Source of the DNA: Escherichia coli
Lineage (GTDB): Bacteria > Pseudomonadota > Gammaproteobacteria > Enterobacterales > Enterobacteriaceae
Assembly: GCF_009931435.1 (NCBI RefSeq)
Contig: NZ_CP043414.1
Length of the DNA stretch: 64,000 nucleotides
Strand: one strand, 5' to 3'
Part shown: one piece after another, positions 1 through 64,000 of the stretch
Layout of the letters: every line of letters begins with the position of its first letter
Position numbering within the stretch: position 1 is the first letter of the stretch
The notes under the pieces: generated by a model
Told to the model about the DNA's origin: nothing
What the model saw: the letters and a program-made list of their open reading frames with translations, nothing else
Databases searched by the model: none
Position numbers and translations under genes: made by a program

Positions 1-1
1 T

Positions 2-448
2 ACCCAGAGTTACTCCTGTTCGCTGGAACAAATCTCTGATTTCCGCCATGAAATGCGTTATCAGTTCTGGCACGATTTTCTTGGCAACGCGCCGAGCATT
101 CCGCCTGTGCTCTACGGCCTGAATGAAACGCGTCCGAGCCAGGATAAAGACGACGAGCAAGAGGTGTTCTATACCACCGCATTAGCCCAGGATCAGGCAG
201 ATGGCTATGTATTGACCGGGCATCCTGTGATGCTGCAAGGCGGTGAATATGTGATGTTTACCTATGAAGGTCTGGGAACAGGCGTGCAGGAGTTTATCCT
301 GACGGTATACGGAACGTGCATGCCAATGCTTAACCTGACGCGCCGTAAAGGTCAGGATATTGAGCGATACTACCCGGCAGAAGATGCCAAAGCGGGAGAT
401 CGCCCAATTAATCTGCGCTGTGAACTGCTGATTCCGATCCGTCGTTAA
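2..448 (+). CDS. rob: Rob, AraC/XylS-family regulator; C-terminal part only, 5' end outside window
   Basis: Frame is open from the window edge to the stop at 446-448; C-terminal peptide ...GDRPINLRCELLIPIRR and position next to gpmB fit Rob as I recall it. Confidence 0.7.
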   Translation, partial: TQSYSCSLEQISDFRHEMRYQFWHDFLGNAPSIPPVLYGLNETRPSQDKDDEQEVFYTTALAQDQADGYVLTGHPVMLQGGEYVMFTYEGLGTGVQEFILTVYGTCMPMLNLTRRKGQDIERYYPAEDAKAGDRPINLRCELLIPIRR

Positions 449-1092
449 CGCTGCAGCTCATCTAATGCAGGGGCGTCCAGATGCGAGATGTCCCCTGCGG
501 TTTCAACCACCCAGCCAGACGCCAGCCACAAGCTTTCCTGATAATCCACGCGCGAAATAGAACAGTTACGCAGACGTAAGCGACGCTCTGCCCATGCTGG
601 TAATCCGAGAATCGTACTCACCAGGCATCCCAGTGCAATACCGTGGCTCACCAGCAGCGGTCGGCTTCCCTGCGGTAATTCCCGACAAGATTCCAGTGCC
701 GCATTGACACGATCGCTGAGCTCCTGCATAGACTCGCCTTCAGGAATACGTCCGTCGACAGTGCCATTGACCAGTTGGCGACGCCAGTTTTCTTCTTCTT
801 CGGTGAGTGAATCGATATTTCTTGTTTCCAGTACACCCATATTTAATTCACGCAGGCGAGAATCAAAGATGATGTCACAGCCGCAGGCCTGGGCGATGAT
901 TTCCGCCGTGCGGCGGGTGCGCCCTAAATCGCTACTGATGATATGCGTAATGCCAAGCTCTTTGGCACGGGTCGCCACCTGCATCGCCTGTTGCTCACCT
1001 TTGGCAGTCAGCGGGCTGTCAGACTGGCCCTGAATACGTCGCTCGGCGTTCCACTGCGTTTCACCGTGGCGGACTAGGTATACCTGTAACAT
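445..1092 (-). CDS. gpmB: Phosphoglycerate mutase family protein GpmB (YtjC)
   Basis: 215-aa ORF starting MLQVYLVRHGETQWN with the histidine phosphatase RHGE motif; expected length and neighbours. Confidence 0.9.
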   Translation of the reverse strand: MLQVYLVRHGETQWNAERRIQGQSDSPLTAKGEQQAMQVATRAKELGITHIISSDLGRTRRTAEIIAQACGCDIIFDSRLRELNMGVLETRNIDSLTEEEENWRRQLVNGTVDGRIPEGESMQELSDRVNAALESCRELPQGSRPLLVSHGIALGCLVSTILGLPAWAERRLRLRNCSISRVDYQESLWLASGWVVETAGDISHLDAPALDELQR

Positions 1093-1131
1093 GCTTTTTT
1101 TCCGTATACTGCTGTAACGTTAATTTTCTGA

Positions 1132-1994
<863 letters not shown>

Positions 1995-2026
1995 TTAGCG
2001 GGGGAAGCAAAATGCCTCCCCCGGTT

Positions 2027-2044
2027 GTACTCGCTAAAGAGTAC
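2027..2044. promoter_or_regulatory. trpR operator (TrpR autoregulation site)
   Basis: GTACTCGCTAAAGAGTAC palindrome 48-65 bp upstream of the trpR start, resembling the trp operator half-sites GTACT/AGTAC. Confidence 0.5.
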
Positions 2045-2068
2045 GATAGCATATCATAAACGTGCGGA

Positions 2069-4006
2069 TCAGTAACGACGTCCCCATTCCGTGGCGCTCA
2101 TCAACGTTGGTTTATCCCCCATGAAATAGCGGTAGTAAGCGTCATAAGCCAGCACGTTCTTCACATAACCGCGCGTCTCAGAGAACGGAATACTCTCGAC
2201 AAATGCCACTGCGTCGATACGACCAGCGCTGTTGCCAAGCCAGGTGCGCACTCGTCCAGGTCCGGCGTTATAAGCTGCTGAGGCGAAAATACGGTTATTG
2301 CCAAACTGCTGATAAACATATTGCAGGTAACTGGTGCCGATGTTGATGTTCGTTTCCGGATCCAGCAATTGCCCAGGGCTGCTGTAGCCAGGAATAGAGA
2401 ACATCTTCACCGTATGGGTCGCCGTACCAGGCATAATCTGCATCAGCCCGCTGGCCCCTACCGGTGACTTCACTTTCGGATTCCAGGCGCTCTCCTGACG
2501 GGCAATCGCCATCGCATAGCTTTGCGGGATCTCCTTACCGCTGGTGTAACGTTTGAAAAAATCGTTGTAGGCCAGCGGGAATCGTTCTTCCAGATGATCC
2601 CACAACTTCCCGGCGATCGTCGCCTGAACGCTGAGATCCCACCATTGGTTGTTGAAAGCATACCGTGCCAGCTGTGCCTGCTCTGTTTTTGACTTGCTCT
2701 TCACCAGATTGGCCCACTCGCTACGCGCGGTGTTATCGAGATTCCAGTACATCAACTCGCGCACGCGCGCCATCTCCGGCCCCTGAGTCAGGGTGCTGTC
2801 AACATTCTGCGGCGCTTTATCAATCTTCAGCTCATACTCTTCGCCGATGCGCTGTGCAGCAACCATCGGGTAGAAACCACGCTGTTGCATGAGTTGATGC
2901 AGAATCTCTTTCGCTTCAGCTTCACGTCCGCGTTCCAGCAATAAATCGGCCTGCCAGTAACGCCATTCATCTTTCTCTTTCGCTTCCATCGGCAAACGCG
3001 CCAGCCAGGTATTCAGGCCACGCCGATCGCCAGTACCAAGCGCCATCCGCACTCGGCGTTCAATCAACGAGGTGGATTGCGAGCGCATAATGGCGTCATC
3101 GCGCCATTTCGCCTGCTCGTCGGTGACATCGTTGCCCATCAAACGCCAGGCGACGATATCGCGCAGTTCCTGAATCTGATCTTCATTAAGCTGCTGTGCC
3201 TGAGCAAGCGATGGAATCATCAGCCGTGCATTTTCAGCATCCTGCCGTGCCACGCTGGCAAACGCCACCGCCGCCATTTGACGGGTAAAATCGGTCGCAC
3301 CGGTTGTACGCGCGAAGGTCAGTACCGTATTAGGGTTGTTCGCCAGAGAAATAATCGCCGAGGCGATAGTCTGGTAATCAGCAGGCATCTGACCTGCCAG
3401 CACTGTCACCAGACCCGTGTTACCCGCTTTCATCGCCAGACGGATACGCTCTAAATACGCCAGCGGATCTTGTTTGCCTGACGCACGCCAGACACTAAAT
3501 AACTTGTCACAAGCGTTAGGCTGGCTCTTGCCGGTTAGCCACAACTCTTTCGCCCCTTGCCAGGCTTCTTCACTCTGCCCGGTGTTCCATTTCGCATAGT
3601 AGTAATTACATTGCGCTTCGGTAGTTCCGGGCTTTTCCGGGCTAAAGGCTAACAAGCCACGCCAGTCTTCACGCCGCGCCAGTTCATTGACGAAACGAGA
3701 TTGCAGCGTGCGAGCGGGAGGAAGCGTGGGGTTAGCGCGAACAAAGTTAGTGACCGTCACCGCCGGTTGATTCATCAGGTCATCGGTGATCTGACGGTAT
3801 TCCAGGTAGGGATAAAGCGGATAATCTTTCAGTCCAGGCATCATTTGTTCGACCACATCCATTTGTCGATTATCCCAGGCCTGCTTAATTTGCGCGTAAC
3901 GGCTACGCTGCTCATCCAGTGAGTCGGCTCGCGCCACGCTGCTGACCGTCAGCAGACAGACACCGACAGCCAACAGCCGCCAGGTAACGTGTTTGGCTTT
4001 TTCCAC
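2069..4006 (-). CDS. slt: Soluble lytic murein transglycosylase Slt70
   Basis: 645-aa ORF with an N-terminal signal peptide and a C-terminal lysozyme-like domain (...ESAWNPKVKSPVGASGLMQIMPGTA...). Confidence 0.95.
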   Translation of the reverse strand: MEKAKHVTWRLLAVGVCLLTVSSVARADSLDEQRSRYAQIKQAWDNRQMDVVEQMMPGLKDYPLYPYLEYRQITDDLMNQPAVTVTNFVRANPTLPPARTLQSRFVNELARREDWRGLLAFSPEKPGTTEAQCNYYYAKWNTGQSEEAWQGAKELWLTGKSQPNACDKLFSVWRASGKQDPLAYLERIRLAMKAGNTGLVTVLAGQMPADYQTIASAIISLANNPNTVLTFARTTGATDFTRQMAAVAFASVARQDAENARLMIPSLAQAQQLNEDQIQELRDIVAWRLMGNDVTDEQAKWRDDAIMRSQSTSLIERRVRMALGTGDRRGLNTWLARLPMEAKEKDEWRYWQADLLLERGREAEAKEILHQLMQQRGFYPMVAAQRIGEEYELKIDKAPQNVDSTLTQGPEMARVRELMYWNLDNTARSEWANLVKSKSKTEQAQLARYAFNNQWWDLSVQATIAGKLWDHLEERFPLAYNDFFKRYTSGKEIPQSYAMAIARQESAWNPKVKSPVGASGLMQIMPGTATHTVKMFSIPGYSSPGQLLDPETNINIGTSYLQYVYQQFGNNRIFASAAYNAGPGRVRTWLGNSAGRIDAVAFVESIPFSETRGYVKNVLAYDAYYRYFMGDKPTLMSATEWGRRY

Positions 4007-4216
4007 AAGCGCATCCTCTAAGTGTCAATACATCAATGCAGCGTCATGCCGCGTAATAGATTTATGCTAACCAGTCATTGCCGTTTACGCCACGTTACGG
4101 ACACTTTTTTACTTTTACTGCGAGGGTGATCGACCGGCTGGGATTAGATAAGGAAACAGGCTACACTTCGCCTTTGAAAAATCATCATCACGATAAACAT
4201 AGAGGCGAAGTCCAAC

Positions 4217-5884
4217 GTGGCTCAATTCGTTTATACCATGCATCGTGTCGGCAAAGTTGTTCCGCCGAAACGTCATATTTTGAAAAACATCTCTCTGAGT
4301 TTCTTCCCTGGGGCAAAAATTGGTGTCCTGGGTCTGAACGGCGCGGGTAAGTCTACCCTGCTGCGCATTATGGCGGGCATTGATAAAGACATCGAAGGTG
4401 AAGCGCGTCCGCAACCGGATATCAAGATTGGTTACCTGCCGCAGGAACCTCAGCTGAACCCGGAACACACCGTGCGTGAGTCCATTGAAGAAGCGGTTTC
4501 TGAAGTGGTTAACGCTCTGAAACGTCTGGATGAAGTGTATGCGCTGTACGCCGATCCGGATGCCGATTTTGACAAGCTGGCCGCTGAACAAGGCCGTCTG
4601 GAAGAGATCATTCAGGCTCATGACGGTCATAACCTGAACGTTCAGCTGGAGCGTGCGGCGGATGCGCTGCGTCTGCCGGACTGGGACGCGAAAATCGCTA
4701 ACCTTTCCGGTGGTGAGCGTCGTCGCGTGGCGTTGTGCCGCCTGCTGTTGGAAAAACCAGACATGCTGCTGCTCGACGAACCGACCAACCACCTGGATGC
4801 CGAATCCGTAGCGTGGCTGGAACGCTTCCTGCACGACTTCGAGGGCACCGTGGTTGCGATTACCCACGACCGTTACTTCCTCGATAACGTTGCAGGCTGG
4901 ATCCTCGAACTTGACCGCGGTGAAGGTATTCCGTGGGAAGGTAACTACTCCTCCTGGCTGGAGCAGAAAGATCAGCGTCTGGCGCAGGAAGCTTCACAAG
5001 AAGCAGCGCGTCGTAAGTCGATCGAGAAAGAGCTGGAGTGGGTACGTCAGGGAACTAAAGGCCGTCAGTCGAAAGGTAAAGCACGTCTGGCGCGCTTTGA
5101 AGAGCTGAACAGCACCGAATATCAGAAACGTAACGAAACCAACGAACTGTTTATTCCACCTGGACCGCGTCTGGGCGATAAAGTGCTGGAAGTCAGCAAC
5201 CTGCGTAAATCTTACGGCGATCGTCTGCTGATTGATGATCTGAGCTTCTCGATCCCGAAAGGGGCGATCGTCGGGATCATCGGTCCGAACGGCGCGGGTA
5301 AATCAACCCTGTTCCGTATGATCTCTGGTCAGGAACAGCCAGACAGCGGCACCATCACTTTAGGTGAAACGGTGAAACTGGCATCTGTCGATCAGTTCCG
5401 TGACTCAATGGATAACAGCAAAACCGTTTGGGAAGAAGTTTCCGGCGGGCTGGATATCATGAAGATCGGTAACACCGAGATGCCAAGCCGCGCCTACGTT
5501 GGCCGCTTTAACTTTAAAGGGGTTGATCAGGGTAAACGCGTTGGCGAACTCTCCGGTGGTGAGCGTGGTCGTCTGCATCTGGCGAAGCTGCTGCAGGTTG
5601 GCGGCAACATGCTGCTGCTCGACGAACCGACCAACGACCTGGATATCGAAACCCTGCGTGCGCTGGAAAACGCCCTGCTGGAGTTCCCGGGCTGCGCGAT
5701 GGTTATCTCGCACGACCGTTGGTTCCTCGACCGTATCGCCACACACATTCTGGATTACCAGGATGAAGGTAAAGTTGAGTTCTTTGAAGGTAACTTTACC
5801 GAGTACGAAGAGTACAAGAAACGCACGCTGGGCGCAGACGCGCTGGAGCCGAAGCGTATCAAGTACAAGCGTATTGCGAAGTAA
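4217..5884 (+). CDS. ettA: ABC-F translation factor EttA (YjjK)
   Basis: 555 aa with two ABC cassettes (GLNGAGKST..LSGGERRR..LLLDEPTNHLD and GPNGAGKST..LSGGERGR..LLLDEPTNDLD). Confidence 0.95.
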   Translation: MAQFVYTMHRVGKVVPPKRHILKNISLSFFPGAKIGVLGLNGAGKSTLLRIMAGIDKDIEGEARPQPDIKIGYLPQEPQLNPEHTVRESIEEAVSEVVNALKRLDEVYALYADPDADFDKLAAEQGRLEEIIQAHDGHNLNVQLERAADALRLPDWDAKIANLSGGERRRVALCRLLLEKPDMLLLDEPTNHLDAESVAWLERFLHDFEGTVVAITHDRYFLDNVAGWILELDRGEGIPWEGNYSSWLEQKDQRLAQEASQEAARRKSIEKELEWVRQGTKGRQSKGKARLARFEELNSTEYQKRNETNELFIPPGPRLGDKVLEVSNLRKSYGDRLLIDDLSFSIPKGAIVGIIGPNGAGKSTLFRMISGQEQPDSGTITLGETVKLASVDQFRDSMDNSKTVWEEVSGGLDIMKIGNTEMPSRAYVGRFNFKGVDQGKRVGELSGGERGRLHLAKLLQVGGNMLLLDEPTNDLDIETLRALENALLEFPGCAMVISHDRWFLDRIATHILDYQDEGKVEFFEGNFTEYEEYKKRTLGADALEPKRIKYKRIAK

Positions 5885-5894
5885 TGCATAAAAT

Positions 5895-5925
5895 GCCGGA
5901 TGCGGCGCGCCAGCATCGCATCCGG
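5895..5925. terminator. REP-like hairpin downstream of ettA
   Basis: GCCGGATGCG ... CGCATCCGG inverted repeat starting 11 nt after the ettA stop; no clear U-tract, so it may be a REP element rather than a classical terminator. Confidence 0.4.
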
Positions 5926-5939
5926 TAATAGTTAAATGA

Positions 5940-6224
5940 TTAATGGGAGGCAAGTTCCCGGAAAAAGGCAGGATTTTCTTTAATTGTGGCAAGTACTTTT
6001 GCAGCCAATCCCGTAGGATTTCTTCGCTTCGATTCCCAGCTTTTAATGGTATCCACACTGGTTCCCAGAGCTTTTGCCATCTCACTTTGCGAAACGTTGA
6101 GTTGCTCACGAATAGCTTTAACATCCGCAATTTCGTAGCGGGTCACCCGTGCAGGTTCTTTTAAACCTTGTTTAATCTCGACAGCCTCTTCCAGAGAGGT
6201 TTTCAACTCATCAAAAAAACTCAT
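5940..6224 (-). CDS. HTH (XRE-family) antitoxin, HigA-like
   Basis: 94 aa from ATG 6222-6224 (track ORF starts at an upstream GTG, 6236); HTH segment ...IREQLNVSQSEMAKALGTSVDTIKSWESKRRNP...; GAGGT Shine-Dalgarno; starts 2 nt after the toxin stop. Confidence 0.7.
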   Translation of the reverse strand: MSFFDELKTSLEEAVEIKQGLKEPARVTRYEIADVKAIREQLNVSQSEMAKALGTSVDTIKSWESKRRNPTGLAAKVLATIKENPAFFRELASH

Positions 6225-6225
6225 T

Positions 6226-6558
6226 TTATACCTCACCTTTGAGCAGTTTCGTCAACTTCTTTAGTTGAGCTTTTTCCGTATCTGTCAGACTGTCTTTGGC
6301 ATTCTTCGGATAGGCCATAATCAAATAAATAATCTCTTCCGTCGCCAGAAAGTAAATTATTCTGACACTACCACTTTTTCCCTGTGAACCCGCAGCCATT
6401 CGGACTTTACGCAATCCACCAGTCTGCTGAATGAGATCACCTTTATCGGGAGTTCCGATGAGTTCTTTTTGCAATTCCTTTAATTCATCATCGGTTGCAA
6501 TCTGCTTGATCTGACGCGTAAACATTGGCGTCTCTATAAATATTATCGCCTTGCCCAT
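6226..6558 (-). CDS. Type II toxin, RelE/ParE superfamily (HigB-like)
   Basis: 110 aa from ATG 6556-6558 preceded by a GGGAGGGG Shine-Dalgarno; motif ...GGLRKVRMAAGSQGKSGSVRIIYF... typical of HigB/Gp49-type toxins; toxin-first gene order as in higBA. Confidence 0.65.
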   Translation of the reverse strand: MGKAIIFIETPMFTRQIKQIATDDELKELQKELIGTPDKGDLIQQTGGLRKVRMAAGSQGKSGSVRIIYFLATEEIIYLIMAYPKNAKDSLTDTEKAQLKKLTKLLKGEV

Positions 6559-6649
6559 TACCCCTCCCTGGCAGGTACATTGTACACCAAAATGGAGTAC
6601 TAAGTACACTTTTGAATCAGTAATATCACTCAACATCTTATAAAGATGA

Positions 6650-7882
6650 TTATCCCTGCTCCCCCATCATCTCCCGCACCAACTCCACGCAGCGCAGGAA
6701 ACGGCTGTCGTAATCGTCCTCTTCAACCCGCACAAATTCGATATTGTTCTCTTCCAGCATCTCCACCAGCAAGTTCTGGAACTCTTTGCGATCCACCGAA
6801 CTGCCGAGACTGCGTAAACCATCCGCCACCCACGGCGTGTTGTTCTCCAGCAGAATCACCAGATCAAAACGGTATTCATCGATCAGCGCCTGTACGAACG
6901 GATGCTCGCGCCCTTCGTACTTTTTGCAGAACGCCTGAGTTGTCACAAAATCGGTGTCGATAAACGCCACTTTATTGGCATATTTTACTGCAAAATCAAT
7001 ATATTGAGCGTGTCCAAGTGCGATTTTATCGTAGTCGGAATACTGCAATGCAATCTCATCGCCGCCAAGATGCGAAAAGACATAATCGCGACCATATTCC
7101 CATGCACTGGTAGTGTTGAAGATATTGGCAAGTTTGTTTACCAGGGTGGATTTACCGCTCGACTCGCCGCCGAGGATCGCCACGGTGCGCACAAAGAACG
7201 GCTTCACTTCGGTAGGAATATATTCCCAGTAGCGGAACGGATTTTCGCGGATCTGCGCACCACTGATACTCATAAAAGTACGTTTCGGATCGACCAACAC
7301 CGTTTCGATCCCCAGATGCTCCATATACTGCGGCGCGTCGGCTTCTTCCGAGGTGTAGATCAGATCCGGCTGGATCCCTTTTTCAGCCATAAACTTTTTG
7401 ATGCCGTTGCTCCACACATCCCAGCCATGCGGATACGGCTCCATGCCCTCTTCGTTGAAGGCATGAATGCGAATATTTTTCTGATATTTAAAAGTTTGCA
7501 ATAACCAGCGCAGACGATCCGGCACCGTGGGCTGCTGCGACATGGCGCTGTCTTCGAACAACGCGCGGTCGCGGGTATCGTCAAAGCCCATAATGATATG
7601 CAGCTCGTCAACCTGACTACAGGCACGCTGGATAAGGTAGATATGTCCGGTATGCAGCGGGTAAAACTTACCGAATACAACACCAATAGTTTTCTTCTGC
7701 CGGGGAAATTCAAGTCCCAAATAACGGTGCAACGCCTCCAGCTTTTGCGCGCTGGGGCTTTTAATTTTGGCATTCAGTAACTGGCTTAAATACCCTTTGG
7801 TCATACCGCTGGCATCAGCCACCTGCTGTAGCGTACAGCCCTGTTGCTTGATGGCAGTTTTCAGATAATCAAATGACGACAT
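6650..7882 (-). CDS. nadR: NadR: transcriptional regulator / NMN adenylyltransferase / ribosylnicotinamide kinase
   Basis: Start placed at MSSFDYLKTAIKQQG... (410 aa) with a GGAGGGAG Shine-Dalgarno; HTH, GVVFGKFYPLHTGH nucleotidyltransferase motif and GGESSGKST P-loop. Confidence 0.9.
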   Translation of the reverse strand: MSSFDYLKTAIKQQGCTLQQVADASGMTKGYLSQLLNAKIKSPSAQKLEALHRYLGLEFPRQKKTIGVVFGKFYPLHTGHIYLIQRACSQVDELHIIMGFDDTRDRALFEDSAMSQQPTVPDRLRWLLQTFKYQKNIRIHAFNEEGMEPYPHGWDVWSNGIKKFMAEKGIQPDLIYTSEEADAPQYMEHLGIETVLVDPKRTFMSISGAQIRENPFRYWEYIPTEVKPFFVRTVAILGGESSGKSTLVNKLANIFNTTSAWEYGRDYVFSHLGGDEIALQYSDYDKIALGHAQYIDFAVKYANKVAFIDTDFVTTQAFCKKYEGREHPFVQALIDEYRFDLVILLENNTPWVADGLRSLGSSVDRKEFQNLLVEMLEENNIEFVRVEEDDYDSRFLRCVELVREMMGEQG

Positions 7883-7902
7883 ATCTCCCTCCGTATCTCT
7901 CA

Positions 7903-9285
7903 TTATAAGTCGTCGAACACGCTAAGCGCGTCGGAGAGTTTTTTAACGCCAAAAATCTGCATCCCTTCCGGCGCTTTTTTCGGCACGTTGGCTGCCGGAA
8001 CAATCGCCCGCCGAAAACCATGTTTCGCCGCTTCAGAAATCCGCTCCTGGCCGCTGGGCACCGGGCGGATCTCCCCTGCCAGCCCGACTTCACCAAACAC
8101 CACCAGATCCTGCGGTAGCGGTCTGTCGCGCAGGCTGGAAACCATCGCCAGTAGTAACGCTAAATCGGCACTGGTTTCCGTCACCTTCACGCCGCCGACC
8201 ACGTTCACAAATACATCCTGATCGGCCATTTGCAGACCACCGTGACGGTGCAACACCGCCAGCAGGATCGCCAAACGGTTTTGCTCCAGCCCCACTGCCA
8301 CGCGGCGCGGATTCGCCATCATCGAGTGATCGACCAGCGCCTGGATCTCCACCAGCAGCGGACGAGTTCCTTCCCACACCACCATCACTGAGCTGCCGGA
8401 GGTCACTTCATCGCCGCGACTTAAGAAAATTGCCGAAGGGTTACTGACTTCACGCAGCCCCTGCTCGGTCATCGCAAATACGCCCAGTTCATTTACCGCG
8501 CCGAAGCGGTTTTTATGGCTGCGCAGGGTGCGGAAACGGGAGTCGGCATCGCCGTCCAGAAGCACCGAGCAGTCGATACAGTGTTCCAGCACTTTAGGGC
8601 CTGCCAGCGAACCATCTTTGGTTACGTGCCCCACCATGACAATCGCCACACCGCGCGTTTTGGCGAAGCGCGTCAGATAAGCCGCCGTTTCACGCACCTG
8701 TGCCACGCTGCCAGGCGATGATTGTACATCCGCCATATGCATCACCTGGATGGAGTCAATGACCATCAGCTTCGGTTGCTCTTCTTCGGCAATCAGGCAG
8801 ATCTGTTCGATGCTGGTTTCCGACAACATATTGAGATTGTCAGTCGGCAGGCCGAGGCGATGAGCGCGCATTGCCACCTGTTGCAGCGACTCTTCGCCAG
8901 TGACATATAGCGTTTTCATCTGCTGCGCCAGTTTGCACAGCGTTTGCAGTAGCAGCGTGGATTTCCCGGCTCCTGGGTTACCGCCAATCAGAATAGCGCT
9001 TCCTGGCACTACGCCACCGCCTAATACGCGGTCGAACTCTTTAAATCCGGTGGAAAAACGCGGCAACTCCTCAAGGCTGATATCGGAGAGTTTCTGGACT
9101 TTTGCCACCCCGGCGCTACCGGCATAGCCACTGAGACGCTCGTTACGCGCCACCGTTGGCGACGCAGCAAGACGCACCTCGGTGATGGTGTTCCAGGCAT
9201 GGCAGGCGCTGCACTGCCCCTGCCAGCGCGGATAATCGGCCCCGCATTCATTACAAACAAAGGCGCGTTTTGGAGCTTTTGCCAC
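7903..9285 (-). CDS. radA: DNA repair protein RadA (Sms)
   Basis: Zinc-finger CNECGADYPRWQGQCSACHAWN, Walker A GGNPGAGKST and a Lon-like C-terminal domain; GTG start chosen to give MAKAPKRAF... (460 aa). Confidence 0.9.
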   Translation of the reverse strand: MAKAPKRAFVCNECGADYPRWQGQCSACHAWNTITEVRLAASPTVARNERLSGYAGSAGVAKVQKLSDISLEELPRFSTGFKEFDRVLGGGVVPGSAILIGGNPGAGKSTLLLQTLCKLAQQMKTLYVTGEESLQQVAMRAHRLGLPTDNLNMLSETSIEQICLIAEEEQPKLMVIDSIQVMHMADVQSSPGSVAQVRETAAYLTRFAKTRGVAIVMVGHVTKDGSLAGPKVLEHCIDCSVLLDGDADSRFRTLRSHKNRFGAVNELGVFAMTEQGLREVSNPSAIFLSRGDEVTSGSSVMVVWEGTRPLLVEIQALVDHSMMANPRRVAVGLEQNRLAILLAVLHRHGGLQMADQDVFVNVVGGVKVTETSADLALLLAMVSSLRDRPLPQDLVVFGEVGLAGEIRPVPSGQERISEAAKHGFRRAIVPAANVPKKAPEGMQIFGVKKLSDALSVFDDL

Positions 9286-9333
9286 GGTGTACCTCGTTAA
9301 TACTGTGCCGCCCGCAGGATGACGGGCGGACAA

Positions 9334-10302
9334 TTACTTCTGATTCAGGCTGCCAGAGAGGATGCAGAATACCCCCATCAGGTCAGCGTGACGGATGGTG
9401 ACTTCCGTCTTTTCATTCACTTTTGGCTTGGCATGGTAGGCAATCCCCAGACCTGCCGCTTTGATCATCGGCAGGTCGTTGGCACCATCGCCAATCGCCA
9501 CGGTTTGCGCCAGCGGGATTTCATACTCCTGCGCCAGGCGGGTAAGGGTTTTCGCTTTATACTGAGCGTCTACAATGTCGCCAATCACATTACCGGTAAA
9601 TTTACCGTCCATGATCTCCAGTTCATTGGCTACTACGGCGGTCAGGCGCAGCTTATCGCGCAGGTATTCGGCAAAGAAGGTAAAACCGCCGGAGGCAATC
9701 GCCACTTTCCAGCCCAGCGTTTCCAGTTTGAGTACCAGCTGCGTTAAGCCTGGCATCAGCGGCAGATTTTCCCGCACCTGTTGCAGAATGTTCGCGTCAG
9801 CGCCTTTCAGCGTCGCCACGCGGCTGCGCAGGCTGGCGGTAAAATCGAGTTCGCCGCGCATCGCCCGCTCGGTTACTTCCGCCACCATCTCGCCGGTTCC
9901 GGCCAGTTTGGCAATTTCGTCAATACATTCAATCTGAATGGCGGTGGAATCCATGTCCATCACCAGCAGACCTGGCGTGCGCAGATGCGGAATTTTCCCC
10001 AGCGGCGCGACATCCAGTTGTGCTTCATGGGCCAGGCGCGTAGCCCGGGCGGTAAGCGAACCTGCCAGACGAATCACCTGATAATCTTCCACGCACCAGG
10101 CGGCAACAATCACCATCGCCGCGCCCAGTTTGCTTTGGTACTGGGTCAGACGTTGTTTATCCAGCCCACGACCATACAGCAGCCAGCCGCTACGACCTGC
10201 GTGGTAATCCAGTGGCATCACTTCATCACCACTTAATGAAAGAGGCAGACCAGGCCATAAAGAGACATCTTCAGGCAGGTCGCACCAGGTAATGTTAGGC
10301 AT
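9334..10302 (-). CDS. serB: Phosphoserine phosphatase SerB
   Basis: Start placed at MPNITWCDLPEDVSL... (322 aa); HAD motifs DMDST and GDGANDLPM. Confidence 0.9.
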   Translation of the reverse strand: MPNITWCDLPEDVSLWPGLPLSLSGDEVMPLDYHAGRSGWLLYGRGLDKQRLTQYQSKLGAAMVIVAAWCVEDYQVIRLAGSLTARATRLAHEAQLDVAPLGKIPHLRTPGLLVMDMDSTAIQIECIDEIAKLAGTGEMVAEVTERAMRGELDFTASLRSRVATLKGADANILQQVRENLPLMPGLTQLVLKLETLGWKVAIASGGFTFFAEYLRDKLRLTAVVANELEIMDGKFTGNVIGDIVDAQYKAKTLTRLAQEYEIPLAQTVAIGDGANDLPMIKAAGLGIAYHAKPKVNEKTEVTIRHADLMGVFCILSGSLNQK

Positions 10303-10407
10303 TAAGGCTCCTGTAAAATCGTTCGAAGCAGGGAAAATAACGCATGAGGCTACCTTGTATCCATTGCTTCTGGCAACATTAAGTCTCAAATTTTCAAAGG
10401 GTGGAAG

Positions 10408-11052
10408 ATGGCTCGCACAAAACTGAAATTCCGGCTGCATCGGGCAGTGATTGTCCTGTTCTGTCTTGCCTTGTTAGTGGCGCTGATGCAGGGGGCATCA
10501 TGGTTTAGTCAAAACCACCAGCGACAGCGTAATCCACAGCTGGAAGAACTGGCCCGCACCCTGGCGCGGCAGGTAACGCTGAACGTTGCGCCGCTGATGC
10601 GCACCGACTCGCCGGATGAAAAACGTATTCAGGCGATCCTCGATCAGTTAACGGATGAAAGCCGCATCCTCGACGCGGGCGTGTATGACGAACAAGGCGA
10701 TCTTATCGCCCGTTCTGGCGAAAGCGTCGAAGTGCGTGACCGGCTGGCGCTCGACGGTAAAAAAGCGGGCGGCTATTTTAACCAGCAGATTGTCGAACCC
10801 ATTGCAGGGAAAAATGGTCCGCTTGGCTATCTGCGCCTGACGCTCGACACCCATACGCTCGCCACCGAAGCTCAACAGGTGGATAACACCACTAACATTT
10901 TACGCCTGATGTTGTTGCTCTCGCTGGCAATCGGCGTGGTGCTGACCCGCACGCTGCTACAGGGTAAACGCACCCGCTGGCAGCAATCCCCCTTCCTGTT
11001 AACCGCCAGCAAACCGGTGCCGGAAGAGGAAGAAAGCGAGAAAAAAGAGTGA
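10408..11052 (+). CDS. ytjB: YtjB (Smp) membrane protein
   Basis: 214-aa ORF MARTKLKFRLHRAVIVLFCLALLVAL... with an N-terminal transmembrane segment; conserved position between serB and lplA. Confidence 0.85.
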   Translation: MARTKLKFRLHRAVIVLFCLALLVALMQGASWFSQNHQRQRNPQLEELARTLARQVTLNVAPLMRTDSPDEKRIQAILDQLTDESRILDAGVYDEQGDLIARSGESVEVRDRLALDGKKAGGYFNQQIVEPIAGKNGPLGYLRLTLDTHTLATEAQQVDNTTNILRLMLLLSLAIGVVLTRTLLQGKRTRWQQSPFLLTASKPVPEEEESEKKE

Positions 11053-11079
11053 CCCATTACTACAAGAAAGGAAATCGTT

Positions 11080-12096
11080 ATGTCCACATTACGCCTGCTC
11101 ATCTCTGACTCTTACGATCCGTGGTTTAACCTTGCGGTGGAAGAGTGTATTTTTCGCCAGATGCCCGCCACGCAGCGCGTTCTGTTTCTCTGGCGCAATG
11201 CTGACACCGTGGTGATTGGTCGCGCGCAGAACCCGTGGAAAGAGTGTAATACCCGGCGGATGGAAGAAGATAACGTTCGCCTGGCGCGGCGCAGTAGCGG
11301 TGGCGGCGCGGTGTTCCACGATCTCGGCAATACCTGTTTTACCTTCATGGCTGGCAAGCCGGAATACGATAAAACGATCTCCACCTCGATTGTGCTCAAT
11401 GCACTGAACGCGCTCGGTGTCAGCGCCGAAGCGTCCGGACGTAACGATTTGGTGGTGAAAACCGCCGAAGGCGACCGTAAAGTCTCAGGCTCGGCCTATC
11501 GCGAAACCAAAGATCGTGGCTTCCATCACGGCACCTTGCTACTCAATGCCGACCTTAGCCGCCTGGCAAACTATCTCAACCCGGATAAAAAGAAACTGGC
11601 GGCGAAAGGCATTACGTCGGTACGTTCCCGCGTGACCAATCTGACCGAATTGCTGCCGGGAATTACCCATGAGCAGGTTTGCGAAGCCATAACCGAGGCC
11701 TTTTTCGCCCATTATGGCGAGCGTGTAGAAGCGGAAATTATCTCCCCGGACAAAACGCCGGACTTGCCGAACTTCGCCGAAACCTTTGCCCGCCAGAGTA
11801 GCTGGGAATGGAATTTCGGACAGGCTCCAGCGTTCTCGCATCTGCTGGATGAACGCTTTACCTGGGGCGGCGTAGAACTGCATTTCGACGTCGAAAAAGG
11901 CCATATCACCCGCGCCCAGGTGTTTACCGATAGCCTCAACCCCGCACCTCTGGAAGCTCTCGCCGGACGACTGCAAGGCTGCCTGTACCGCGCTGACATG
12001 CTGCAACAAGAGTGTGAAGCGCTGTTGGTTGACTTCCCTGAACAGGAAAAAGAGCTACGGGAGTTGTCGACGTGGATAGCGGGAGCGGTACGGTAA
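11080..12096 (+). CDS. lplA: Lipoate-protein ligase A
   Basis: 338-aa [31 protein letters not shown]... matches LplA as recalled. Confidence 0.95.
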
Positions 12097-12127
12097 CTCG
12101 CTGATTAAAATATCCAGGGAAGGAAAT

Positions 12128-12391
12128 ATGATCGATTTGAAGAACCAGGAACGGGAGATTATCAATTTAATGTTCAGCCAGGGTATATCCTGACTAACCG
12201 CCGTGCGTATCAGGCATAAACTATCACTTGCTGAAGTTAGTAAAATGTTGGGTATCTCGATTAATTCTCTAAAACAAATCGAAAAGACGGAACGGCTTAG
12301 TTCAAACATCAAAAACAAAATGGCAGGAATTTATGGTTGTCCGCCAGAGTTGCTGATATGCCCTTACTGGATGACGGCTGAACATAAATGA
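12128..12391 (+). pseudogene. Small HTH (XRE-like) reading frame interrupted by one in-frame TGA; possible remnant
   Basis: ATG 12128 gives MIDLKNQEREIINLMFSQGIS, then TGA at 12191-12193, then the same frame continues ...RIRHKLSLAEVSKMLGISINSLKQIEKTERL... to 12391; K-12 has yjjJ at this junction as far as I recall. Confidence 0.3.
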
Positions 12392-12489
12392 ATAGATTCG
12401 TGAATAGATACTCGAATGGATTTAATTTTCTATCTATATGAAAAATAATAGTAAATCTATAAATCAGTCGCTATTGATGAATAGATACT

Positions 12490-12518
12490 AAAAAGCCGGA
12501 GCGGTCTCCCGCTCCGGC
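12490..12518 (-). terminator. Rho-independent terminator of deoD
   Basis: GCCGGAGCGG-TCTC-CCGCTCCGGC hairpin followed by a T-run on the minus strand, about 35 nt downstream of the deoD stop. Confidence 0.6.
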
Positions 12519-12551
12519 TTCACACGACAATCGCCTTTCAGCGAAACACAA

Positions 12552-13271
12552 TTACTCTTTATCGCCCAGCAGAACGGATTCCAGTGCGATTTTGATCATG
12601 TCGTTGAAGGTGGTCTGACGCTCAGCGGCAGTGGTTTGCTCGTGAGTGCGGATGTGGTCAGACACGGTGCAGATGGTCAGGGCTTTCGCGCCAAACTCTG
12701 CAGCCACGCCGTAGATACCAGCCGCTTCCATTTCCACGCCGAGGATGCCGTATTTTTCCATCACGTCGAACATTTCGCCGTCCGGAGAGTAGAACAGGTC
12801 AGCGGAGAACAGGTTACCAACGCGAGCATCAATGCCCAGTGCTTTAGCTGCATCTACCGCGTTACGCACCATGTCGAAGTCAGCGATAGCTGCAAAGTCA
12901 TGGTCTTTAAAACGGATGCGGTTAACTTTGGAATCGGTGCAGGCACCCATACCAATCACTACGTCACGCAGTTTTACGTGCGGCAGAACTGCGCCACAGG
13001 AACCAACGCGAATGATTTTCTTCACGCCGAAATCGGTGATCAGTTCTTTAGTGTAGATGGAGCAGGACGGGATACCCATACCGTGGCCCATTACAGAAAT
13101 TTTGCGGCCTTTGTAAGTACCGGTGAAGCCCAGCATACCGCGAACGTTGTTCACTTCACGAGCATCTTCAAGGAAAGTTTCAGCAATATACTTCGCACGC
13201 AGCGGGTCGCCTGGCATCAAAACTACGTCAGCGAAATCGCCCATTTCTGCATTAATGTGTGGAGTAGCCAT
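12552..13271 (-). CDS. deoD: Purine nucleoside phosphorylase DeoD
   Basis: Start placed at [33 protein letters not shown]... (239 aa). Confidence 0.95.
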
Positions 13272-13327
13272 CATTTTATCCTTTTTGTGACATATTAAAG
13301 GCGGAGTCACTGCTCCGCCCAAATCCA

Positions 13328-14572
<1,245 letters not shown>

Positions 14573-14602
14573 TCAAATTTAAATGATCAGATCAGTATAC
14601 CG

Positions 14603-15925
14603 TTATTCGCTGATACGGCGATAGACAGTTGGTGTGCTTTCCGGTGCTTTATCGGCAAGTTTAATTGCCGCTTTCACCGCTTTCGCCGCTTCCTGCCAGC
14701 TGTTTTCGTCTTTCGCGTGGATAACCGCCAGCGGACGCTGGCCGTCGACCTGGTCGCCCAGACGCGCCATATCAGTAAAGCCGACGCTGTAATCGATGGT
14801 GTCAGATGCCTGACGGCGACCGCCGCCCATTGCAACCACTGCCATTCCCAGCGCGCGGGTATCCATTTCACTGACAAAACCTTCGGTATCAGCATAGACT
14901 GCTTTCGTCAGCATCGCTGTCGGCAGATACTTCGCGTAGTTCTCAACGAAGTCGGTCGGGCCTTTTTGTGCTGCCACCATACGACCAAAGACTTCTGCCG
15001 CTTTACCGTTGTCCAGCACCGCCTGCAATTTCGCGCGCGCTTCGGCGTCATCTTTCGCCAGTTTGCCGGAGATCAACATCTCCACGCACAGTGCCATCGT
15101 GACATCAAACAGACGCGGGTTACGGTACTCACCTGTCAGGAACTGCACCGCTTCACGTACTTCAACCGCGTTACCGGCACTGGAGGCCAGCACCTGATTC
15201 ATGTCGGTGAGTAGCGCGGTGGTGCGCACGCCAGCGCCGTTAGCCACGCCAACAATCGCTTCGGCAAGGGCTTCAGAGAGTTCGTAGGTCGGCATAAATG
15301 CACCGCTACCCACTTTCACGTCCATCACCAGTGCATCCAGACCTTCCGCCAGTTTCTTCGCCAGGATCGAGGCAGTGATCAGCGGGATGGAATCCACGGT
15401 TGCGGTAATATCGCGGGTCGCATAGAAACGTTTATCCGCCGGAGCCAGTGAACTGGTCTGGCCAATAATCGCCACGCCAACATCTTTAATAATTTCGCGG
15501 AAACGGTTGTCATCTGGGAAGATGTCGAAGCCAGGGATGGATTCCAGTTTGTCGAGCGTACCGCCAGTATGGCCGAGGCCGCGACCGGAGATCATCGGAA
15601 TATAGCCACCGCAGGCAGCGACCATTGGCCCCAACATCAGCGAAGTCACATCGCCGACGCCGCCGGTCGAGTGTTTATCAACAATCGGGCCATTCAGATG
15701 CAGGCTTTTCCAGTCGAGAACGGTTCCTGAATCTCGCATCGCCATCGTCAGCGAGACACGCTCCGGCATTGTCATATCGTGGAAGAAAATGGTCATCGCG
15801 AGAGCGGCAATCTGCCCTTCGGAGATAGTGTTGTCGCGAATGCCGTTGATAAAGAAGCGAATTTCTTCATCGCTCAGCGCATGACCATCACGTTTTTTAC
15901 GAATAATTTCTTGTGCGAGAAACAA
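14603..15925 (-). CDS. deoA: Thymidine phosphorylase DeoA
   Basis: 440-aa ORF with a TTG start, (M)[28 protein letters not shown]... Confidence 0.95.
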
Positions 15926-15949
15926 GGTAACCTCCCGTGGAATAAGTTT

Positions 15950-16075
15950 GAAGGCGTTGTTGCCAGATGGCGGATGTTGTTATTGCCTGATGCGATGCTG
16001 ACGCATCTTACAAGGCCTACACGGCACTCGACCCGTAGGCCGGATAAGGCGTTCGCGCCGCATCCGGCATCCACC
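15950..16075. repeat. REP/BIME elements in the deoC-deoA intergenic region
   Basis: REP-type palindromes GCCTGATGCGATGCTGACGCATCTTACAAGGCCTAC and GTAGGCCGGATAAGGCGTTCGCGCCGCATCCGGCA. Confidence 0.5.
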
Positions 16076-16092
16076 CTCTGGCAAAAGGCAGC

Positions 16093-16872
16093 TTAGTAGC
16101 TGCTGGCGCTCTTACCGTCGCCGTGGCCCAGCGCTTTCAGCAAGCTTGCCAGCAGGCTGGAAGCACCAAAGCGGTAGTGACGCGCATCTGCCCAGTCAGC
16201 ACCGAAAAGTTCATCTGCAATCGCGAGATATTTCTGCGCATCTTCCGCAGTACGCACGCCGCCCGCAGGTTTGAAACCAACGGTTTTCTCTACGCCCATA
16301 TCACGGATCACTTCCATCATGATGCGCGCGCTTTCCGGCGTCGCGTTCACTGCTACTTTACCGGTAGAGGTTTTGATGAAATCAGCACCCGCTTTAATGG
16401 AGATTTCAGACGCTTTACGGATCAGCGCTTCGTCTTTCAGTTCGCCGGTTTCAATAATCACTTTCAGCAGTACGTTCGCTGCTGCGCAAGCCTCTTTACA
16501 GGCTTTCACCAGATCAAAACCAACCTGCTCGTTACCCGCCATCAGTGCACGGTACGGGAACACTACGTCAACTTCATCGGCACCGTAGGCGATTGCCGCA
16601 CGGGTTTCTGCCAGCGCGATTTCGATGTCGTCGTTACCGTGTGGGAAGTTAGTTACCGTAGCGATACGGATTTCCGGGGTGCCCTGCTCTTTCAGCGTTT
16701 TGCGAGCAATCGGGATAAAGCGAGGGTAGATACAGATAGCGGCGGTATTGCCGACCGGAGTTTTGGCCTGATGACACAGGGCGATCACTTTCTCGTCGGT
16801 ATCGTCGTCATTCAGGGTGGTCAGGTCCATCAATTTCAGTGCACGCAGGCTGCTTGCTTTCAGATCAGTCAT
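16093..16872 (-). CDS. deoC: Deoxyribose-phosphate aldolase DeoC
   Basis: Start placed at [29 protein letters not shown]... (259 aa). Confidence 0.95.
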
Positions 16873-16916
16873 TTCATTCTCCTGGCTTGTCGCCAATAAA
16901 ATTCACCTTGCGAGTT

Positions 16917-16932
16917 TGTTAGTATTCTAACA
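16917..16932. promoter_or_regulatory. DeoR operator O2 (deoP2)
   Basis: TGTTAGTATTCTAACA, 15 of 16 matches to the DeoR palindrome; centre lies 599 bp from O1. Confidence 0.6.
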
Positions 16933-17129
16933 TCGACTCCGCAACACACTTCGATATACATCACAATTAAGGAAATCTACTTACAAAATTGCATTACTGT
17001 AATGCGATCTGGTTCAAATAATTCACTTTCAAATGAATGCGTCAGTGGTGGCAAACGCATCAGGATCAAAGTGAACATCACGAAACTTCTTACAATGGCG
17101 CATCACCTTCGGCATAAAAGGAACAGAAG

Positions 17130-18680
17130 ATGCCCACTTCTCATGAAAATGCACTGCAACAACGTTGCCAGCAAATTGTCACCAGCCCGGTACTTAGCCC
17201 GGAGCAGAAACGCCATTTTCTGGCGCTGGAAGCAGAAAACAATCTGCCTTACCCGGCGTTGCCTGCCGAAGCCCGCCGCGCGCTGGATGAAGGTGTAATC
17301 TGCGATATGTTTGAAGGTCATGCGCCGTATAAACCGCGCTATGTCTTACCCGATTACGCCCGTTTTTTGGCCAACGGTTCCGAATGGCTGGAGCTGGAAG
17401 GCGCAAAAGATCTTGATGACGCACTCTCTCTGCTGACCATTCTTTACCACCACGTTCCTTCGGTCACATCGATGCCGGTCTACCTGGGGCAACTGGATGC
17501 GTTGTTGCAACCGTATGTTAGAATTCTAACACAAAACGAGATCGATATTCGAATAAAACGTTTCTGGCGTTACCTCGACAGAACCCTGCCAGACGCCTTT
17601 ATGCACGCCAATATTGGCCCGTCTGATTCACCCATTACCCGTGCGATTTTACGCGCAGACGCAGAGCTGAAGCAGGTTTCACCGAACCTGACTTTTATCT
17701 ACGATCCTGAAATCACCCCTGATGACCTGCTGCTGGAAGTGGCGAAAAACATCTGTGAATGTAGCAAACCGCACATCGCCAACGGTCCCGTGCATGATAA
17801 AATTTTCACAAAAGGGAGCTACGGGATTGTGAGCTGTTACAACTCACTGCCGCTGGCGGGTGGTGGCAGTACGCTGGTACGCCTCAACCTGAAAGCCATT
17901 GCCGAGCGCAGCGAATCGCTGGATGACTTCTTTACGCGCACTCTACCGCACTACTGCCAACAGCAGATCGCCATCATCGATGCGCGGTGTGAATTCCTCT
18001 ATCAACAATCACACTTCTTTGAGAATAGCTTCCTGGTGAAAGAAGGGCTGATTAACCCTGAACGTTTTGTGCCAATGTTTGGCATGTACGGACTGGCAGA
18101 AGCGGTTAACTTGTTGTGTGAGAAAGAAGGAATTGCCGCACGTTACGGTAAAGAAGCCGCTGCGAATGAAGTGGGTTATCGCATTAGCGCGCAACTGGCG
18201 GAGTTTGTCGCCAATACCCCCGTGAAATATGGCTGGCAAAATCGCGCCATGCTACACGCACAGTCGGGGATAAGTTCCGATATCGGCACCACGCCGGGCG
18301 CGCGTTTGCCGTATGGCGATGAGCCAGATCCGATCACCCATCTGCAAACTGTCGCCCCGCATCATGCTTATTATTATTCCGGCATCAGCGACATTTTGAC
18401 GCTCGACGAAACCATCAAACGTAATCCGCAGGCGCTGGTACAGCTTTGCCTCGGTGCCTTTAAAGCCGGAATGCGTGAATTTACCGCCAATGTCAGCGGT
18501 AACGATCTGGTTCGCGTTACCGGTTATATGGTGCGTTTGTCGGATTTAGAAAAATATCGTGCCGAAGGTTCACGTACCAATACCACCTGGCTGGGAGAAG
18601 AAGCCGCACGCAACACTCGTATTCTGGAACGCCAGCCGCGCGTGATAAGCCATGAACAGCAGATGCGCTTTAGTCAGTAA
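17130..18680 (+). CDS. yjjI: YjjI, glycine-radical-enzyme-like protein (DUF3029)
   Basis: 516-aa [20 protein letters not shown]..., divergent from deoC and followed by its activase yjjW. Confidence 0.85.
17516..17531. promoter_or_regulatory. DeoR operator O1 (deoP1)
   Basis: Perfect palindrome TGTTAGAATTCTAACA; spacing to O2 is 599 bp as published for the deo operon; lies inside the yjjI reading frame. Confidence 0.65.
17795..17810. promoter_or_regulatory. Candidate DeoR distal operator OE
   Basis: TGATAAAATTTTCACA, 12 of 16 matches; centre lies 878 bp from O2, the published O2-OE distance. Confidence 0.4.
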
Positions 18681-19515
18681 GATTATCCCCTTCTCCTGCG
18701 TTGACGGGCCAGGCAGTCGTCTGGCTCTGTTTTTACAGGGCTGCAATCTGCGCTGCAAAAACTGTCACAATCCGTGGACGATGGGGCGCTGTAATGATTG
18801 CGGTAAGTGCGTGCCACAGTGTCCGCATCAGGCGTTGCAGATTATTAACAGCAAAGTAGTGTGGAACGCAGCCGTCTGCGAGCAGTGTGATACCTGTCTG
18901 AAGATGTGTCCGCAACATGCCACGCCGATGGCGCAATCCATGAGCGTGGATGAGGTGCTTAGACATATCCGCAAAGCGGTGCTGTTTATCGAAGGGATAA
19001 CGGTAAGCGGCGGCGAAGCCACGACCCAGCTGCCGTTTGTGGTGGCGCTTTTTACTGCCATCAAAAACGATCCGCAACTGTGCCATCTCACCTGTCTGGT
19101 GGACAGTAACGGCATGTTGAGAGAAACCGGCTGGGAAAAATTGCTCCCGGTGTGCGACGGCGCGATGCTCGATCTCAAAGCGTGGGGAAGCGAATGTCAT
19201 CAGCAGCTAACCGGACGCGATAATCAGCAGATCAAGCGCAGCATTAGTCTGCTTGCCGAGCGCGGCAAACTGGCAGAACTGCGTTTGCTGGTAATCCCAG
19301 GCCATGTGGATTATTTGCAGCATATCGATGAGCTGGCGGCGTTTATCAAGGGACTTGGCGATGTTCCGGTACGCCTGAACGCGTTTCATGCTCACGGCGT
19401 GTATGGCGAGGCGCAAAGCTGGGCGAGCGCCACGCCGGAAGACGTTAAGCAATTGGCTGATGCGTTACGGGAGCACGGGGTGAGCCGATTAATATTTCCG
19501 GCGCTGTATTTGTGA
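18652..19515 (+). CDS. yjjW: Glycyl-radical enzyme activating protein (radical SAM) YjjW
   Basis: 287 aa; radical SAM motif CNLRCKNC plus ferredoxin-like cysteine clusters; overlaps the yjjI 3' end. Confidence 0.85.
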
Positions 19516-19516
19516 C

Positions 19517-19735
19517 ATGGCGGATGCAGCCTACGGTTCGGCACAGACCTGTAGGCATGATAAGACGCGTCAGCGTCGCATCAGGCATTGTGCGCCAACT
19601 GCCGGATGCGGCGTGAACGCCTTATCCGGCCTACGGTTCGGCACAGACTTGTAGGCATGATAAGACGCGTCAGCGTCGCATCAGGCATTGTGCGCCGACT
19701 GCCGGATGCGGTGTGAACGCCTTATCCGGCTTACG
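19517..19735. repeat. Tandemly duplicated REP/BIME cluster (two ~100-bp units)
   Basis: Unit CCTACGGTTCGGCACAGAC(C/T)TGTAGGCATGATAAGACGCGTCAGCGTCGCATCAGGCATTGTGCGCC(A/G)ACTGCCGGATGCGG(C/T)GTGAACGCCTTATCCGGC occurs twice, about 19529-19628 and 19629-19730. Confidence 0.6.
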
Positions 19736-19744
19736 AAGGGCAGA

Positions 19745-20527
19745 CTACCCACGAACGTTAAACACCGCATACGTGTTATTAAGCAACACTTCGGCAATCT
19801 CATCCGCGGGTTCCGGGCGTAACTCGCACAGCACGGCAAACACACGGGCGGCCTGTTCAGGGCGATTAGGCTGCCCCTGAAAACCATTGAGCGGCATATC
19901 CGGTGCGTCGGTTTCCAACAACAACGATGCCAACGGTAATTTTGCGATGACATCGCGGGTTTTACTGGCGCGTGGATAGGTGATAGTACCGCCTACGCCA
20001 ATTTTGTAGCCCAGCTGCACAAACCGTTCGGCCTGTTGCTGGCTGCCAGAAAAACCATGAACCACACCAGTGCGTGGCAAATTTTGGCGTTTAAGATGCA
20101 TCGCCAGTTTGTCGTGCGTGCGCCGTGAATGAAGGATCACCGGCAGATCGTAGCGTTTCGCCAGTTTCAGTTGTTCATCAAGCAACCTCTGCTGCCTCTC
20201 AAATTGCGGATCGTCACCAAAGAGATCCAGGCCGATCTCCCCCACCGCCACCACCTTCGTCGGACGTCTTTCCAACGCCTGCTGTAATTGATCCAGCGAT
20301 GCATCGTTATGTTTTTCCAACATCCCCGGATGCAACCCTAAAGCGGCATACAGTGGTTGATAATTTTCCGCTAACGCCTGCACACGGGCAAAATTTGCCG
20401 CCTCGGTGGCCGGAACAATGATCTTGCCTACGCCCGCTTGTGCCGCGCGTTGCAGGCTGGCCTCTTCATCGCCACTAAACGGCGGGAAATCAAAATGGCA
20501 GTGGGTGTCGATAAAACGGCAAATCAA
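19745..20527 (-). CDS. yjjV: TatD-family metal-dependent hydrolase YjjV
   Basis: 260-aa ORF MICRFIDTHCHFDFPPF... with TatD signature histidines. Confidence 0.85.
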   Translation of the reverse strand: MICRFIDTHCHFDFPPFSGDEEASLQRAAQAGVGKIIVPATEAANFARVQALAENYQPLYAALGLHPGMLEKHNDASLDQLQQALERRPTKVVAVGEIGLDLFGDDPQFERQQRLLDEQLKLAKRYDLPVILHSRRTHDKLAMHLKRQNLPRTGVVHGFSGSQQQAERFVQLGYKIGVGGTITYPRASKTRDVIAKLPLASLLLETDAPDMPLNGFQGQPNRPEQAARVFAVLCELRPEPADEIAEVLLNNTYAVFNVRG

Positions 20528-21597
20528 GCCAAATCCTCATTGTTAAATGTCGGGTCGTTCGCCTGTGGAGCGTCTATCACCTCGGTAACCAGCGTATCGT
20601 TGGCGACGGGTGCAGGCGGAATAACGATCGACTCCGGCGTCACCACCGGCACCAGATGGCGGCTCAGCGGCGCTTTTTCAGTCAATAACTTACCGACCGT
20701 TGCCAGAAAATAACGCCCGCATAAACGCCCAAGTTTATAGTCTTCACGCAGCGCCGGAATCCGACTGCCGAGCGCGATACTATGTAATGGCTTCGGCGGA
20801 TAAATTTCGAATATCCTCAACTGGCCCGGTGGTTTCTCAATAAATTGCTGAATCTCACGATAGCTGGTTTCATGATGCTGCACCAGATTGACCAGCGGCT
20901 GCAGGCTACTGTCACCCAACCAGCGTTCCATGCGTTTGAACCACTGCGGCGTATAGTACATTTGTGACGGCACAGTGCGGATGACGACCAACGTTTTTGC
21001 GCCCTGCCTTGCCGCCTCTTTAACCGGGATCGCATCACTGATCCCGCCATCCAGGTAATTAATGCCTTCCAGCGACACTCCGCTACGATAAAAGCCAGGT
21101 ATTGCACTGGAGGCGCGAATCACATCCAGCCAGTTCTGTTTGGTTGGCAAAAAGTAATTCGGCGCATAGTCATCCTGACGACAAGCGCACATATAAAACG
21201 ATTTGCCGCTGTCAAATAGCCGCGCTGCGGTGTCCATTTGCAACGGCATCTGGCTTGCGGTGGCCTCCACCAGCCAGTCGAGATCGATAAGATTTCCTCC
21301 ACGGACAAAGCGCAATGGATCGAAAAATTCGCGTTTTGTGGTATAGCGCATGATGACTTTGCGCGCGTAACCGGGCTGATTGCAGATATACGCCGAGAGG
21401 TTCTGCGCCCCGGCAGATGTGCCGAGATAAAGATCGAAAGGATTAAACTGCGCGCGCATAAACTCATCCAGCACGCCAGCTGTGAAAATTCCACGCTGCC
21501 CGCCGCCTTCGCACACCAGAGCTATTCGTCCAGGCTGGAACGGCCTTAGCGACAACGGCGCAATATTACCAAGCGTTACAGGTATTCGCTGCCCCAC
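20524..21597 (-). CDS. yjjU: Patatin-like phospholipase YjjU
   Basis: Patatin motifs GGGQRG and GTSAG; GTG start chosen to give (M)GQRIPVTLGNIAPL... (357 aa), track ORF starts at an upstream TTG. Confidence 0.8.
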   Translation of the reverse strand: MGQRIPVTLGNIAPLSLRPFQPGRIALVCEGGGQRGIFTAGVLDEFMRAQFNPFDLYLGTSAGAQNLSAYICNQPGYARKVIMRYTTKREFFDPLRFVRGGNLIDLDWLVEATASQMPLQMDTAARLFDSGKSFYMCACRQDDYAPNYFLPTKQNWLDVIRASSAIPGFYRSGVSLEGINYLDGGISDAIPVKEAARQGAKTLVVIRTVPSQMYYTPQWFKRMERWLGDSSLQPLVNLVQHHETSYREIQQFIEKPPGQLRIFEIYPPKPLHSIALGSRIPALREDYKLGRLCGRYFLATVGKLLTEKAPLSRHLVPVVTPESIVIPPAPVANDTLVTEVIDAPQANDPTFNNEDLA

Positions 21598-21718
21598 CTC
21601 TGCCTTCCTGTTTTTGTTGTGAAAGAATGACAAAGTAACGCAATTTATTATTCGCTAAAACCGCAAAAGCCAGTCCGCTGGACTGGCTTTGGATAAAATT
21701 TTCTTAATGGTCTGAAAT

Positions 21719-21880
21719 CTAGGGTCGTTTTCGGCCCATGAACAAACTCACCAGGAACAGAATAATCCCGACGACAAAGACAATTTTAGCTGCGCCCGCA
21801 GCGGTACCGGCCAGACCACCAAACCCAAGTGCGGCGGCGATTAACGCGATAACCAGAAATATGATGCCCCAACGAAACAT
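21719..21880 (-). CDS. ytjA: Small membrane protein YtjA (DUF1328)
   Basis: 53 aa [53 protein letters not shown]. Confidence 0.7.
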
Positions 21881-22008
21881 ATAAGCGTCTCCTTTACCAT
21901 AGTTAATGTCACCGCTTGATATGAGCGTGAAAATCACTCAATGCGATATTTTTAGTGTGGTGCACATCGCGCCTCCCGACAAAGTTCGGGAGGTCGAATT
22001 ACGACGAA

Positions 22009-22614
22009 TTACTTAGTTTTCAGATCATTTTTAACGCTTTTCACACCATCTACCGCTTTGGCGATACTTTCAGCACGGTCACTTTGTGCCTGAGAATCTA
22101 CGGTACCGGAGAGCTGAACCACGCCATCGGTGGTTTCAACTTTCACTTTACGTGAAGGGACGATATCGTCCGCCAGCAGCTTGGCTTTGATTTCACTGGT
22201 GGTGGCGGTGTCACCCGCGTAGCCCTTCACAGAACCTTCTTTAGCGTCGCGAACGTGCAGTTTGTCGCTGACAGAGGTCACGCCTTCAACGCCTTTCGCC
22301 ACTTTCACTGCCTCTTCGGCCTGGGCCTGGCTTTCAACGAAACCGCTCAGGGTCACGACTTTTTGATCGGTTTTGACAGAGATATCGGTGCTCTTGATGT
22401 TGTCATGATCCACCAGGGCCGCCTTCACTTTCGCGGTGATAGCGCTGTCATCCATGAAATTACCGACTTTATTCATAGAGCTATCGACTTTTTGCCCTGC
22501 GCTTTCATTGGTTGTGTGCGCGTTGTTTTCTGCGTAGGCAGAGCCGGTCGCGACGGCAGAGGTCAACATTACAGCCAGCAGAGTTTTCGAAATCTTCAGT
22601 CTTGTCATAGTCAT
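22009..22614 (-). CDS. osmY: Osmotically inducible periplasmic protein OsmY
   Basis: Start placed at [28 protein letters not shown] (signal peptide) followed by two BON domains; 201 aa. Confidence 0.9.
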
Positions 22615-23006
22615 CGATTTATTCCTGTATGTTTGCTCGTAATTTGAGCCTGGCAACACGAGGTTGCATTGCTGAATAGGGAGAGACTTCACCCTCTACA
22701 GAAGTCAATGGTCGTTATCACAAAAGCGATGGCTGATGAATAACGACCATTACAGCCTCTGAATCAGTTATTAATATCGGTAGAATGACAATCGACGGCT
22801 TTAGATACTGATATCTACGCATTGAACGGTATTTAACGCCGTCAGAAATGTCATTACTTTGTTAAATATAGATCACAATTTTGAAACCGCTCGGGATATC
22901 CCCTAAAACATAAGCAAAAGTGAATGTTTTAAGAACATTCCGTAAGCGGCTAATAAGGAAGGGAAATTGACAGGGCGCAGCGGCTACCGCGCCCTGGAGG
23001 CAAGAA

Positions 23007-24596
23007 TTAATGCTCGCGAGTCTGGTGGAACTGAACGTCCGGATAACGTTCCTGCGCCAGGCGCAGGTTGACCATGCTGGTAGCGATGTAAGCGAGGTTA
23101 TCGCCGCCATCAAGCGCCAGTTGGCTTTCGTTCTTACGCTTGAACTCTTCGAATTTCTTCGCGTCCGCACATTCTACCCAGCGTGCAGTGGCAACGTTGA
23201 CTGACTCATACACTGCTTCAACGTTGTATTCGCTCTTCAGGCGCGCTACCACCACATCAAACTGCAGCACACCAACCGCACCAACGATCAGGTCGTTGTT
23301 GGAAATCGGACGGAACACCTGCACCGCGCCCTCTTCGGAAAGCTGTACCAGCCCTTTGAGCAGCTGTTTTTGCTTCAGCGGATCTTTCAGGCGGATACGA
23401 CGGAACAGTTCCGGCGCAAAGTTCGGGATACCGGTGAACTTCATCATCTCACCCTGGGTAAAGGTGTCGCCGATCTGAATAGTGCCGTGGTTGTGCAGAC
23501 CAAGGATGTCGCCCGGATACGCTTCTTCAACATGCGAACGGTCGCCCGCCATAAAGGTCAGCGCGTCGGAGATCACCACATCTTTCGCGGTGCGCACCTG
23601 ACGCAGCTTCATGCCTTTTTCATATTTACCGGATACCACGCGCATAAACGCCACGCGGTCGCGGTGTTTCGGGTCCATGTTGGCCTGAATTTTAAATACG
23701 AAGCCGGTAAATTTATCTTCGCTCGCCTCTACGGTACGGGTATCAGTCTGACGCGGCATCGGCGCAGGTGCCCACTCTACCAGGCCATCCAGCATATGAT
23801 CGACGCCGAAGTTACCCAGCGCAGTACCAAAGAACACTGGAGTGATTTCGCCCGCAAGGAACAATTCTTTGTCGAACTCGTTAGACGCGCCTTTCACCAG
23901 TTCCAGTTCGTCACGCAGCTGCTGTGCCAGATCTTCACCAACCGCAGCATCGAGATCCGGGTTATTCAGCCCTTTAACAATACGGACTTCCTGAATGGTG
24001 TGACCTTTACCACTCTGATAGAGATAGGTTTCGTCTTTATAAAGGTGGTAAACGCCTTTAAACAGCTTGCCGCAGCCAATCGGCCAGGTGATCGGCGCAC
24101 AGCCGATTTTCAGCTCGTTCTCAACTTCATCGAGCAGCTCCATCGGATCGCGGATATCACGGTCAAGTTTGTTCATAAAGGTGAGGATCGGCGTATCGCG
24201 CAGACGGGTAACTTCCATCAGCTTACGGGTACGATCTTCAACACCTTTTGCGGCGTCGATAACCATCAGGCAGCAGTCCACCGCCGTCAGGGTACGATAG
24301 GTATCTTCCGAGAAGTCTTCGTGCCCGGGGGTGTCGAGCAGGTTAACCAGGCAGTCGTGATACGGAAACTGCATCACAGAGGTGGTAATGGAGATCCCAC
24401 GCTGCTTTTCCATCTCCATCCAGTCCGACTTAGCGTGCTGGTTGGAACCACGGCCTTTTACTGTACCGGCAGTCTGAATGGCCTGTCCGAACAGCAGCAC
24501 CTTCTCGGTGATGGTCGTTTTACCGGCGTCCGGGTGAGAAATAATGGCAAAAGTGCGGCGCTTCGCCACCTCTTGCAAATAAGGAGACAACGTCAT
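23007..24596 (-). CDS. prfC: Peptide chain release factor 3 (RF3)
   Basis: Start placed at [28 protein letters not shown]... with GTPase motifs (529 aa). Confidence 0.95.
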
Positions 24597-24686
24597 AATT
24601 CTTTCTTCTTGAGTAAGCGGCATCGCGCCGCGCTTGTTGAAAACGAAAAATTGCGGCTATTTTACCCATCAACGGGGGGGAGGCAA

Positions 24687-25364
24687 TCAGTGTTTACACA
24701 GGAGCTGCTCCAGTTCGTGCAACGAAGAAACGGTCCAGGTAGGCGCGATGCCTTCTGGTTGCTCGCGATTGTGCGCATTCAGCCAGCAGGTCGCAAGCCC
24801 GGCGTTGATGCCACCGAGAATATCGGACTCGGCAGTGTCGCCAACCATCAGCACGCGTGAACGGTCAGGATTGCCCGCCTGTTCCAGCGCATAATCGAAA
24901 ATTTTCTTATTCGGTTTGGCTACGCCAACTTCTTCGGAAATCACCAACAAATCGAAATAATCACGCAGGCCCGTGCGTTCCAGACGCACTTGCTGCAAGG
25001 CGCTAAAGCCGTTGGTGATGATGCCGATTTTGGCGTTGCCGCGAATGGCATTAAGCAGGGAAACCGCGCCCGGCAGCGGCGTGCAAATTTCCGCCATCGC
25101 ATTAATGAAGGCCTCGTTGAGTTTACCTGGCTCGACGTTCAGCCGTTCGGCCCAGCTCTCAAAACGCCCGTGCTGAAGCTGTAATGAAGTGATCGCGCCG
25201 TTTTGATAATCCACCCACAGTGGCTTGTTAACGGCCTGATAGTCCTGAAAATCTTCAGCGGTAAAGGTGACGCTGTAATCAAGAAACATCCGCTGCAGGC
25301 CGGTGAATGAGTCAAAGGTAAACAGCGTTTCATCGGCATCAAAGAAAATCCAGTCCCACTTCAT
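24687..25364 (-). CDS. yjjG: Pyrimidine 5'-nucleotidase YjjG (HAD family)
   Basis: 225-aa [20 protein letters not shown]... with HAD motif I (DxDET). Confidence 0.9.
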
Positions 25365-25378
25365 TATTCCACCTTGTC

Positions 25379-25825
25379 TTACATACTGATTGGCAACGCC
25401 ATGATGATGGCGTCTTCGCGACCGTCCTTGGTGGGGTAGTAATTGCGGCGAATCGTCGCCTCGTTAAAGCCTAAACTTTCGTACAGGGCAATGGCGGCAG
25501 CGTTTGAGGCACGGACTTCCAGCCATAGCGTCGCCACGCCGCGTTTTTCCAGTTCGTCGATCAGATGTTCCAGCAGCGCCCTTCCCAGTCCCTGACGCTG
25601 ATAGTCAGGATCGACCGCAATATTGAACAATGTAGCTTCATCCAGCACCACTTGCGTAATCGCAAACGCCGCCATTTTGCCGTTTTGCGTTAACTGAAAG
25701 TTGAGATAACGCTCGCCCTGATTACTGGCAAAGGTTTTTTCACTCCACGGAAAGGCGTGGGCGCGTTGTTCAATGTGGAAAGCCGTTGGTAAATCAGTCG
25801 TTTCGAGGGAAGAAATCGTGTTCAT
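25379..25825 (-). CDS. rimI: Ribosomal protein S18 alanine N-acetyltransferase RimI
   Basis: Start placed at [13 protein letters not shown]... (148 aa); GNAT motif [10 protein letters not shown]. Confidence 0.9.
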
Positions 25826-26207
25826 ATGTGCAAATTTGTTGCCATAACGCGGCGCGTGCCGTTGGGTTTGCCCGTAATTCGGTGAGCGCCGGTGATGCCA
25901 CCTGAGCGCCTTCCAGTGATAGCGGTTCATCAGTACCCAACCGCCAGCTGTTGCAGCGACTGCCTTGCGGCAGCATCGCGATCTTTTCTGGCGTCAGTTG
26001 CAGCACCTGGTCGGGGCTGACGGTTAATGCACGCAGAACATCGCTCACCAGAGGATCGGTCAGGGCGGGAAGATCGTTTGCCACCATCACCAGACGGACG
26101 TGTGCCGGGATCGCAATGGCAATCTCCCCCTGCAACGCGCCAGGGCGACGCAGCGACCACTGGGTAATGCCCAGTTGCTGTAACTGCCAGTCTCGTCGGG
26201 ATGTCAT
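25794..26207 (-). CDS. holD: DNA polymerase III psi subunit HolD
   Basis: 137-aa ORF MTSRRDWQLQQLGITQWSLRRP...; overlaps the rimI start as in the holD-rimI operon. Confidence 0.9.
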   Translation of the reverse strand: MTSRRDWQLQQLGITQWSLRRPGALQGEIAIAIPAHVRLVMVANDLPALTDPLVSDVLRALTVSPDQVLQLTPEKIAMLPQGSRCNSWRLGTDEPLSLEGAQVASPALTELRANPTARAALWQQICTYEHDFFPRND

Positions 26208-26309
26208 AGCGAATCGCTCCTGTTGTCAGGGGCGCAAATATAGCAAATTCGTCGATACCGCGCCAACATATGGCTATAATCGCCGCCAGTATCAATTGAG
26301 GAGCATTCC

Positions 26310-27341
26310 ATGTCTGCATTTACCCCGGCAAGTGAAGTCTTGCTGCGTCACAGTGATGATTTCGAACAAAGCCGTATTCTTTTTGCCGGAGACTTACAGG
26401 ATGACCTGCCCGCGCGTTTAGATACCGCGGCCAGCCGTGCTCATACCCAGCAATTCCACCACTGGCAGGTGTTAAGCCGCCAGATGGGGGATAACGCCCG
26501 TTTTAGTCTGGTCGCCACGGCGGATGACGTCGCAGATTGCGATACGCTGATTTACTACTGGCCGAAGAACAAACCGGAAGCCCAGTTTCAGTTGATGAAT
26601 TTACTTTCTCTGCTGCCGGTGGGGACGGATATTTTTGTTGTTGGCGAGAACCGCAGCGGCGTGCGCAGCGCCGAGCAGATGCTGGCAGATTATGCGCCGT
26701 TGAATAAAGTCGACAGCGCCCGTCGCTGTGGCCTCTATTTTGGTCGTCTGGAAAAACAGCCGGTATTTGATGCCGATAAATTCTGGGGCGAATACAGCGT
26801 CGATGGCCTGACGGTGAAAACGCTGCCTGGCGTGTTTAGCCGCGACGGTCTGGATGTCGGTAGCCAGTTGCTGCTCTCGACGTTAACTCCGCACACGAAA
26901 GGTAAAGTGCTGGATGTCGGCTGCGGTGCAGGCGTTCTTTCAGTTGCCTTTGCACGCCACTCACCGAAGATTCGTCTCACGTTGTGCGATGTTTCTGCGC
27001 CAGCAGTTGAAGCCAGCCGTGCAACACTTGCGGCCAACGGTATTGAAGGTGAAGTCTTTGCCAGCAACGTCTTTTCTGAGGTGAAAGGTCGTTTTGATAT
27101 GATCATCTCCAATCCGCCGTTCCACGATGGGATGCAAACCAGTCTGGATGCAGCACAAACGCTGATTCGCGGCGCGGTGCGTCATCTTAACAGCGGCGGC
27201 GAGCTGAGAATTGTGGCGAATGCCTTCCTGCCTTACCCGGACGTGCTGGATGAGACATTTGGCTTCCACGAAGTGATCGCGCAAACCGGGCGATTCAAGG
27301 TGTATCGCGCCATTATGACCCGCCAGGCGAAGAAAGGTTAA
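26310..27341 (+). CDS. rsmC: 16S rRNA (guanine1207-N2)-methyltransferase RsmC
   Basis: 343 aa; SAM motif [12 protein letters not shown] and NPPFH catalytic motif. Confidence 0.9.
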
Positions 27342-27359
27342 GTATCCCGCCAAATACCG

Positions 27360-27395
<36 letters not shown>

Positions 27396-27461
27396 AAACC
27401 TGCACGTTAGTTTCCTGATGGACATTTTTCCAGCAATTACACCTCCGTCGATAATTAACTA

Positions 27462-27489
27462 TTGACGAAAAGCTGAAAACCACTAGAAT
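27462..27489 (+). promoter_or_regulatory. Candidate sigma-70 promoter of the leuQPV tRNA operon
   Basis: TTGACG, 16-bp spacer, TAGAAT, followed by a GC-rich discriminator (GCGCCTCC) about 40 bp before the first tRNA. Confidence 0.45.
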
Positions 27490-27530
27490 GCGCCTCCGTG
27501 GTAGCAATTCTTTTTAAGAATTGATGGTAT

Positions 27531-27617
27531 GCGAAGGTGGCGGAATTGGTAGACGCGCTAGCTTCAGGTGTTAGTGTCCTTACGGACGTGGGGGTTCAAG
27601 TCCCCCCCCTCGCACCA
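27531..27617 (+). tRNA. leuQ: tRNA-Leu (anticodon CAG), copy 1
   Basis: 87-nt GCGAAGGTGGCGGAATTGGTAGACGCGCTAGCTTCAGGTG...CCCTCGCACCA with encoded CCA; long variable arm; anticodon CAG. Confidence 0.95.
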
Positions 27618-27645
27618 AAAACCACGTTGATATTGCTCGCACTGG

Positions 27646-27732
27646 GCGAAGGTGGCGGAATTGGTAGACGCGCTAGCTTCAGGTGTTAGTGTTCTTACGG
27701 ACGTGGGGGTTCAAGTCCCCCCCCTCGCACCA
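27646..27732 (+). tRNA. leuP: tRNA-Leu (anticodon CAG), copy 2, with a C-to-T change at position 48
   Basis: Identical to copy 1 except GTTCTTACGG instead of GTCCTTACGG in the variable arm. Confidence 0.95.
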
Positions 27733-27765
27733 AACGAGGCGATATCAAAAAAGTAAGATGACTGT

Positions 27766-27852
27766 GCGAAGGTGGCGGAATTGGTAGACGCGCTAGCTTC
27801 AGGTGTTAGTGTCCTTACGGACGTGGGGGTTCAAGTCCCCCCCCTCGCACCA
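27766..27852 (+). tRNA. leuV: tRNA-Leu (anticodon CAG), copy 3
   Basis: Identical to copy 1. Confidence 0.95.
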
Positions 27853-27890
27853 ATTATCTTTACTTCCTTTCTTGTTTCTTCCTTGTTTTT

Positions 27891-28127
27891 TCATCCCTGA
27901 TTCCAGTTCATTATCATCAGCATGACACCAGCAATAAGCGCCAGGCACGATGGTAGCAAAATGTAATGCCGTAACTGTTTGTGATACAGCATTACCGGCG
28001 TCAATACTAATCCCATCAGAATGACAATCCGCCACTGATCCGGCGATAAATCCGCATACATCAGCCCTGCAATCAGCAATCCCGGCAGCAACACTCCCCA
28101 ACCACTGCCCAGCATACGTTGCAACAT
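27891..28127 (-). CDS. yjjZ: Small membrane protein YjjZ (DUF1435)
   Basis: Start placed at MLQRMLGSGWGVLLPGLLIAGLMYADLSPDQW... (78 aa). Confidence 0.7.
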   Translation of the reverse strand: MLQRMLGSGWGVLLPGLLIAGLMYADLSPDQWRIVILMGLVLTPVMLYHKQLRHYILLPSCLALIAGVMLMIMNWNQG

Positions 28128-28145
28128 GGTTTCATCTCTTTCATT

Positions 28146-28164
28146 GATAATGATAACCAATATC
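28146..28164. promoter_or_regulatory. Fur box in the yjjZ-fhuF divergent region
   Basis: GATAATGATAACCAATATC, 17 of 19 matches to the Fur consensus GATAATGATAATCATTATC. Confidence 0.5.
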
Positions 28165-28234
28165 ATATGATAATTTTTATCATTTGCAAGCCAGAGAAAT
28201 CCCTTGCTATCGGGTAAGCCTATCGCTAGGATTA

Positions 28235-28249
28235 GCAATCATTATCATT
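28235..28249. promoter_or_regulatory. Second Fur-like site just upstream of fhuF
   Basis: GCAATCATTATCATT about 20 bp before the fhuF start codon. Confidence 0.4.
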
Positions 28250-28267
28250 TAGATTACTATCCCGATT

Positions 28268-29056
28268 ATGGCCTATCGTTCCGCACCGCTCTATGAAGAT
28301 GTTATCTGGCGAACGCATCTCCAGCCGCAGGATGCTGGGCTTGCACAAGCAGTACGTGCGACGATCGCCGAACATCGTGAACATTTGCTCGAGTTTATCC
28401 GTCTGGATGAACCCGCCCCGCTTAACGCCATGACGCTGGCGCAATGGTCATCACCGAATGCGTTAAGTTCTCTGTTAGCTGTTTATTCCGATCATATCTA
28501 CCGCAATCAACCAACGATGATCCGCGAGAATAAGCCGCTGATCTCCCTGTGGGCGCAATGGTACATCGGCCTGATGGTGCCGCCATTAATGCTGGCCCTG
28601 TTAACGCAGGAAAAAGCATTAGATGTGACGCCGGAACATTTCCACGTTGAGTTTCACGAAACCGGACGCGCCGCCTGTTTCTGGGTCGATGTGTATGAAG
28701 ATAAAAACGCAACACCACATTCACCGCAGCAGCGAATGGAAACGTTAATTAGCAAGGCGCTTGTTCCGGTTGTGCAAGCATTAGAAGCGACTGGAGAAAT
28801 TAACGGTAAACTTATCTGGAGTAATACCGGTTATTTGATCAACTGGTACCTCACTGAGATGAAGCAGCTGCTCGGCGAGGCGACAGTTGAATCGCTGCGC
28901 CATGCCCTCTTTTTTGAGAAAACGCTCACTACCGGTGAAGATAATCCACTCTGGCGTACCGTGGTGCTGCGCGACGGCCTGCTGGTGCGCCGCACTTGCT
29001 GCCAGCGTTATCGCTTACCGGATGTGCAGCAATGTGGTGACTGTACGCTGAAATAG
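28268..29056 (+). CDS. fhuF: Ferric-siderophore reductase FhuF
   Basis: 262-aa ORF MAYRSAPLYEDVIWRTHLQ... ending in the C-C-x10-C-x2-C 2Fe-2S motif (CCQRYRLPDVQQCGDC). Confidence 0.9.
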   Translation: MAYRSAPLYEDVIWRTHLQPQDAGLAQAVRATIAEHREHLLEFIRLDEPAPLNAMTLAQWSSPNALSSLLAVYSDHIYRNQPTMIRENKPLISLWAQWYIGLMVPPLMLALLTQEKALDVTPEHFHVEFHETGRAACFWVDVYEDKNATPHSPQQRMETLISKALVPVVQALEATGEINGKLIWSNTGYLINWYLTEMKQLLGEATVESLRHALFFEKTLTTGEDNPLWRTVVLRDGLLVRRTCCQRYRLPDVQQCGDCTLK

Positions 29057-29094
29057 AAAAATTTGCCGGGGAAGTAAACCCGGCATTAAGCGTA

Positions 29095-29772
29095 TTAATA
29101 GGGGTGCAACACGTTACTTGCTTCGCAATGACGCATACATAACAGAATGTCTGCGGCCTCCAACAACCCTGCATCAGAACTGACGCCCAGTTTCGACATT
29201 ACATTAAATTTATGCGCGCGGATCGTTTTGATATTGCGTTTAAGCTGCTCGGCAATTTGTGTCATTGAGTAGCCACGCGACATAAAGCGCAATATTTCTC
29301 TCTCCGTCGGGCTTAGCGTCCGGCTTTGGTTAATATACCACTGATTGTTCAATCGGTCGGTCGCCTGACGCACACCATTTAATGACAAAAAGAGTTCTTG
29401 ATGAAAAATCTCCAGCGTCGACGCTTTACTTAATACACCGTCCAGCGGTGATGGCGACAATGAACCAATCAGCCGAGCTTCAATATCATCATCCGCAATA
29501 ACTAAACGGCGGGTACGCGGAAACTTAATCGCCAGGTCAGTCAGGCTAGATAATCCCTCTCTGCGCTCATTTCTCATGGCAGAAAAAGAAAAAATGACTG
29601 CCGCAAATGAGATCCGCGACATGGCATCCTGAAATGACTCCTGACTGGTATAGGTATAGAGCTTATAAGGGTTACCCGCAAATTTTCTGAATAAACTCTC
29701 AATACCGATACTGCTCATGACGCATTTTTCTATGAGTGCGACATTTCTCTTCTTAATTCGGCTGTGTTCCAT
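29095..29772 (-). CDS. bglJ: LuxR-family transcriptional regulator BglJ
   Basis: 225 aa with a C-terminal LuxR-type HTH (...[36 protein letters not shown]...). Confidence 0.85.
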
Positions 29773-30455
29773 TCTGCGGCATCTCCATAAACAGAAGGCA
29801 AGTTAAGTTCTCTTGCACCCTGCGCGCTATTTATCCATGCATACATTTCAGCGTTGCTGTGAATTGCCAGTCGACGCATCGCACTGTTTTTTTGGGCGCT
29901 GATAGTTTTATTACTTTTCTTAAGCAATGAAGCTATCTGGTTGATGCCCCATCCTTTACCTAATAGCCGCAGTACTTTACGCTCTGAAAGAGTGAGAATA
30001 ACGGAGCGATAGCTAAAATCATGCGTTTCAGTCATTGCCGGAGAGGTCAGCATGGCACTGATACGCTCTGCGTGCGTATTGCCAGAACGCACGGTCTTGA
30101 CCAGATTCTCAATGGGTTCAACATCAGACAATAATGTCGCCGTAGGGCACATGAGCAGTTCTACCGCCTGGGAATACCAGGAGCGTGACACCATGAAAAC
30201 CCAGTGAATTTCCCGATATTGTGAGATTAAAGAATAATAATGCTCACAAACAGAACGAGGATCTTCACTTTCACCGGCTAAATCTGCAATAACTAATCCG
30301 GAACGACGTAATTGTAATAAGGTAAGGTCCTCCGCAGAGGCGCTGGATATTATTTCATATTCAGGGAAGTGAGTCCTCATGACCTCTTTTAACCCTGCTT
30401 GCATAACAGGTATTTTACTGATAACAATTCCATTTTTGCAGCATCCTGGCAACAT
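29730..30455 (-). CDS. yjjQ: LuxR-family transcriptional regulator YjjQ
   Basis: 241 aa with a C-terminal LuxR HTH (...[34 protein letters not shown]...); overlaps the bglJ start. Confidence 0.85.
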
Positions 30456-31074
30456 ATTTCCTCCACATCCACTGTCTAAAAATCATGATGGTTTATTCAG
30501 GATATTCATTCCTTAAATGTTCCCAGCAAATTAATAGATTAAGCGAATAAATTATCCTTTGCATTCACTTTCATATCAGCATACTCCTGCTGCACAATAA
30601 CTCCACTGCATGTGTCAGAAGGTTAGCATCAAATGATAACCTGGTGAAATAGCCTGGAGACATTTAAAATATCTACATTAAGTTGTTAGAAATACTTAAT
30701 GAAAAACAGAATCCTCATTCATTTAATTTATAATTAAAAAATATTTCTTCTCGCAAAATAAAAAATCACACAATCAATATTTATTCAATAAAATCTGATA
30801 GTTTTATCTTTTTTAAACCCTAAAAAAGCACTCAGTTATCGATAATCCCGATTCGTAAAAACCAGACCATACATTCATTATACCGATAATATTCACGTTA
30901 TAATTTGTTTACAGCTTGAGATTATTCGCTTTTTACCACCGAACCTCTCCCGATAACCAGGATTAATCAGCGCAATTTTGATCTTAACCTGCCGCAAAAC
31001 AACCGCGCTTCATGATACAAATGGATTCTCATAATTTGAACAATACGCAGCGCGTCTATGACAAAGGGCGAGTT

Positions 31075-32309
<1,235 letters not shown>

Positions 32310-32416
32310 AATTGCCTCACTTAAAGCACGCGGATGAGAGACAGCCTCCTCTCCTCCGTGTGTTACTATAAAAGTTATCTCCCTTCTCGTTCATCGTTCC
32401 ATATTTGAGAAACAGT

Positions 32417-32956
32417 ATGTCTTCCAGAGTTTTGACCCCGGACGTCGTTGGTATTGACGCCCTGGTACACGATCACCAAACCGTTCTGGCAAAAGCTGAA
32501 GGCGGTGTGGTTGCCGTATTTGCTAACAATGCCCCGGCGTTTTATGCCGTCACGCCTGCGCGCCTGGCTGAACTGCTGGCGCTGGAAGAAAAGCTGGCGC
32601 GTCCAGGAAGCGATGTCGCTCTGGACGATCAACTCTATCAGGAACCGCAAGCCGCTCCCGTTGCTGTACCCATGGGGAAATTCGCCATGTATCCGGACTG
32701 GCAACCCGATGCCGACTTTATCCGCCTGGCGGCGCTATGGGGCGTGGCGCTAAAAGAGCCGGTGACCACCGAAGAACTGGCCTCATTCATTGCCTACTGG
32801 CAGGCGGAAGGTAAAGTCTTTCACCATGTACAGTGGCAACAAAAACTGGCGCGCAGCCTGCAAATCGGCCGTGCCAGCAACGGCGGACTGCCGAAACGAG
32901 ATGTGAATACGGTCAGCGAACCTGACAGCCAAATTCCACCAGGATTCAGAGGGTAA
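32417..32956 (+). CDS. dnaT: Primosomal protein DnaT
   Basis: Start placed at [25 protein letters not shown]... (179 aa). Confidence 0.9.
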
Positions 32957-32958
32957 CG

Positions 32959-33696
32959 ATGAAAAACGTTGGCGACCTGATGCAACGCCTGCAAAAAATG
33001 ATGCCTGCCCATATCAAACCTGCGTTTAAAACGGGTGAAGAACTACTGGCCTGGCAGAAAGAACAAGGGGCAATCCGCTCCGCCGCTCTCGAACGTGAAA
33101 ACCGGGCGATGAAAATGCAGCGCACCTTTAACCGCTCCGGTATTCGTCCACTGCATCAGAACTGCTCCTTTGAGAACTATCGCGTTGAGTGTGAAGGGCA
33201 GATGAATGCGTTAAGCAAAGCACGCCAGTATGTCGAAGAGTTTGACGGCAACATCGCCAGCTTCATCTTTTCTGGCAAGCCAGGAACCGGCAAAAACCAT
33301 CTGGCGGCGGCAATCTGCAACGAGCTACTGCTACGCGGTAAATCCGTATTGATCATCACCGTGGCCGATATTATGTCGGCGATGAAAGATACCTTCAGGA
33401 ATAGCGGTACCAGCGAAGAACAACTGCTTAACGATCTGAGCAACGTTGATCTGCTGGTGATCGATGAGATCGGTGTGCAGACCGAATCGAAATACGAAAA
33501 AGTGATCATCAACCAGATCGTCGATCGCCGCTCTTCTTCCAAACGCCCAACCGGGATGCTGACCAACAGTAATATGGAAGAGATGACCAAGTTGCTGGGC
33601 GAACGCGTGATGGACCGTATGCGCCTGGGCAACAGTTTGTGGGTGATCTTCAACTGGGATAGCTACCGTAGCCGGGTAACGGGTAAAGAGTATTAA
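32959..33696 (+). CDS. dnaC: Helicase loader DnaC
   Basis: 245-aa ORF MKNVGDLMQRLQKMMPAHIK... with Walker A GKPGTGKNHLAAA; starts 2 nt after the dnaT stop. Confidence 0.95.
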   Translation: MKNVGDLMQRLQKMMPAHIKPAFKTGEELLAWQKEQGAIRSAALERENRAMKMQRTFNRSGIRPLHQNCSFENYRVECEGQMNALSKARQYVEEFDGNIASFIFSGKPGTGKNHLAAAICNELLLRGKSVLIITVADIMSAMKDTFRNSGTSEEQLLNDLSNVDLLVIDEIGVQTESKYEKVIINQIVDRRSSSKRPTGMLTNSNMEEMTKLLGERVMDRMRLGNSLWVIFNWDSYRSRVTGKEY

Positions 33697-33741
33697 TCCC
33701 AATTTCTGGCGGTATACTGCGACACAATTCCACCTTGAGTA

Positions 33742-34239
33742 ATGATGATGAAAACTGTTAAACATCTTCTGTGCTGTGCCATTGCTGCCAGCGCATTAAT
33801 TTCCACCGGGGTGCATGCTGCGTCCTGGAAAGATGCGCTCTCCAGCGCCGCCAGCGAACTTGGCAACCATAACAGCACGACACAAGAAGGCGGTTGGTCA
33901 CTCGCTTCATTAACTAGCTTGCTTAGCAGCGGGAACCAGGCCTTAAGCGCAGATAACATGAACAATGCCGCAGGCATACTGCAATACTGCGCGAAGCAGA
34001 AGTTGGCTTCGGTAACCGATGCCGAAAACATCAAGAACCAGGTGCTGGAAAAGCTGGGCCTGAACAGTGAAGAGCAAAAAGAAGACACCAACTATCTGGA
34101 TGGCATTCAGGGTTTGCTGAAAACCAAAGATGGTCAGCAACTCAATCTGGATAACATCGGAACGACTCCGCTGGCAGAAAAGGTGAAAACCAAGGCCTGT
34201 GATCTGGTGTTAAAGCAGGGGCTAAACTTCATTTCCTGA
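33742..34239 (+). CDS. yjjA: Secreted protein YjjA
   Basis: ORF begins with three consecutive ATG codons (the second or third may be the true start); signal peptide KTVKHLLCCAIAASALISTGVHA. Confidence 0.7.
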   Translation: MMMKTVKHLLCCAIAASALISTGVHAASWKDALSSAASELGNHNSTTQEGGWSLASLTSLLSSGNQALSADNMNNAAGILQYCAKQKLASVTDAENIKNQVLEKLGLNSEEQKEDTNYLDGIQGLLKTKDGQQLNLDNIGTTPLAEKVKTKACDLVLKQGLNFIS

Positions 34240-34492
34240 TCCGCGAAACGCCGCGTTTTAGCTGTTACCCGGCTGACGCGGCTCTCTCCTGCCCTTTTCC
34301 CTGCTCCTGGACGGTTTTCCCCCTGTTACACGGGAAGCGACCGTAATCAAAAAAGTCTGTTTATAAACTAATTCCTAACAACATCGCATTTTTTTGACAC
34401 TAGAATTGCAGCAATATGGCGACGCCATTACATTGTGCTTCTCAAAAAGCTTAAACGTTGGCTAAACGGCCCGGTTTAGTGAGGATCGCCCG

Positions 34493-36784
34493 TTGTCAGA
34501 ACTACTCTCTTTCGCCCTTTTTCTCGCCTCTGTGCTGATTTACGCATGGAAAGCGGGACGTAACACCTGGTGGTTTGCAGCCACGTTAACGGTGCTGGGG
34601 CTATTTGTCGTTTTAAATATCACCCTGTTTGCCAGCGACTATTTTACTGGTGATGGTATTAACGACGCGGTTCTCTATACCTTAACCAACAGCCTGACCG
34701 GTGCTGGTGTCAGCAAATACATTCTGCCGGGTATCGGCATTGTGCTGGGGCTGACGGCGGTGTTCGGTGCTCTGGGCTGGATCCTGCGCCGTCGTCGTCA
34801 TCATCCGCACCATTTTGGTTACAGCCTGCTGGCACTCTTACTGGCGCTGGGTTCAGTGGATGCCAGCCCGGCATTTCGTCAGATAACGGAACTGGTGAAA
34901 TCCCAGTCACGCGACGGCGACCCGGACTTCGCGGCTTATTATAAAGAGCTGTCGAAAACTATCCCTGACCCGAAACTCAACCTGGTTTATATCTACGGCG
35001 AAAGCCTCGAGCGGACCTATTTTGATAACGAAGCTTTCCCGGATCTCACGCCTGAACTGGGCGCGTTGAAAAATGAAGGCCTGGATTTCAGCCATACGCA
35101 GCAGCTGCCGGGAACGGATTACACGATTGCAGGCATGGTGGCTTCTCAGTGCGGCATTCCGCTGTTTGCTCCCTTTGAAGGCAACGCCTCCGCTTCTGTT
35201 TCCAGCTTCTTCCCACAGAACATCTGCCTGGGCGATATCCTGAAGAACTCGGGTTATCAGAACTATTTCGTGCAGGGCGCGAATCTGCGTTTTGCCGGTA
35301 AAGATGTGTTCCTGAAGTCGCACGGCTTCGACCATTTATATGGCTCAGAAGAGCTGAAAAGCGTGGTGGCAGACCCACACTATCGCAACGACTGGGGATT
35401 CTACGACGATACCGTTCTCGATGAAGCGTGGAAAAAGTTTGAAGAGCTTTCCCGCTCTGGCCAGCGATTCTCACTGTTTACCCTGACAGTCGATACCCAT
35501 CACCCGGATGGTTTTATCTCGCGTACCTGTAACCGCAAAAAATATGATTTTGACGGTAAGCCGAATCAGTCATTCAGTGCGGTAAGTTGCAGCCAGGAGA
35601 ATATCGCGGCGTTTATCAACAAAATCAAAGCGTCACCGTGGTTTAAAGATACCGTTATCGTCGTCTCATCTGACCATTTAGCGATGAACAACACGGCGTG
35701 GAAATACCTCAATAAGCAAGATCGCAATAATCTGTTTTTCGTCATTCGTGGCGACAAGCCGCAGCAAGAAACGCTGGCGGTGAAGCGTAATACGATGGAT
35801 AACGGCGCGACGGTGCTGGACATTCTCGGTGGCGATAACTATCTCGGACTTGGTCGTAGCAGTTTATCCGGGCAGTCAATGTCGGAAATCTTCCTCAATA
35901 TCAAAGAGAAAACGTTGGCGTGGAAGCCGGATATCATCCGCCTGTGGAAATTCCCTAAAGAGATGAAAGAGTTCACCATCGACCAGCAGAAAAACATGAT
36001 TGCCTTCTCAGGTAGCCATTTCCGTTTGCCGCTGCTGTTGCGGGTTTCAGACAAACGCGTGGAACCGCTGCCGGAAAGTGAATACTCAGCACCGCTGCGT
36101 TTCCAGTTGGCCGATTTTGCTCCACGCGACAATTTCGTCTGGGTTGACCGTTGCTATAAGATGGCACAACTCTGGGCTCCGGAACTGGCACTTTCCACCG
36201 ACTGGTGTGTCTCGCAAGGGCAGCTTGGCGGTCAGCAAATTGTCCAGCATGTTGATAAAACAACATGGAAGGGCAAAACGGCATTTAAAGATACGGTCAT
36301 CGACATGGCGCGTTACAAAGGCAATGTCGATACGCTGAAGATTGTTGATAACGATATTCGCTACAAAGCCGACAGTTTCATCTTTAACGTCGCCGGTGCG
36401 CCAGAAGAGGTGAAACAGTTTAGCGGGATTTCTCGTCCGGAGTCGTGGGGCCGCTGGTCCAACGCACAGTTGGGCGACGAAGTAAAAATCGAGTACAAGC
36501 ATCCGCTGCCGAAGAAATTTGACCTGGTGATTACCGCCAAAGCATACGGCAATAATGCCAGCCGCCCTATTCCGGTACGCGTAGGCAATGAAGAACAAAC
36601 CCTTGTGCTGGGCAATGAAGTAACCACCACTACGCTGCATTTCGATAACCCAACCGATGCTGACACGCTGGTGATTGTGCCACCTGAACCCGTCTCAACC
36701 AACGAAGGGAATATCCTCGGACACTCGCCGCGTAAGCTTGGTATCGGCATGGTGGAAATTAAAGTGGTGGAACGTGAAGGGTAA
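34493..36784 (+). CDS. opgB: Phosphoglycerol transferase I OpgB (MdoB)
   Basis: 763-aa ORF with a TTG start, (M)[21 protein letters not shown]...; N-terminal transmembrane segments followed by a sulfatase-like domain. Confidence 0.9.
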
Positions 36785-36798
36785 TTCCTGACTGATTT

Positions 36799-36825
36799 GT
36801 AGGTCGCATAAGGTGCGACCTACAC
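36799..36825. repeat. REP-like palindrome downstream of opgB
   Basis: TGTAGGTCGCATAAGGTGCGACCTACA near-perfect inverted repeat. Confidence 0.4.
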
Positions 36826-36918
36826 ACCTTCTCCGGCTCACAACACATTATTAAGAAACAAAAAAAACAGCGCCCAACACTTCCCCGGACGCTGCATGGC
36901 AACTTTAATAATCTCGCC

Positions 36919-37944
36919 TTATAAGAAAGTAATTACACCCTTAATCAACTCACGGTTGTTAATCACATCGCGCTCATAGGTTTCTGCCAGCGTGGCGAAC
37001 GGATAGCGATGGGTTAACATCATGTCGGCAGTGATTTTTCCTTCCGCCATCAGTCGACCGACTTTAGCGAAATCTTCCGGCGTGGCGTTGCGGCTGCCCA
37101 TCATCGTCGTTTCTTTTTTATGGAATTCCGGATCGGAGAACTGCAACTCACCTTTAAACAGACCGACAAACACCACCGTGCCGCCGTGACGAATCAGATT
37201 CACGGTGTTATTCATTGCATGTTGATTACCTGTCGCGTCGATCACTTTCTGCGCCAGCGAACCACCAAACTGCGCCCGCAGCTGCGCGTCAAAATCTTCG
37301 GCTGACGGGTCCAGCACGGGCAACTCCAGACGCGTTGCCACATGTTCTCGGCGTGCCGGACTGGTATCCGCCACCACCACCTGTGCGCCATCAGCTTTAG
37401 CGATTGCCGCCGCGCCCAGACCAATTGGCCCCGCCCCGACCACCAGCACCTGCTCGCCGGGAGCAATAGCCGCACGACGCACCGCATGAGCGCTAATAGC
37501 GAAAGGTTCAATCAATGCTGCCGCCTGCGGGTCAATACCGTCTGCGGGCAAAATGTTCGCCACCGGCACGCTCAAATACTCACTAAAACCACCATCCTGA
37601 TGCACACCAATAACTGAAATTTTTTCACAGCAATTGGTGCGACCGCTTTTACATGCCGGGCATTGCTGACAGGCAACATAAGGGATCACAGCAACTTGCT
37701 GACCATTTTTAAGATCAGCAATATTTTTACCCAGCCCAACAATCTCCCCACATATTTCATGGCCTAAAACGCGTGGATAACTAAAAAATGGTTGATTTCC
37801 ACCCCAGGCATGAATATCGGTACCGCAAATCCCGACAGACTTAATTTTTATTAATGCTTCATTGTCACCCGGAATAGGTATCTCGCGTTGTTTCCAGACT
37901 AATTCTTTCGGCTGCTGGCAAATTAAAACATTCATCGTAGACAT
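36919..37944 (-). CDS. lgoD: Zinc-dependent alcohol dehydrogenase family, L-galactonate 5-dehydrogenase LgoD (YjjN)
   Basis: Start placed at MSTMNVLICQQPKELVWKQREIP... (340 aa); MDR zinc and Rossmann motifs. Confidence 0.85.
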   Translation of the reverse strand: MSTMNVLICQQPKELVWKQREIPIPGDNEALIKIKSVGICGTDIHAWGGNQPFFSYPRVLGHEICGEIVGLGKNIADLKNGQQVAVIPYVACQQCPACKSGRTNCCEKISVIGVHQDGGFSEYLSVPVANILPADGIDPQAAALIEPFAISAHAVRRAAIAPGEQVLVVGAGPIGLGAAAIAKADGAQVVVADTSPARREHVATRLELPVLDPSAEDFDAQLRAQFGGSLAQKVIDATGNQHAMNNTVNLIRHGGTVVFVGLFKGELQFSDPEFHKKETTMMGSRNATPEDFAKVGRLMAEGKITADMMLTHRYPFATLAETYERDVINNRELIKGVITFL

Positions 37945-38082
37945 GATTCGGCTCTCCATTTTTTGTTGCCTTAGATATCAATGAAAATGAAAAATGGCAG
38001 CGGAACGGAAAATCTGTTTTGTGAAAACACACGCATAAAAATGTTTTAAATCGGGTTTTAATGGACTCACAAGGAGGAAAAT

Positions 38083-38997
38083 ATGAGTCGCTCACAAAAT
38101 TTACGCCACAATGTGATTAACCAGGTCATTGATGATATGGCACGAGGTCATATCCCTTCGCCACTTCCATCGCAAAGTGCGCTGGCAGAAATGTACAACA
38201 TCAGCCGCACCACAGTGCGTCATATTCTCAGCCACTTACGCGAATGCGGCGTCTTGACGCAGGTTGGAAACGACTATGTTATTGCGCGTAAACCTGACCA
38301 TGATGACGGTTTCGCCTGTACTACCGCTTCAATGAGTGAACAAAACAAAGTGTTTGAGCAGGCTTTTTTTACGATGATAAACCAGCGCCAGTTACGCCCA
38401 GGAGAAACTTTTTCTGAACTGCAACTGGCTCGGGCCGCGGGTGTCAGCCCGGTTGTAGTAAGAGAATATCTTTTAAAATTCGGTCGTTATAATCTTATTC
38501 AGAGCGAAAAGCGCGGCCAGTGGAGCATGAAGCAATTCGATCAATCCTACGCCGAGCAGCTGTTTGAGCTACGCGAAATGCTCGAAACTCATTCACTTCA
38601 GCACTTTCTCAACCTGCCTGATCATGATCCCCGCTGGCTGCAGGCGAAAACCATGCTCGAACGTCATCGACTACTGCGTGACAACATCGGCAATAGCTTT
38701 CGCATGTTCTCGCAACTTGACAGAGATTTTCACTCCTTACTGCTTTCAGCTGCCGATAATATCTTTTTTGATCAATCGCTTGAGATCATCTCAGTCATCT
38801 TTCATTTTCACTATCAATGGGACGAAAGCGATCTTAAACAGCGCAATATCATTGCCGTCGATGAGCATATGACCATTCTCAGCGCTCTGATTTGCCGCAG
38901 TGACCTGGATGCCACCCTTGCGCTCCGTAACCATTTGAATTCAGCTAAACAATCAATGATTCGATCCATTAATGAGAACACGCGTTATGCTCATTAA
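38083..38997 (+). CDS. lgoR: GntR-family regulator LgoR (YjjM)
   Basis: 304-aa ORF MSRSQNLRHNVINQVIDDMARGHIPSPLPSQSALAEMYNISRTTVRHIL... with an N-terminal GntR HTH. Confidence 0.85.
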   Translation: MSRSQNLRHNVINQVIDDMARGHIPSPLPSQSALAEMYNISRTTVRHILSHLRECGVLTQVGNDYVIARKPDHDDGFACTTASMSEQNKVFEQAFFTMINQRQLRPGETFSELQLARAAGVSPVVVREYLLKFGRYNLIQSEKRGQWSMKQFDQSYAEQLFELREMLETHSLQHFLNLPDHDPRWLQAKTMLERHRLLRDNIGNSFRMFSQLDRDFHSLLLSAADNIFFDQSLEIISVIFHFHYQWDESDLKQRNIIAVDEHMTILSALICRSDLDATLALRNHLNSAKQSMIRSINENTRYAH

Positions 38998-39211
38998 GTA
39001 CGGATTAAAAACAGCAAACTATTAGCGGGTGCACGGTTTTATCAAAAGATAAATACCGGAAAATTCCCGCTTACCTATGCTCACAATCAGTCGACTAAAA
39101 ATGTTTTTGTGAGCGGTAGTAAAGTCCTAAAACTTTCACCTGCCGTTAATGTCAACCTTGCGTAATGCACAATTACGTAAACAATTAAAATTATAAATAC
39201 AGGAGTCCGGC

Positions 39212-40573
39212 GTGGAAAAAGAAAATATCACCCTCGATCCGCGTTCTTCATTTACTCCATCTTCGTCGGCAGATATTCCCGTGCCACCAGATGGATTAGT
39301 TCAACGCAGTACCCGAATTAAACGCATTCAAACCACCGCCATGTTGTTATTATTTTTTGCGGCGGTAATCAATTATCTCGACCGCAGTTCACTGTCGGTA
39401 GCAAATTTAACGATTCGTGAAGAATTGGGATTAAGTGCCACCGAAATCGGCGCTTTGCTCTCCGTGTTTTCACTCGCTTACGGGATTGCGCAACTTCCTT
39501 GCGGCCCACTATTGGATCGTAAAGGCCCGCGCCTGATGCTGGGACTGGGGATGTTCTTCTGGTCACTGTTCCAGGCAATGTCTGGCATGGTGCACAGCTT
39601 TACGCAGTTCGTGTTGGTGCGTATCGGTATGGGAATTGGTGAAGCGCCGATGAACCCATGCGGTGTAAAAGTCATTAACGACTGGTTCAACATCAAAGAG
39701 CGCGGACGCCCGATGGGCTTCTTCAACGCAGCTTCTACCATTGGCGTTGCCGTAAGCCCACCGATTCTGGCGGCGATGATGCTGGTGATGGGCTGGCGCG
39801 GGATGTTTATTACCATTGGTGTACTGGGGATTTTTCTCGCCATTGGCTGGTATATGCTCTATCGCAACCGCGAGCACGTAGAACTGACTGCCGTTGAACA
39901 AGCTTATCTCAATGCAGGTAGCGTCAATGCCCGCCGTGATCCGCTCAGTTTTGCCGAATGGCGCAGCCTGTTCCGTAACCGCACAATGTGGGGAATGATG
40001 CTCGGATTCAGTGGCATCAACTACACTGCGTGGCTGTATCTGGCCTGGCTTCCTGGTTACCTGCAAACAGCCTATAACCTGGATTTAAAAAGCACAGGAT
40101 TGATGGCGGCTATCCCTTTCCTGTTTGGGGCTGCCGGGATGCTGGTCAACGGTTACGTTACCGACTGGCTGGTCAAAGGGGGAATGGCTCCGATTAAAAG
40201 CCGTAAGATCTGCATTATTGCCGGGATGTTCTGTTCTGCCGCCTTTACGCTGGTCGTACCGCAAGCGACAACATCCATGACAGCGGTTCTGCTGATTGGC
40301 ATGGCACTGTTCTGCATTCACTTTGCCGGAACATCCTGCTGGGGATTGATCCACGTCGCTGTCGCTTCTCGCATGACTGCATCGGTGGGCAGTATCCAGA
40401 ACTTTGCCAGCTTCATCTGCGCTTCTTTCGCGCCGATCATTACTGGTTTTATTGTCGATACCACCCACTCATTCCGTCTGGCGCTAATCATCTGCGGTTG
40501 CGTCACCGCGGCGGGTGCACTGGCATACATCTTCCTGGTTCGTCAGCCGATCAACGACCCACGTAAAGATTAA
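39212..40573 (+). CDS. lgoT: MFS transporter LgoT (YjjL), L-galactonate transporter
   Basis: 453 aa, multi-pass MFS protein. Confidence 0.85.
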   Translation: MEKENITLDPRSSFTPSSSADIPVPPDGLVQRSTRIKRIQTTAMLLLFFAAVINYLDRSSLSVANLTIREELGLSATEIGALLSVFSLAYGIAQLPCGPLLDRKGPRLMLGLGMFFWSLFQAMSGMVHSFTQFVLVRIGMGIGEAPMNPCGVKVINDWFNIKERGRPMGFFNAASTIGVAVSPPILAAMMLVMGWRGMFITIGVLGIFLAIGWYMLYRNREHVELTAVEQAYLNAGSVNARRDPLSFAEWRSLFRNRTMWGMMLGFSGINYTAWLYLAWLPGYLQTAYNLDLKSTGLMAAIPFLFGAAGMLVNGYVTDWLVKGGMAPIKSRKICIIAGMFCSAAFTLVVPQATTSMTAVLLIGMALFCIHFAGTSCWGLIHVAVASRMTASVGSIQNFASFICASFAPIITGFIVDTTHSFRLALIICGCVTAAGALAYIFLVRQPINDPRKD

Positions 40574-40580
40574 TTTCCCT

Positions 40581-40614
40581 ATGCCCGATAACATTTTGCT
40601 TATCGGGCATTTTT
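40581..40614. terminator. Bidirectional rho-independent terminator between lgoT and tsr
   Basis: ATGCCCGATAA-CATTTTGC-TTATCGGGCAT hairpin followed by TTTT. Confidence 0.6.
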
Positions 40615-40621
40615 ATGGCGA

Positions 40622-42286
40622 TTAAAACGTTTCCCAGTTCTCTCCGCTATCTGCCACTGCCACTTTGCGCGGCGCAGATGGCGTCACAGTTTTTACTACT
40701 GCCGATGCTTCGCGCTGGCGTTGCTGCTCTTGCTGAATCCGGAACACTGCCACAGCTTCGGTCAGGCGACTGGCCTGCTCCTCCAGCGCGGCGGCGGCAG
40801 CGGCAGATTCTTCCACCAGCGCAGCGTTCTGTTGGGTTACCCGGTCCATCTCAGCAACCGCTAAGCCAACCTGATCGATACCACGGCTCTGCTCATCAGA
40901 AGCAGAAGCAATTTCGCCCATAATGTCCGTCACGCGGGTCACAGCGCTGACAATCTCCGCCATTGTTTCCCCGGCGCTTTCGACCAGCGTAGAGCCAACA
41001 TCCACTTTCCCCACCGAGTCTTCAATCAGGCTTTTAATTTCGCGAGCCGCCTGGGCGCTACGCTGGGCCAGATTACGCACTTCTCCCGCAACCACCGCAA
41101 AACCGCGCCCTTGCTCACCCGCACGCGCTGCTTCAACCGCCGCGTTCAAAGCCAGAATATTGGTCTGGAAGGCAATGCCGTCAATTACGCTGATAATATC
41201 GGCGATTTTCTGCGAGCTGGTGGAGATATCGCGCATGGTCTGCACCACGTTATCCACCACTTTGCCGCCACGTTGCGCCGTTTCGGAAGCACTTAACGCC
41301 AGGTGGCTGGCCTGACGCGCATTTTCGGCGTTCTGCTTCACCGTTGCGGTCAGTTGCTCCATGCTGGCTGCCGTCTCTTCCAGCGAAGCGGCCTGTTGCT
41401 CGGTGCGCGAAGAGAGATCGTTATTGCCGGTGGCGATTTCGCTGGCACCGCTATAGATAGCATTGGCCCCGTTGCGCACATCACCGACGGTACGCATCAG
41501 CTCTCCCTGCATATGGCGCAAACTCTCTGCCAGTTGCCCCATCTCATTAGAACCATCCACCTCAATCGGTTTCACCAGATCGCCACCTGCAATATGACGA
41601 ATGCTGTCAATCAGGCGATTCATTGGCGCTACCAACGAGGCTTTAATACCGAACCAGACGGCGAAGATGACCGCCAGTACGACGATCATCACGCCCACCA
41701 GAATCCACATCGCCTGGCTGTAGGAGGCATTATTATCGCTGACGGCGATATCATAGAGCCGATCGTTTTGCTCCATGTAAGCCACATACTGCTTCTCGAA
41801 ACCGTCCTGATATCCCTGAGTCGGCTGATCAAAGAATTCGTTGATTTTGCCTGCACCTAACAGTTGGATCAGTTCCGCCAGCGCATTGTGATAAATATCG
41901 TAATTACGTTTGATCTCTGCCGCTGCGGCGGTGCTCTGACGCGGGTCACGCGGCAATGCTTCGTAATCCGCCCAGTTTTTTTCCGCCTGTTTCAGCGAAA
42001 TACTGGCACTCTGCATCAGCTCGGCAACGGTTGAACCGCTACCAATATTGTTCTGATCCATCATGTAGCGGATACCCGCGCGGTTGAGGGTGTTACGCGT
42101 CTGCAACAACGCGACCCAGCTGCCATTCAGCGTGGATTGCTGCTGGCGAATGGTTTGTAAAACAGTGAAATTTTCTTTGTCATTCTTTAAGGCATTAAAG
42201 AACAGACCGCCTGATGTCAGTTGTAAAAGGCCAAAAACGGCCAAAACCAGCAGTAAGCTGGTCACGATCTTGATACGTTTTAACAT
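40622..42286 (-). CDS. tsr: Serine chemoreceptor Tsr (methyl-accepting chemotaxis protein I)
   Basis: Start placed at [21 protein letters not shown]... (554 aa from this start); HAMP and methyl-accepting domains and the C-terminal NWETF pentapeptide. Confidence 0.95.
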
Positions 42287-42317
42287 GGTTTCTCTTTCCA
42301 CTAGACAGATACACTGG

Positions 42318-42344
42318 TTGTCGGCCTGGTGGTGGAAAACTTTA
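42318..42344 (-). promoter_or_regulatory. Candidate sigma-28 (FliA) promoter of tsr
   Basis: On the minus strand: TAAAGTTT, 11 nt, GCCGACAA, ending about 30 nt before the tsr ATG. Confidence 0.5.
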
Positions 42345-42425
42345 TGCTGTGGAAAAGCGTCGGCACTGCTTTTGTTGCAGCAAACTTGCGTTTTTTGTGA
42401 GGGTCACACTCTATAGCGGCAGTTT

Positions 42426-43331
42426 ATGGTACAAAGTATCAATCTTCTTCGAACCAGTGATACTCCTATGGCTTATAGCATCGATATCATCTCCTGCATT
42501 ACCGAACGATTTATGGCGTTAACAGCCACTGAAAAGCGTATCGCACAATTTATTCTTGATGACGTCTCTGCCGCAGTAGAGTTGCCAATTGCTGAGCTGG
42601 CACGGTTAACGCAAACCAGTCAGGCGTCGGTGACGCGTTTTGCCCGTGCACTGGGGTGCAAAGATGTCCGCGAGTTGAAAGTCAAACTGGCGCAGTCACT
42701 GGCTGTCGGGCAGCGGTTTATTCTCGATGTACCGGATCTTGACGGTGTTCAGGGGATCTACGAAGCGATTATTAGCGTGCTGGAAACGCATCGTCGTTCG
42801 CTGGATATGAATGCCATCAGCCAGGCTGTAAGCTGGTTAAGTCAGGCGCGGCAAATTCTTGCGTTAGGAACTGGCGGCGGTTCCACTATCTGTTCACAGG
42901 AGATTCAGTACCGTTTATTCCGTCTGGGGCTACCGGTGGTCAGTCAGAATGATGCCCTGATGATGAGAATGATGTGCTCGGCAGTGATGCCGCAGGATGT
43001 GGTGATTGTGCTGTCGCTGGGCGGTTATACACCGGAAATCATCGAAAGTGCGGCAATCGCCCGTCAGTATGGCGCGCGTGTTATTGCCATTACGCCAGCA
43101 CAAACACCGCTGGCGGAACAGGTGGATCTGGTATTGCCGTTACTGGTTCAGGAAAGTGATTACATCTTTAAGCCCACCCCTTCCCGCTACGCGATGTTAG
43201 CCATGGTCGATGTACTGGCAACAGAACTGGCAATGGCAAATAAAGCGCAGGCGAAAGATCGCCTGCGGCGGATAAAACTGGTGTTAGACAGCCACCGTGG
43301 GGGCGCTAACCGCCAGCCACTTGGCGATTAG
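42426..43331 (+). CDS. RpiR/MurR-family transcriptional regulator (HTH_6 + SIS domain)
   Basis: N-terminal HTH region (...LTATEKRIAQFILDDVSAAVELPIAELARLTQTSQASVTRFARALG...) and SIS motif ILALGTGGGSTICSQ; true start may be an internal Met. Confidence 0.7.
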   Translation: MVQSINLLRTSDTPMAYSIDIISCITERFMALTATEKRIAQFILDDVSAAVELPIAELARLTQTSQASVTRFARALGCKDVRELKVKLAQSLAVGQRFILDVPDLDGVQGIYEAIISVLETHRRSLDMNAISQAVSWLSQARQILALGTGGGSTICSQEIQYRLFRLGLPVVSQNDALMMRMMCSAVMPQDVVIVLSLGGYTPEIIESAAIARQYGARVIAITPAQTPLAEQVDLVLPLLVQESDYIFKPTPSRYAMLAMVDVLATELAMANKAQAKDRLRRIKLVLDSHRGGANRQPLGD

Positions 43332-43340
43332 CATTGTCGG

Positions 43341-44810
43341 TTATGCTTCTTCAGGTTTGGTGATCACGACACTCTGGTTTTCACGCTCATTGGTGATAAT
43401 AGCCAAAGCTTCTTCCCGGCTGACCTGACTTGCTGGCGTTACCAACGTCACCAGTACGCCAGCGACCAGGCTGCCCAGCACTGACGGAATACACGGGTTA
43501 CCCCAGTAAGCCAGCCAGTCGGCATTCATCAGCACCACAATTGACATCACCATACCGCTCACTAACGCCGCCAGCGCGCCCTGCCAGTTAAAGCGTAGCC
43601 AGAAGCGACCGAGAATCGAGCAGATAAACAGCCCGGACATCAGCATCGAAATCATTTTGGTAATGTAGCTGATGATGTCATTAGAGGTCAGAGCAAAGAC
43701 CAGCGCCAGGCCAATAACAAAGGTCAACATCCAGCGTGAGTAAGTAATGGCCTTGTCCTCCGGCGGCATTCTGCCGGTAATCATGGTGTAGACGTCGCGC
43801 ATCATAATCGCCACTGCCGCAATGGCATCAGAACTGGCAGAAGACATGGTGGCAGAAAGCCCGGCAATCAGCACCACCAGCCCAAGAATGGCAGGTAAGA
43901 AGCTGGTCGCGAACAAGAAGGCATAGTTACTGTTTTCCAGATTCGGGTTCATGGTGAACGCCGCCATGCCGATAATGGCAGGCAGAATCGAGAAGAACAG
44001 ATACAACACGCCAGTAATAACAAATGAACGCCGTACAGAGGGAACGTCTTTTCCCGAGTAAATACGCTGGCGATAAGATGGTGTGGCCAGTACGCCGACA
44101 CCAATAACCAGCGCCAGCGAAAGCGCAGGCAGCACGCCCATTTTATCAATCGCAAACAGGCTCATCGCTTTTGGGTCCATCGCCTGTTCAATCGCACTCC
44201 AGCCACCAACGTGAACAACGGCAAGAATAGCCATTAATATAAAGCCAAAGAACAGAATTAGGGCCTGAATAGTATCTGTCCACACTACCGCCGAATAACC
44301 GCCGATAATAACGTAAATCGCAAAAGCTAAGGCAATAATTAATTTTGCCACCGTAAGATCAATACCTGTCGCCCAGGCAAGATACATACTGCCACCTAAT
44401 ATATGCGCTCCCAGCCAGCCAATAGAGGCAATAAATATCATCAGGCCGACAATATTTTTAATTAAATGGCTGCCGCCAGTATAATAAGATATTTCTTCAC
44501 TCATGGTCATAAAACGTAATTTACGTACCGGTGCAAACAGCCACGCCACCAGTAATATACCTACGGCCCCACCGACGCCATAAAGCATTCCGGCCCAGCC
44601 ATTGCTGTAGCCAAAGCCCACTGCGCCCATACTGGAACCCGTGCCAACCATCGTGGCAACGGTTGACCCCAGCGTCAGAAACAGCGGCAGCGAACGCCCG
44701 CCCAACAGAAAATCTTCTCCGCTTTTCTGATTACGAGAAACAAACCAACCAAGCCAAATCATGGCGATGGCATAAATAATAAAGCCGACTAAAAAGATAT
44801 GACTGTTCAT
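43341..44810 (-). CDS. Sodium:solute symporter family (SSS) transporter
   Basis: 489 aa, about 13 predicted transmembrane segments; N-terminus ...FVSRNQKSGEDFLLGGRSLPLF... typical of PutP/PanF-type symporters. Confidence 0.7.
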   Translation of the reverse strand: MNSHIFLVGFIIYAIAMIWLGWFVSRNQKSGEDFLLGGRSLPLFLTLGSTVATMVGTGSSMGAVGFGYSNGWAGMLYGVGGAVGILLVAWLFAPVRKLRFMTMSEEISYYTGGSHLIKNIVGLMIFIASIGWLGAHILGGSMYLAWATGIDLTVAKLIIALAFAIYVIIGGYSAVVWTDTIQALILFFGFILMAILAVVHVGGWSAIEQAMDPKAMSLFAIDKMGVLPALSLALVIGVGVLATPSYRQRIYSGKDVPSVRRSFVITGVLYLFFSILPAIIGMAAFTMNPNLENSNYAFLFATSFLPAILGLVVLIAGLSATMSSASSDAIAAVAIMMRDVYTMITGRMPPEDKAITYSRWMLTFVIGLALVFALTSNDIISYITKMISMLMSGLFICSILGRFWLRFNWQGALAALVSGMVMSIVVLMNADWLAYWGNPCIPSVLGSLVAGVLVTLVTPASQVSREEALAIITNERENQSVVITKPEEA

Positions 44811-44912
44811 AATTCACATCCTGCCAGTAGAGAGAGAATAATGTAAGAGTTCCCGGAGTGCTGAATGTATTCAGCACTCAATTGCGGTCTGTTTTTTTAA
44901 TTCTTAAATTTA

Positions 44913-45308
44913 TTAGCGGGTCGCGTTATAACAGGTCACATCGACTTCGACTTTACAATCGACAACCAGATCAGCCACACAACAAATACGTGCAGGCGGA
45001 TTCTCGCCAAAAAATTCTCTGAATACTTTATTAAATGACTGGAAATAGCGGGCGTCGGTCAGGATCACTTTCACGTGAACCACATCCGCCAGGCTATAAC
45101 CGGCTTCAGTCATGATGTCGACACAGTTTTGGATCGCCAGTCGTGACTGTTCAACGATTCCGCCTTCTACCACTTCACCGTTTTTCATGGGTGTTTGCCC
45201 GGAGACGTACAGCCAGCCGCCCGCCTCAACCGCCCTGGCAAAAGGCAAATGCTGCCCGCCAGTGCCTGTTCCACCTTCCGTACCGTAACGTTTAATGCTC
45301 ATATTCAC
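44913..45308 (-). CDS. RidA/YjgF-family reactive-intermediate (enamine/imine) deaminase
   Basis: 131 aa with the YjgF fold signature (...AGYSLADVVHVKVILTDARYFQSFNKVFREFF...); starts 3 nt after the upstream deacylase stop. Confidence 0.7.
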   Translation of the reverse strand: MNMSIKRYGTEGGTGTGGQHLPFARAVEAGGWLYVSGQTPMKNGEVVEGGIVEQSRLAIQNCVDIMTEAGYSLADVVHVKVILTDARYFQSFNKVFREFFGENPPARICCVADLVVDCKVEVDVTCYNATR

Positions 45309-45311
45309 TCC

Positions 45312-46763
45312 TTAATGTGAGGTCTGCCGGCGCAGGAAGCGTCCCGCACGGCCTGTAATATGTTTATCGCGACCATAGCTCATAACGCCGTTCACCATCA
45401 CCGCCTCAATGCCATCTGCCGGGCGTTTGGGATCAGAAAAGCTGGCAACATCACGAATGGTTTGTGGATCGAACAACACCAGGTCCGCAAAATAACCGAC
45501 TTTCACCAGTCCACGCTGGGGCAGGCGAAAACGGCTGGCAGAAAGCCCGGTCATTTTGTGGATAGCCGTGGTCAGTGGGAATAAGCCTTCATCACGGCAA
45601 TAGTGGCCCAGCACACGAGGGAAGGCGCCCCATAAACGTGGATGCGGCATGGGATCATTGGGCAGGCCGTCAGAGCCAATCATACTGACCGGATAACTCA
45701 ACACTCGGCGGACGTCGCGCTCGTCCATGTTGTAATAGATAGCCCCGGCAGGCATTAGCAGCTTCGCGGCCTCCAGCATACTCATCTGCCAGTCGATGGC
45801 GATTTGCGCCAGTGTTTTCCCGGCCTGCTGCGGATGTGTTTGTGACCAGGTGATCATAATATCGAATTCGTCGGTGACTTGTTTGAGATCCAGCGTTGAA
45901 GAGCTGGCTGAGTAAGGGTAGACATCGCAGCCAATTTCCTGGTGTTGACGCATTTGGTCAAAAAAGGCCAACGTTTCTTTTGTCCGCCCCCAGTTTTTCG
46001 CCCCGGCGCATTTATGATGGGAAACCACGACAGGCACTTTGCCATGACGCCCAATACGAAACGCCTCATCCAGGGCATCGAGAATCGGTTCAAATTCAGA
46101 ACGCAGGTGGGTGGTATAAACGCCCTTCTCACCGGCTAATTCTTCCGCCAGCGCCATGACTTCTTCGGTAGTCGCCTGAAATGCTGTGGCATAGGCCAGC
46201 CCGGAACTTAACCCCAGCGCCCCCTGACTCAACGCCAGACGTAAGTCGGCGCGCATGGCGGCAATTTCATCCGCCGTCGCCGGGCGAAACAGGTCGTCCA
46301 TATGGTTATTACGCAGCGCCGTATGACCAATCAGCGTGCCAACGTTCAGTGACGGCCTGGCTGCTTCCACTGCCTGGGCATAGCTTTCAACGGTAGGATA
46401 AATAAAGTGCTCCGCTTCCCCCAACAGATTCATCGGGTCAGGAACTTCACCTTTCATTTTCGCCGACGCCGCACTGATCCCGCAGTTACCGACAATCACC
46501 GTAGTGATCCCCTGACTGATCTTTGGCAGATATTCCGGGATGCGAATAACGTTGATATCGTCATGGGTATGAACGTCGATAAACCCTGGTGCCAGCACCC
46601 GCCCTTCCCCGTCAATGACCTGCTGCGCCGTAGCGTTAAGCGCAGGGGCAATATCGACAATCCGATCACCTGTTATTGCCACGTCACCGCGAAATTCAGG
46701 GCCGCCGCTACCGTCGATAACGGTCACATTTTTGATTAACCAGTCAACCTGCATGTTCGTCAC
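45312..46763 (-). CDS. N-acyl-D-amino-acid deacylase (D-aminoacylase), amidohydrolase superfamily
   Basis: 483 aa; N-terminus VIDGSGGPEFRGDVAITGDRIVDIAP and metal-binding GFIDVHTHDD motif. Confidence 0.7.
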   Translation of the reverse strand: MTNMQVDWLIKNVTVIDGSGGPEFRGDVAITGDRIVDIAPALNATAQQVIDGEGRVLAPGFIDVHTHDDINVIRIPEYLPKISQGITTVIVGNCGISAASAKMKGEVPDPMNLLGEAEHFIYPTVESYAQAVEAARPSLNVGTLIGHTALRNNHMDDLFRPATADEIAAMRADLRLALSQGALGLSSGLAYATAFQATTEEVMALAEELAGEKGVYTTHLRSEFEPILDALDEAFRIGRHGKVPVVVSHHKCAGAKNWGRTKETLAFFDQMRQHQEIGCDVYPYSASSSTLDLKQVTDEFDIMITWSQTHPQQAGKTLAQIAIDWQMSMLEAAKLLMPAGAIYYNMDERDVRRVLSYPVSMIGSDGLPNDPMPHPRLWGAFPRVLGHYCRDEGLFPLTTAIHKMTGLSASRFRLPQRGLVKVGYFADLVLFDPQTIRDVASFSDPKRPADGIEAVMVNGVMSYGRDKHITGRAGRFLRRQTSH

Positions 46764-46954
46764 TCCATTTCTGCAATGGTGACAAGTTAACCATTTACAA
46801 GGACGAAAAACAGTGGAAAACTACGCAAAACCCAGATGATTTTCTGATACTTTTATTCATAAACTATAAGATAAATAAACTAAATATTTATATTTCATTT
46901 AGTTACAAATGATACTCACATCCGATACGGTGAAAAACTTAAAAGGTAAATGTT

Positions 46955-48175
46955 ATGAAATACCACTCAGAACCTCTGGTTCCCCATAAATCGGCCCTGA
47001 TGCAAATGCCCGCAAATCTCCTTGCCGAAGATGTCTGTTTACCTGCCGCGATCATTAAAAAGCAGGCCCTGGAGAACAACATTACGTGGATGCAGCGTTA
47101 TGCTGACGCGCGCGGCGTTTCGCTGGCACCGCACGGTAAAACCACCATGACGCCGTGGATTTTTCAGGCGCAGCAGGCAGCTGGTGCCTGGGCAATAGGT
47201 GTCGGTAGCGCATGGCAGGCTGGTGCGGCAATGGCGAGCGGTATTCAGCGAGTGCTGATGGTTAACCAGCTGGTCGGCAAGGCGAATATGCAGTTGATTG
47301 CCCAGTTGCAACGACATTACCCGACGGTCGATTTTATCTGCTGTATCGACAGCATTGAGAACGCCCGCGCTTTGTCTGCCTTTTTTGCCAGTCAGCAACA
47401 GACACTGAACGTGATGATTGAGTTGGGTGTCCCCGGCGGACGCTGTGGCTGCCGCTCAACGGATGCCGCACTGGCACTGGCTAAACAGGCGGCCCAATTA
47501 CCAGGGCTACGTCTGCGCGGGCTTGAGTTATATGAAGGTGTTTTACACGGTGACGATCCACAACCGCAGGTAGAAGCACTGCTGCGGGATGCCGCACAAC
47601 TGGCCTGTGATATGGCAAGTCTGGTTGATGGCGAATTTATTCTCACCGGAGCAGGCACGGTCTGGTATGACGTGGTGTGCAATATCTGGCTGGCGGCAGA
47701 AAAGCCTGATAACTGCCGCATTGTTATTCGCCCTGGCTGCTACATCACTCACGACACCGGGATCTACGACGCGGCACAACAACAGTTGCTTGCCCGCGAT
47801 CCTGTGGCCTGCGATCTGGCAGGCGATCTCACATCTGCGCTGGAACTGGTCGCCATGGTGCAATCGGTGCCGGAAGCTGATCGTGCGGTGGTAAATTTTG
47901 GTAAGCGTGATTGCGCCTTCGACGCCGGACTGCCGCAACCAGTCGCCCACTACCGCAACGGCAAATCACTGGCATTTGATCCACAGGCGATTCGCAGTAC
48001 AGGCATTATGGATCAGCACTGCATGTTGCAACTGTCAGCTAATAGCGACGTGCAAGTGGGGGATATTCTGGTGTTTGGCACATCGCATCCGTGCCTGACC
48101 TTCGACAAATGGAAAGCGTTGTTATTGACTGATGACGACTACAACGTACTGGCGGAATTAGACACTCTCTTCTAA
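46955..48175 (+). CDS. PLP-dependent alanine-racemase-fold enzyme (D-serine deaminase-like / D-threonine aldolase family)
   Basis: 406 aa; candidate PLP-lysine motif LAPHGKT near the N-terminus; divergent from the deacylase operon. Confidence 0.6.
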   Translation: MKYHSEPLVPHKSALMQMPANLLAEDVCLPAAIIKKQALENNITWMQRYADARGVSLAPHGKTTMTPWIFQAQQAAGAWAIGVGSAWQAGAAMASGIQRVLMVNQLVGKANMQLIAQLQRHYPTVDFICCIDSIENARALSAFFASQQQTLNVMIELGVPGGRCGCRSTDAALALAKQAAQLPGLRLRGLELYEGVLHGDDPQPQVEALLRDAAQLACDMASLVDGEFILTGAGTVWYDVVCNIWLAAEKPDNCRIVIRPGCYITHDTGIYDAAQQQLLARDPVACDLAGDLTSALELVAMVQSVPEADRAVVNFGKRDCAFDAGLPQPVAHYRNGKSLAFDPQAIRSTGIMDQHCMLQLSANSDVQVGDILVFGTSHPCLTFDKWKALLLTDDDYNVLAELDTLF

Positions 48176-48180
48176 GAATA

Positions 48181-48214
48181 CCCCTTCGGTTAATTATCGA
48201 AGGGGCATTTTTAT
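48181..48214 (+). terminator. Rho-independent terminator after the racemase-fold gene
   Basis: CCCCTTCG-GTTAATTAT-CGAAGGGG hairpin followed by CATTTTTATT. Confidence 0.65.
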
Positions 48215-48230
48215 TGTGATCTCAATCACA
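48215..48230. promoter_or_regulatory. CRP binding site upstream of btsT
   Basis: TGTGATCTCAATCACA, a perfect TGTGA-N6-TCACA. Confidence 0.55.
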
Positions 48231-48258
48231 TATCCACCCGACGAATAATTCTTGCCCA

Positions 48259-48286
48259 ACCGCTCACCGCCATTCCTGACCGCTTA
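48259..48286 (+). promoter_or_regulatory. Candidate BtsR (LytTR) direct-repeat binding site upstream of btsT
   Basis: ACCGCTCA, 12 nt, ACCGCTTA direct repeat, matching the ACC(G/A)CT(C/T)A motif I recall for the btsT (yjiY) promoter. Confidence 0.45.
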
Positions 48287-48442
48287 CGTCCCAAATATAA
48301 CCACTCAGTTATTTACCTTACTTTACGCGCGCGTAACTCTGGCAACATCACTGCAGGATAGCGGTCAATTTACCTCCTCAAACGCAACGCAAACCTAGAA
48401 CGGCTTCGGCCAACTATTAATCAATACATGCCAGGTTTTACT

Positions 48443-50593
48443 ATGGATACTAAAAAGATATTCAAGCACATACCCTGGGTGATTCTTGGAATCATCGGTG
48501 CATTCTGCCTCGCGGTAGTTGCATTACGTCGGGGGGAGCACGTCAGCGCCCTGTGGATCGTGGTCGCCTCTGTGTCGGTGTATCTGGTGGCTTATCGCTA
48601 CTACAGTCTGTACATCGCCCAGAAGGTGATGAAACTCGACCCCACGCGCGCGACGCCTGCGGTTATTAACAATGACGGTCTGAACTATGTTCCGACCAAC
48701 CGTTACGTGTTGTTTGGTCACCACTTCGCCGCTATCGCCGGTGCGGGTCCGCTGGTTGGTCCGGTTCTCGCCGCGCAGATGGGTTACCTGCCTGGCACAC
48801 TGTGGCTGCTGGCGGGGGTAGTGCTGGCCGGTGCGGTACAGGACTTTATGGTGCTGTTTATCTCTTCTCGCCGTAACGGCGCATCTCTCGGTGAGATGAT
48901 CAAAGAAGAGATGGGGCCAGTACCGGGGACTATCGCGCTGTTTGGCTGTTTCTTAATCATGATCATCATCCTCGCCGTTCTGGCGCTGATTGTGGTTAAA
49001 GCCCTGGCCGAAAGTCCGTGGGGGGTCTTCACCGTTTGCTCAACCGTACCGATTGCGCTGTTCATGGGTATCTACATGCGCTTTATCCGTCCGGGGCGTG
49101 TAGGTGAAGTCTCTGTTATTGGTATCGTGCTGCTGGTTGCCTCTATCTACTTCGGTGGCGTGATTGCTCACGATCCGTACTGGGGTCCGGCACTGACCTT
49201 TAAAGACACCACAATTACCTTCGCACTGATTGGCTATGCGTTTGTTTCCGCACTGCTGCCGGTGTGGCTGATCCTCGCACCGCGCGACTATCTGGCAACC
49301 TTCCTGAAAATCGGCGTTATCGTCGGCCTGGCGCTGGGTATCGTGGTGCTGAACCCGGAACTGAAAATGCCTGCGATGACCCAGTACATTGACGGTACTG
49401 GCCCGTTGTGGAAAGGCGCTCTGTTCCCGTTCCTGTTCATCACCATCGCCTGTGGTGCGGTATCTGGCTTCCACGCGCTGATCTCTTCCGGTACAACGCC
49501 GAAATTGCTGGCTAACGAAACCGACGCGCGTTTCATTGGCTACGGCGCAATGCTGATGGAGTCCTTCGTGGCGATTATGGCGCTGGTTGCTGCGTCCATC
49601 ATCGAACCGGGTCTTTACTTCGCGATGAATACCCCGCCTGCGGGCCTTGGCATCACCATGCCTAACCTGCATGAAATGGGTGGCGAGAACGCGCCGATCA
49701 TCATGGCGCAGCTGAAAGACGTTACCGCACACGCGGCAGCGACTGTCAGCTCCTGGGGCTTCGTGATTTCGCCAGAGCAGATCCTGCAAACCGCGAAAGA
49801 CATTGGTGAGCCTTCTGTCCTGAACCGTGCAGGTGGTGCGCCGACGCTGGCGGTAGGTATCGCTCACGTGTTCCACAAAGTGCTGCCGATGGCTGACATG
49901 GGCTTCTGGTATCACTTCGGTATTCTGTTCGAAGCCCTGTTCATCCTGACCGCGCTGGATGCGGGTACCCGTTCTGGCCGCTTTATGCTGCAAGACCTGC
50001 TGGGTAACTTCATCCCGTTCCTGAAAAAAACCGACTCTCTGGTTGCCGGCATCATCGGTACTGCGGGCTGTGTGGGTCTGTGGGGCTACCTGCTGTATCA
50101 GGGCGTGGTCGATCCGCTGGGCGGCGTTAAGAGCCTGTGGCCGCTGTTCGGTATCTCCAACCAGATGCTGGCAGCCGTAGCGCTGGTACTGGGCACCGTT
50201 GTGCTGATTAAGATGAAGCGCACCCAATACATCTGGGTGACTGTTGTTCCGGCTGTATGGCTGCTTATCTGCACCACCTGGGCGCTGGGCCTGAAACTGT
50301 TCAGCACCAACCCGCAGATGGAAGGCTTCTTCTACATGGCAAGCCAGTACAAAGAGAAGATTGCTAACGGTACTGACCTGACGGCACAGCAGATTGCCAA
50401 CATGAACCACATCGTTGTGAACAACTACACCAACGCGGGTCTGAGTATTCTGTTCCTGATTGTGGTGTACAGCATCATCTTCTACGGTTTCAAAACCTGG
50501 CTGAAGGTGCGTAACAGCGACAAACGTACTGACAAAGAAACTCCGTACGTTCCAATCCCGGAAGGCGGCGTGAAGATCTCTTCGCACCACTAA
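48443..50593 (+). CDS. btsT: Pyruvate/H+ symporter BtsT (YjiY), CstA family
   Basis: Start placed at MDTKKIFKHIPWVILGIIGAF... (716 aa). Confidence 0.9.
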   Translation: MDTKKIFKHIPWVILGIIGAFCLAVVALRRGEHVSALWIVVASVSVYLVAYRYYSLYIAQKVMKLDPTRATPAVINNDGLNYVPTNRYVLFGHHFAAIAGAGPLVGPVLAAQMGYLPGTLWLLAGVVLAGAVQDFMVLFISSRRNGASLGEMIKEEMGPVPGTIALFGCFLIMIIILAVLALIVVKALAESPWGVFTVCSTVPIALFMGIYMRFIRPGRVGEVSVIGIVLLVASIYFGGVIAHDPYWGPALTFKDTTITFALIGYAFVSALLPVWLILAPRDYLATFLKIGVIVGLALGIVVLNPELKMPAMTQYIDGTGPLWKGALFPFLFITIACGAVSGFHALISSGTTPKLLANETDARFIGYGAMLMESFVAIMALVAASIIEPGLYFAMNTPPAGLGITMPNLHEMGGENAPIIMAQLKDVTAHAAATVSSWGFVISPEQILQTAKDIGEPSVLNRAGGAPTLAVGIAHVFHKVLPMADMGFWYHFGILFEALFILTALDAGTRSGRFMLQDLLGNFIPFLKKTDSLVAGIIGTAGCVGLWGYLLYQGVVDPLGGVKSLWPLFGISNQMLAAVALVLGTVVLIKMKRTQYIWVTVVPAVWLLICTTWALGLKLFSTNPQMEGFFYMASQYKEKIANGTDLTAQQIANMNHIVVNNYTNAGLSILFLIVVYSIIFYGFKTWLKVRNSDKRTDKETPYVPIPEGGVKISSHH

Positions 50594-50642
50594 CCGTGTT
50601 TAGCCCCGCTTCGGCGGGGCTTTGTTCTTATCAGAGTGAACT

Positions 50643-50846
50643 ATGTTTGGTAACTTAGGACAGGCAAAAAAATATCTCGGCCAGGCGGCGAAGATGTTGA
50701 TTGGCATTCCAGACTACGACAACTACGTCGAGCATATGAAGACCAACCATCCCGACAAGCCGTACATGAGCTATGAAGAATTCTTCCGCGAACGCCAGAA
50801 CGCGCGCTACGGCGGCGATGGTAAAGGCGGTATGCGCTGTTGTTAA
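50643..50846 (+). CDS. yjiX: YjiX (DUF466 family small protein)
   Basis: 67 aa [67 protein letters not shown]. Confidence 0.8.
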
Positions 50847-50856
50847 TGGAGAGAGC

Positions 50857-51813
50857 ATGAACCCGATTGCAGTTACCCTACTCACCGGTTTTTTAGGCGC
50901 AGGCAAAACCACCCTGCTGCGCCATATTCTTAATGAACAGCACGGCTACAAGATTGCCGTGATTGAAAACGAATTCGGCGAAGTCTCCGTTGATGATCAA
51001 CTGATTGGCGACCGCGCCACGCAGATCAAAACGCTGACCAACGGCTGCATCTGTTGTTCGCGCTCCAACGAGCTGGAGGACGCGCTACTCGACCTGCTGG
51101 ATAATCTCGACAAGGGCAATATTCAGTTCGATCGTCTGGTCATTGAATGCACCGGCATGGCCGATCCCGGCCCGATTATTCAGACCTTTTTCTCCCATGA
51201 GATTTTATGCCAGCGTTACCTGCTGGACGGCGTGATTGCGCTGGTGGATGCGGTACATGCCGATGAGCAGATGAACCAGTTCACCATCGCCCAGTCACAG
51301 GTTGGCTACGCCGACCGCATTCTGCTGACCAAAACCGACGTCGCAGGCGAAGCAGAAAAACTGCGTGAACGCCTGGCACGCATCAACGCCCGCGCACCGG
51401 TCTACACCGTCACCCACGGCGACATCGATCTGGGCCTGCTGTTCAACACCAACGGTTTTATGCTGGAAGAAAACGTCGTCAGCACCAAACCGCGTTTCCA
51501 CTTTATCGCGGATAAACAAAACGATATTTCGTCGATTGTGGTAGAACTGGATTACCCGGTAGATATCAGCGAAGTTTCCCGCGTGATGGAAAACCTGCTG
51601 CTGGAGTCGGCGGATAAACTGCTGCGTTACAAAGGGATGCTATGGATTGACGGCGAACCAAATCGCCTGCTGTTCCAGGGCGTCCAGCGCCTCTACAGCG
51701 CCGACTGGGACCGCCCGTGGGGCGATGAAAAACCGCATAGCACGATGGTGTTTATCGGGATTCAGCTGCCGGAGGAAGAGATTCGGGCTGCGTTTGCGGG
51801 GTTGAGGAAGTAA
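50857..51813 (+). CDS. yjiA: COG0523/CobW-family metal-binding GTPase YjiA
   Basis: Start placed at MNPIAVTLLTGFLGAGKTTLLRHIL... (318 aa); GCICCS metal-binding motif. Confidence 0.9.
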   Translation: MNPIAVTLLTGFLGAGKTTLLRHILNEQHGYKIAVIENEFGEVSVDDQLIGDRATQIKTLTNGCICCSRSNELEDALLDLLDNLDKGNIQFDRLVIECTGMADPGPIIQTFFSHEILCQRYLLDGVIALVDAVHADEQMNQFTIAQSQVGYADRILLTKTDVAGEAEKLRERLARINARAPVYTVTHGDIDLGLLFNTNGFMLEENVVSTKPRFHFIADKQNDISSIVVELDYPVDISEVSRVMENLLLESADKLLRYKGMLWIDGEPNRLLFQGVQRLYSADWDRPWGDEKPHSTMVFIGIQLPEEEIRAAFAGLRK

Positions 51814-51824
51814 AATTTCACATT

Positions 51825-51867
51825 TTTCTTAAGCCGGAAGATATATATACCCCACCGGCTTAAGAAA
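51825..51867. repeat. Inverted repeat at the convergent yjiA / accessory-operon junction
   Basis: TTTCTTAAGCCGG ... CCGGCTTAAGAAA (about 13-bp arms, 17-nt AT-rich spacer); no flanking U-tract on either strand. Confidence 0.4.
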
Positions 51868-51878
51868 GTGCAATTCTC

Positions 51879-52628
51879 TTATGAAACATCACGAAATACA
51901 CAGGTAAGTTCTTTAGGACTTGCTTTCCATATATGGTCAAAGCCACTCGACAGCATGACTTCTATTTTTCCTTCCGGACTTTCAATTAGTAAATAGCGAT
52001 CATGGCAGTTTGTATATTTGGGATTTGTAGTGATTTGCACACTCCATTCAGGATGGATACAATGAACAAAATTACTATTTATTTTACTTCCGTTTTGGAC
52101 TGCAGCGACACCTACTGCGATTTCTGAAAATTCAATAACAAGCTCTTTTCTAGGTAGTACGGAATGAAATAAGCTGCATGTATTCTCCCAATTCTGTGCA
52201 AAGTAATTATCGCATATAATTACTTTTTTTGCATTGCAACATAGCATTTCCAGATACTTTTTTAAATATATTCTATTATCTGTAGGGCTTAATGTAACGG
52301 TAACTTGATTATTAACCATACCTTTTTTATAATGTACAAAGGGAAGTGATAAATTATCATTCTCAGTAAGGATTATTTTCAACAACGATTTAGATGCTAA
52401 AGTAACAAGATCATCATCACTTTCAGGCTGACTTGCTAACATAGATAAATATTGTCGATATTCTAACTCCGGCATCTTCAATCCTAAATTTCTTGCCTCA
52501 ATCCATTGCCTTTTGTTAGTTAAATAAGGTAGTACTAGTTTTTTATGTAATCTCTTCACCTTATTCTTATCATCCATATTTTCATATGCAACTAATAAAG
52601 ATGTATCAAGAACCATTTGATAAGACAT
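51879..52628 (-). CDS. Hypothetical protein, no recognisable domain; third gene of the accessory operon (gene C)
   Basis: 249-aa ORF; ATG 4 nt after the ATPase stop with a GAGGT Shine-Dalgarno; AT-rich coding sequence. Confidence 0.6.
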   Translation of the reverse strand: MSYQMVLDTSLLVAYENMDDKNKVKRLHKKLVLPYLTNKRQWIEARNLGLKMPELEYRQYLSMLASQPESDDDLVTLASKSLLKIILTENDNLSLPFVHYKKGMVNNQVTVTLSPTDNRIYLKKYLEMLCCNAKKVIICDNYFAQNWENTCSLFHSVLPRKELVIEFSEIAVGVAAVQNGSKINSNFVHCIHPEWSVQITTNPKYTNCHDRYLLIESPEGKIEVMLSSGFDHIWKASPKELTCVFRDVS

Positions 52629-52632
52629 TTCT

Positions 52633-53682
52633 TTACCTCATCTTCATCAAATCATCTAAGGTTGCATCAAAAAAACCTAAAGGGAATCCCGTAACATTCT
52701 CTTGCAGATCGGTAAATTTCCCACCTTCATTAACTCTCATCGAGATAAAATCTTTATCCACATCAGGTTTATAATGTACAGAAATATCCTCAGAAGTTAT
52801 AACATCTTCATAAACCAAATACGCAAGTTTATTGATTAAATGTTCACAATGCGTTTCTACAATAATCTGGATACCCTTACTTGCTACAAATGCTAAAAAA
52901 ATTGCCAAATGAGACTGCGCTTTCGGATGCAATTGAATTTCGGGATTTTCTAGCAAAATAAGATCGCCTTTTTTTGCCATCAAACAAATAATCAAAACCT
53001 TTGCAATATAACTCATCCCAGCCCCAAGATTAAGAGGAGAAACATTTCCTTCAAGCTCTTTTAAGGTAAAAGCGACCTTAATCTGGTCACCAACTTTTTC
53101 AGTAACTAATTCAGACGTCGTTCCTGTAATCAGTTTCAACCAATAAGATAATTGATATGCAAGTGTTGTAGATTCGTGAACTTTCACCAGATATTCAGGT
53201 ACTGGCAAATGTTTCATTTTATCAAATGTTGAAAACAAGAATTCTCCTGCAACACCTACTCGACGTTCTGCGGTGGGCACAAATTCTTGTGCCCCCAAGC
53301 GGTTGGCATTCAGATAGAGCAACTCAGGTTCACTACCAGGCACTCTTGGCTCGTATTGATATCCCAGACGACTATCAATTTCGATATTTTCTGAGTTGAG
53401 CGTTAACGAATGAGAATTTTTTTCTGTATCCTGGACTGTTATAACAATAGATTTTGCGTTATTTTTTTTATTTCTAATAACAGGAAAATCAGCTAGAAAT
53501 CGGATAACTTCTTCCATACTATACTGATTAACAGAAGCGCTATTTTTAATTAGTAACATCAATGCCTGAATAACGCTGGATTTACCAGAAGAGTTAGTTC
53601 CAGTTAAAATGGTCAGTGGTGATAACACCAGACTTGTTGAGCCTAAACTTTTAAATCCTTGAATGTTAATATTTGTAAGCAT
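52633..53682 (-). CDS. ABC-type/AAA_21-like ATPase, second gene of the accessory operon (gene B)
   Basis: 349 aa; N-terminal MLTNINIQGFKSLGS... with Walker A GTNSSGKSS; C-terminal Walker B and H-loop (DLILLENPEIQLHP...IIVETHCEHL); start overlaps the upstream gene by 17 nt. Confidence 0.75.
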   Translation of the reverse strand: MLTNINIQGFKSLGSTSLVLSPLTILTGTNSSGKSSVIQALMLLIKNSASVNQYSMEEVIRFLADFPVIRNKKNNAKSIVITVQDTEKNSHSLTLNSENIEIDSRLGYQYEPRVPGSEPELLYLNANRLGAQEFVPTAERRVGVAGEFLFSTFDKMKHLPVPEYLVKVHESTTLAYQLSYWLKLITGTTSELVTEKVGDQIKVAFTLKELEGNVSPLNLGAGMSYIAKVLIICLMAKKGDLILLENPEIQLHPKAQSHLAIFLAFVASKGIQIIVETHCEHLINKLAYLVYEDVITSEDISVHYKPDVDKDFISMRVNEGGKFTDLQENVTGFPLGFFDATLDDLMKMR

Positions 53683-54796
53683 TTTTAATCCTTTCCATTA
53701 TTTCCTTCGCAAAATCAAAACGCATATTTACATATTGTGTTGTATCAATTGCACCAGAAAAAATACCAATCTCATCAAAATTATACTTGTATTGTTCAAT
53801 AAGCTGTTTTAATTCAATATTTTTTGATAAAAATTCAAAACTTATCTGACTGAATACCATAACTAACACTTCGAATAATCCCATATTCACTGGTCGCCTT
53901 TTAGCACCTGATTTTGTTGAAAATCTAAATGCTTCTGAACCCAACGCTTTATAGACATTAGTCATACCAGTTATACAAGCATCTTCAACTTCTTCCAGTA
54001 ACTCATCATCAGCTTTTGTATTAATGAATTTCATCGCAGATGCTAAAAAAGCATCAATATCAGACCTAAATTCAACACCTGGCATTTGATTTGTTACAAG
54101 CAAATAAAATCCTACGAACCGCAAAACCAGATATCTGTCTCGCATACGCTCAGATTTTACGCCATTACCTGTTGCAAGCCTGAAAGACTCGTGTTCAGCG
54201 AGATCCTTAATTAACTTTGTGGCCTTGCCTTGATAAAGAGCATGCCGCATTTCCTGTTTATTTAGATTAATACCACTTCGATTTACACGCTCAAAAATAT
54301 TAAATTTCACATATTCAGGTGTTGGGGGTTGAATCACATAAGAATGTAACTGGCAATCTTCAAGCTTTGCTTGTAATAATGGAGGAATATCAGAAAATTT
54401 TTTTCCTCTCAAGTCAGGCAACATAGATAAATCAGTTAAAGAAAATTCATTGTTAACATAGCGTTTCAATGCAGATATTCGTTGTTTGCCATCAATGATT
54501 TGCCTGACACCATTTTCATCCTCAAAAAGATAAATTAATGGAATAGGAATCCCCATTAAAATAGATTCAATTAATTCTGACTGGTGTTTTCTATCCCAGA
54601 CAAGTTTACGCTGAAAATCTGGAGCAAGAACCAGTTGCCCACGAGCTTCGCGACGGAGTAATTCGAAAACACTGGATTGCTCTTTTGCAATTCGAACCTC
54701 AGTATCTGTCCCCATTTGATGCGGATGAGATGTTAACTCAAGCTCTTCTTGATCTTCGAGTTCAATGCTGTCGTTTTCTACATCCGCATTACTCAT
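53666..54796 (-). CDS. DUF262 (ParB/sulfiredoxin-like NTPase, GmrS-type) domain protein, first gene of the accessory operon (gene A)
   Basis: 376 aa; acidic N-terminal tail then DUF262 motifs PDFQRKLVWDRKHQSELIESILMGIPIPLIYLF...IIDGKQRISAL and FNIFERVNRSGINLNKQEM; no DUF1524/HNH motif found. Confidence 0.75.
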   Translation of the reverse strand: MSNADVENDSIELEDQEELELTSHPHQMGTDTEVRIAKEQSSVFELLRREARGQLVLAPDFQRKLVWDRKHQSELIESILMGIPIPLIYLFEDENGVRQIIDGKQRISALKRYVNNEFSLTDLSMLPDLRGKKFSDIPPLLQAKLEDCQLHSYVIQPPTPEYVKFNIFERVNRSGINLNKQEMRHALYQGKATKLIKDLAEHESFRLATGNGVKSERMRDRYLVLRFVGFYLLVTNQMPGVEFRSDIDAFLASAMKFINTKADDELLEEVEDACITGMTNVYKALGSEAFRFSTKSGAKRRPVNMGLFEVLVMVFSQISFEFLSKNIELKQLIEQYKYNFDEIGIFSGAIDTTQYVNMRFDFAKEIMERIKNAYKY

Positions 54797-55036
54797 GGTA
54801 AAATTACCTTTAAAAATTTATCGAATTATTTATTCATAAAAATAGGGCGCTGAATCAAAATTTCAGCCCCTTAATCAACATGAATTATACCCTAACTTCC
54901 TTCTTGACTGCGACCTTCACTGCACCATTATGCGAGTTATCTCCAGAACATAATGCTCTCATACCGCCCTAAGTCATAGCCAGGCTATTGATTTTATGTA
55001 CAATCAGAATCGTCCTGATAAAAGCGAGAATACCCC

Positions 55037-57469
55037 ATGGCGGAACTGAACCTAAGTAACCTGACGGAAGCAGACATCATTACCAAATGCGTTATGCCAG
55101 CCATTCTCAATGCAGGCTGGGACAACACAACGCAAATCAGACAGGAGGTCAAACTCCGGGACGGTAAAGTCATCGTACGTGGTAAAGTTGCGGCACGCAG
55201 AACGGTAAAATCTGCTGACATCGTGCTGTATCACAAACCAGGCATTCCCTTAGCCGTGATTGAAGCAAAAGCCAACAAACATGAAATTGGCAAAGGGATG
55301 CAACAGGGCATTGAATATGCGCGCCTGCTGGACGTTCCTTTTGTTTTTGCCACCAACGGGGATGGCTTTATCTTCCGCGATGCCACCGCAGCCGAAGGTG
55401 AATGCCTTGAAAAGCAAATAACGCTGGATGACTTCCCCTCCCCCGCTGAACTCTGGCAAAAATTCTGCCTCTGGAAAGGATACACACAAGCTCAGCTTCC
55501 GGTGATTACTCAGGACTATTACGACGATGGCAGCGGTAAATCGCCACGTTATTACCAGCTTCAGGCAATCAACAAAACCATTGAAGCCGTCTCCAACGGG
55601 CAAAACCGCGTTCTGTTGGTCATGGCGACCGGAACAGGGAAAACCTATACCGCATTCCAGATCATCTGGCGCCTGTGGAAATCAAAAAATAAAAAACGCA
55701 TTCTGTTCCTTGCCGATCGCAACATTCTGGTCGACCAAACCAAAAATAATGATTTCCAGCCATTTGGTACGGCAATGACCAAAGTCAGCGGACGCACCAT
55801 TGATCCCGCTTATGAAATTCACCTCGCGCTCTATCAGGCTATAACTGGCCCGGAGGAAGACCAAAAAGCGTTTAAACAAGTCGCACCAGATTTCTTCGAT
55901 CTGATAGTCATCGACGAATGCCATCGCGGCAGCGCATCCGAAGACAGCGCCTGGCGAGAGATCCTTGATTATTTCAGTTCCGCCACCCAAATTGGCTTAA
56001 CCGCCACGCCAAAAGAGACGCATGAAGTCTCCAGCACGGATTACTTCGGCGATCCGGTTTACGTCTACTCGCTAAAAGAAGGGATCGAAGACGGCTTCCT
56101 CGCCCCTTATAAAGTTGTCCGTGTTGATATTGATGTTGATCTGCAAGGCTGGCGCCCAACCAAAGGGCAAACTGACTTAAACGGCGAAGTGATCGACGAT
56201 CGTATCTATAACCAGAAAGATTTCGATCGCACGATGGTAATCGACGAACGCACAGAACTGGTTGCCAGAACCATTACCGACTACCTCAAGCGCACCAATC
56301 CGATGGATAAAACCATCGTCTTCTGTAACGACATCGATCATGCAGAACGTATGCGCCGCGCCCTGGTTAATCTCAACTCGGAGCAGGTGAAAAAGAACGA
56401 CAAATACGTCATGAAAATCACCGGCGATGATGAAATTGGCAAAGCTCAGTTGGATAACTTCATCAACCCGAAAAAACCGTACCCGGTTATCGCGACCACT
56501 TCAGAGCTGATGACCACCGGTGTGGATGCTAAAACCTGCAAACTGGTAGTACTGGACCAGAACATCCAGTCGATGACCAAATTCAAGCAGATTATCGGTC
56601 GTGGTACACGCATCGACGAACGTTACGGCAAACTCTGGTTTACCATCCTCGACTTTAAAAAAGCCACCGAACTGTTTGCCGATGAGCGTTTCGATGGCAT
56701 TCCCGAAAAAGTCATGGATACCACACCAGAGGATATCACCGATCCAGAATCTGATTTTGAAGAGAAACTCGAAGAAATCAGCGAACATGACGACGAACAG
56801 GTAACGGGCGTTGATGAACCGCCTGCGCCACCATACCAGGTTACCGATACCGATGATGTCGGCCCACTTCCGGAAGAAGACGAGAAGAAAATCCGCAAGT
56901 TTCACGTCAACGGTGTCGCGGTGGGCGTTATTGCGCAGCGTGTTCAGTATTACGATGCCGACGGTAAACTGGTTACCGAATCTTTTAAAGATTACACCCG
57001 CAAAACACTGCTCAAAGAATATGCCTCGCTGGATGACTTTACCCGCAAGTGGCAGGACGCCGATCGCAAAGAAGCGATCATTCACGAGCTGGAGCAACAG
57101 GGGATCATCTGGGAAGTACTGGCAGAAGAAGTCGGTAAAGATCTCGACCCGTTCGACATGCTTTGCCACGTAGTGTATGGTCAGCCGCCGTTAACCCGCA
57201 AAGAGCGCGCCGAGAACGTGCGCAAGCGGAACTACTTCACAAAATACTCTGAAGCAGCGCAAGCCGTGCTCGATAATCTGCTGGATAAATACGCCGATGC
57301 GGGCGTACAGGAGATCGAAAGTATTCAGGTGCTGAAACTTAAACCATTCGACAGCATGGGCACTTTACCGGAGATTATTAAAACCGGATTTGGCGACCGT
57401 AACGGGTATAATCAGGCGCTCAGCGAGCTGGAAAACGAAATCTACCAATTACCGCCCCGCTCTGCTTAA
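55037..57469 (+). CDS. hsdR: Type I restriction enzyme R subunit HsdR (short, Type IB-like form)
   Basis: 810 aa; N-terminal PD-(D/E)xK nuclease region and SF2 helicase motifs [26 protein letters not shown]. Confidence 0.9.
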
Positions 57470-57483
57470 CAACTCTCTTTTGC

Positions 57484-57522
57484 GCCTTCTGCAACCATCA
57501 TGTTGCAGAAGGCCTTGTTTTT
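57484..57522 (+). terminator. Rho-independent terminator between hsdR and hsdM
   Basis: Perfect 12-bp stem GCCTTCTGCAAC / GTTGCAGAAGGC with a 6-nt loop, followed by CTTGTTTTTC. Confidence 0.55.
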
Positions 57523-57535
57523 CATGGAATACAAC

Positions 57536-59005
57536 ATGTCTATCAGCTCAGTAATCAAATCATTACAAGATATTATGCGCAAAGATGCCGGTGTGGATGG
57601 CGATGCGCAGCGTCTCGGTCAGCTCTCCTGGCTGCTGTTTTTGAAAATCTTCGATGCCCAGGAAGAGGCGCTGGAACTGGAGCAGGATAACTATCAATAT
57701 CCGATCCCACAGCGTTATTTGTGGCGCAGTTGGGCCGCCAACGCGCAGGGCATTACCGGTGATTCCCTGCTGGAATTCGTTAATGATGATCTGTTCCCGG
57801 CGTTGAAAAACCTCACTGCGCCTATCGATAAAAACCCACGCGGCTACGTGGTGAAGCAGGCGTTCAGCGATGCCTATAACTATATGAAAAACGGTACGCT
57901 ACTGCGTCAGGTGATCAACAAGCTGAACGAAATTGACTTTACCAGCGCCAGCGAACGCCATCTGTTTGGTGATATTTACGAACAGATCCTTAAAGATCTG
58001 CAATCTGCGGGCAATGCTGGCGAATTCTATACTCCACGCGCCGTCACTCGCTTTATGGTGGATCGCGTTGATCCGAAACTCGGCGAATCCATTATGGACC
58101 CGGCCTGCGGTACGGGCGGTTTTCTTGCCTGCGCATTTGATCATGTAAAGAACAAATACGTGAAGAGCGTCGCCGATCATCAGACTCTGCAACAACAGAT
58201 CCACGGTGTCGAGAAAAAACAGCTTCCGCACCTGCTGGCGACCACCAATATGCTGCTGCACGGCATTGAAGTACCGGTACAAATTCGTCACGACAACACC
58301 CTGAATAAACCGCTTTCCTCCTGGGATGAGCAACTGGATGTGATTGTTACCAACCCGCCATTTGGTGGCACGGAAGAAGACGGTATTGAGAAGAACTTTC
58401 CGGCAGAGATGCAAACCCGCGAAACGGCGGATCTGTTCCTGCAACTGATTGTGGAAGTACTGGCGAAAAACGGTCGCGCGGCGGTGGTATTGCCGGATGG
58501 CACACTATTTGGCGAAGGCGTTAAAACCAAAATCAAAAAACTGCTTACCGAAGAGTGCAACCTGCATACCATCGTGCGTTTACCGAATGGGGTGTTTAAC
58601 CCCTATACCGGCATTAAAACCAACCTGTTGTTCTTTACCAAAGGTCAGCCAACCAAAGAGATTTGGTTCTATGAGCATCCGTATCCGGCGGGCGTGAAAA
58701 ATTACAGTAAAACCAAGCCGATGAAGTTTGAAGAGTTTCAGGCGGAGATCGACTGGTGGGGGAACGAGGCCGATGGTTTTGCCAGCCGCGTCGAGAATGA
58801 GCAGGCGTGGAAAGTCAGCATTGATGACGTGATTGCGCGTAACTTCAATCTGGATATTAAAAACCCACATCAGGCGGAAACCGTTAGCCATGATCCGGAC
58901 GAGCTGTTAGCGCAGTATGCAAAGCAGCAGGCGGAGATCCAGACGCTGCGTAATCAACTGCGCGATATTCTTGGCGCTGCGCTGTCTGGCAAGGAGGTTA
59001 ACTGA
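57536..59005 (+). CDS. hsdM: Type I restriction-modification N6-adenine DNA methyltransferase HsdM
   Basis: SAM motif DPACGTGGFL and catalytic NPPFGG; start placed at MSISSVIKSLQDI... after the hairpin (the track ORF starts at 57500, inside the hairpin). Confidence 0.9.
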   Translation: MSISSVIKSLQDIMRKDAGVDGDAQRLGQLSWLLFLKIFDAQEEALELEQDNYQYPIPQRYLWRSWAANAQGITGDSLLEFVNDDLFPALKNLTAPIDKNPRGYVVKQAFSDAYNYMKNGTLLRQVINKLNEIDFTSASERHLFGDIYEQILKDLQSAGNAGEFYTPRAVTRFMVDRVDPKLGESIMDPACGTGGFLACAFDHVKNKYVKSVADHQTLQQQIHGVEKKQLPHLLATTNMLLHGIEVPVQIRHDNTLNKPLSSWDEQLDVIVTNPPFGGTEEDGIEKNFPAEMQTRETADLFLQLIVEVLAKNGRAAVVLPDGTLFGEGVKTKIKKLLTEECNLHTIVRLPNGVFNPYTGIKTNLLFFTKGQPTKEIWFYEHPYPAGVKNYSKTKPMKFEEFQAEIDWWGNEADGFASRVENEQAWKVSIDDVIARNFNLDIKNPHQAETVSHDPDELLAQYAKQQAEIQTLRNQLRDILGAALSGKEVN

Positions 59006-60753
59006 TGAGTGTGGAAAAGCTGATCGTTGATCATATGGAAACCTGGACCTCGGCGTTGCAAACCCGTTCCACCGCCGGGCGCGGCAGTTCCGGAAAAATT
59101 GATTTATATGGCATTAAGAAATTACGTGAGCTGATTCTGGAACTGGCTGTGCGCGGTAAACTGGTGCCGCAGGATCCGAATGATGAACCGGCGTCGGAGC
59201 TGCTGAAGCGTAATGAAGAACGGAAAAAAGAATTAGCGCGCAATAATGGTATGAAAACCACAGCAAGCACTAATATCCATGGAAATGAATATTATATCGA
59301 TACCCCCGAAAAGTGGTCATGGATAAGACTTGGTAATTTAGCTAAATTCATCGATTACCGAGGGAAAACACCACATAAAAAAGAAAATGGTATAAGGCTT
59401 ATAACAGCAAAAAATATCAGAAAGGGCTGTATTGATCTCAATCCAGAAGAATTCATATCTGAAGAAGATTACATATCATGGATGACAAGAGGCTTTCCTA
59501 AATGTGGTGATATTTTATTCACAACTGAAGCACCACTGGGGAATGCAGCGATTATTGATTTAGACGGAAAGTTCGCTCTTGCTCAACGTTCTATCTGTTT
59601 TCAATGGCATACTCCAGAGATAAGCCCTTTTATGCTTATTCAAATCCTGGCGATCCCCTTCCAGTCACAACTAAGTGACAAATCTACAGGCATGACCGCA
59701 ACAGGAATAAAAGCGTCTAAGTTAAAAGAGATCCCTGTTATTTTACCACCTTACCAAGAACAAATACGTATTGTATCCAAAGTACAGGAGTTCATGTCCC
59801 TATGTGACCAACTGGAACAGCAATCCCTGACCACTCTGGACGCACATCAGCAACTGGTTGAAACCCTGTTGGGAACGCTTACAGACAGCCAAAACGCCGA
59901 GGAACTGGCTGAAAACTGGGCGCGTATTAGCGAGCATTTCGACACCCTATTTACCACCGAAGCCAGCGTGGATGCGTTAAAACAGACCATTCTGCAACTG
60001 GCCGTAATGGGCAAACTTGTGCCGCATGATCCGAATGACGAACCAGCCTCTGAACTGCTCAAACGAATTGCGCAGGAAAAAGCTCAACTGGTGAAAGAAG
60101 GAAAAATAAAAAAACAAAAACCGTTGCCGCCGATTAGCGATGAGGAAAAACCTTTTGAACTGCCGGAAGGGTGGGAATGGATTAGACTAGGAAATATTGG
60201 TGAAGTTAAAGGGGGCGGAACCCCAAGTAAAAACAATCCTGATTTTTGGAAAGGTAATATTCCATGGGTTTCACCAAAGGATATGAAGGTTAATTACATC
60301 TCCAAAAGTCAACTAAATATTTCAAAAGAGGCTGTATTGGAGAGTTCAGTACATCTAATTCCTGAAAATAGTCTTATTTTTGTTGTCCGAGGCATGATTT
60401 TAGCCCATACATTCCCCGTAGCAATAACAAAAAAAGAAGTCACTATTAATCAAGATATGAAAGCCATATCAACTAATCAATTAAATACTGATTTTTTAAT
60501 TTACTTACTTAAAGCAAACGAGACTCGAGTAATATGCTTAGTTGACCGCTCCTCTCATGGCACATGTAAACTTGTTTCAGATAAACTTTTCAATTTGGTT
60601 TTACCGTTGCCTCCATTAGAAGAACAATTTCGTATTACAGAACGAATAAATATGCTATTAGCTTATTGTGATAGATTGAAAAATTATATAAATCTAAAAA
60701 AACAAACCCAACTGCACCTTGCAGATGCACTCACTGACGCGGCGATAAACTAA
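59005..60753 (+). CDS. hsdS: Type I restriction-modification specificity subunit HsdS
   Basis: 582 aa; ATG overlaps the hsdM stop (TGATG); two target-recognition domains, each preceded by a conserved repeat (LAVRGKLVPQDPNDEPASELLKR / LAVMGKLVPHDPNDEPASELLKR). Confidence 0.9.
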   Translation: MSVEKLIVDHMETWTSALQTRSTAGRGSSGKIDLYGIKKLRELILELAVRGKLVPQDPNDEPASELLKRNEERKKELARNNGMKTTASTNIHGNEYYIDTPEKWSWIRLGNLAKFIDYRGKTPHKKENGIRLITAKNIRKGCIDLNPEEFISEEDYISWMTRGFPKCGDILFTTEAPLGNAAIIDLDGKFALAQRSICFQWHTPEISPFMLIQILAIPFQSQLSDKSTGMTATGIKASKLKEIPVILPPYQEQIRIVSKVQEFMSLCDQLEQQSLTTLDAHQQLVETLLGTLTDSQNAEELAENWARISEHFDTLFTTEASVDALKQTILQLAVMGKLVPHDPNDEPASELLKRIAQEKAQLVKEGKIKKQKPLPPISDEEKPFELPEGWEWIRLGNIGEVKGGGTPSKNNPDFWKGNIPWVSPKDMKVNYISKSQLNISKEAVLESSVHLIPENSLIFVVRGMILAHTFPVAITKKEVTINQDMKAISTNQLNTDFLIYLLKANETRVICLVDRSSHGTCKLVSDKLFNLVLPLPPLEEQFRITERINMLLAYCDRLKNYINLKKQTQLHLADALTDAAIN

Positions 60754-60775
60754 TTTTCTCGCCCTCATAAAACCA

Positions 60776-60801
60776 ATAAAGCGGCTAAATAGCCGCTTTA
60801 T
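60776..60801. terminator. Hairpin downstream of hsdS
   Basis: ATAAAGCGGCT-AAAT-AGCCGCTTTAT palindrome 23 nt after the hsdS stop; no strong U-tract. Confidence 0.35.
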
Positions 60802-60880
60802 TCACATCACCAAAAATTATATTTTACGCTAATTTTCATCTTATTTTCATTAATTTTTAGCTGGACTTTCCCCATATTTA

Positions 60881-60896
60881 CTGATGATATGTCCAG
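60881..60896. promoter_or_regulatory. LexA (SOS) box in the symE promoter
   Basis: CTGATGATATGTCCAG, a CTG-N10-CAG box (with flanks TACTG...CAGGT) about 80 bp upstream of the symE ATG. Confidence 0.5.
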
Positions 60897-60914
60897 GTAT
60901 TTAGCGCGGTGCGA

Positions 60915-61000
60915 ATGTGCGCCAACACACCCGCACCGCTCATCACAATCCCTATTTCACGAGAATAGTAATCATGACTGACACGCATTCTATTGCACAA
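60915..61000 (-). ncRNA. symR: Expected position of the SymR antisense sRNA (boundaries not determinable from sequence)
   Basis: Placed only by analogy: in K-12 SymR is encoded antisense to the symE 5' UTR and start codon; no independent sequence evidence. Confidence 0.25.
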
Positions 61001-61315
61001 CCGTTCGAAGCAGAAGTCTCCCCGGCAAATAACCGTCAATTAACCGTGAGTTATGCGAGCCGCTACCCGGATTACAGCCGTATTCCCGCCATCACTCTGA
61101 AAGGTCAGTGGCTGGAAACCGCCGGTTTTACCACCGGCACGGCGGTAGATGTCAAAGTGATGGAAGGCTGTATTGTCCTCACCGCCCAACCACCCGCCGC
61201 CGAGGAGAGCGAACTGATGCAGTCACTGCGCCAGGTGTGCAAACTGTCAGCGCGTAAACAGAAGCAGGTGCAGGAGTTTATTGGGGTGATTGCCGGTAAA
61301 CAGAAAGTCGCCTGA
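60974..61315 (+). CDS. symE: SOS-induced toxin-like protein SymE (AbrB/SpoVT fold)
   Basis: 113 aa [48 protein letters not shown]...; track ORF starts at an upstream Met (60917). Confidence 0.85.
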
Positions 61316-61322
61316 TACATTG

Positions 61323-61354
61323 ACCCGGTAGCGCCAGTGCTACCGGGTATTATT
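61323..61354 (+). terminator. Terminator hairpin between symE and the convergent GmrSD-like gene
   Basis: ACCCGGTAGC-GCCAGT-GCTACCGGGT hairpin followed by ATTATT. Confidence 0.5.
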
Positions 61355-61361
61355 CGCCACG

Positions 61362-63110
61362 TTATACCAACGCGCTCTCCATCTGTTTTTCAAATGCCTG
61401 ACGGATTAATCCCATAATGTAAGGAAGTTGTGCGAGGTCGCTGAAACCAATTTCTACATCGCCATTGCCCCAGCGCCCAACATTTGTCACATCTTTGGCA
61501 ATACCTTTCGGATCGACCAGTTCATGAAACTGCATATTAAGCGACAATCGCAGTCGGCTTTTTTGCGGCACAACATCAACAAAATTCGTTTCCGCTTTAA
61601 ACGCAATATAGAGCTTCAATACTTCCTGCGTGATCCCTGCGTCCAGGCGCAAAACTTCATCGCTAAGATGATCGAATAACACCCGGCTATGCGAACCATC
61701 AGCAAGAAAAGGATAATCACTCAGGCTGTAACTGGTTTTGTTTTCCGGCTGCCCCCGATAAACAGCTAAAACCTCTTCAGGAAGAGAAGGCGCTTGCCAG
61801 ACCTGAACCGCGAGATCGGCCAGACGATCGGCTCGGGCGTGAATGGCAGCTTCATCCCATTTTTCGCACTGTCCAAGACCGATATTCAAATAAAGCGGGC
61901 TATGCTTAAAGCCGTCTTCAATATCGCGTTTTTCCGCGAAAGGTCTGTCACTGTAGCGGGAGTTATAGCGCGTTAAAGTGAGATTCCCCAACGTATGCAA
62001 CAATTCTTTATGAATACGCTGCCAGTCGCTTCCCAGCTCTTCGCGCCATTTAGCCGACAAATTTTCGTTCTGCGGCATAATGTGCTCAATCGTAAACTCT
62101 TCCACGCGCTCTCTGCGTTTATTGTTTTCCAGTCGTCGTAACCAGTAACTGCGACTGCGGAAGTTATAGAGATCGCGAACTTTTAATTCCCGTTTAAATT
62201 CATCATCGTTGGGGAAACGACGATATGAAGGTAGATTCAGAAAATGTACCTGAATACTTTCCAGATAATTTTCTTTATTAATAACTTTATAAAAAGTGGC
62301 AAACGTCTTGTTAAGAGAATTTGTTGGAATCGCACATACTGCACGGCGGAAAACATAAGATTCAATTAAACGAATTATGCTCAGGAAATCTTCACGAGAC
62401 AAAACGCCATTTTTATAGTCATGATAAAGCGCCAGTAAGAAAGGATACGCCACATCGACTTTTAACTCGCGCAAATCCTGAAAAGCCGTAGCAAGCGATT
62501 TGTCACTTTCTTTTCCCAATGCCATTGCACAGTAATACTCCGCGTAGATGTGAATATCTTCAACCAGCCGATCTACGCCTTTTTCAGCAACACTCTGGCT
62601 ACGGGCATGGAGTTTAAAAGCCTCATAGACTTCATCTGTCCGAGGGATCTCCCCCGTTTTTACCGTCAGATAATGACGCATAAAACTGTCAAAATATTCG
62701 CTGTAACCTTGCTGACCAAAGGCGACTTCCATGGGTCGCCAGTGATCTTCATACAACCGGGTTTGATGCTCTGGTTCGAGACCCATCAGAATAAAATTGC
62801 GCACCAGATCGGCCTGACTTAACGCCTTACCGGTGGAGTTCATACTTTCAAAAATCAGTTGCGGATTATCCTGACCACGATTAAGCGCCACATCGACAAT
62901 TAATAACTTTGCTAACCCACGACATAAGGGGATCAAGTCATCACCGAGTTTGGCAATTTGTTCATCAAAGAAAGTAAAGTTTTCCATTATTCGATGGGAA
63001 TAGTTTTCTGGCATTGGTCTTTGTTTTATTAACGCCAGCAAACTGTCTTTATCAGTCTCGGTAAGCAGTAATTTAAATCCTTTCTCGCCGGACTCATAAG
63101 GATTGAGCAA
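61362..63110 (-). CDS. GmrSD-family (DUF262 C-terminal part + DUF1524 His-Me finger) protein lacking the N-terminal DGQQR core; possibly the yjiT-equivalent locus
   Basis: 582-aa ORF with a TTG start right after an in-frame stop; DUF262 distal motif IFESMNSTGKALSQADLVRNFILMG; DUF1524 motif EHIMPQNENLSAKW...LHTLGNLTLTRYNSRYSD; only 64 bp separate it from yjiS. Confidence 0.7.
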   Translation of the reverse strand: MLNPYESGEKGFKLLLTETDKDSLLALIKQRPMPENYSHRIMENFTFFDEQIAKLGDDLIPLCRGLAKLLIVDVALNRGQDNPQLIFESMNSTGKALSQADLVRNFILMGLEPEHQTRLYEDHWRPMEVAFGQQGYSEYFDSFMRHYLTVKTGEIPRTDEVYEAFKLHARSQSVAEKGVDRLVEDIHIYAEYYCAMALGKESDKSLATAFQDLRELKVDVAYPFLLALYHDYKNGVLSREDFLSIIRLIESYVFRRAVCAIPTNSLNKTFATFYKVINKENYLESIQVHFLNLPSYRRFPNDDEFKRELKVRDLYNFRSRSYWLRRLENNKRRERVEEFTIEHIMPQNENLSAKWREELGSDWQRIHKELLHTLGNLTLTRYNSRYSDRPFAEKRDIEDGFKHSPLYLNIGLGQCEKWDEAAIHARADRLADLAVQVWQAPSLPEEVLAVYRGQPENKTSYSLSDYPFLADGSHSRVLFDHLSDEVLRLDAGITQEVLKLYIAFKAETNFVDVVPQKSRLRLSLNMQFHELVDPKGIAKDVTNVGRWGNGDVEIGFSDLAQLPYIMGLIRQAFEKQMESALV

Positions 63111-63173
63111 ATAATAACCACTTCCTTGTGAAGGTTATAGAGAAATCCGGTTTATCTGCGATGAATTGCCCCC

Positions 63174-63338
63174 TCACTCCACATCCTCCCTGCGTAACCC
63201 AATATCCCTCAACCGTTCATCACTCATCTGCTGTAACACGCGTCGGGTCTGCATTTGCCGCCGCCAACGCCTCACCGCCTGCCAGAGTTGCACCAGGCCG
63301 ATAAACGGCGCTTTAGCTCTGTTTTCGTGAAATTCCAT
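63174..63338 (-). CDS. yjiS: DUF1127 small protein YjiS
   Basis: 54-aa ORF MEFHENRAKAPFIGLVQLWQAVRRWRRQMQTRRVLQQMSDERLRDIGLRREDVE; below the 60-aa cut-off of the ORF track. Confidence 0.75.
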   Translation of the reverse strand: MEFHENRAKAPFIGLVQLWQAVRRWRRQMQTRRVLQQMSDERLRDIGLRREDVE

Positions 63339-63514
63339 CTGCTGCCTCCTCATCTTTCAGAGGCTTCATCATCCGTCTTCTGGCAGTTCATAATACAGAT
63401 GCAAATATTACTTTTATTTAACATACAGACAGGTTAAAACAACATCTGCATCCGGTTTTTTAGCCTCATCTGTACCGGTTTTTCTCTCTGTATGGTCCAC
63501 ATAAGGAATACAGC

Positions 63515-64000
63515 ATGACGCGTTATCAACATCTGGCGACTCTACTTGCCGAGCGGATTGAGCAAGGGCTGTATCGTCACGGGGAGAAATTGCCGTCGGT
63601 GCGCAGCTTAAGTCGGGAGCACGGCGTCAGCATCAGCACCGTGCAGCAGGCATATCAGACGCTGGAGACAATGAAGCTCATCACTCCGCAGCCGCGTTCG
63701 GGTTATTTTGTCGCACAACGTAAAGCCCAGCCGCCAGTACCGCCGATGACGCGTCCGGTGCAGCGCCCGGTGGAAATTACCCAGTGGGATCAGGTGCTGG
63801 ATATGCTGGAGGCGCATAGCGACAGTTCCATTGTTCCGTTAAGCAAAAGCACGCCGGATGTCGAAACGCCCAGCTTGAAACCGCTGTGGCGGGAGCTAAG
63901 CCGGGTGGTGCAGCATAATCTGCAAACCGTTCTCGGTTATGACTTGTTAGCCGGTCAGCGAGTATTGCGAGAGCAGATTGCCCGCCTGATGCTCGACAGC
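63515..64000 (+). CDS. yjiR: MocR/GntR-family regulator YjiR (HTH + aminotransferase-like domain), N-terminal part; 3' end outside window
   Basis: ATG 63515 gives MTRYQHLATLLAERIEQGLYRHGEKLPSVRSLSREHGVSISTVQQAYQTLE... (GntR HTH) and stays open to the window end; divergent from yjiS. Confidence 0.75.
   Translation, partial: MTRYQHLATLLAERIEQGLYRHGEKLPSVRSLSREHGVSISTVQQAYQTLETMKLITPQPRSGYFVAQRKAQPPVPPMTRPVQRPVEITQWDQVLDMLEAHSDSSIVPLSKSTPDVETPSLKPLWRELSRVVQHNLQTVLGYDLLAGQRVLREQIARLMLDS

Follow-up and report, generated by a model that had tools for sequence, protein, structure and literature searches.

The closest described relative of the locus analyzed here is the symE/symR module of Escherichia coli K-12 (yjiW/RyjC; Kawano, Aravind & Storz 2007, PMC1891008). 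The protein SymE adopts an AbrB/MazE-like fold and is toxic on overproduction in K-12 (PMC1891008). Endoribonuclease activity was the first proposal for its function; according to a 2024 review (PMC11894785), Thompson et al. 2022 found that SymE does not cleave RNA but binds DNA non-specifically and condenses the nucleoid. The controls exerted on K-12 symE by LexA, SymR, and Lon are additive (PMC1891008; PMC4147584). The K-12 symE/yjiW box is an accepted LexA site (PMC1891008; PMC6590174), and LexA binding and damage induction of yjiW/symE are credited to Fernandez de Henestrosa 2000, as cited in PMC1891008. In another study, K-12 symE showed a 1.5-fold response to AZT that was not scored as induction by the authors, and its expression was LexA-dependent (PMC11228462).

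The pairs tisB/istR-1 and dinQ/agrB are built on the same principle, a LexA-repressed toxin gene together with a small RNA that prevents its translation (PMC4147584). Nevertheless, the tisB and dinQ toxins are small membrane peptides, whereas SymE is a 113-aa soluble protein with the AbrB/MazE fold. Furthermore, IstR is adjacently encoded (PMC1891008), while SymR is a true cis-antisense RNA, lying over the ribosome-binding site and the start codon.

The module belongs to a well-described variable region, the immigration control region (ICR, defence hotspot 36) of Enterobacteriaceae, which groups a type I system and a type IV enzyme with symE symR, and for which the published anchors are yjiA and yjiN. 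He et al. 2015 described ICRs carrying GmrSD, an "endoribonuclease", hsdS/M/R, and Mrr, without McrBC (PMC4437046), and a 2025 review lists symE symR among the ICR contents and states that a GmrSD homologue replaces McrBC in some genomes (PMC12707154). Thus, the region is already known to vary, to carry symE symR, and to have GmrSD homologues in the place of McrBC.

We analyzed a 64-kb stretch of E. coli DNA (hereafter, the window) in which an original prediction had placed an SOS-controlled symE immediately downstream of hsdS. The locus is real but ordinary: it is the known E. coli symE/symR module, intact and in its most common configuration. Every element of the module is present and intact, in its expected position and with a conserved sequence (Table 1). 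The hsdS gene ends 220 nt upstream of symE on the same strand, as predicted, and the antisense SymR proposed to cover the 5′ end of symE was recovered at full length. The interval originally assigned to the gene, 60881-61315, opens with the CTG of the LexA box and closes with the stop codon of symE, but the coding sequence itself starts only at 60974. The contrast drawn between the position of symE here, flanked by hsdS and a GmrSD-like gene, and a position next to mcrBC holds in part. The right-hand neighbor does differ and is not mcrBC, but K-12 symE also stands directly behind hsdS; the exchange of position thus concerns the right-hand side only, and on the left it is the hsd family itself that is different.

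Table 1. Features of the symE/symR locus and of the surrounding restriction cluster, in window coordinates
Feature	Coordinates	Strand	Description	Evidence
yjiA-like CobW GTPase	50773-51813		Left anchor of the restriction cluster	
NsnA/B/C-like trio	51879-54796	-		PADLOC
hsdR	55037-57469		Operon with hsdM and hsdS	Pfam ResIII and EcoEI_R_C
hsdM	57500-59005		Type IB hsdRMS operon	Pfam N6_Mtase
hsdS	59005-60753	+	Last gene of hsdR-hsdM-hsdS	Pfam Methylase_S, 2.6e-33
GC-rich hairpin AATAAAGCGGCT..AGCCGCTTTATT	60775-60802		Between hsdS and symE; 12-bp stem	Terminator scan (- strand)
Conserved symE/symR module	60843-61311	+	~470 bp	Match boundaries and alignments
LexA operator (SOS box) TACTGATGATATGTCCAGGT	60879-60898	+		Motif, matrix, K-12 alignment
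SymR	60903-60979	-	77 nt	Rfam RF01809
Probable symE Shine-Dalgarno remnant GAGAA	60961-60965	+		Read from sequence and K-12 alignment
symE CDS	60974-61315	+	113 aa	Pfam PF08845 SymE_toxin
symR promoter, -10 hexamer TAGAAT	60987-60992	-	Within symE codons 5-7	K-12 alignment
Hairpin ACCCGGTAGC/GCTACCGGGT	61323-61348		10-bp; between convergent symE and GmrSD-like gene	Sequence reading
GmrSD-like type IV restriction gene remnant	61362-63110	-		Pfam GmrSD_C, 2.9e-26; partial GmrSD_N
yjiS (DUF1127)	63174-63353		Right edge of the cluster	

The open reading frame of symE is complete. It matches PF08845 with an E-value of 4.5e-21 and 75.1 bits (cutoff 29), with residues 20-71 of the protein covering profile positions 1-54 of 54. 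The product is identical to K-12 SymE at 107/113 residues, with no frameshift or premature stop, and orthologues annotated as symE are found in RefSeq in 2,871 complete E. coli genomes; PADLOC has no SymE model. The six amino-acid differences from K-12 include Ala-to-Thr changes at positions 49 and 53: T49 is also found in the allele of ST131, while T53 is absent from all five alleles with which the protein was compared. By analogy with K-12, the protein would be toxic on overproduction in the window strain as well. Upstream of the start codon, the stretch GAGAA corresponds to GGAGA in K-12, the two cores being CGAG in the window and GGAG in K-12; it is the probable remnant of the symE Shine-Dalgarno sequence and would presumably still act as such. 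The 72 nt from 60974 to 61045, which comprise the symR promoter and the symE 5′ coding region, show no difference from K-12.

The antisense RNA matched RF01809 at 88.9 bits, above the gathering score of 61, over positions 1-77/77 of the model; the E-value was 2.3e-17 in a 2-kb scan and 7.3e-16 when the entire window was scanned with gathering thresholds applied. The 5′ end of SymR, at 60979, lies 3 nt beyond the symE ATG (60974-60976), and its 3′ end stops 5 nt short of the LexA box. The ribosome-binding site and the ATG are therefore covered, the RNA being complementary to the first 6 coding nucleotides of symE, to the ribosome-binding region, and to ~70 nt of leader. In K-12 the arrangement is the same: symE has the same orientation, the RNA is 77 nt long and starts 3 nt after the ATG, the -10 hexamer is TAGAAT, and the LexA box occupies the same place.

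The minimum-energy structure of SymR consists of two hairpins (−37.6 kcal/mol; z = −5.06), a stability reached by 0 of 200 shuffled sequences; K-12 SymR has the same two-hairpin architecture, with −37.8 kcal/mol and z = −5.28. The Shine-Dalgarno remnant of symE sits inside the loop side of the first hairpin. In the second hairpin, the window differs from K-12 by a single change that turns a G-C pair into G-U. The corresponding A, at 60914, is found in none of the 5,426 complete E. coli genomes. Across seven E. coli alleles, which form a shallow alignment of sequences too similar for a covariation analysis, only one-sided changes were seen.

Two observations on the hairpins concern the wider set of alleles. 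The loop of the first hairpin (60950-60973, the Shine-Dalgarno region of symE) is the most variable part of the module, with five versions among the seven alleles, e.g., GGAG in K-12, CGAG in the window, and AGGG in O157:H7. In the symE leader of ST131 (L005, ~7040-7065), the tip of the second hairpin is exactly inverted, changing from GTGCGCCAACAC to GTGTTGGCGCAC, its reverse complement; the stem is kept and the loop is flipped. Read from the sequence, the change has the signature of a hairpin-tip inversion.

Alignment with the K-12 symE-symR locus, proposed as a check with the original prediction, also placed the promoter of the small RNA. In K-12, SymR was abolished by a CATTCT to CACTCC change inside symE (Kawano et al. 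2007, PMC1891008). The mutated CATTCT corresponds to 60986-60991 of the window, where it is unchanged, so that the -10 hexamer on the SymR strand is TAGAAT. A sigma-70 consensus scan called no promoter for symE or symR in the region, and no convincing -35 for either gene could be placed by eye; the assignment of both promoters therefore rests on homology with K-12.

Three further Rfam matches in 60767-60948 (minus strand) were rejected as falling below threshold: IS128 (26 bits vs. a cutoff of 80), sraL (21.7 vs. 39), and the L20 leader (22.3 vs. 58.7). We attribute them to chance or to the hairpin of the hsdS terminator. Elsewhere in the window, naRNA4 (CssrE, a REP-derived nucleoid-associated RNA) is present in two tandem copies, 19554-19631 and 19654-19731 (minus strand), both above the Rfam gathering threshold (79.1 and 71.4 bits). 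There are also three tandem tRNA genes at 27531-27849 (plus strand), ~115-120 bp apart, each of ~84 nt and 48.5 bits.

The LexA box, which had been called good, is present and orthologous to that of K-12, but it is moderate to weak in its predicted strength. The CTG-N10-CAG core, at 60881-60896, has both triplets and the 10-bp spacing intact. The bare core is not significant by itself and was rejected as evidence, since the window holds 22 copies where 13.3 are expected; the longer pattern TACTG-N10-CAGNT has a single match in the 64 kb, at 60879-60898. To score the site we used a LexA matrix built from 28 E. coli operators. Its validation consists only of a correlation with the published heterology index (HI), which for leave-one-out scores of 23 sites is r = −0.986 (PMC11228462). 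TACTGATGATATGTCCAGGT is the top-scoring 20-mer of the window, with 13.8 bits vs. 11.9 for the runner-up, and bona fide LexA sites span 8.8-25.4 bits on the same matrix. For the K-12 symE box, the matrix predicts an HI of 7.8, and the published value is 7.9 (PMC11228462). With the matrix calibrated on published HI, the box of the window is predicted at ~10.4, between dinB (9.4) and ybfE (11). The allele ending in ..ATATCCAGGT, carried by five of the six E. coli loci with which the window was compared, is predicted at ~8.5.

In the alignment, the window box pairs base for base with the K-12 symE (yjiW) box TACTGATGATATATACAGGT. The left half-site and the CTG and CAG triplets are the same, while ATATAC of K-12 becomes ATGTCC, adding two departures from the consensus. 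In all, 13 of the 20 positions match TACTG(TA)5CAGTA, leaving seven off against five in K-12. The C at box position 15 is common to many E. coli, and the G at 60891 (box position 13) occurs in none of the 5,426 complete genomes, among which 60845-60935 is matched at best with two mismatches. The boxes of O157:H7 and ABW_A19, too, are without G at position 13. The box is 76-95 nt upstream of the ATG, where K-12 has its own; the consensus scan assigned no -35/-10 pair there. From its HI, the operator is predicted to be weaker than that of K-12, and the strain-private change is a new but minor detail.

A weaker operator raises the possibility that the module is present while its SOS control is no longer effective, the operator changes having weakened LexA binding to the point that SymR and Lon dominate. 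The rise in predicted HI over both K-12 and the common E. coli allele, the private G at 60891, and the fact that induction is marginal even from the K-12 operator (PMC11228462) all point in this direction. On the other hand, the changes leave the two triplets and their spacing untouched, the box is still the best LexA-like site in 64 kb, and operators with comparable or poorer indices, namely dinB (HI 9.4), ybfE (11), and polB (13), are damage-induced (PMC11228462). Taken together, we regard a loss of SOS control as unlikely.

The restriction cluster around the module, at the right end of the window, has the order yjiA-like gene, NsnABC-like trio, hsdRMS, symE/symR, GmrSD-like gene, and yjiS. 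It adjoins the yjiA anchor of the ICR and is bounded on the right by yjiS, with yjiN lying beyond the window end; the flanking yjiA and yjiS genes are the same in K-12, O157:H7, and ABW_A19. Like the described ICRs, it joins a type I system and a type IV gene to symE symR, and it represents one more combination of the ICR: NsnABC-like genes, a type IB hsd operon, symE/symR, and a truncated GmrSD. The slot between yjiA and hsdR, which holds mrr in K-12 and DUF262/HNH genes in O157:H7 and ABW_A19, is occupied here by the NsnABC-like trio, in which PADLOC recognized NsnA (DUF262; 2e-110), NsnB (AAA_15/AAA_21 ATPase; 1.5e-78), and NsnC (2.2e-71).

On the left of symE, the hsd operon is of type IB (EcoAI family), its orthologues carrying the EcoAI/FtnUII family label in E. 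coli records; that of K-12 is of type IA. The GC-rich hairpin between hsdS and symE is likely a terminator and part of the left flank specific to type IB: it is shared with ABW_A19, while K-12 has a different hairpin at that place. On the right, where K-12 has mcrBC, the window has the GmrSD-like remnant. The hairpin that separates it from symE belongs to the GmrSD-side flank and has no canonical T-run, and the terminator scan does not call it; it is found in ABW_A19 and WP7 and is absent from K-12.

The GmrSD-like neighbor named in the original prediction carries GmrSD_C and a partial GmrSD_N domain and is a 5′-truncated remnant. The C-terminal GmrSD_C domain (DUF1524; GmrD, HNH) is complete. 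The N-terminal DUF262 domain (GmrS) is incomplete: GmrSD_N is matched only at profile positions 102-198 of 199, with 32.2 bits, below the Pfam cutoff of 33.2. PADLOC Orf5 matches the open reading frame at profile positions 104-542 of 543. Compared with O157:H7, ABW_A19, and other E. coli, 370 bp are missing. The deletion junction, at ~63110-63117, is flanked by AATAATAA microhomology, and with the missing segment the gene has lost its start codon and ~100 residues at the beginning of the DUF262 domain. All 12 best-matching complete genomes keep the 370-bp segment. This truncation is a second new but minor detail of the locus. The remaining frame is continuous over 582 codons; in O157:H7 and the other two strains sampled, the region is annotated as two ORFs or a pseudogene.

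Among the loci inspected gene by gene, those of O157:H7 and ABW_A19 are the closest to the window. They have the same gene order, type IB hsd-symE-GmrSD-yjiS, and the same flanks on both sides, with 94-96.5% identity over 60754-61361; they differ by a GmrSD region that is 370 bp longer (two ORFs or a pseudogene by annotation). A further sampled locus combines a type IA hsd operon with symE and GmrSD. K-12 has mrr-hsdR-hsdM-hsdS-symE-mcrB-mcrC, with type IA hsd; ST131 has an hsdM-S-R operon followed by symE and yjiS, with nothing in between; and the locus of ETEC1716 has a truncated symE. The allele of WP7 is, by alignment, a mosaic of K-12-like and window-like sequence, which is consistent with crossovers in or next to the symE block.

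A conserved block, which begins ~36 bp before the LexA box and ends in the final codons of symE, emerges from these comparisons, the flanks outside it being unrelated. Using 60754-61361 of the window as query, the block boundaries fell at query positions 88-90 and 538/558 in 2,871 genomes, and queries from K-12 and ST131 gave equivalent boundaries at 301-308 and 749-770. The proposal that the module is kept while the surrounding restriction genes are exchanged is supported: the block is present with differing neighbors in 2,871/5,426 complete E. coli genomes, but it is absent from the other 47%, in which no match was found. Among the symE-bearing genomes, ~1,304/2,871 carry the block with the 3′ flank of the window, a flank that leads into a GmrSD-like gene in the window and in the three other loci in which it was followed. 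The ST131-like hsdR-symE-yjiS junction accounts for 888 genomes and the K-12-like hsdS-symE-mcrB junction for 588, and the three classes together comprise ~2,780/2,871 (~97%). The symE-GmrSD arrangement is thus the commonest in complete E. coli genomes. Considering longer segments, the window is 97-98% identical to many E. coli genomes over 18 kb, and no complete genome matches its ICR from end to end, the best covering 76% at 98.3%.

In the window, as in each of the six E. coli loci inspected, symE lies directly behind the last hsd gene, whether the operon is type IA, type IB, or M-S-R-ordered, and is followed by mcrBC, a GmrSD-like gene, or nothing. Such constancy, extended by the three junction classes to ~2,780 of the 2,871 symE-bearing genomes, would be expected if symE/symR were a functional accessory of the type I systems of the ICR, possibly answering the DNA damage caused by self-restriction, and Kawano et al. 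had already noted an association of SymE-family genes with R-M systems (PMC1891008). The same adjacency is equally expected, however, if symE is simply the stretch in which cassettes recombine, and the mosaic WP7 allele fits crossovers in or near the gene. Adjacency is the sole positive evidence for an accessory role, and the gene-by-gene inspection covers few loci. We consider such a role improbable, and its more specific form, in which symE/symR would be a functional partner of the type I systems of the ICR through, for instance, an SOS-triggered, nucleoid-compacting response to self-restriction damage, is a speculation from gene order that we hold to be quite improbable. If true, the partner reading would explain why symE stands behind three types of hsd operon in ~2,800 genomes while its other neighbor changes freely.

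That symE is a decaying, functionless passenger retained at a recombination junction between two restriction cassettes is highly improbable. In favor of this reading, the adjoining GmrSD-like gene is a deletion remnant, symE is truncated in other strains such as ETEC1716, and 47% of complete E. coli genomes are without the module. Against it, the frame here is full length with the SymE_toxin domain covered end to end, K-12 has exactly the same symR promoter and 5′ coding region, and SymR scores well above its Rfam threshold.

We therefore return to the reading in which the module of the window works as that of K-12 does, which we consider very likely. LexA binding, the expression and action of SymR, and the control by Lon would all be expected by analogy with K-12. 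In this model, LexA bound at 60879-60898 would hold symE transcription low until damage triggers its cleavage. SymR would be transcribed, independently of damage, from its own promoter in symE codons 5-7; being perfectly complementary to the leader, ribosome-binding site, and start, it would block translation, with a smaller effect on the level of the symE mRNA. Any SymE produced would then be removed by the Lon protease. As the operator is predicted to be weaker than that of K-12, basal symE transcription may be somewhat higher in the window strain, and SymR and Lon may carry more of the repression.

The value of these results lies mostly in a correct annotation of the locus, beyond which they matter little. 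The RefSeq product name "endoribonuclease SymE" reflects the older view of the protein and predates the DNA-binding result. The private, weaker box may serve as a natural variant for measuring operator strength against the leakiness of symE. As for the E. coli species, the mcrBC neighbor of K-12 symE is a minority arrangement, and the symE/symR block is confirmed as a stable landmark of a defence island that varies widely.

What the first reader, a model, noticed from the sequence alone, without database searches (positions are those of the whole stretch)
61362..63110. GmrSD-like gene missing its N-terminal DGQQR core, occupying the mcrBC side of the locus
The 582-aa ORF carries the distal DUF262 motif and a complete DUF1524 His-Me finger region, but the frame opens with a TTG right after a stop codon, only 64 bp from yjiS. 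There is no room for the ~100 N-terminal residues, including the DGQQR nucleotide-binding core, found in intact GmrSD enzymes. It is therefore either a 5'-truncated remnant (possibly the counterpart of the K-12 yjiT fragment) or a naturally shortened variant, potentially a regulator-less nuclease. A C-terminal ~150-aa extension after the nuclease motif is uncharacterised.
Basis: partly seen in the sequence, partly recalled or inferred. Interest (0 to 1): 0.6.

Follow-up and report, generated by a model that had tools for sequence, protein, structure and literature searches.

The report
Deletion-truncated GmrSD restriction gene remnant
This is the broken remnant of a known type of E. coli anti-phage DNA-cutting enzyme gene: a 370-base deletion removed its start and the part that binds and burns nucleotides, so it is most likely an ordinary, recently inactivated pseudogene.

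Summary
Window 61362..63110 (-) is a 582-codon ORF that opens at a TTG 63 bp from yjiS. It keeps only the distal half of DUF262, a complete DUF1524 His-Me nuclease region and a C-terminal DUF5655 domain.

The cause is a 370-bp deletion between imperfect 8-bp direct repeats (TTATTATT / TTACTATT). Relative to the intact 697-aa allele, it removed the native ribosome-binding region, the ATG and codons 1-115. The intact allele sits at the same yjiS-symE position, and its deleted segment is present in about 1,400 of 5,426 complete E. coli genomes. The lost part holds the QR and DGQQR NTPase motifs, 11 of the family's 22 invariant residues and three of the four strands of the ParB/Srx-like core.

Homologues from many phyla are mostly 690-705 aa and start at residue 1, so there is no natural short form. 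No displaced N-terminus exists in the window. K-12 YjiT is unrelated.

The deletion junction is absent from all 5,426 complete genomes. The exact protein recurs in nine contigs from independent assemblies, so the allele is real and confined to one lineage.

The C-terminal extension folds like YdhG/YjbR.

GmrSD homologues replacing mcrBC in the immigration control region are already published. Verdict: an ordinary recent pseudogene of low interest.

The parts
61362..63110 (-). 582-codon remnant ORF. It corresponds to codons 116-697 plus the stop of the intact 697-aa gmrSD-DUF5655 gene. The TTG 'start' is really Leu116.
63110..63117 (-). Deletion junction, TTATTATT on the - strand. It is the surviving copy of an imperfect 8-bp direct repeat (TTATTATT / TTACTATT) that flanks the 370 bp present in intact alleles.
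   Evidence: The 44-bp junction probe has no match in 5,426 genomes. The control probe across the intact left boundary hits 1,363 genomes.
62790..63044 (-). Residual distal half of the DUF262/GmrSD_N domain (residues 23-107), including the FESMNSTG...DLVRN motif.
61815..62213 (-). Complete DUF1524/GmrSD_C His-Me (HNH) nuclease domain (residues 300-432), with the E-H and N residues intact.
61386..61685 (-). C-terminal DUF5655 domain (residues 476-575) with a YdhG/YjbR-like alpha/beta fold.
63121..63127 (-). Fortuitous Shine-Dalgarno-like AAGGAAG, 10 nt upstream of the TTG. Its predicted duplex with the anti-SD is -6.3 kcal/mol, against -3.3 for the native ATG site.
63135..63137 (-). In-frame TAA that closes the reading frame 9 codons upstream of the TTG.
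63174..63338 (-). yjiS (DUF1127), the conserved upstream neighbour on the same strand.
60974..61315 (+). symE, the conserved convergent downstream neighbour.

Best explanation
The ORF is a recently created pseudogene. Its ancestor was a single-chain GmrSD-family enzyme of 697 aa with four parts: a DUF262 ParB/Srx-like NTPase, a helical linker, a DUF1524 HNH nuclease and a DUF5655 YdhG/YjbR-like domain. That gene occupies the yjiS-symE slot of the E. coli immigration control region in roughly a quarter of strains, in place of mcrBC.

Shown: in this lineage, 370 bp were lost between the imperfect direct repeats TTATTATT and TTACTATT. The pattern fits slipped mispairing or microhomology-mediated deletion. 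The loss covers the last 32 bp of the upstream spacer (with the native ribosome-binding region), the ATG and codons 1-115. The remaining frame stays open and happens to begin at a TTG, which is really Leu116.

Inferred: the lost segment carries both NTPase motifs and most of the N-domain core. Characterised relatives need NTP binding and hydrolysis for defence. The remnant should therefore not work as a restriction enzyme, and if translated it probably misfolds. This strain's ICR defence would then rest on its EcoAI-type type I system and the NsnABC genes.
For: - Intact allele: uninterrupted 697-aa ORFs at the same locus in L001, L003, L007 and L009-L011. The window protein aligns from residue 116 onward at about 98.6% identity.
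- Deletion: exactly 370 bp, with an 8-bp overlap of the two BLAST pieces.
- Frequency: the deleted segment is present in 1,400 of 5,426 complete E. coli genomes. The junction 44-mer is present in none, and the positive control hits 1,363.
- Real allele: the exact 582-aa product is on 9 contigs from independent assemblies with the same neighbours.
- Family length: 118 of the best 120 homologues are 696-731 aa (the other two, 572 and 676 aa, keep the N-terminus). 131 of 150 representatives at 50% clustering start at residues 1-40.
- Lost residues: 11 of 22 invariant columns (P21 Q24 R25 W29 D40 G56 D78 G79 Q80 Q81 R82) lie in the deleted part.
- Structure: in the AF2 model (pLDDT 89.3), the deletion removes strands 2-7, 53-62 and 74-78 and helices 8-14, 31-46, 80-96 and 108-116.
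- Fold relatives: DndI 1e-16, SspE 4e-14, BrxU 4e-5.
- Literature: BrxU DGQQR mutants lose phage resistance, and no cleavage occurs without NTP binding and hydrolysis (PMC8565348). DndI R87A loses ATPase activity and defence (PMC11662687).
- Recency: no further stops or frameshifts. Lineage-specific changes are 7 synonymous and 3 non-synonymous.
Against: - The remnant frame is fully open. The junction places an SD-like AAGGAAG 10 nt before the TTG, with a better predicted anti-SD pairing than the native site.
- No terminator-like site separates the remnant from yjiS, so expression cannot be excluded.
- In DndI, the closest solved relative, nuclease activity does not need the ATPase, and the isolated C-terminal domain binds DNA 14-fold more tightly. 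Some residual activity is therefore conceivable.
- No expression or activity data exist. The specificity of even the intact 697-aa enzyme has not been tested, as far as the papers read here show.
Confidence: 0.87

Rival explanations
1. The truncated product is translated from the junction-created SD/TTG, or from read-through of yjiS. It then acts without its NTPase switch, as an unregulated HNH nickase, a DNA binder or a dominant-negative decoy.
For: The 582-codon frame is open. An SD-like AAGGAAG lies 10 nt upstream of the TTG, with a duplex energy of -6.3 kcal/mol. No terminator-like site follows yjiS. The DndI C-terminal domain alone binds DNA more tightly, and the DndI nuclease is ATPase-independent (PMC11662687). 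The two-chain GmrS+GmrD of CT596 retains activity (PMC4437046).
Against: - The truncation is not at a domain boundary. Residues 116-225 of the N-domain remain without three of its four strands, which favours misfolding.
- BrxU shows no cleavage without NTP binding and hydrolysis.
- The CT596 two-chain enzyme still needs GmrS, and no DUF262 N-terminus is encoded elsewhere in the window.
- An unregulated nuclease would be toxic, yet the allele persists in several isolates.
- The allele is absent from 5,426 complete genomes, which argues against selection for it.
Confidence: 0.07
2. It is a naturally short isoform of the family: a legitimate gene that begins at this position.
For: The gene callers behind public assemblies called it as a 582-aa protein. 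One representative, P0154 (603 aa), begins aligning at query residue 108.
Against: Nearly all homologues begin at residue 1 with conserved QR and DGQQR motifs. The late-starting representatives begin at scattered positions (42-259), as fragments do. The DNA comparison shows a plain 370-bp deletion relative to alleles about 98% identical at the same locus.
Confidence: 0.02
3. It is a sequencing or assembly artefact, or the N-terminus sits in another frame nearby because of a frameshift.
For: None was found beyond the general possibility.
Against: The same junction and the exact protein occur in GCA_002965045.1 and in independent Logan assemblies (SRR23937428, which has one SNP, and SRR25824453). 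tblastn of the missing 115 aa against the whole window finds nothing (best E 0.83).
Confidence: 0.01
4. It is the counterpart of the K-12 yjiT pseudogene fragment.
For: Both lie next to yjiS on the mcrBC side of the ICR.
Against: BLASTP of the intact 697-aa protein against K-12-type YjiT gives E 0.19, which is not significant. K-12-type genomes match the query DNA only over yjiS. In K-12, yjiT is followed by DEAD/DEAH helicase fragments, which is a different module.
Confidence: 0.01

Closest known systems
[not shown]
   Same: Same locus, between yjiS (or rpn) and symE-hsdSMR, and same family. The ATCC 8739 allele (L003) is about 97% identical in DNA to the window remnant.
   Different: The window allele lacks the first 115 codons and the native translation start. 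The published homologues are only predicted and have not been assayed. The match of old locus tags to these ORFs is inferred, not checked.
[quoted passage not shown]
   Same: The intact allele has the same DUF262 (DGQQR NTPase), helical linker and DUF1524 (HNH) architecture. Foldseek gives E 3.7e-5 to 7p9k, and the PADLOC mREase_IV model also matches.
   Different: Only about 13% identity to BrxU. There is an extra C-terminal DUF5655 domain. The substrate is unknown. The window copy lacks the NTPase core.
DndI (PDB 9JFL) and SspE (6JIV, 7DRR): phosphorothioate-sensing DUF262-DUF1524 nucleases
   Same: These are the closest solved relatives by sequence (phmmer 5e-13) and by fold (1e-16 and 4e-14). 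They share the DGQQR ATPase and the HNH nickase.
   Different: They work with adjacent dnd or ssp modification genes. The neighbours here are type I R-M genes, symE, yjiS and Nsn genes. Identity is 16-18%. Neither has a DUF5655 domain.
YdhG / YjbR / COG5646 (DUF1801, DUF419) small alpha/beta proteins, and the T4 MotA C-terminal domain
   Different: Only 8-15% identity, and here it is fused to a nuclease. A DNA-binding role is an inference from YjbR and MotA (my own knowledge of the 'double-wing' proposal). It was not tested.

Membership tests
GmrSD family (DUF262 + DUF1524 type IV restriction enzymes) | N-terminal DUF262 ParB/Srx-like NTPase domain with the (I/V)DGQQR motif | tested here: not met
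   The window ORF matches only GmrSD_N model positions 102-198 of 199 and has no DGQQR. The intact allele has it at residues 78-82.
GmrSD family (DUF262 + DUF1524 type IV restriction enzymes) | C-terminal DUF1524 His-Me/HNH nuclease with the (D/E)H...N...N residues | tested here: met
   GmrSD_C E 4.8e-26, model positions 2-137 of 138. E457/H458, N491 and N498 (intact-allele numbering) are conserved in the family and present in the window translation.
GmrSD family (DUF262 + DUF1524 type IV restriction enzymes) | Common descent with characterised members, by sequence or fold | tested here: met
   PADLOC Orf5 2.5e-223, HEC-06 and mREase_IV. PDB sequence hits to DndI and SspE. Foldseek hits to DndI, SspE and BrxU.
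GmrSD family (DUF262 + DUF1524 type IV restriction enzymes) | NTP-stimulated cleavage of modified (hmC, glc-hmC, 5mC) DNA and restriction of T-even phage | not testable with these tools
   This needs enzymology or plaque assays. No assay of this 697-aa subfamily was found in the papers read.
PT-sensing DndI/SspE effectors | Genetic linkage to dndBCDE or sspABCD modification genes | tested here: not met
   The neighbours are yjiR, yjiS, symE, hsdSMR (EcoAI type), NsnABC and yjiA. The same neighbours occur in other strains. Only window 46-64 kb was annotated.
K-12 YjiT | Sequence homology to YjiT | tested here: not met
   BLASTP E 0.19.
Pfam DUF5655 / YdhG-YjbR-like fold | Profile match and an alpha-beta4/5-alpha sandwich fold | tested here: met
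   [not shown]

The most novel reading that the evidence does not exclude
The deletion did not simply kill the gene. By fusing an SD-like sequence to an in-frame TTG, it created an expressed, NTPase-less HNH-DUF5655 protein. That protein would act as a constitutive nickase or DNA binder, or as a decoy for phage anti-GmrSD inhibitors: a natural 'GmrD-only' derivative.
Probability: 0.05. Interest if true: 0.5.

Novelty: already known. Interest (0 to 1): 0.15.

Why it matters
The finding matters little on its own. It is one more strain-level loss in a hypervariable defence island whose GmrSD-for-McrBC replacement is already published.

It has three modest uses.
- It gives an exact, checkable lesion (370 bp, 8-bp microhomology) for annotating this lineage's gene as a pseudogene rather than as a 582-aa protein.
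- Together with the O157:H7 frameshift, the IS1 and IS421 insertions and an internal in-frame deletion, it shows that this ICR gmrSD is repeatedly inactivated in E. coli.
- It points to an untested, very widely transferred GmrSD-DUF5655 subfamily. Members are at least 69% identical from E. coli to Kiritimatiella. Its substrate and the role of its YdhG/YjbR-like domain are unknown.

Tried and rejected
- A displaced N-terminal exon or frameshift: tblastn of the missing 115 aa against all six frames of the window found nothing (best E 0.83, non-colinear).
- K-12 YjiT homology: none.
- NCBIfam: no family for either the full-length or the truncated protein.
- The same deletion in 5,426 complete E. 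coli genomes: none, and the control probe worked.
- Promoter and terminator consensus scans around yjiS-gmrSD in the window and in L001: uninformative, with counts at or below shuffle expectation.
- Identifying the source assembly (PTRH01 / GCA_002965045) in the literature: no hit.
- A search for a conserved short isoform among 150 representatives: the late starts are scattered, as fragments are.
- The substitution pattern of the remnant as a sign of decay: 7 synonymous against 3 non-synonymous lineage-specific changes. No decay is detectable, so this says only that the deletion is recent.

Full report
**Observation.** Window 61362..63110 on the minus strand is a 582-codon ORF that starts at a TTG. 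The nearest in-frame stop is a TAA nine codons upstream, at 63135..63137. The yjiS stop codon ends at 63174, which leaves 63 bp between the two genes. Pfam finds only the distal half of GmrSD_N/DUF262 (model positions 102-198 of 199, residues 23-107, E 2.8e-7). It finds a complete GmrSD_C/DUF1524 domain (residues 300-432, E 4.8e-26) and a DUF5655 domain (residues 476-575, E 2.2e-13). The 'uncharacterised' C-terminal extension has a Pfam name.

**Context.** The neighbours are yjiA (50773..51813), three minus-strand genes matching PADLOC NsnC/B/A (51879..54796), an EcoAI-family type I hsdR-hsdM-hsdS (55037..60753), symE (60974..61315), the remnant ORF, yjiS and yjiR. This is the E. coli immigration control region (ICR). 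In a K-12-type genome the yjiS-symE slot holds yjiT, DEAD/DEAH helicase fragments, mcrC and mcrB.

**What happened to the gene.** A megablast of window 61300..63400 against 5,426 complete E. coli genomes finds the locus in 1,286 genomes at 80% coverage or more. Every top hit comes as two pieces, with extra DNA between yjiS and the ORF. In NZ_AP027764 (L001) and ATCC 8739 (L003) that DNA completes an uninterrupted 697-aa ORF. It begins MKATEARLLDFLKRSQQFVIPIYQRTYSW... and contains VIDGQQRLTT. The window protein starts at residue 116 of this ORF.

Pairwise alignment shows a clean 370-bp deletion (L001 3292..3661). The two alignment pieces overlap by 8 bp. The left copy of the repeat reads TTATTATT and the right copy TTACTATT, and the window keeps TTATTATT at 63110..63117. 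The deletion removes the last 32 bp of the spacer, the ATG and 115 codons. The TTG 'start' is simply Leu116.

The polarity of the event is clear, because the N-terminal domain is conserved across phyla. Of the best 120 homologues, 118 are 696-731 aa (from Citrobacter, Halomonas, Psychrobacter, Kiritimatiella and others; 69-98% identity). The other two are 572 and 676 aa and keep the N-terminus. In the best 150 representatives at 50% clustering, 131 begin within query residues 1-40. The rest begin at scattered positions between 42 and 259, as fragments do.

**Is the deletion real, and how common is it?** A 44-bp probe centred on the junction matches none of the 5,426 complete genomes. A control 44-mer across the intact left boundary matches 1,363 genomes. 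The deleted 370 bp are present in 1,400 genomes. The exact 582-aa product is nevertheless on nine contigs. GCA_002965045.1 is 100% identical to the window over 5.6 kb. The independent Logan assemblies SRR23937428 (one SNP) and SRR25824453 carry it too, all with the same neighbours. It is a genuine allele of one lineage, not an artefact. tblastn of the missing 115 aa against the whole window finds nothing (best E 0.83), so there is no displaced N-terminal piece.

**What was lost.** In an alignment of 54 full-length family members, 22 columns are invariant. Eleven of them (P21 Q24 R25 W29 D40 G56 D78 G79 Q80 Q81 R82) lie in the deleted 115 residues. An AlphaFold2 model of the intact protein (pLDDT 89.3, pTM 0.73) shows that the deletion removes strands 2-7, 53-62 and 74-78 and helices 8-14, 31-46, 80-96 and 108-116. 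Only strand 184-191 of the N-domain sheet remains.

The closest solved structures to the model are DndI (9jfl, E 1e-16), SspE (7drr, 4e-14) and BrxU (7p9k, 4e-5). The sequence search agrees. PADLOC places the protein in its GmrSD-like models: Orf5 2.5e-223, HEC-06 and mREase_IV.

Published mutagenesis bears on the consequence. [quoted passage not shown] DndI R87A loses its ATPase activity and most of its defence (PMC11662687). By inference, the remnant cannot work as the restriction enzyme it came from.

**Age.** The remaining 582 codons carry no stop or frameshift. Against three intact alleles, the lineage-specific differences are 7 synonymous and 3 non-synonymous (H354R, D445N, M602L). No decay is visible, so the deletion is recent.

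**Could the remnant still do something?** The junction places AAGGAAG 10 nt upstream of the TTG. Its predicted pairing with the anti-SD (-6.3 kcal/mol) is better than at the native ATG (-3.3). No terminator-like site follows yjiS. In DndI the nuclease is ATPase-independent, and the isolated C-terminal domain binds DNA 14-fold more tightly.

A translated, unregulated nuclease is therefore conceivable. The truncation, however, leaves half a domain without its core, which favours misfolding. BrxU-type enzymes need the NTPase cycle. A free nuclease would be toxic. Nothing suggests selection for the allele. I give this reading about 7%.

**Verdict.** This is an ordinary, recent pseudogene created by a microhomology-flanked deletion in a known hypervariable defence island. 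Interest is low.

Noticed in passing
L001 3324..5417; L003 1824..3917; L007 3663..5756; L009-L011: RefSeq/PGAP annotates the uninterrupted 697-aa ORF of many E. coli genomes as two features: a pseudogene 'DUF262, missing C-terminus' and a separate 387-aa 'GmrSD' CDS. In six of the seven loci checked the ORF is intact, so an intact defence gene appears to be systematically mis-split.
   Followed up: partly
[not shown]
   Followed up: partly
hits H2, H66, H10; protein P0023: The same ICR gmrSD has other independent lesions: IS421 and IS1 insertions, a 3' loss, and an in-frame internal deletion between two VDVA-coding repeats (572-aa product). The gene is repeatedly inactivated in E. coli.
   Followed up: no
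window 51879..54796 (-): Three genes match PADLOC NsnC, NsnB and NsnA (E 2e-71, 1.5e-78, 2e-110). They lie between yjiA and an EcoAI-family hsdR, which is the position held by mrr in K-12.
   Followed up: no
L001 3284..3291 vs L007: Between two strains with different upstream flanks, the high-identity part of the gmrSD cassette begins at GGTTATTATTGCG. That is exactly the left breakpoint of the window's deletion. The AT-rich repeat may therefore be a recurrent recombination point at the cassette edge. L007 also keeps only a degenerate 3' half of yjiS.
   Followed up: no
homologue list: The 697-701-aa GmrSD-DUF5655 protein is at least 69% identical across very distant bacteria (Enterobacteriaceae, Halomonas, Psychrobacter, Kiritimatiella, Competibacteraceae). 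This points to recent, wide horizontal spread of an enzyme that has not been assayed.
   Followed up: no

Follow-up and report, generated by a model that had tools for sequence, protein, structure and literature searches.

The DUF1127 family has a single member in Escherichia coli, YjiS (PMC12501420), and its gene is already known: it is annotated in RefSeq, has been studied experimentally and is the subject of two recent functional papers. A yjiS mutant of E. coli over-expresses pstS and takes up phosphate faster, and binding of the protein to the sensor kinase PhoR was shown by two-hybrid and Far-Western assays (PMC12501420). Expression of the 54-aa YjiS of Salmonella under SPI-2-inducing conditions was seen in northern blots, Ribo-seq and western blots; the protein is associated with the inner membrane, probably via an N-terminal amphipathic helix, and delays macrophage escape. 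The inner-membrane proteins that co-purify with it include the SsrA/B two-component system, and single substitutions of Arg or in DIGL were without phenotype (PMC11707872). More distant relatives are the alphaproteobacterial proteins SDP1-3 of Agrobacterium and CcaF1 of Rhodobacter, which share the Pfam domain of YjiS but differ from it in occurring as several paralogues with about 24% identity to YjiS (PMC12501420). A triple DUF1127 mutant of Agrobacterium is complemented by E. coli YjiS, which restores pstS repression, and the proteins of both organisms bind PhoR (PMC12501420). On the chromosome, yjiS and yjiA have been described as the boundaries of the variable immigration control region (ICR) (PMC3874153).

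We analyzed a 64,000-nucleotide stretch of the E. coli contig NZ_CP043414.1 (RefSeq assembly GCF_009931435.1), referred to below as the window. It resembles the locus of E. coli K-12 YjiS (b4341) in position, in the 54-aa length of the protein, in its strand relation to yjiR and in the candidate promoter and TACAGA boxes described below. The window protein carries R44 where the K-12-type protein, as in the K-12-like strain ME8067, has K44, this being the sole residue difference. The two loci differ downstream of yjiS, where K-12 has the yjiT/yjiV pseudogenes and mcrBC, and the window a truncated GmrSD-like ORF, symE and a type I restriction-modification (R-M) system. The Salmonella Typhimurium protein, as described in PMC11707872, belongs to the same enterobacterial YjiS group; it too is a DUF1127 protein of 54 aa, amphipathic in its N-terminal segment, Arg-rich in the centre and equipped with DIGL. 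It differs in its SPI-2 co-expression, SsrA/B interaction and delay of macrophage escape, which need a system that E. coli lacks. The explanation that we consider best, and very probable as a whole, is that the window carries a genuine yjiS of the DUF1127 family, forming a module with yjiR at the edge of the ICR and presumably acting by damping PhoR, and that its adjacency to the GmrSD-like ORF is accidental.

Reading frame, family and conservation of yjiS

The first-pass annotation had proposed a small DUF1127 gene, yjiS, that was missing from the list of ORFs supplied with the sequence. The translation it quoted was found exactly, on the minus strand, which it had left unstated; the plus-strand translation of the same positions contains many stop codons. 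The gene and its ribosome-binding site are as follows:

63174–63338, minus strand: yjiS coding sequence, 54 codons plus TGA (165 nt), supported by the sequence, the ORF, Pfam PF06568, the RefSeq name and purifying selection
63345–63351, minus strand: Shine-Dalgarno sequence GAGGAGG, 6 nt before the yjiS ATG (63338), supported by the sequence and by alignments

The omission from the list was also confirmed, and it is explained by the cut-off used: the mechanical ORF caller begins yjiS at an in-frame ATG at 63353, and even the resulting 59-aa form lies under the limit of 60 aa. This longer form was rejected and the 54-aa start taken as correct, since the ATG at 63353 sits within the Shine-Dalgarno sequence of yjiS, has an in-frame TAG after it in Klebsiella and the K-12-like strain, and does not occur in Citrobacter. 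In the alignments, the GGAGG core of the Shine-Dalgarno sequence is invariant across Escherichia, Citrobacter and Klebsiella.

The assignment to DUF1127, which would have fallen had no homology been found, was borne out by Pfam and by RefSeq, where the ORF is named "yjiS: DUF1127 domain-containing protein". YjiS matched PF06568 with 50.2 bits (gathering cutoff 23.3; E=2.1e-13), its residues 18–54 covering the whole profile (positions 1–37 of 37). Small size, high arginine content and a DIGL-type motif are features of DUF1127 proteins (PMC11707872, PMC12501420), and YjiS shows all of them, with 11 arginines among 54 residues (20%) and DIGL at residues 45–48. A search of NCBIfam gave no match for YjiS and none for the GmrSD-like ORF downstream. 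Sequence comparison of YjiS with the PDB returned insignificant matches only (E >= 0.43), in agreement with the published statement that no structure of a DUF1127 protein exists (PMC12501420).

A 410-bp query around yjiS matched 3739 of 5426 complete E. coli genomes; about 31% of them thus gave no match to the region. All eight E. coli lineages compared keep the 54-codon frame unbroken, with residues 30–54 nearly invariant, third-codon positions variable in 13 of the 54 codons and pairwise pN/pS of 0.07–0.5. Homologues from other genera were obtained by protein search and contig look-ups, a contig scan with the back-translated motif DERLxDIGLRRE having been so stringent that its matches were confined to Escherichia or contaminant contigs. 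Those of Citrobacter and Klebsiella are equal in length and 66–74% identical, and between genera pS reaches 0.58–0.96, at which synonymous sites are saturated, against pN of 0.15–0.23. These comparisons of sequence indicate purifying selection on yjiS both within E. coli and across genera. The 54-aa pattern MEFHEN...QTRR.LQQMSDE.L.D.GLRR is kept in E. coli, Citrobacter and Klebsiella, so that the protein has the length and termini of an enterobacterial YjiS orthologue group, and it also has the synteny of that group, with a divergent yjiR and a position at the ICR boundary.

Among the E. coli lineages pS of yjiS is high, up to 0.26. The best identity of the yjiS region to any complete E. coli genome is 97.9%, and that of the neighbouring 12 kb is 98.9%; both values, together with the high pS, fit the known hypervariability of sequences flanking the ICR, or else a poorly sampled lineage. 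In E. coli strain PAR, yjiS is truncated at its 5' end (3512–3604 of the locus record) and yjiR is wholly lost, which shows that some strains can do without the pair.

ORFs of 30–60 codons are numerous near yjiS and common throughout the window, so the length of the ORF is not significant by itself. This is the point in favour of regarding 63174–63338 as a chance ORF or non-coding spacer without a gene. The probability of that reading is practically nil: it is effectively refuted by the Pfam match, the intact frame and the purifying selection, and it has to contend further with an N-terminus (MEFHEN) that is kept across genera at saturated synonymous sites, a strong conserved Shine-Dalgarno sequence, and Ribo-seq and western evidence for the Salmonella orthologue (PMC11707872). 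We conclude that yjiS is a genuine protein-coding gene.

The divergent gene yjiR and the shared spacer

On the other side of yjiS the window contains the beginning of yjiR, and the spacer between the two genes carries several short elements:

63515–64000, plus strand: 5' part of yjiR (GntR domain, 59.1 bits; annotated yjiR, 470 aa), running off the window end
63394–63399, plus strand: TACAGA box, first of the array 63394–63492
63424–63429, plus strand: TACAGA box
63469–63474, minus strand: TACAGA box
63487–63492, minus strand: TACAGA box
63437–63432 (-35) and 63416–63411 (-10), minus strand: candidate yjiS sigma-70 promoter TTAACC-15-TAAAAG, a proposal from K-12 genomic SELEX

YjiR is a PLP-dependent regulator of the MocR family with a GntR-type winged HTH. 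The divergent arrangement of yjiS and yjiR claimed by the first-pass annotation proved right: yjiR starts at 63515, leaving a spacer of 176 bp, and the same orientation and spacer length occur in every E. coli lineage examined. In Citrobacter and Klebsiella a 470-aa GntR+Aminotran_1_2 gene lies divergently, 177 bp from yjiS. Judged from this synteny, yjiS and yjiR appear to be a conserved two-gene module in which yjiR, and not the downstream gene, is the partner of yjiS.

In the spacer, 17 of the 176 columns are variable among the eight E. coli lineages, as compared with 13 of the 54 third-codon positions of yjiS, and all four TACAGA boxes are invariant. They also stand at identical positions in Citrobacter and Klebsiella, where the flanking spacer has diverged. 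The 64-kb window contains 17 TACAGA sites, four of which fall within these 99 bp (Poisson P ~2e-8), and near-copies of the box occur at 63443–63451 and 63507–63513. The boxes (TACAGA/TCTGTA) are repeated, two direct and two inverted, and have a TGT core, as would be expected of operator boxes in a YjiR regulon. In this the spacer is like those of the MocR pairs GabR-gabT and PdxR-pdxST, in which a regulator with a GntR-HTH and an aminotransferase fold is divergent from its target and the spacer between them holds short boxes, direct as well as inverted, that contain a TGT core; the difference is that the predicted target of YjiR is a 54-aa regulatory protein and not a metabolic enzyme.

The candidate yjiS promoter was proposed for K-12 from genomic SELEX and is not a mapped start (PMC3946193). 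The window spacer carries this sequence unchanged, and the elements AAAAG and GTTTTA are invariant across genera; a simple consensus promoter scan of the window did not call it. Its -10 is bracketed by two TACAGA boxes. A comparative-genomics regulog, "YjiR - Enterobacteriales", has COG5457, a YjiS-type protein, as its sole target (PMC5320631), and the divergent yjiR and invariant boxes agree with this published prediction that YjiR regulates yjiS. On these grounds the TACAGA array is a probable operator of the MocR-type regulator YjiR. Our literature search found no experimental paper on YjiR binding and none that pairs MocR with DUF1127 by name; in EHEC, yjiR has been reported to be induced in vivo and to be part of the accessory genome (PMC6550539).

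The downstream ORF and the immigration control region

The end of the window is an ICR of the E. coli type, with the order yjiA, NsnABC-like genes, hsdRMS, SymR/symE, a GmrSD-family remnant, yjiS and yjiR:

50773–51813: yjiA
51879–54796, minus strand: NsnABC-like system of three co-directional genes (PADLOC NsnC 238, NsnB 263 and NsnA 368 bits)
55037–60753, plus strand: type I R-M genes hsdRMS (hsdR 810 aa with an EcoEI_R_C domain, hsdM 501 aa, hsdS 582 aa)
60903–60979, minus strand: SymR antitoxin RNA (Rfam 88.9 bits, gathering score 61), antisense to the symE 5' end
60917–61315, plus strand: symE, a mechanical ORF of 132 aa from GTG
61362–63110, minus strand: GmrSD-family remnant, residues 116–697 of a 697-aa DUF262-DUF1524-DUF5655 type IV restriction-like gene
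63110–63117, no strand: deletion junction, the surviving copy of an 8-bp microhomology (plus strand AATAATAA, gene strand TTATTATT)
63111–63173, minus strand: gap between yjiS and the remnant, 63 nt from the yjiS stop to the first possible start (TTG)

By its PADLOC matches, 51879–54796 is a candidate NsnABC defence system adjoining yjiA within the ICR. The type I R-M operon is of an EcoEI-like rather than an EcoKI-like family, and the mechanical symE is longer than that of RefSeq (about 113 aa). Rfam at a permissive threshold gave nothing credible in the yjiS region, SymR being the only match.

Comparison with E. coli ATCC 8739 and 2017-02-2CC, which carry the intact gene, showed that the 378 bp between two copies of TTATTATT are missing from the window. 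The deletion took 32 nt of leader, the native ATG and residues 1–115, including the motifs IPIYQR and DGQQRLTT; it was seen in none of the best 30 of the 861 genomes carrying the region. The window ORF is thus best read, on the alignment with these two strains, as a strain-specific deletion remnant. It no longer has the N-terminal part of a GmrSD protein: GmrSD_N scored 32.2 bits, below the cutoff of 33.2, over profile positions 102–198 only (121 bits in the intact homologue), and DGQQR, the nucleotide-hydrolysis motif of the family (PMC8565348), is deleted, being kept in the intact homologue. At its C-terminus the window ORF retains the DUF1524 His-Me nuclease domain (GmrSD_C 92.4 bits, profile positions 2–137 of 138), and PADLOC Orf5 is covered from 104 to 542 by the remnant and from 1 to 542 by the intact homologue. 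The only possible start of the remnant is the TTG, with a poorly spaced AAGGAAG 10 nt upstream. Compared with the type IV enzymes GmrSD, BrxU and Eco94GmrSD, the intact homologue has a full DUF262-DUF1524 arrangement (best PADLOC matches Orf5, HEC-06 and mREase_IV) and the window copy keeps the C-terminal nuclease domain; the latter differs in the loss of residues 1–115, with DGQQR and its own start codon, and in an extra C-terminal DUF5655. It would be wrong to list the remnant among active defence genes.

RefSeq splits the gene of 2017-02-2CC and ATCC 8739 (1563–3656, minus strand) into a 'DUF262 ... pseudogene, missing C-terminus' and a 387-aa 'GmrSD domain' CDS. In both strains all 697 codons can be read without interruption, a real frameshift occurring only in O157:H7, where the gene was independently inactivated by 1 nt. 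From the open frame, the RefSeq split looks like an annotation artefact.

The first-pass annotation had also described yjiS as directly upstream of, and co-directional with, this GmrSD-like ORF (63110–61362), and had suggested that the two may be co-transcribed. The co-directional arrangement stands, and so does the short gap: scans of its 63 nt revealed no intrinsic terminator, no stable hairpin and no promoter-like site, and its fold is no more stable than that of shuffled sequence (z = 0.69). In strains with the intact gene, the spacer is 96 nt and likewise gave neither a consensus promoter nor a terminator in the scan. What found no support is the idea of a functional unit, since the neighbour of yjiS varies and the remnant has lost its beginning.

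In a functional operon YjiS would be an accessory protein or regulator of the restriction-like enzyme. The features of the two spacers and the presence of the arrangement in about 860 E. coli genomes speak for this reading, and the neighbourhood of yjiS speaks against it. In most E. coli lineages homology to the window breaks off 0–11 bp after the stop codon of yjiS, and most genomes bearing yjiS have another gene, or a convergent symE, downstream. As downstream neighbour, the K-12-like strain has a yjiT pseudogene, ST131 and strain A4 have a convergent symE, and strain 042 has a pseudogene of penicillin acylase; O157 and ATCC 8739 have a DUF262/GmrSD gene, and in Citrobacter and Klebsiella a MarR-efflux cluster takes this place. 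With at least five downstream contexts, the adjacency of yjiS and the GmrSD-like gene is not a conserved one. Moreover, K-12 genomic SELEX lists yjiS as its own unit and gives yjiT a separate promoter (PMC3946193), YjiS matches no PADLOC defence model, and the published functions of YjiS are unrelated to restriction. The neighbour was also inactivated independently in O157:H7 and in the window, and yjiS is intact in both. Because the neighbour varies, SELEX separates the units and YjiS matches no PADLOC model, a functional operon is unlikely, and we give it very little credence. That yjiS lies beside the GmrSD-like ORF is accidental, specific to the lineage and owed to the variability of the island.

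Passive read-through of the yjiS mRNA into the truncated ORF, in which the two would not be functionally coupled and the remnant would be translated scarcely or not at all, is a different matter. Terminator scans 3' of yjiS found none in the window or in the K-12-like, ATCC 8739, Citrobacter and Klebsiella loci, the one match in Citrobacter lying on the opposite strand within the spacer; a simple scan of this kind may miss weak terminators, and Rho-dependent termination cannot be judged from sequence. Incidental read-through is possible, as no lineage shows a recognisable yjiS terminator, and the unremarkable fold of the gap and the poor TTG start of the remnant are in keeping with it; given what such scans may miss, we consider it plausible without holding it to be probable. 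A stronger version is that the 378-bp deletion made a neo-operon, in which yjiS transcripts, meeting no terminator, would extend into the remnant and weak initiation at the TTG (63110) would give a DUF262-less His-Me nuclease/DUF5655 protein. To this we attach scarcely any probability; if it were true, expression of the remnant would be tied to the yjiS signal, presumably controlled by YjiR, and not to its native control.

Proposed action of YjiS and its meaning

By analogy with the literature on its orthologues, YjiS may be described as a membrane-associated, Arg-rich modulator of histidine-kinase signalling. The window protein has an amphipathic segment at about residues 8–31 (muH up to 0.55 for residues 14–31), through which it would be attached to the inner membrane. 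Its Arg-rich helices would then damp signalling by a histidine kinase, PhoR in E. coli. Transcription of yjiS, in turn, would be set by binding of YjiR to the TACAGA boxes, which overlap the core promoter of yjiS.

This mechanism may be incomplete, because the related DUF1127 protein CcaF1 binds RNA. CcaF1 has been described as an RNA-binding protein that affects sRNA maturation (PMC8034643), and the domain it has in common with YjiS and the very high arginine content of the latter (11 of 54 residues) would suit a protein that acts mainly on RNA rather than on sensor kinases. CcaF1 differs, however, in being co-transcribed with sRNAs, a linkage absent at the window yjiS, where no sRNA cluster or Rfam family adjoins the gene. 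For Salmonella YjiS there is no evidence of RNA interaction, its partners being inner-membrane proteins (PMC12501420), and E. coli YjiS binds PhoR in the two assays mentioned above. A mainly RNA-binding YjiS is therefore rather unlikely in our estimate, and modulation of a sensor kinase remains the preferred account.

The case of yjiS exemplifies how an ORF cut-off of 60 aa can hide a real, conserved regulatory protein. For the regulator next to it, YjiR, which is still uncharacterised, the four TACAGA boxes shared across genera provide a concrete and testable operator. If this operator is true, an unknown small-molecule signal would be linked to PhoR and phosphate signalling through YjiS.
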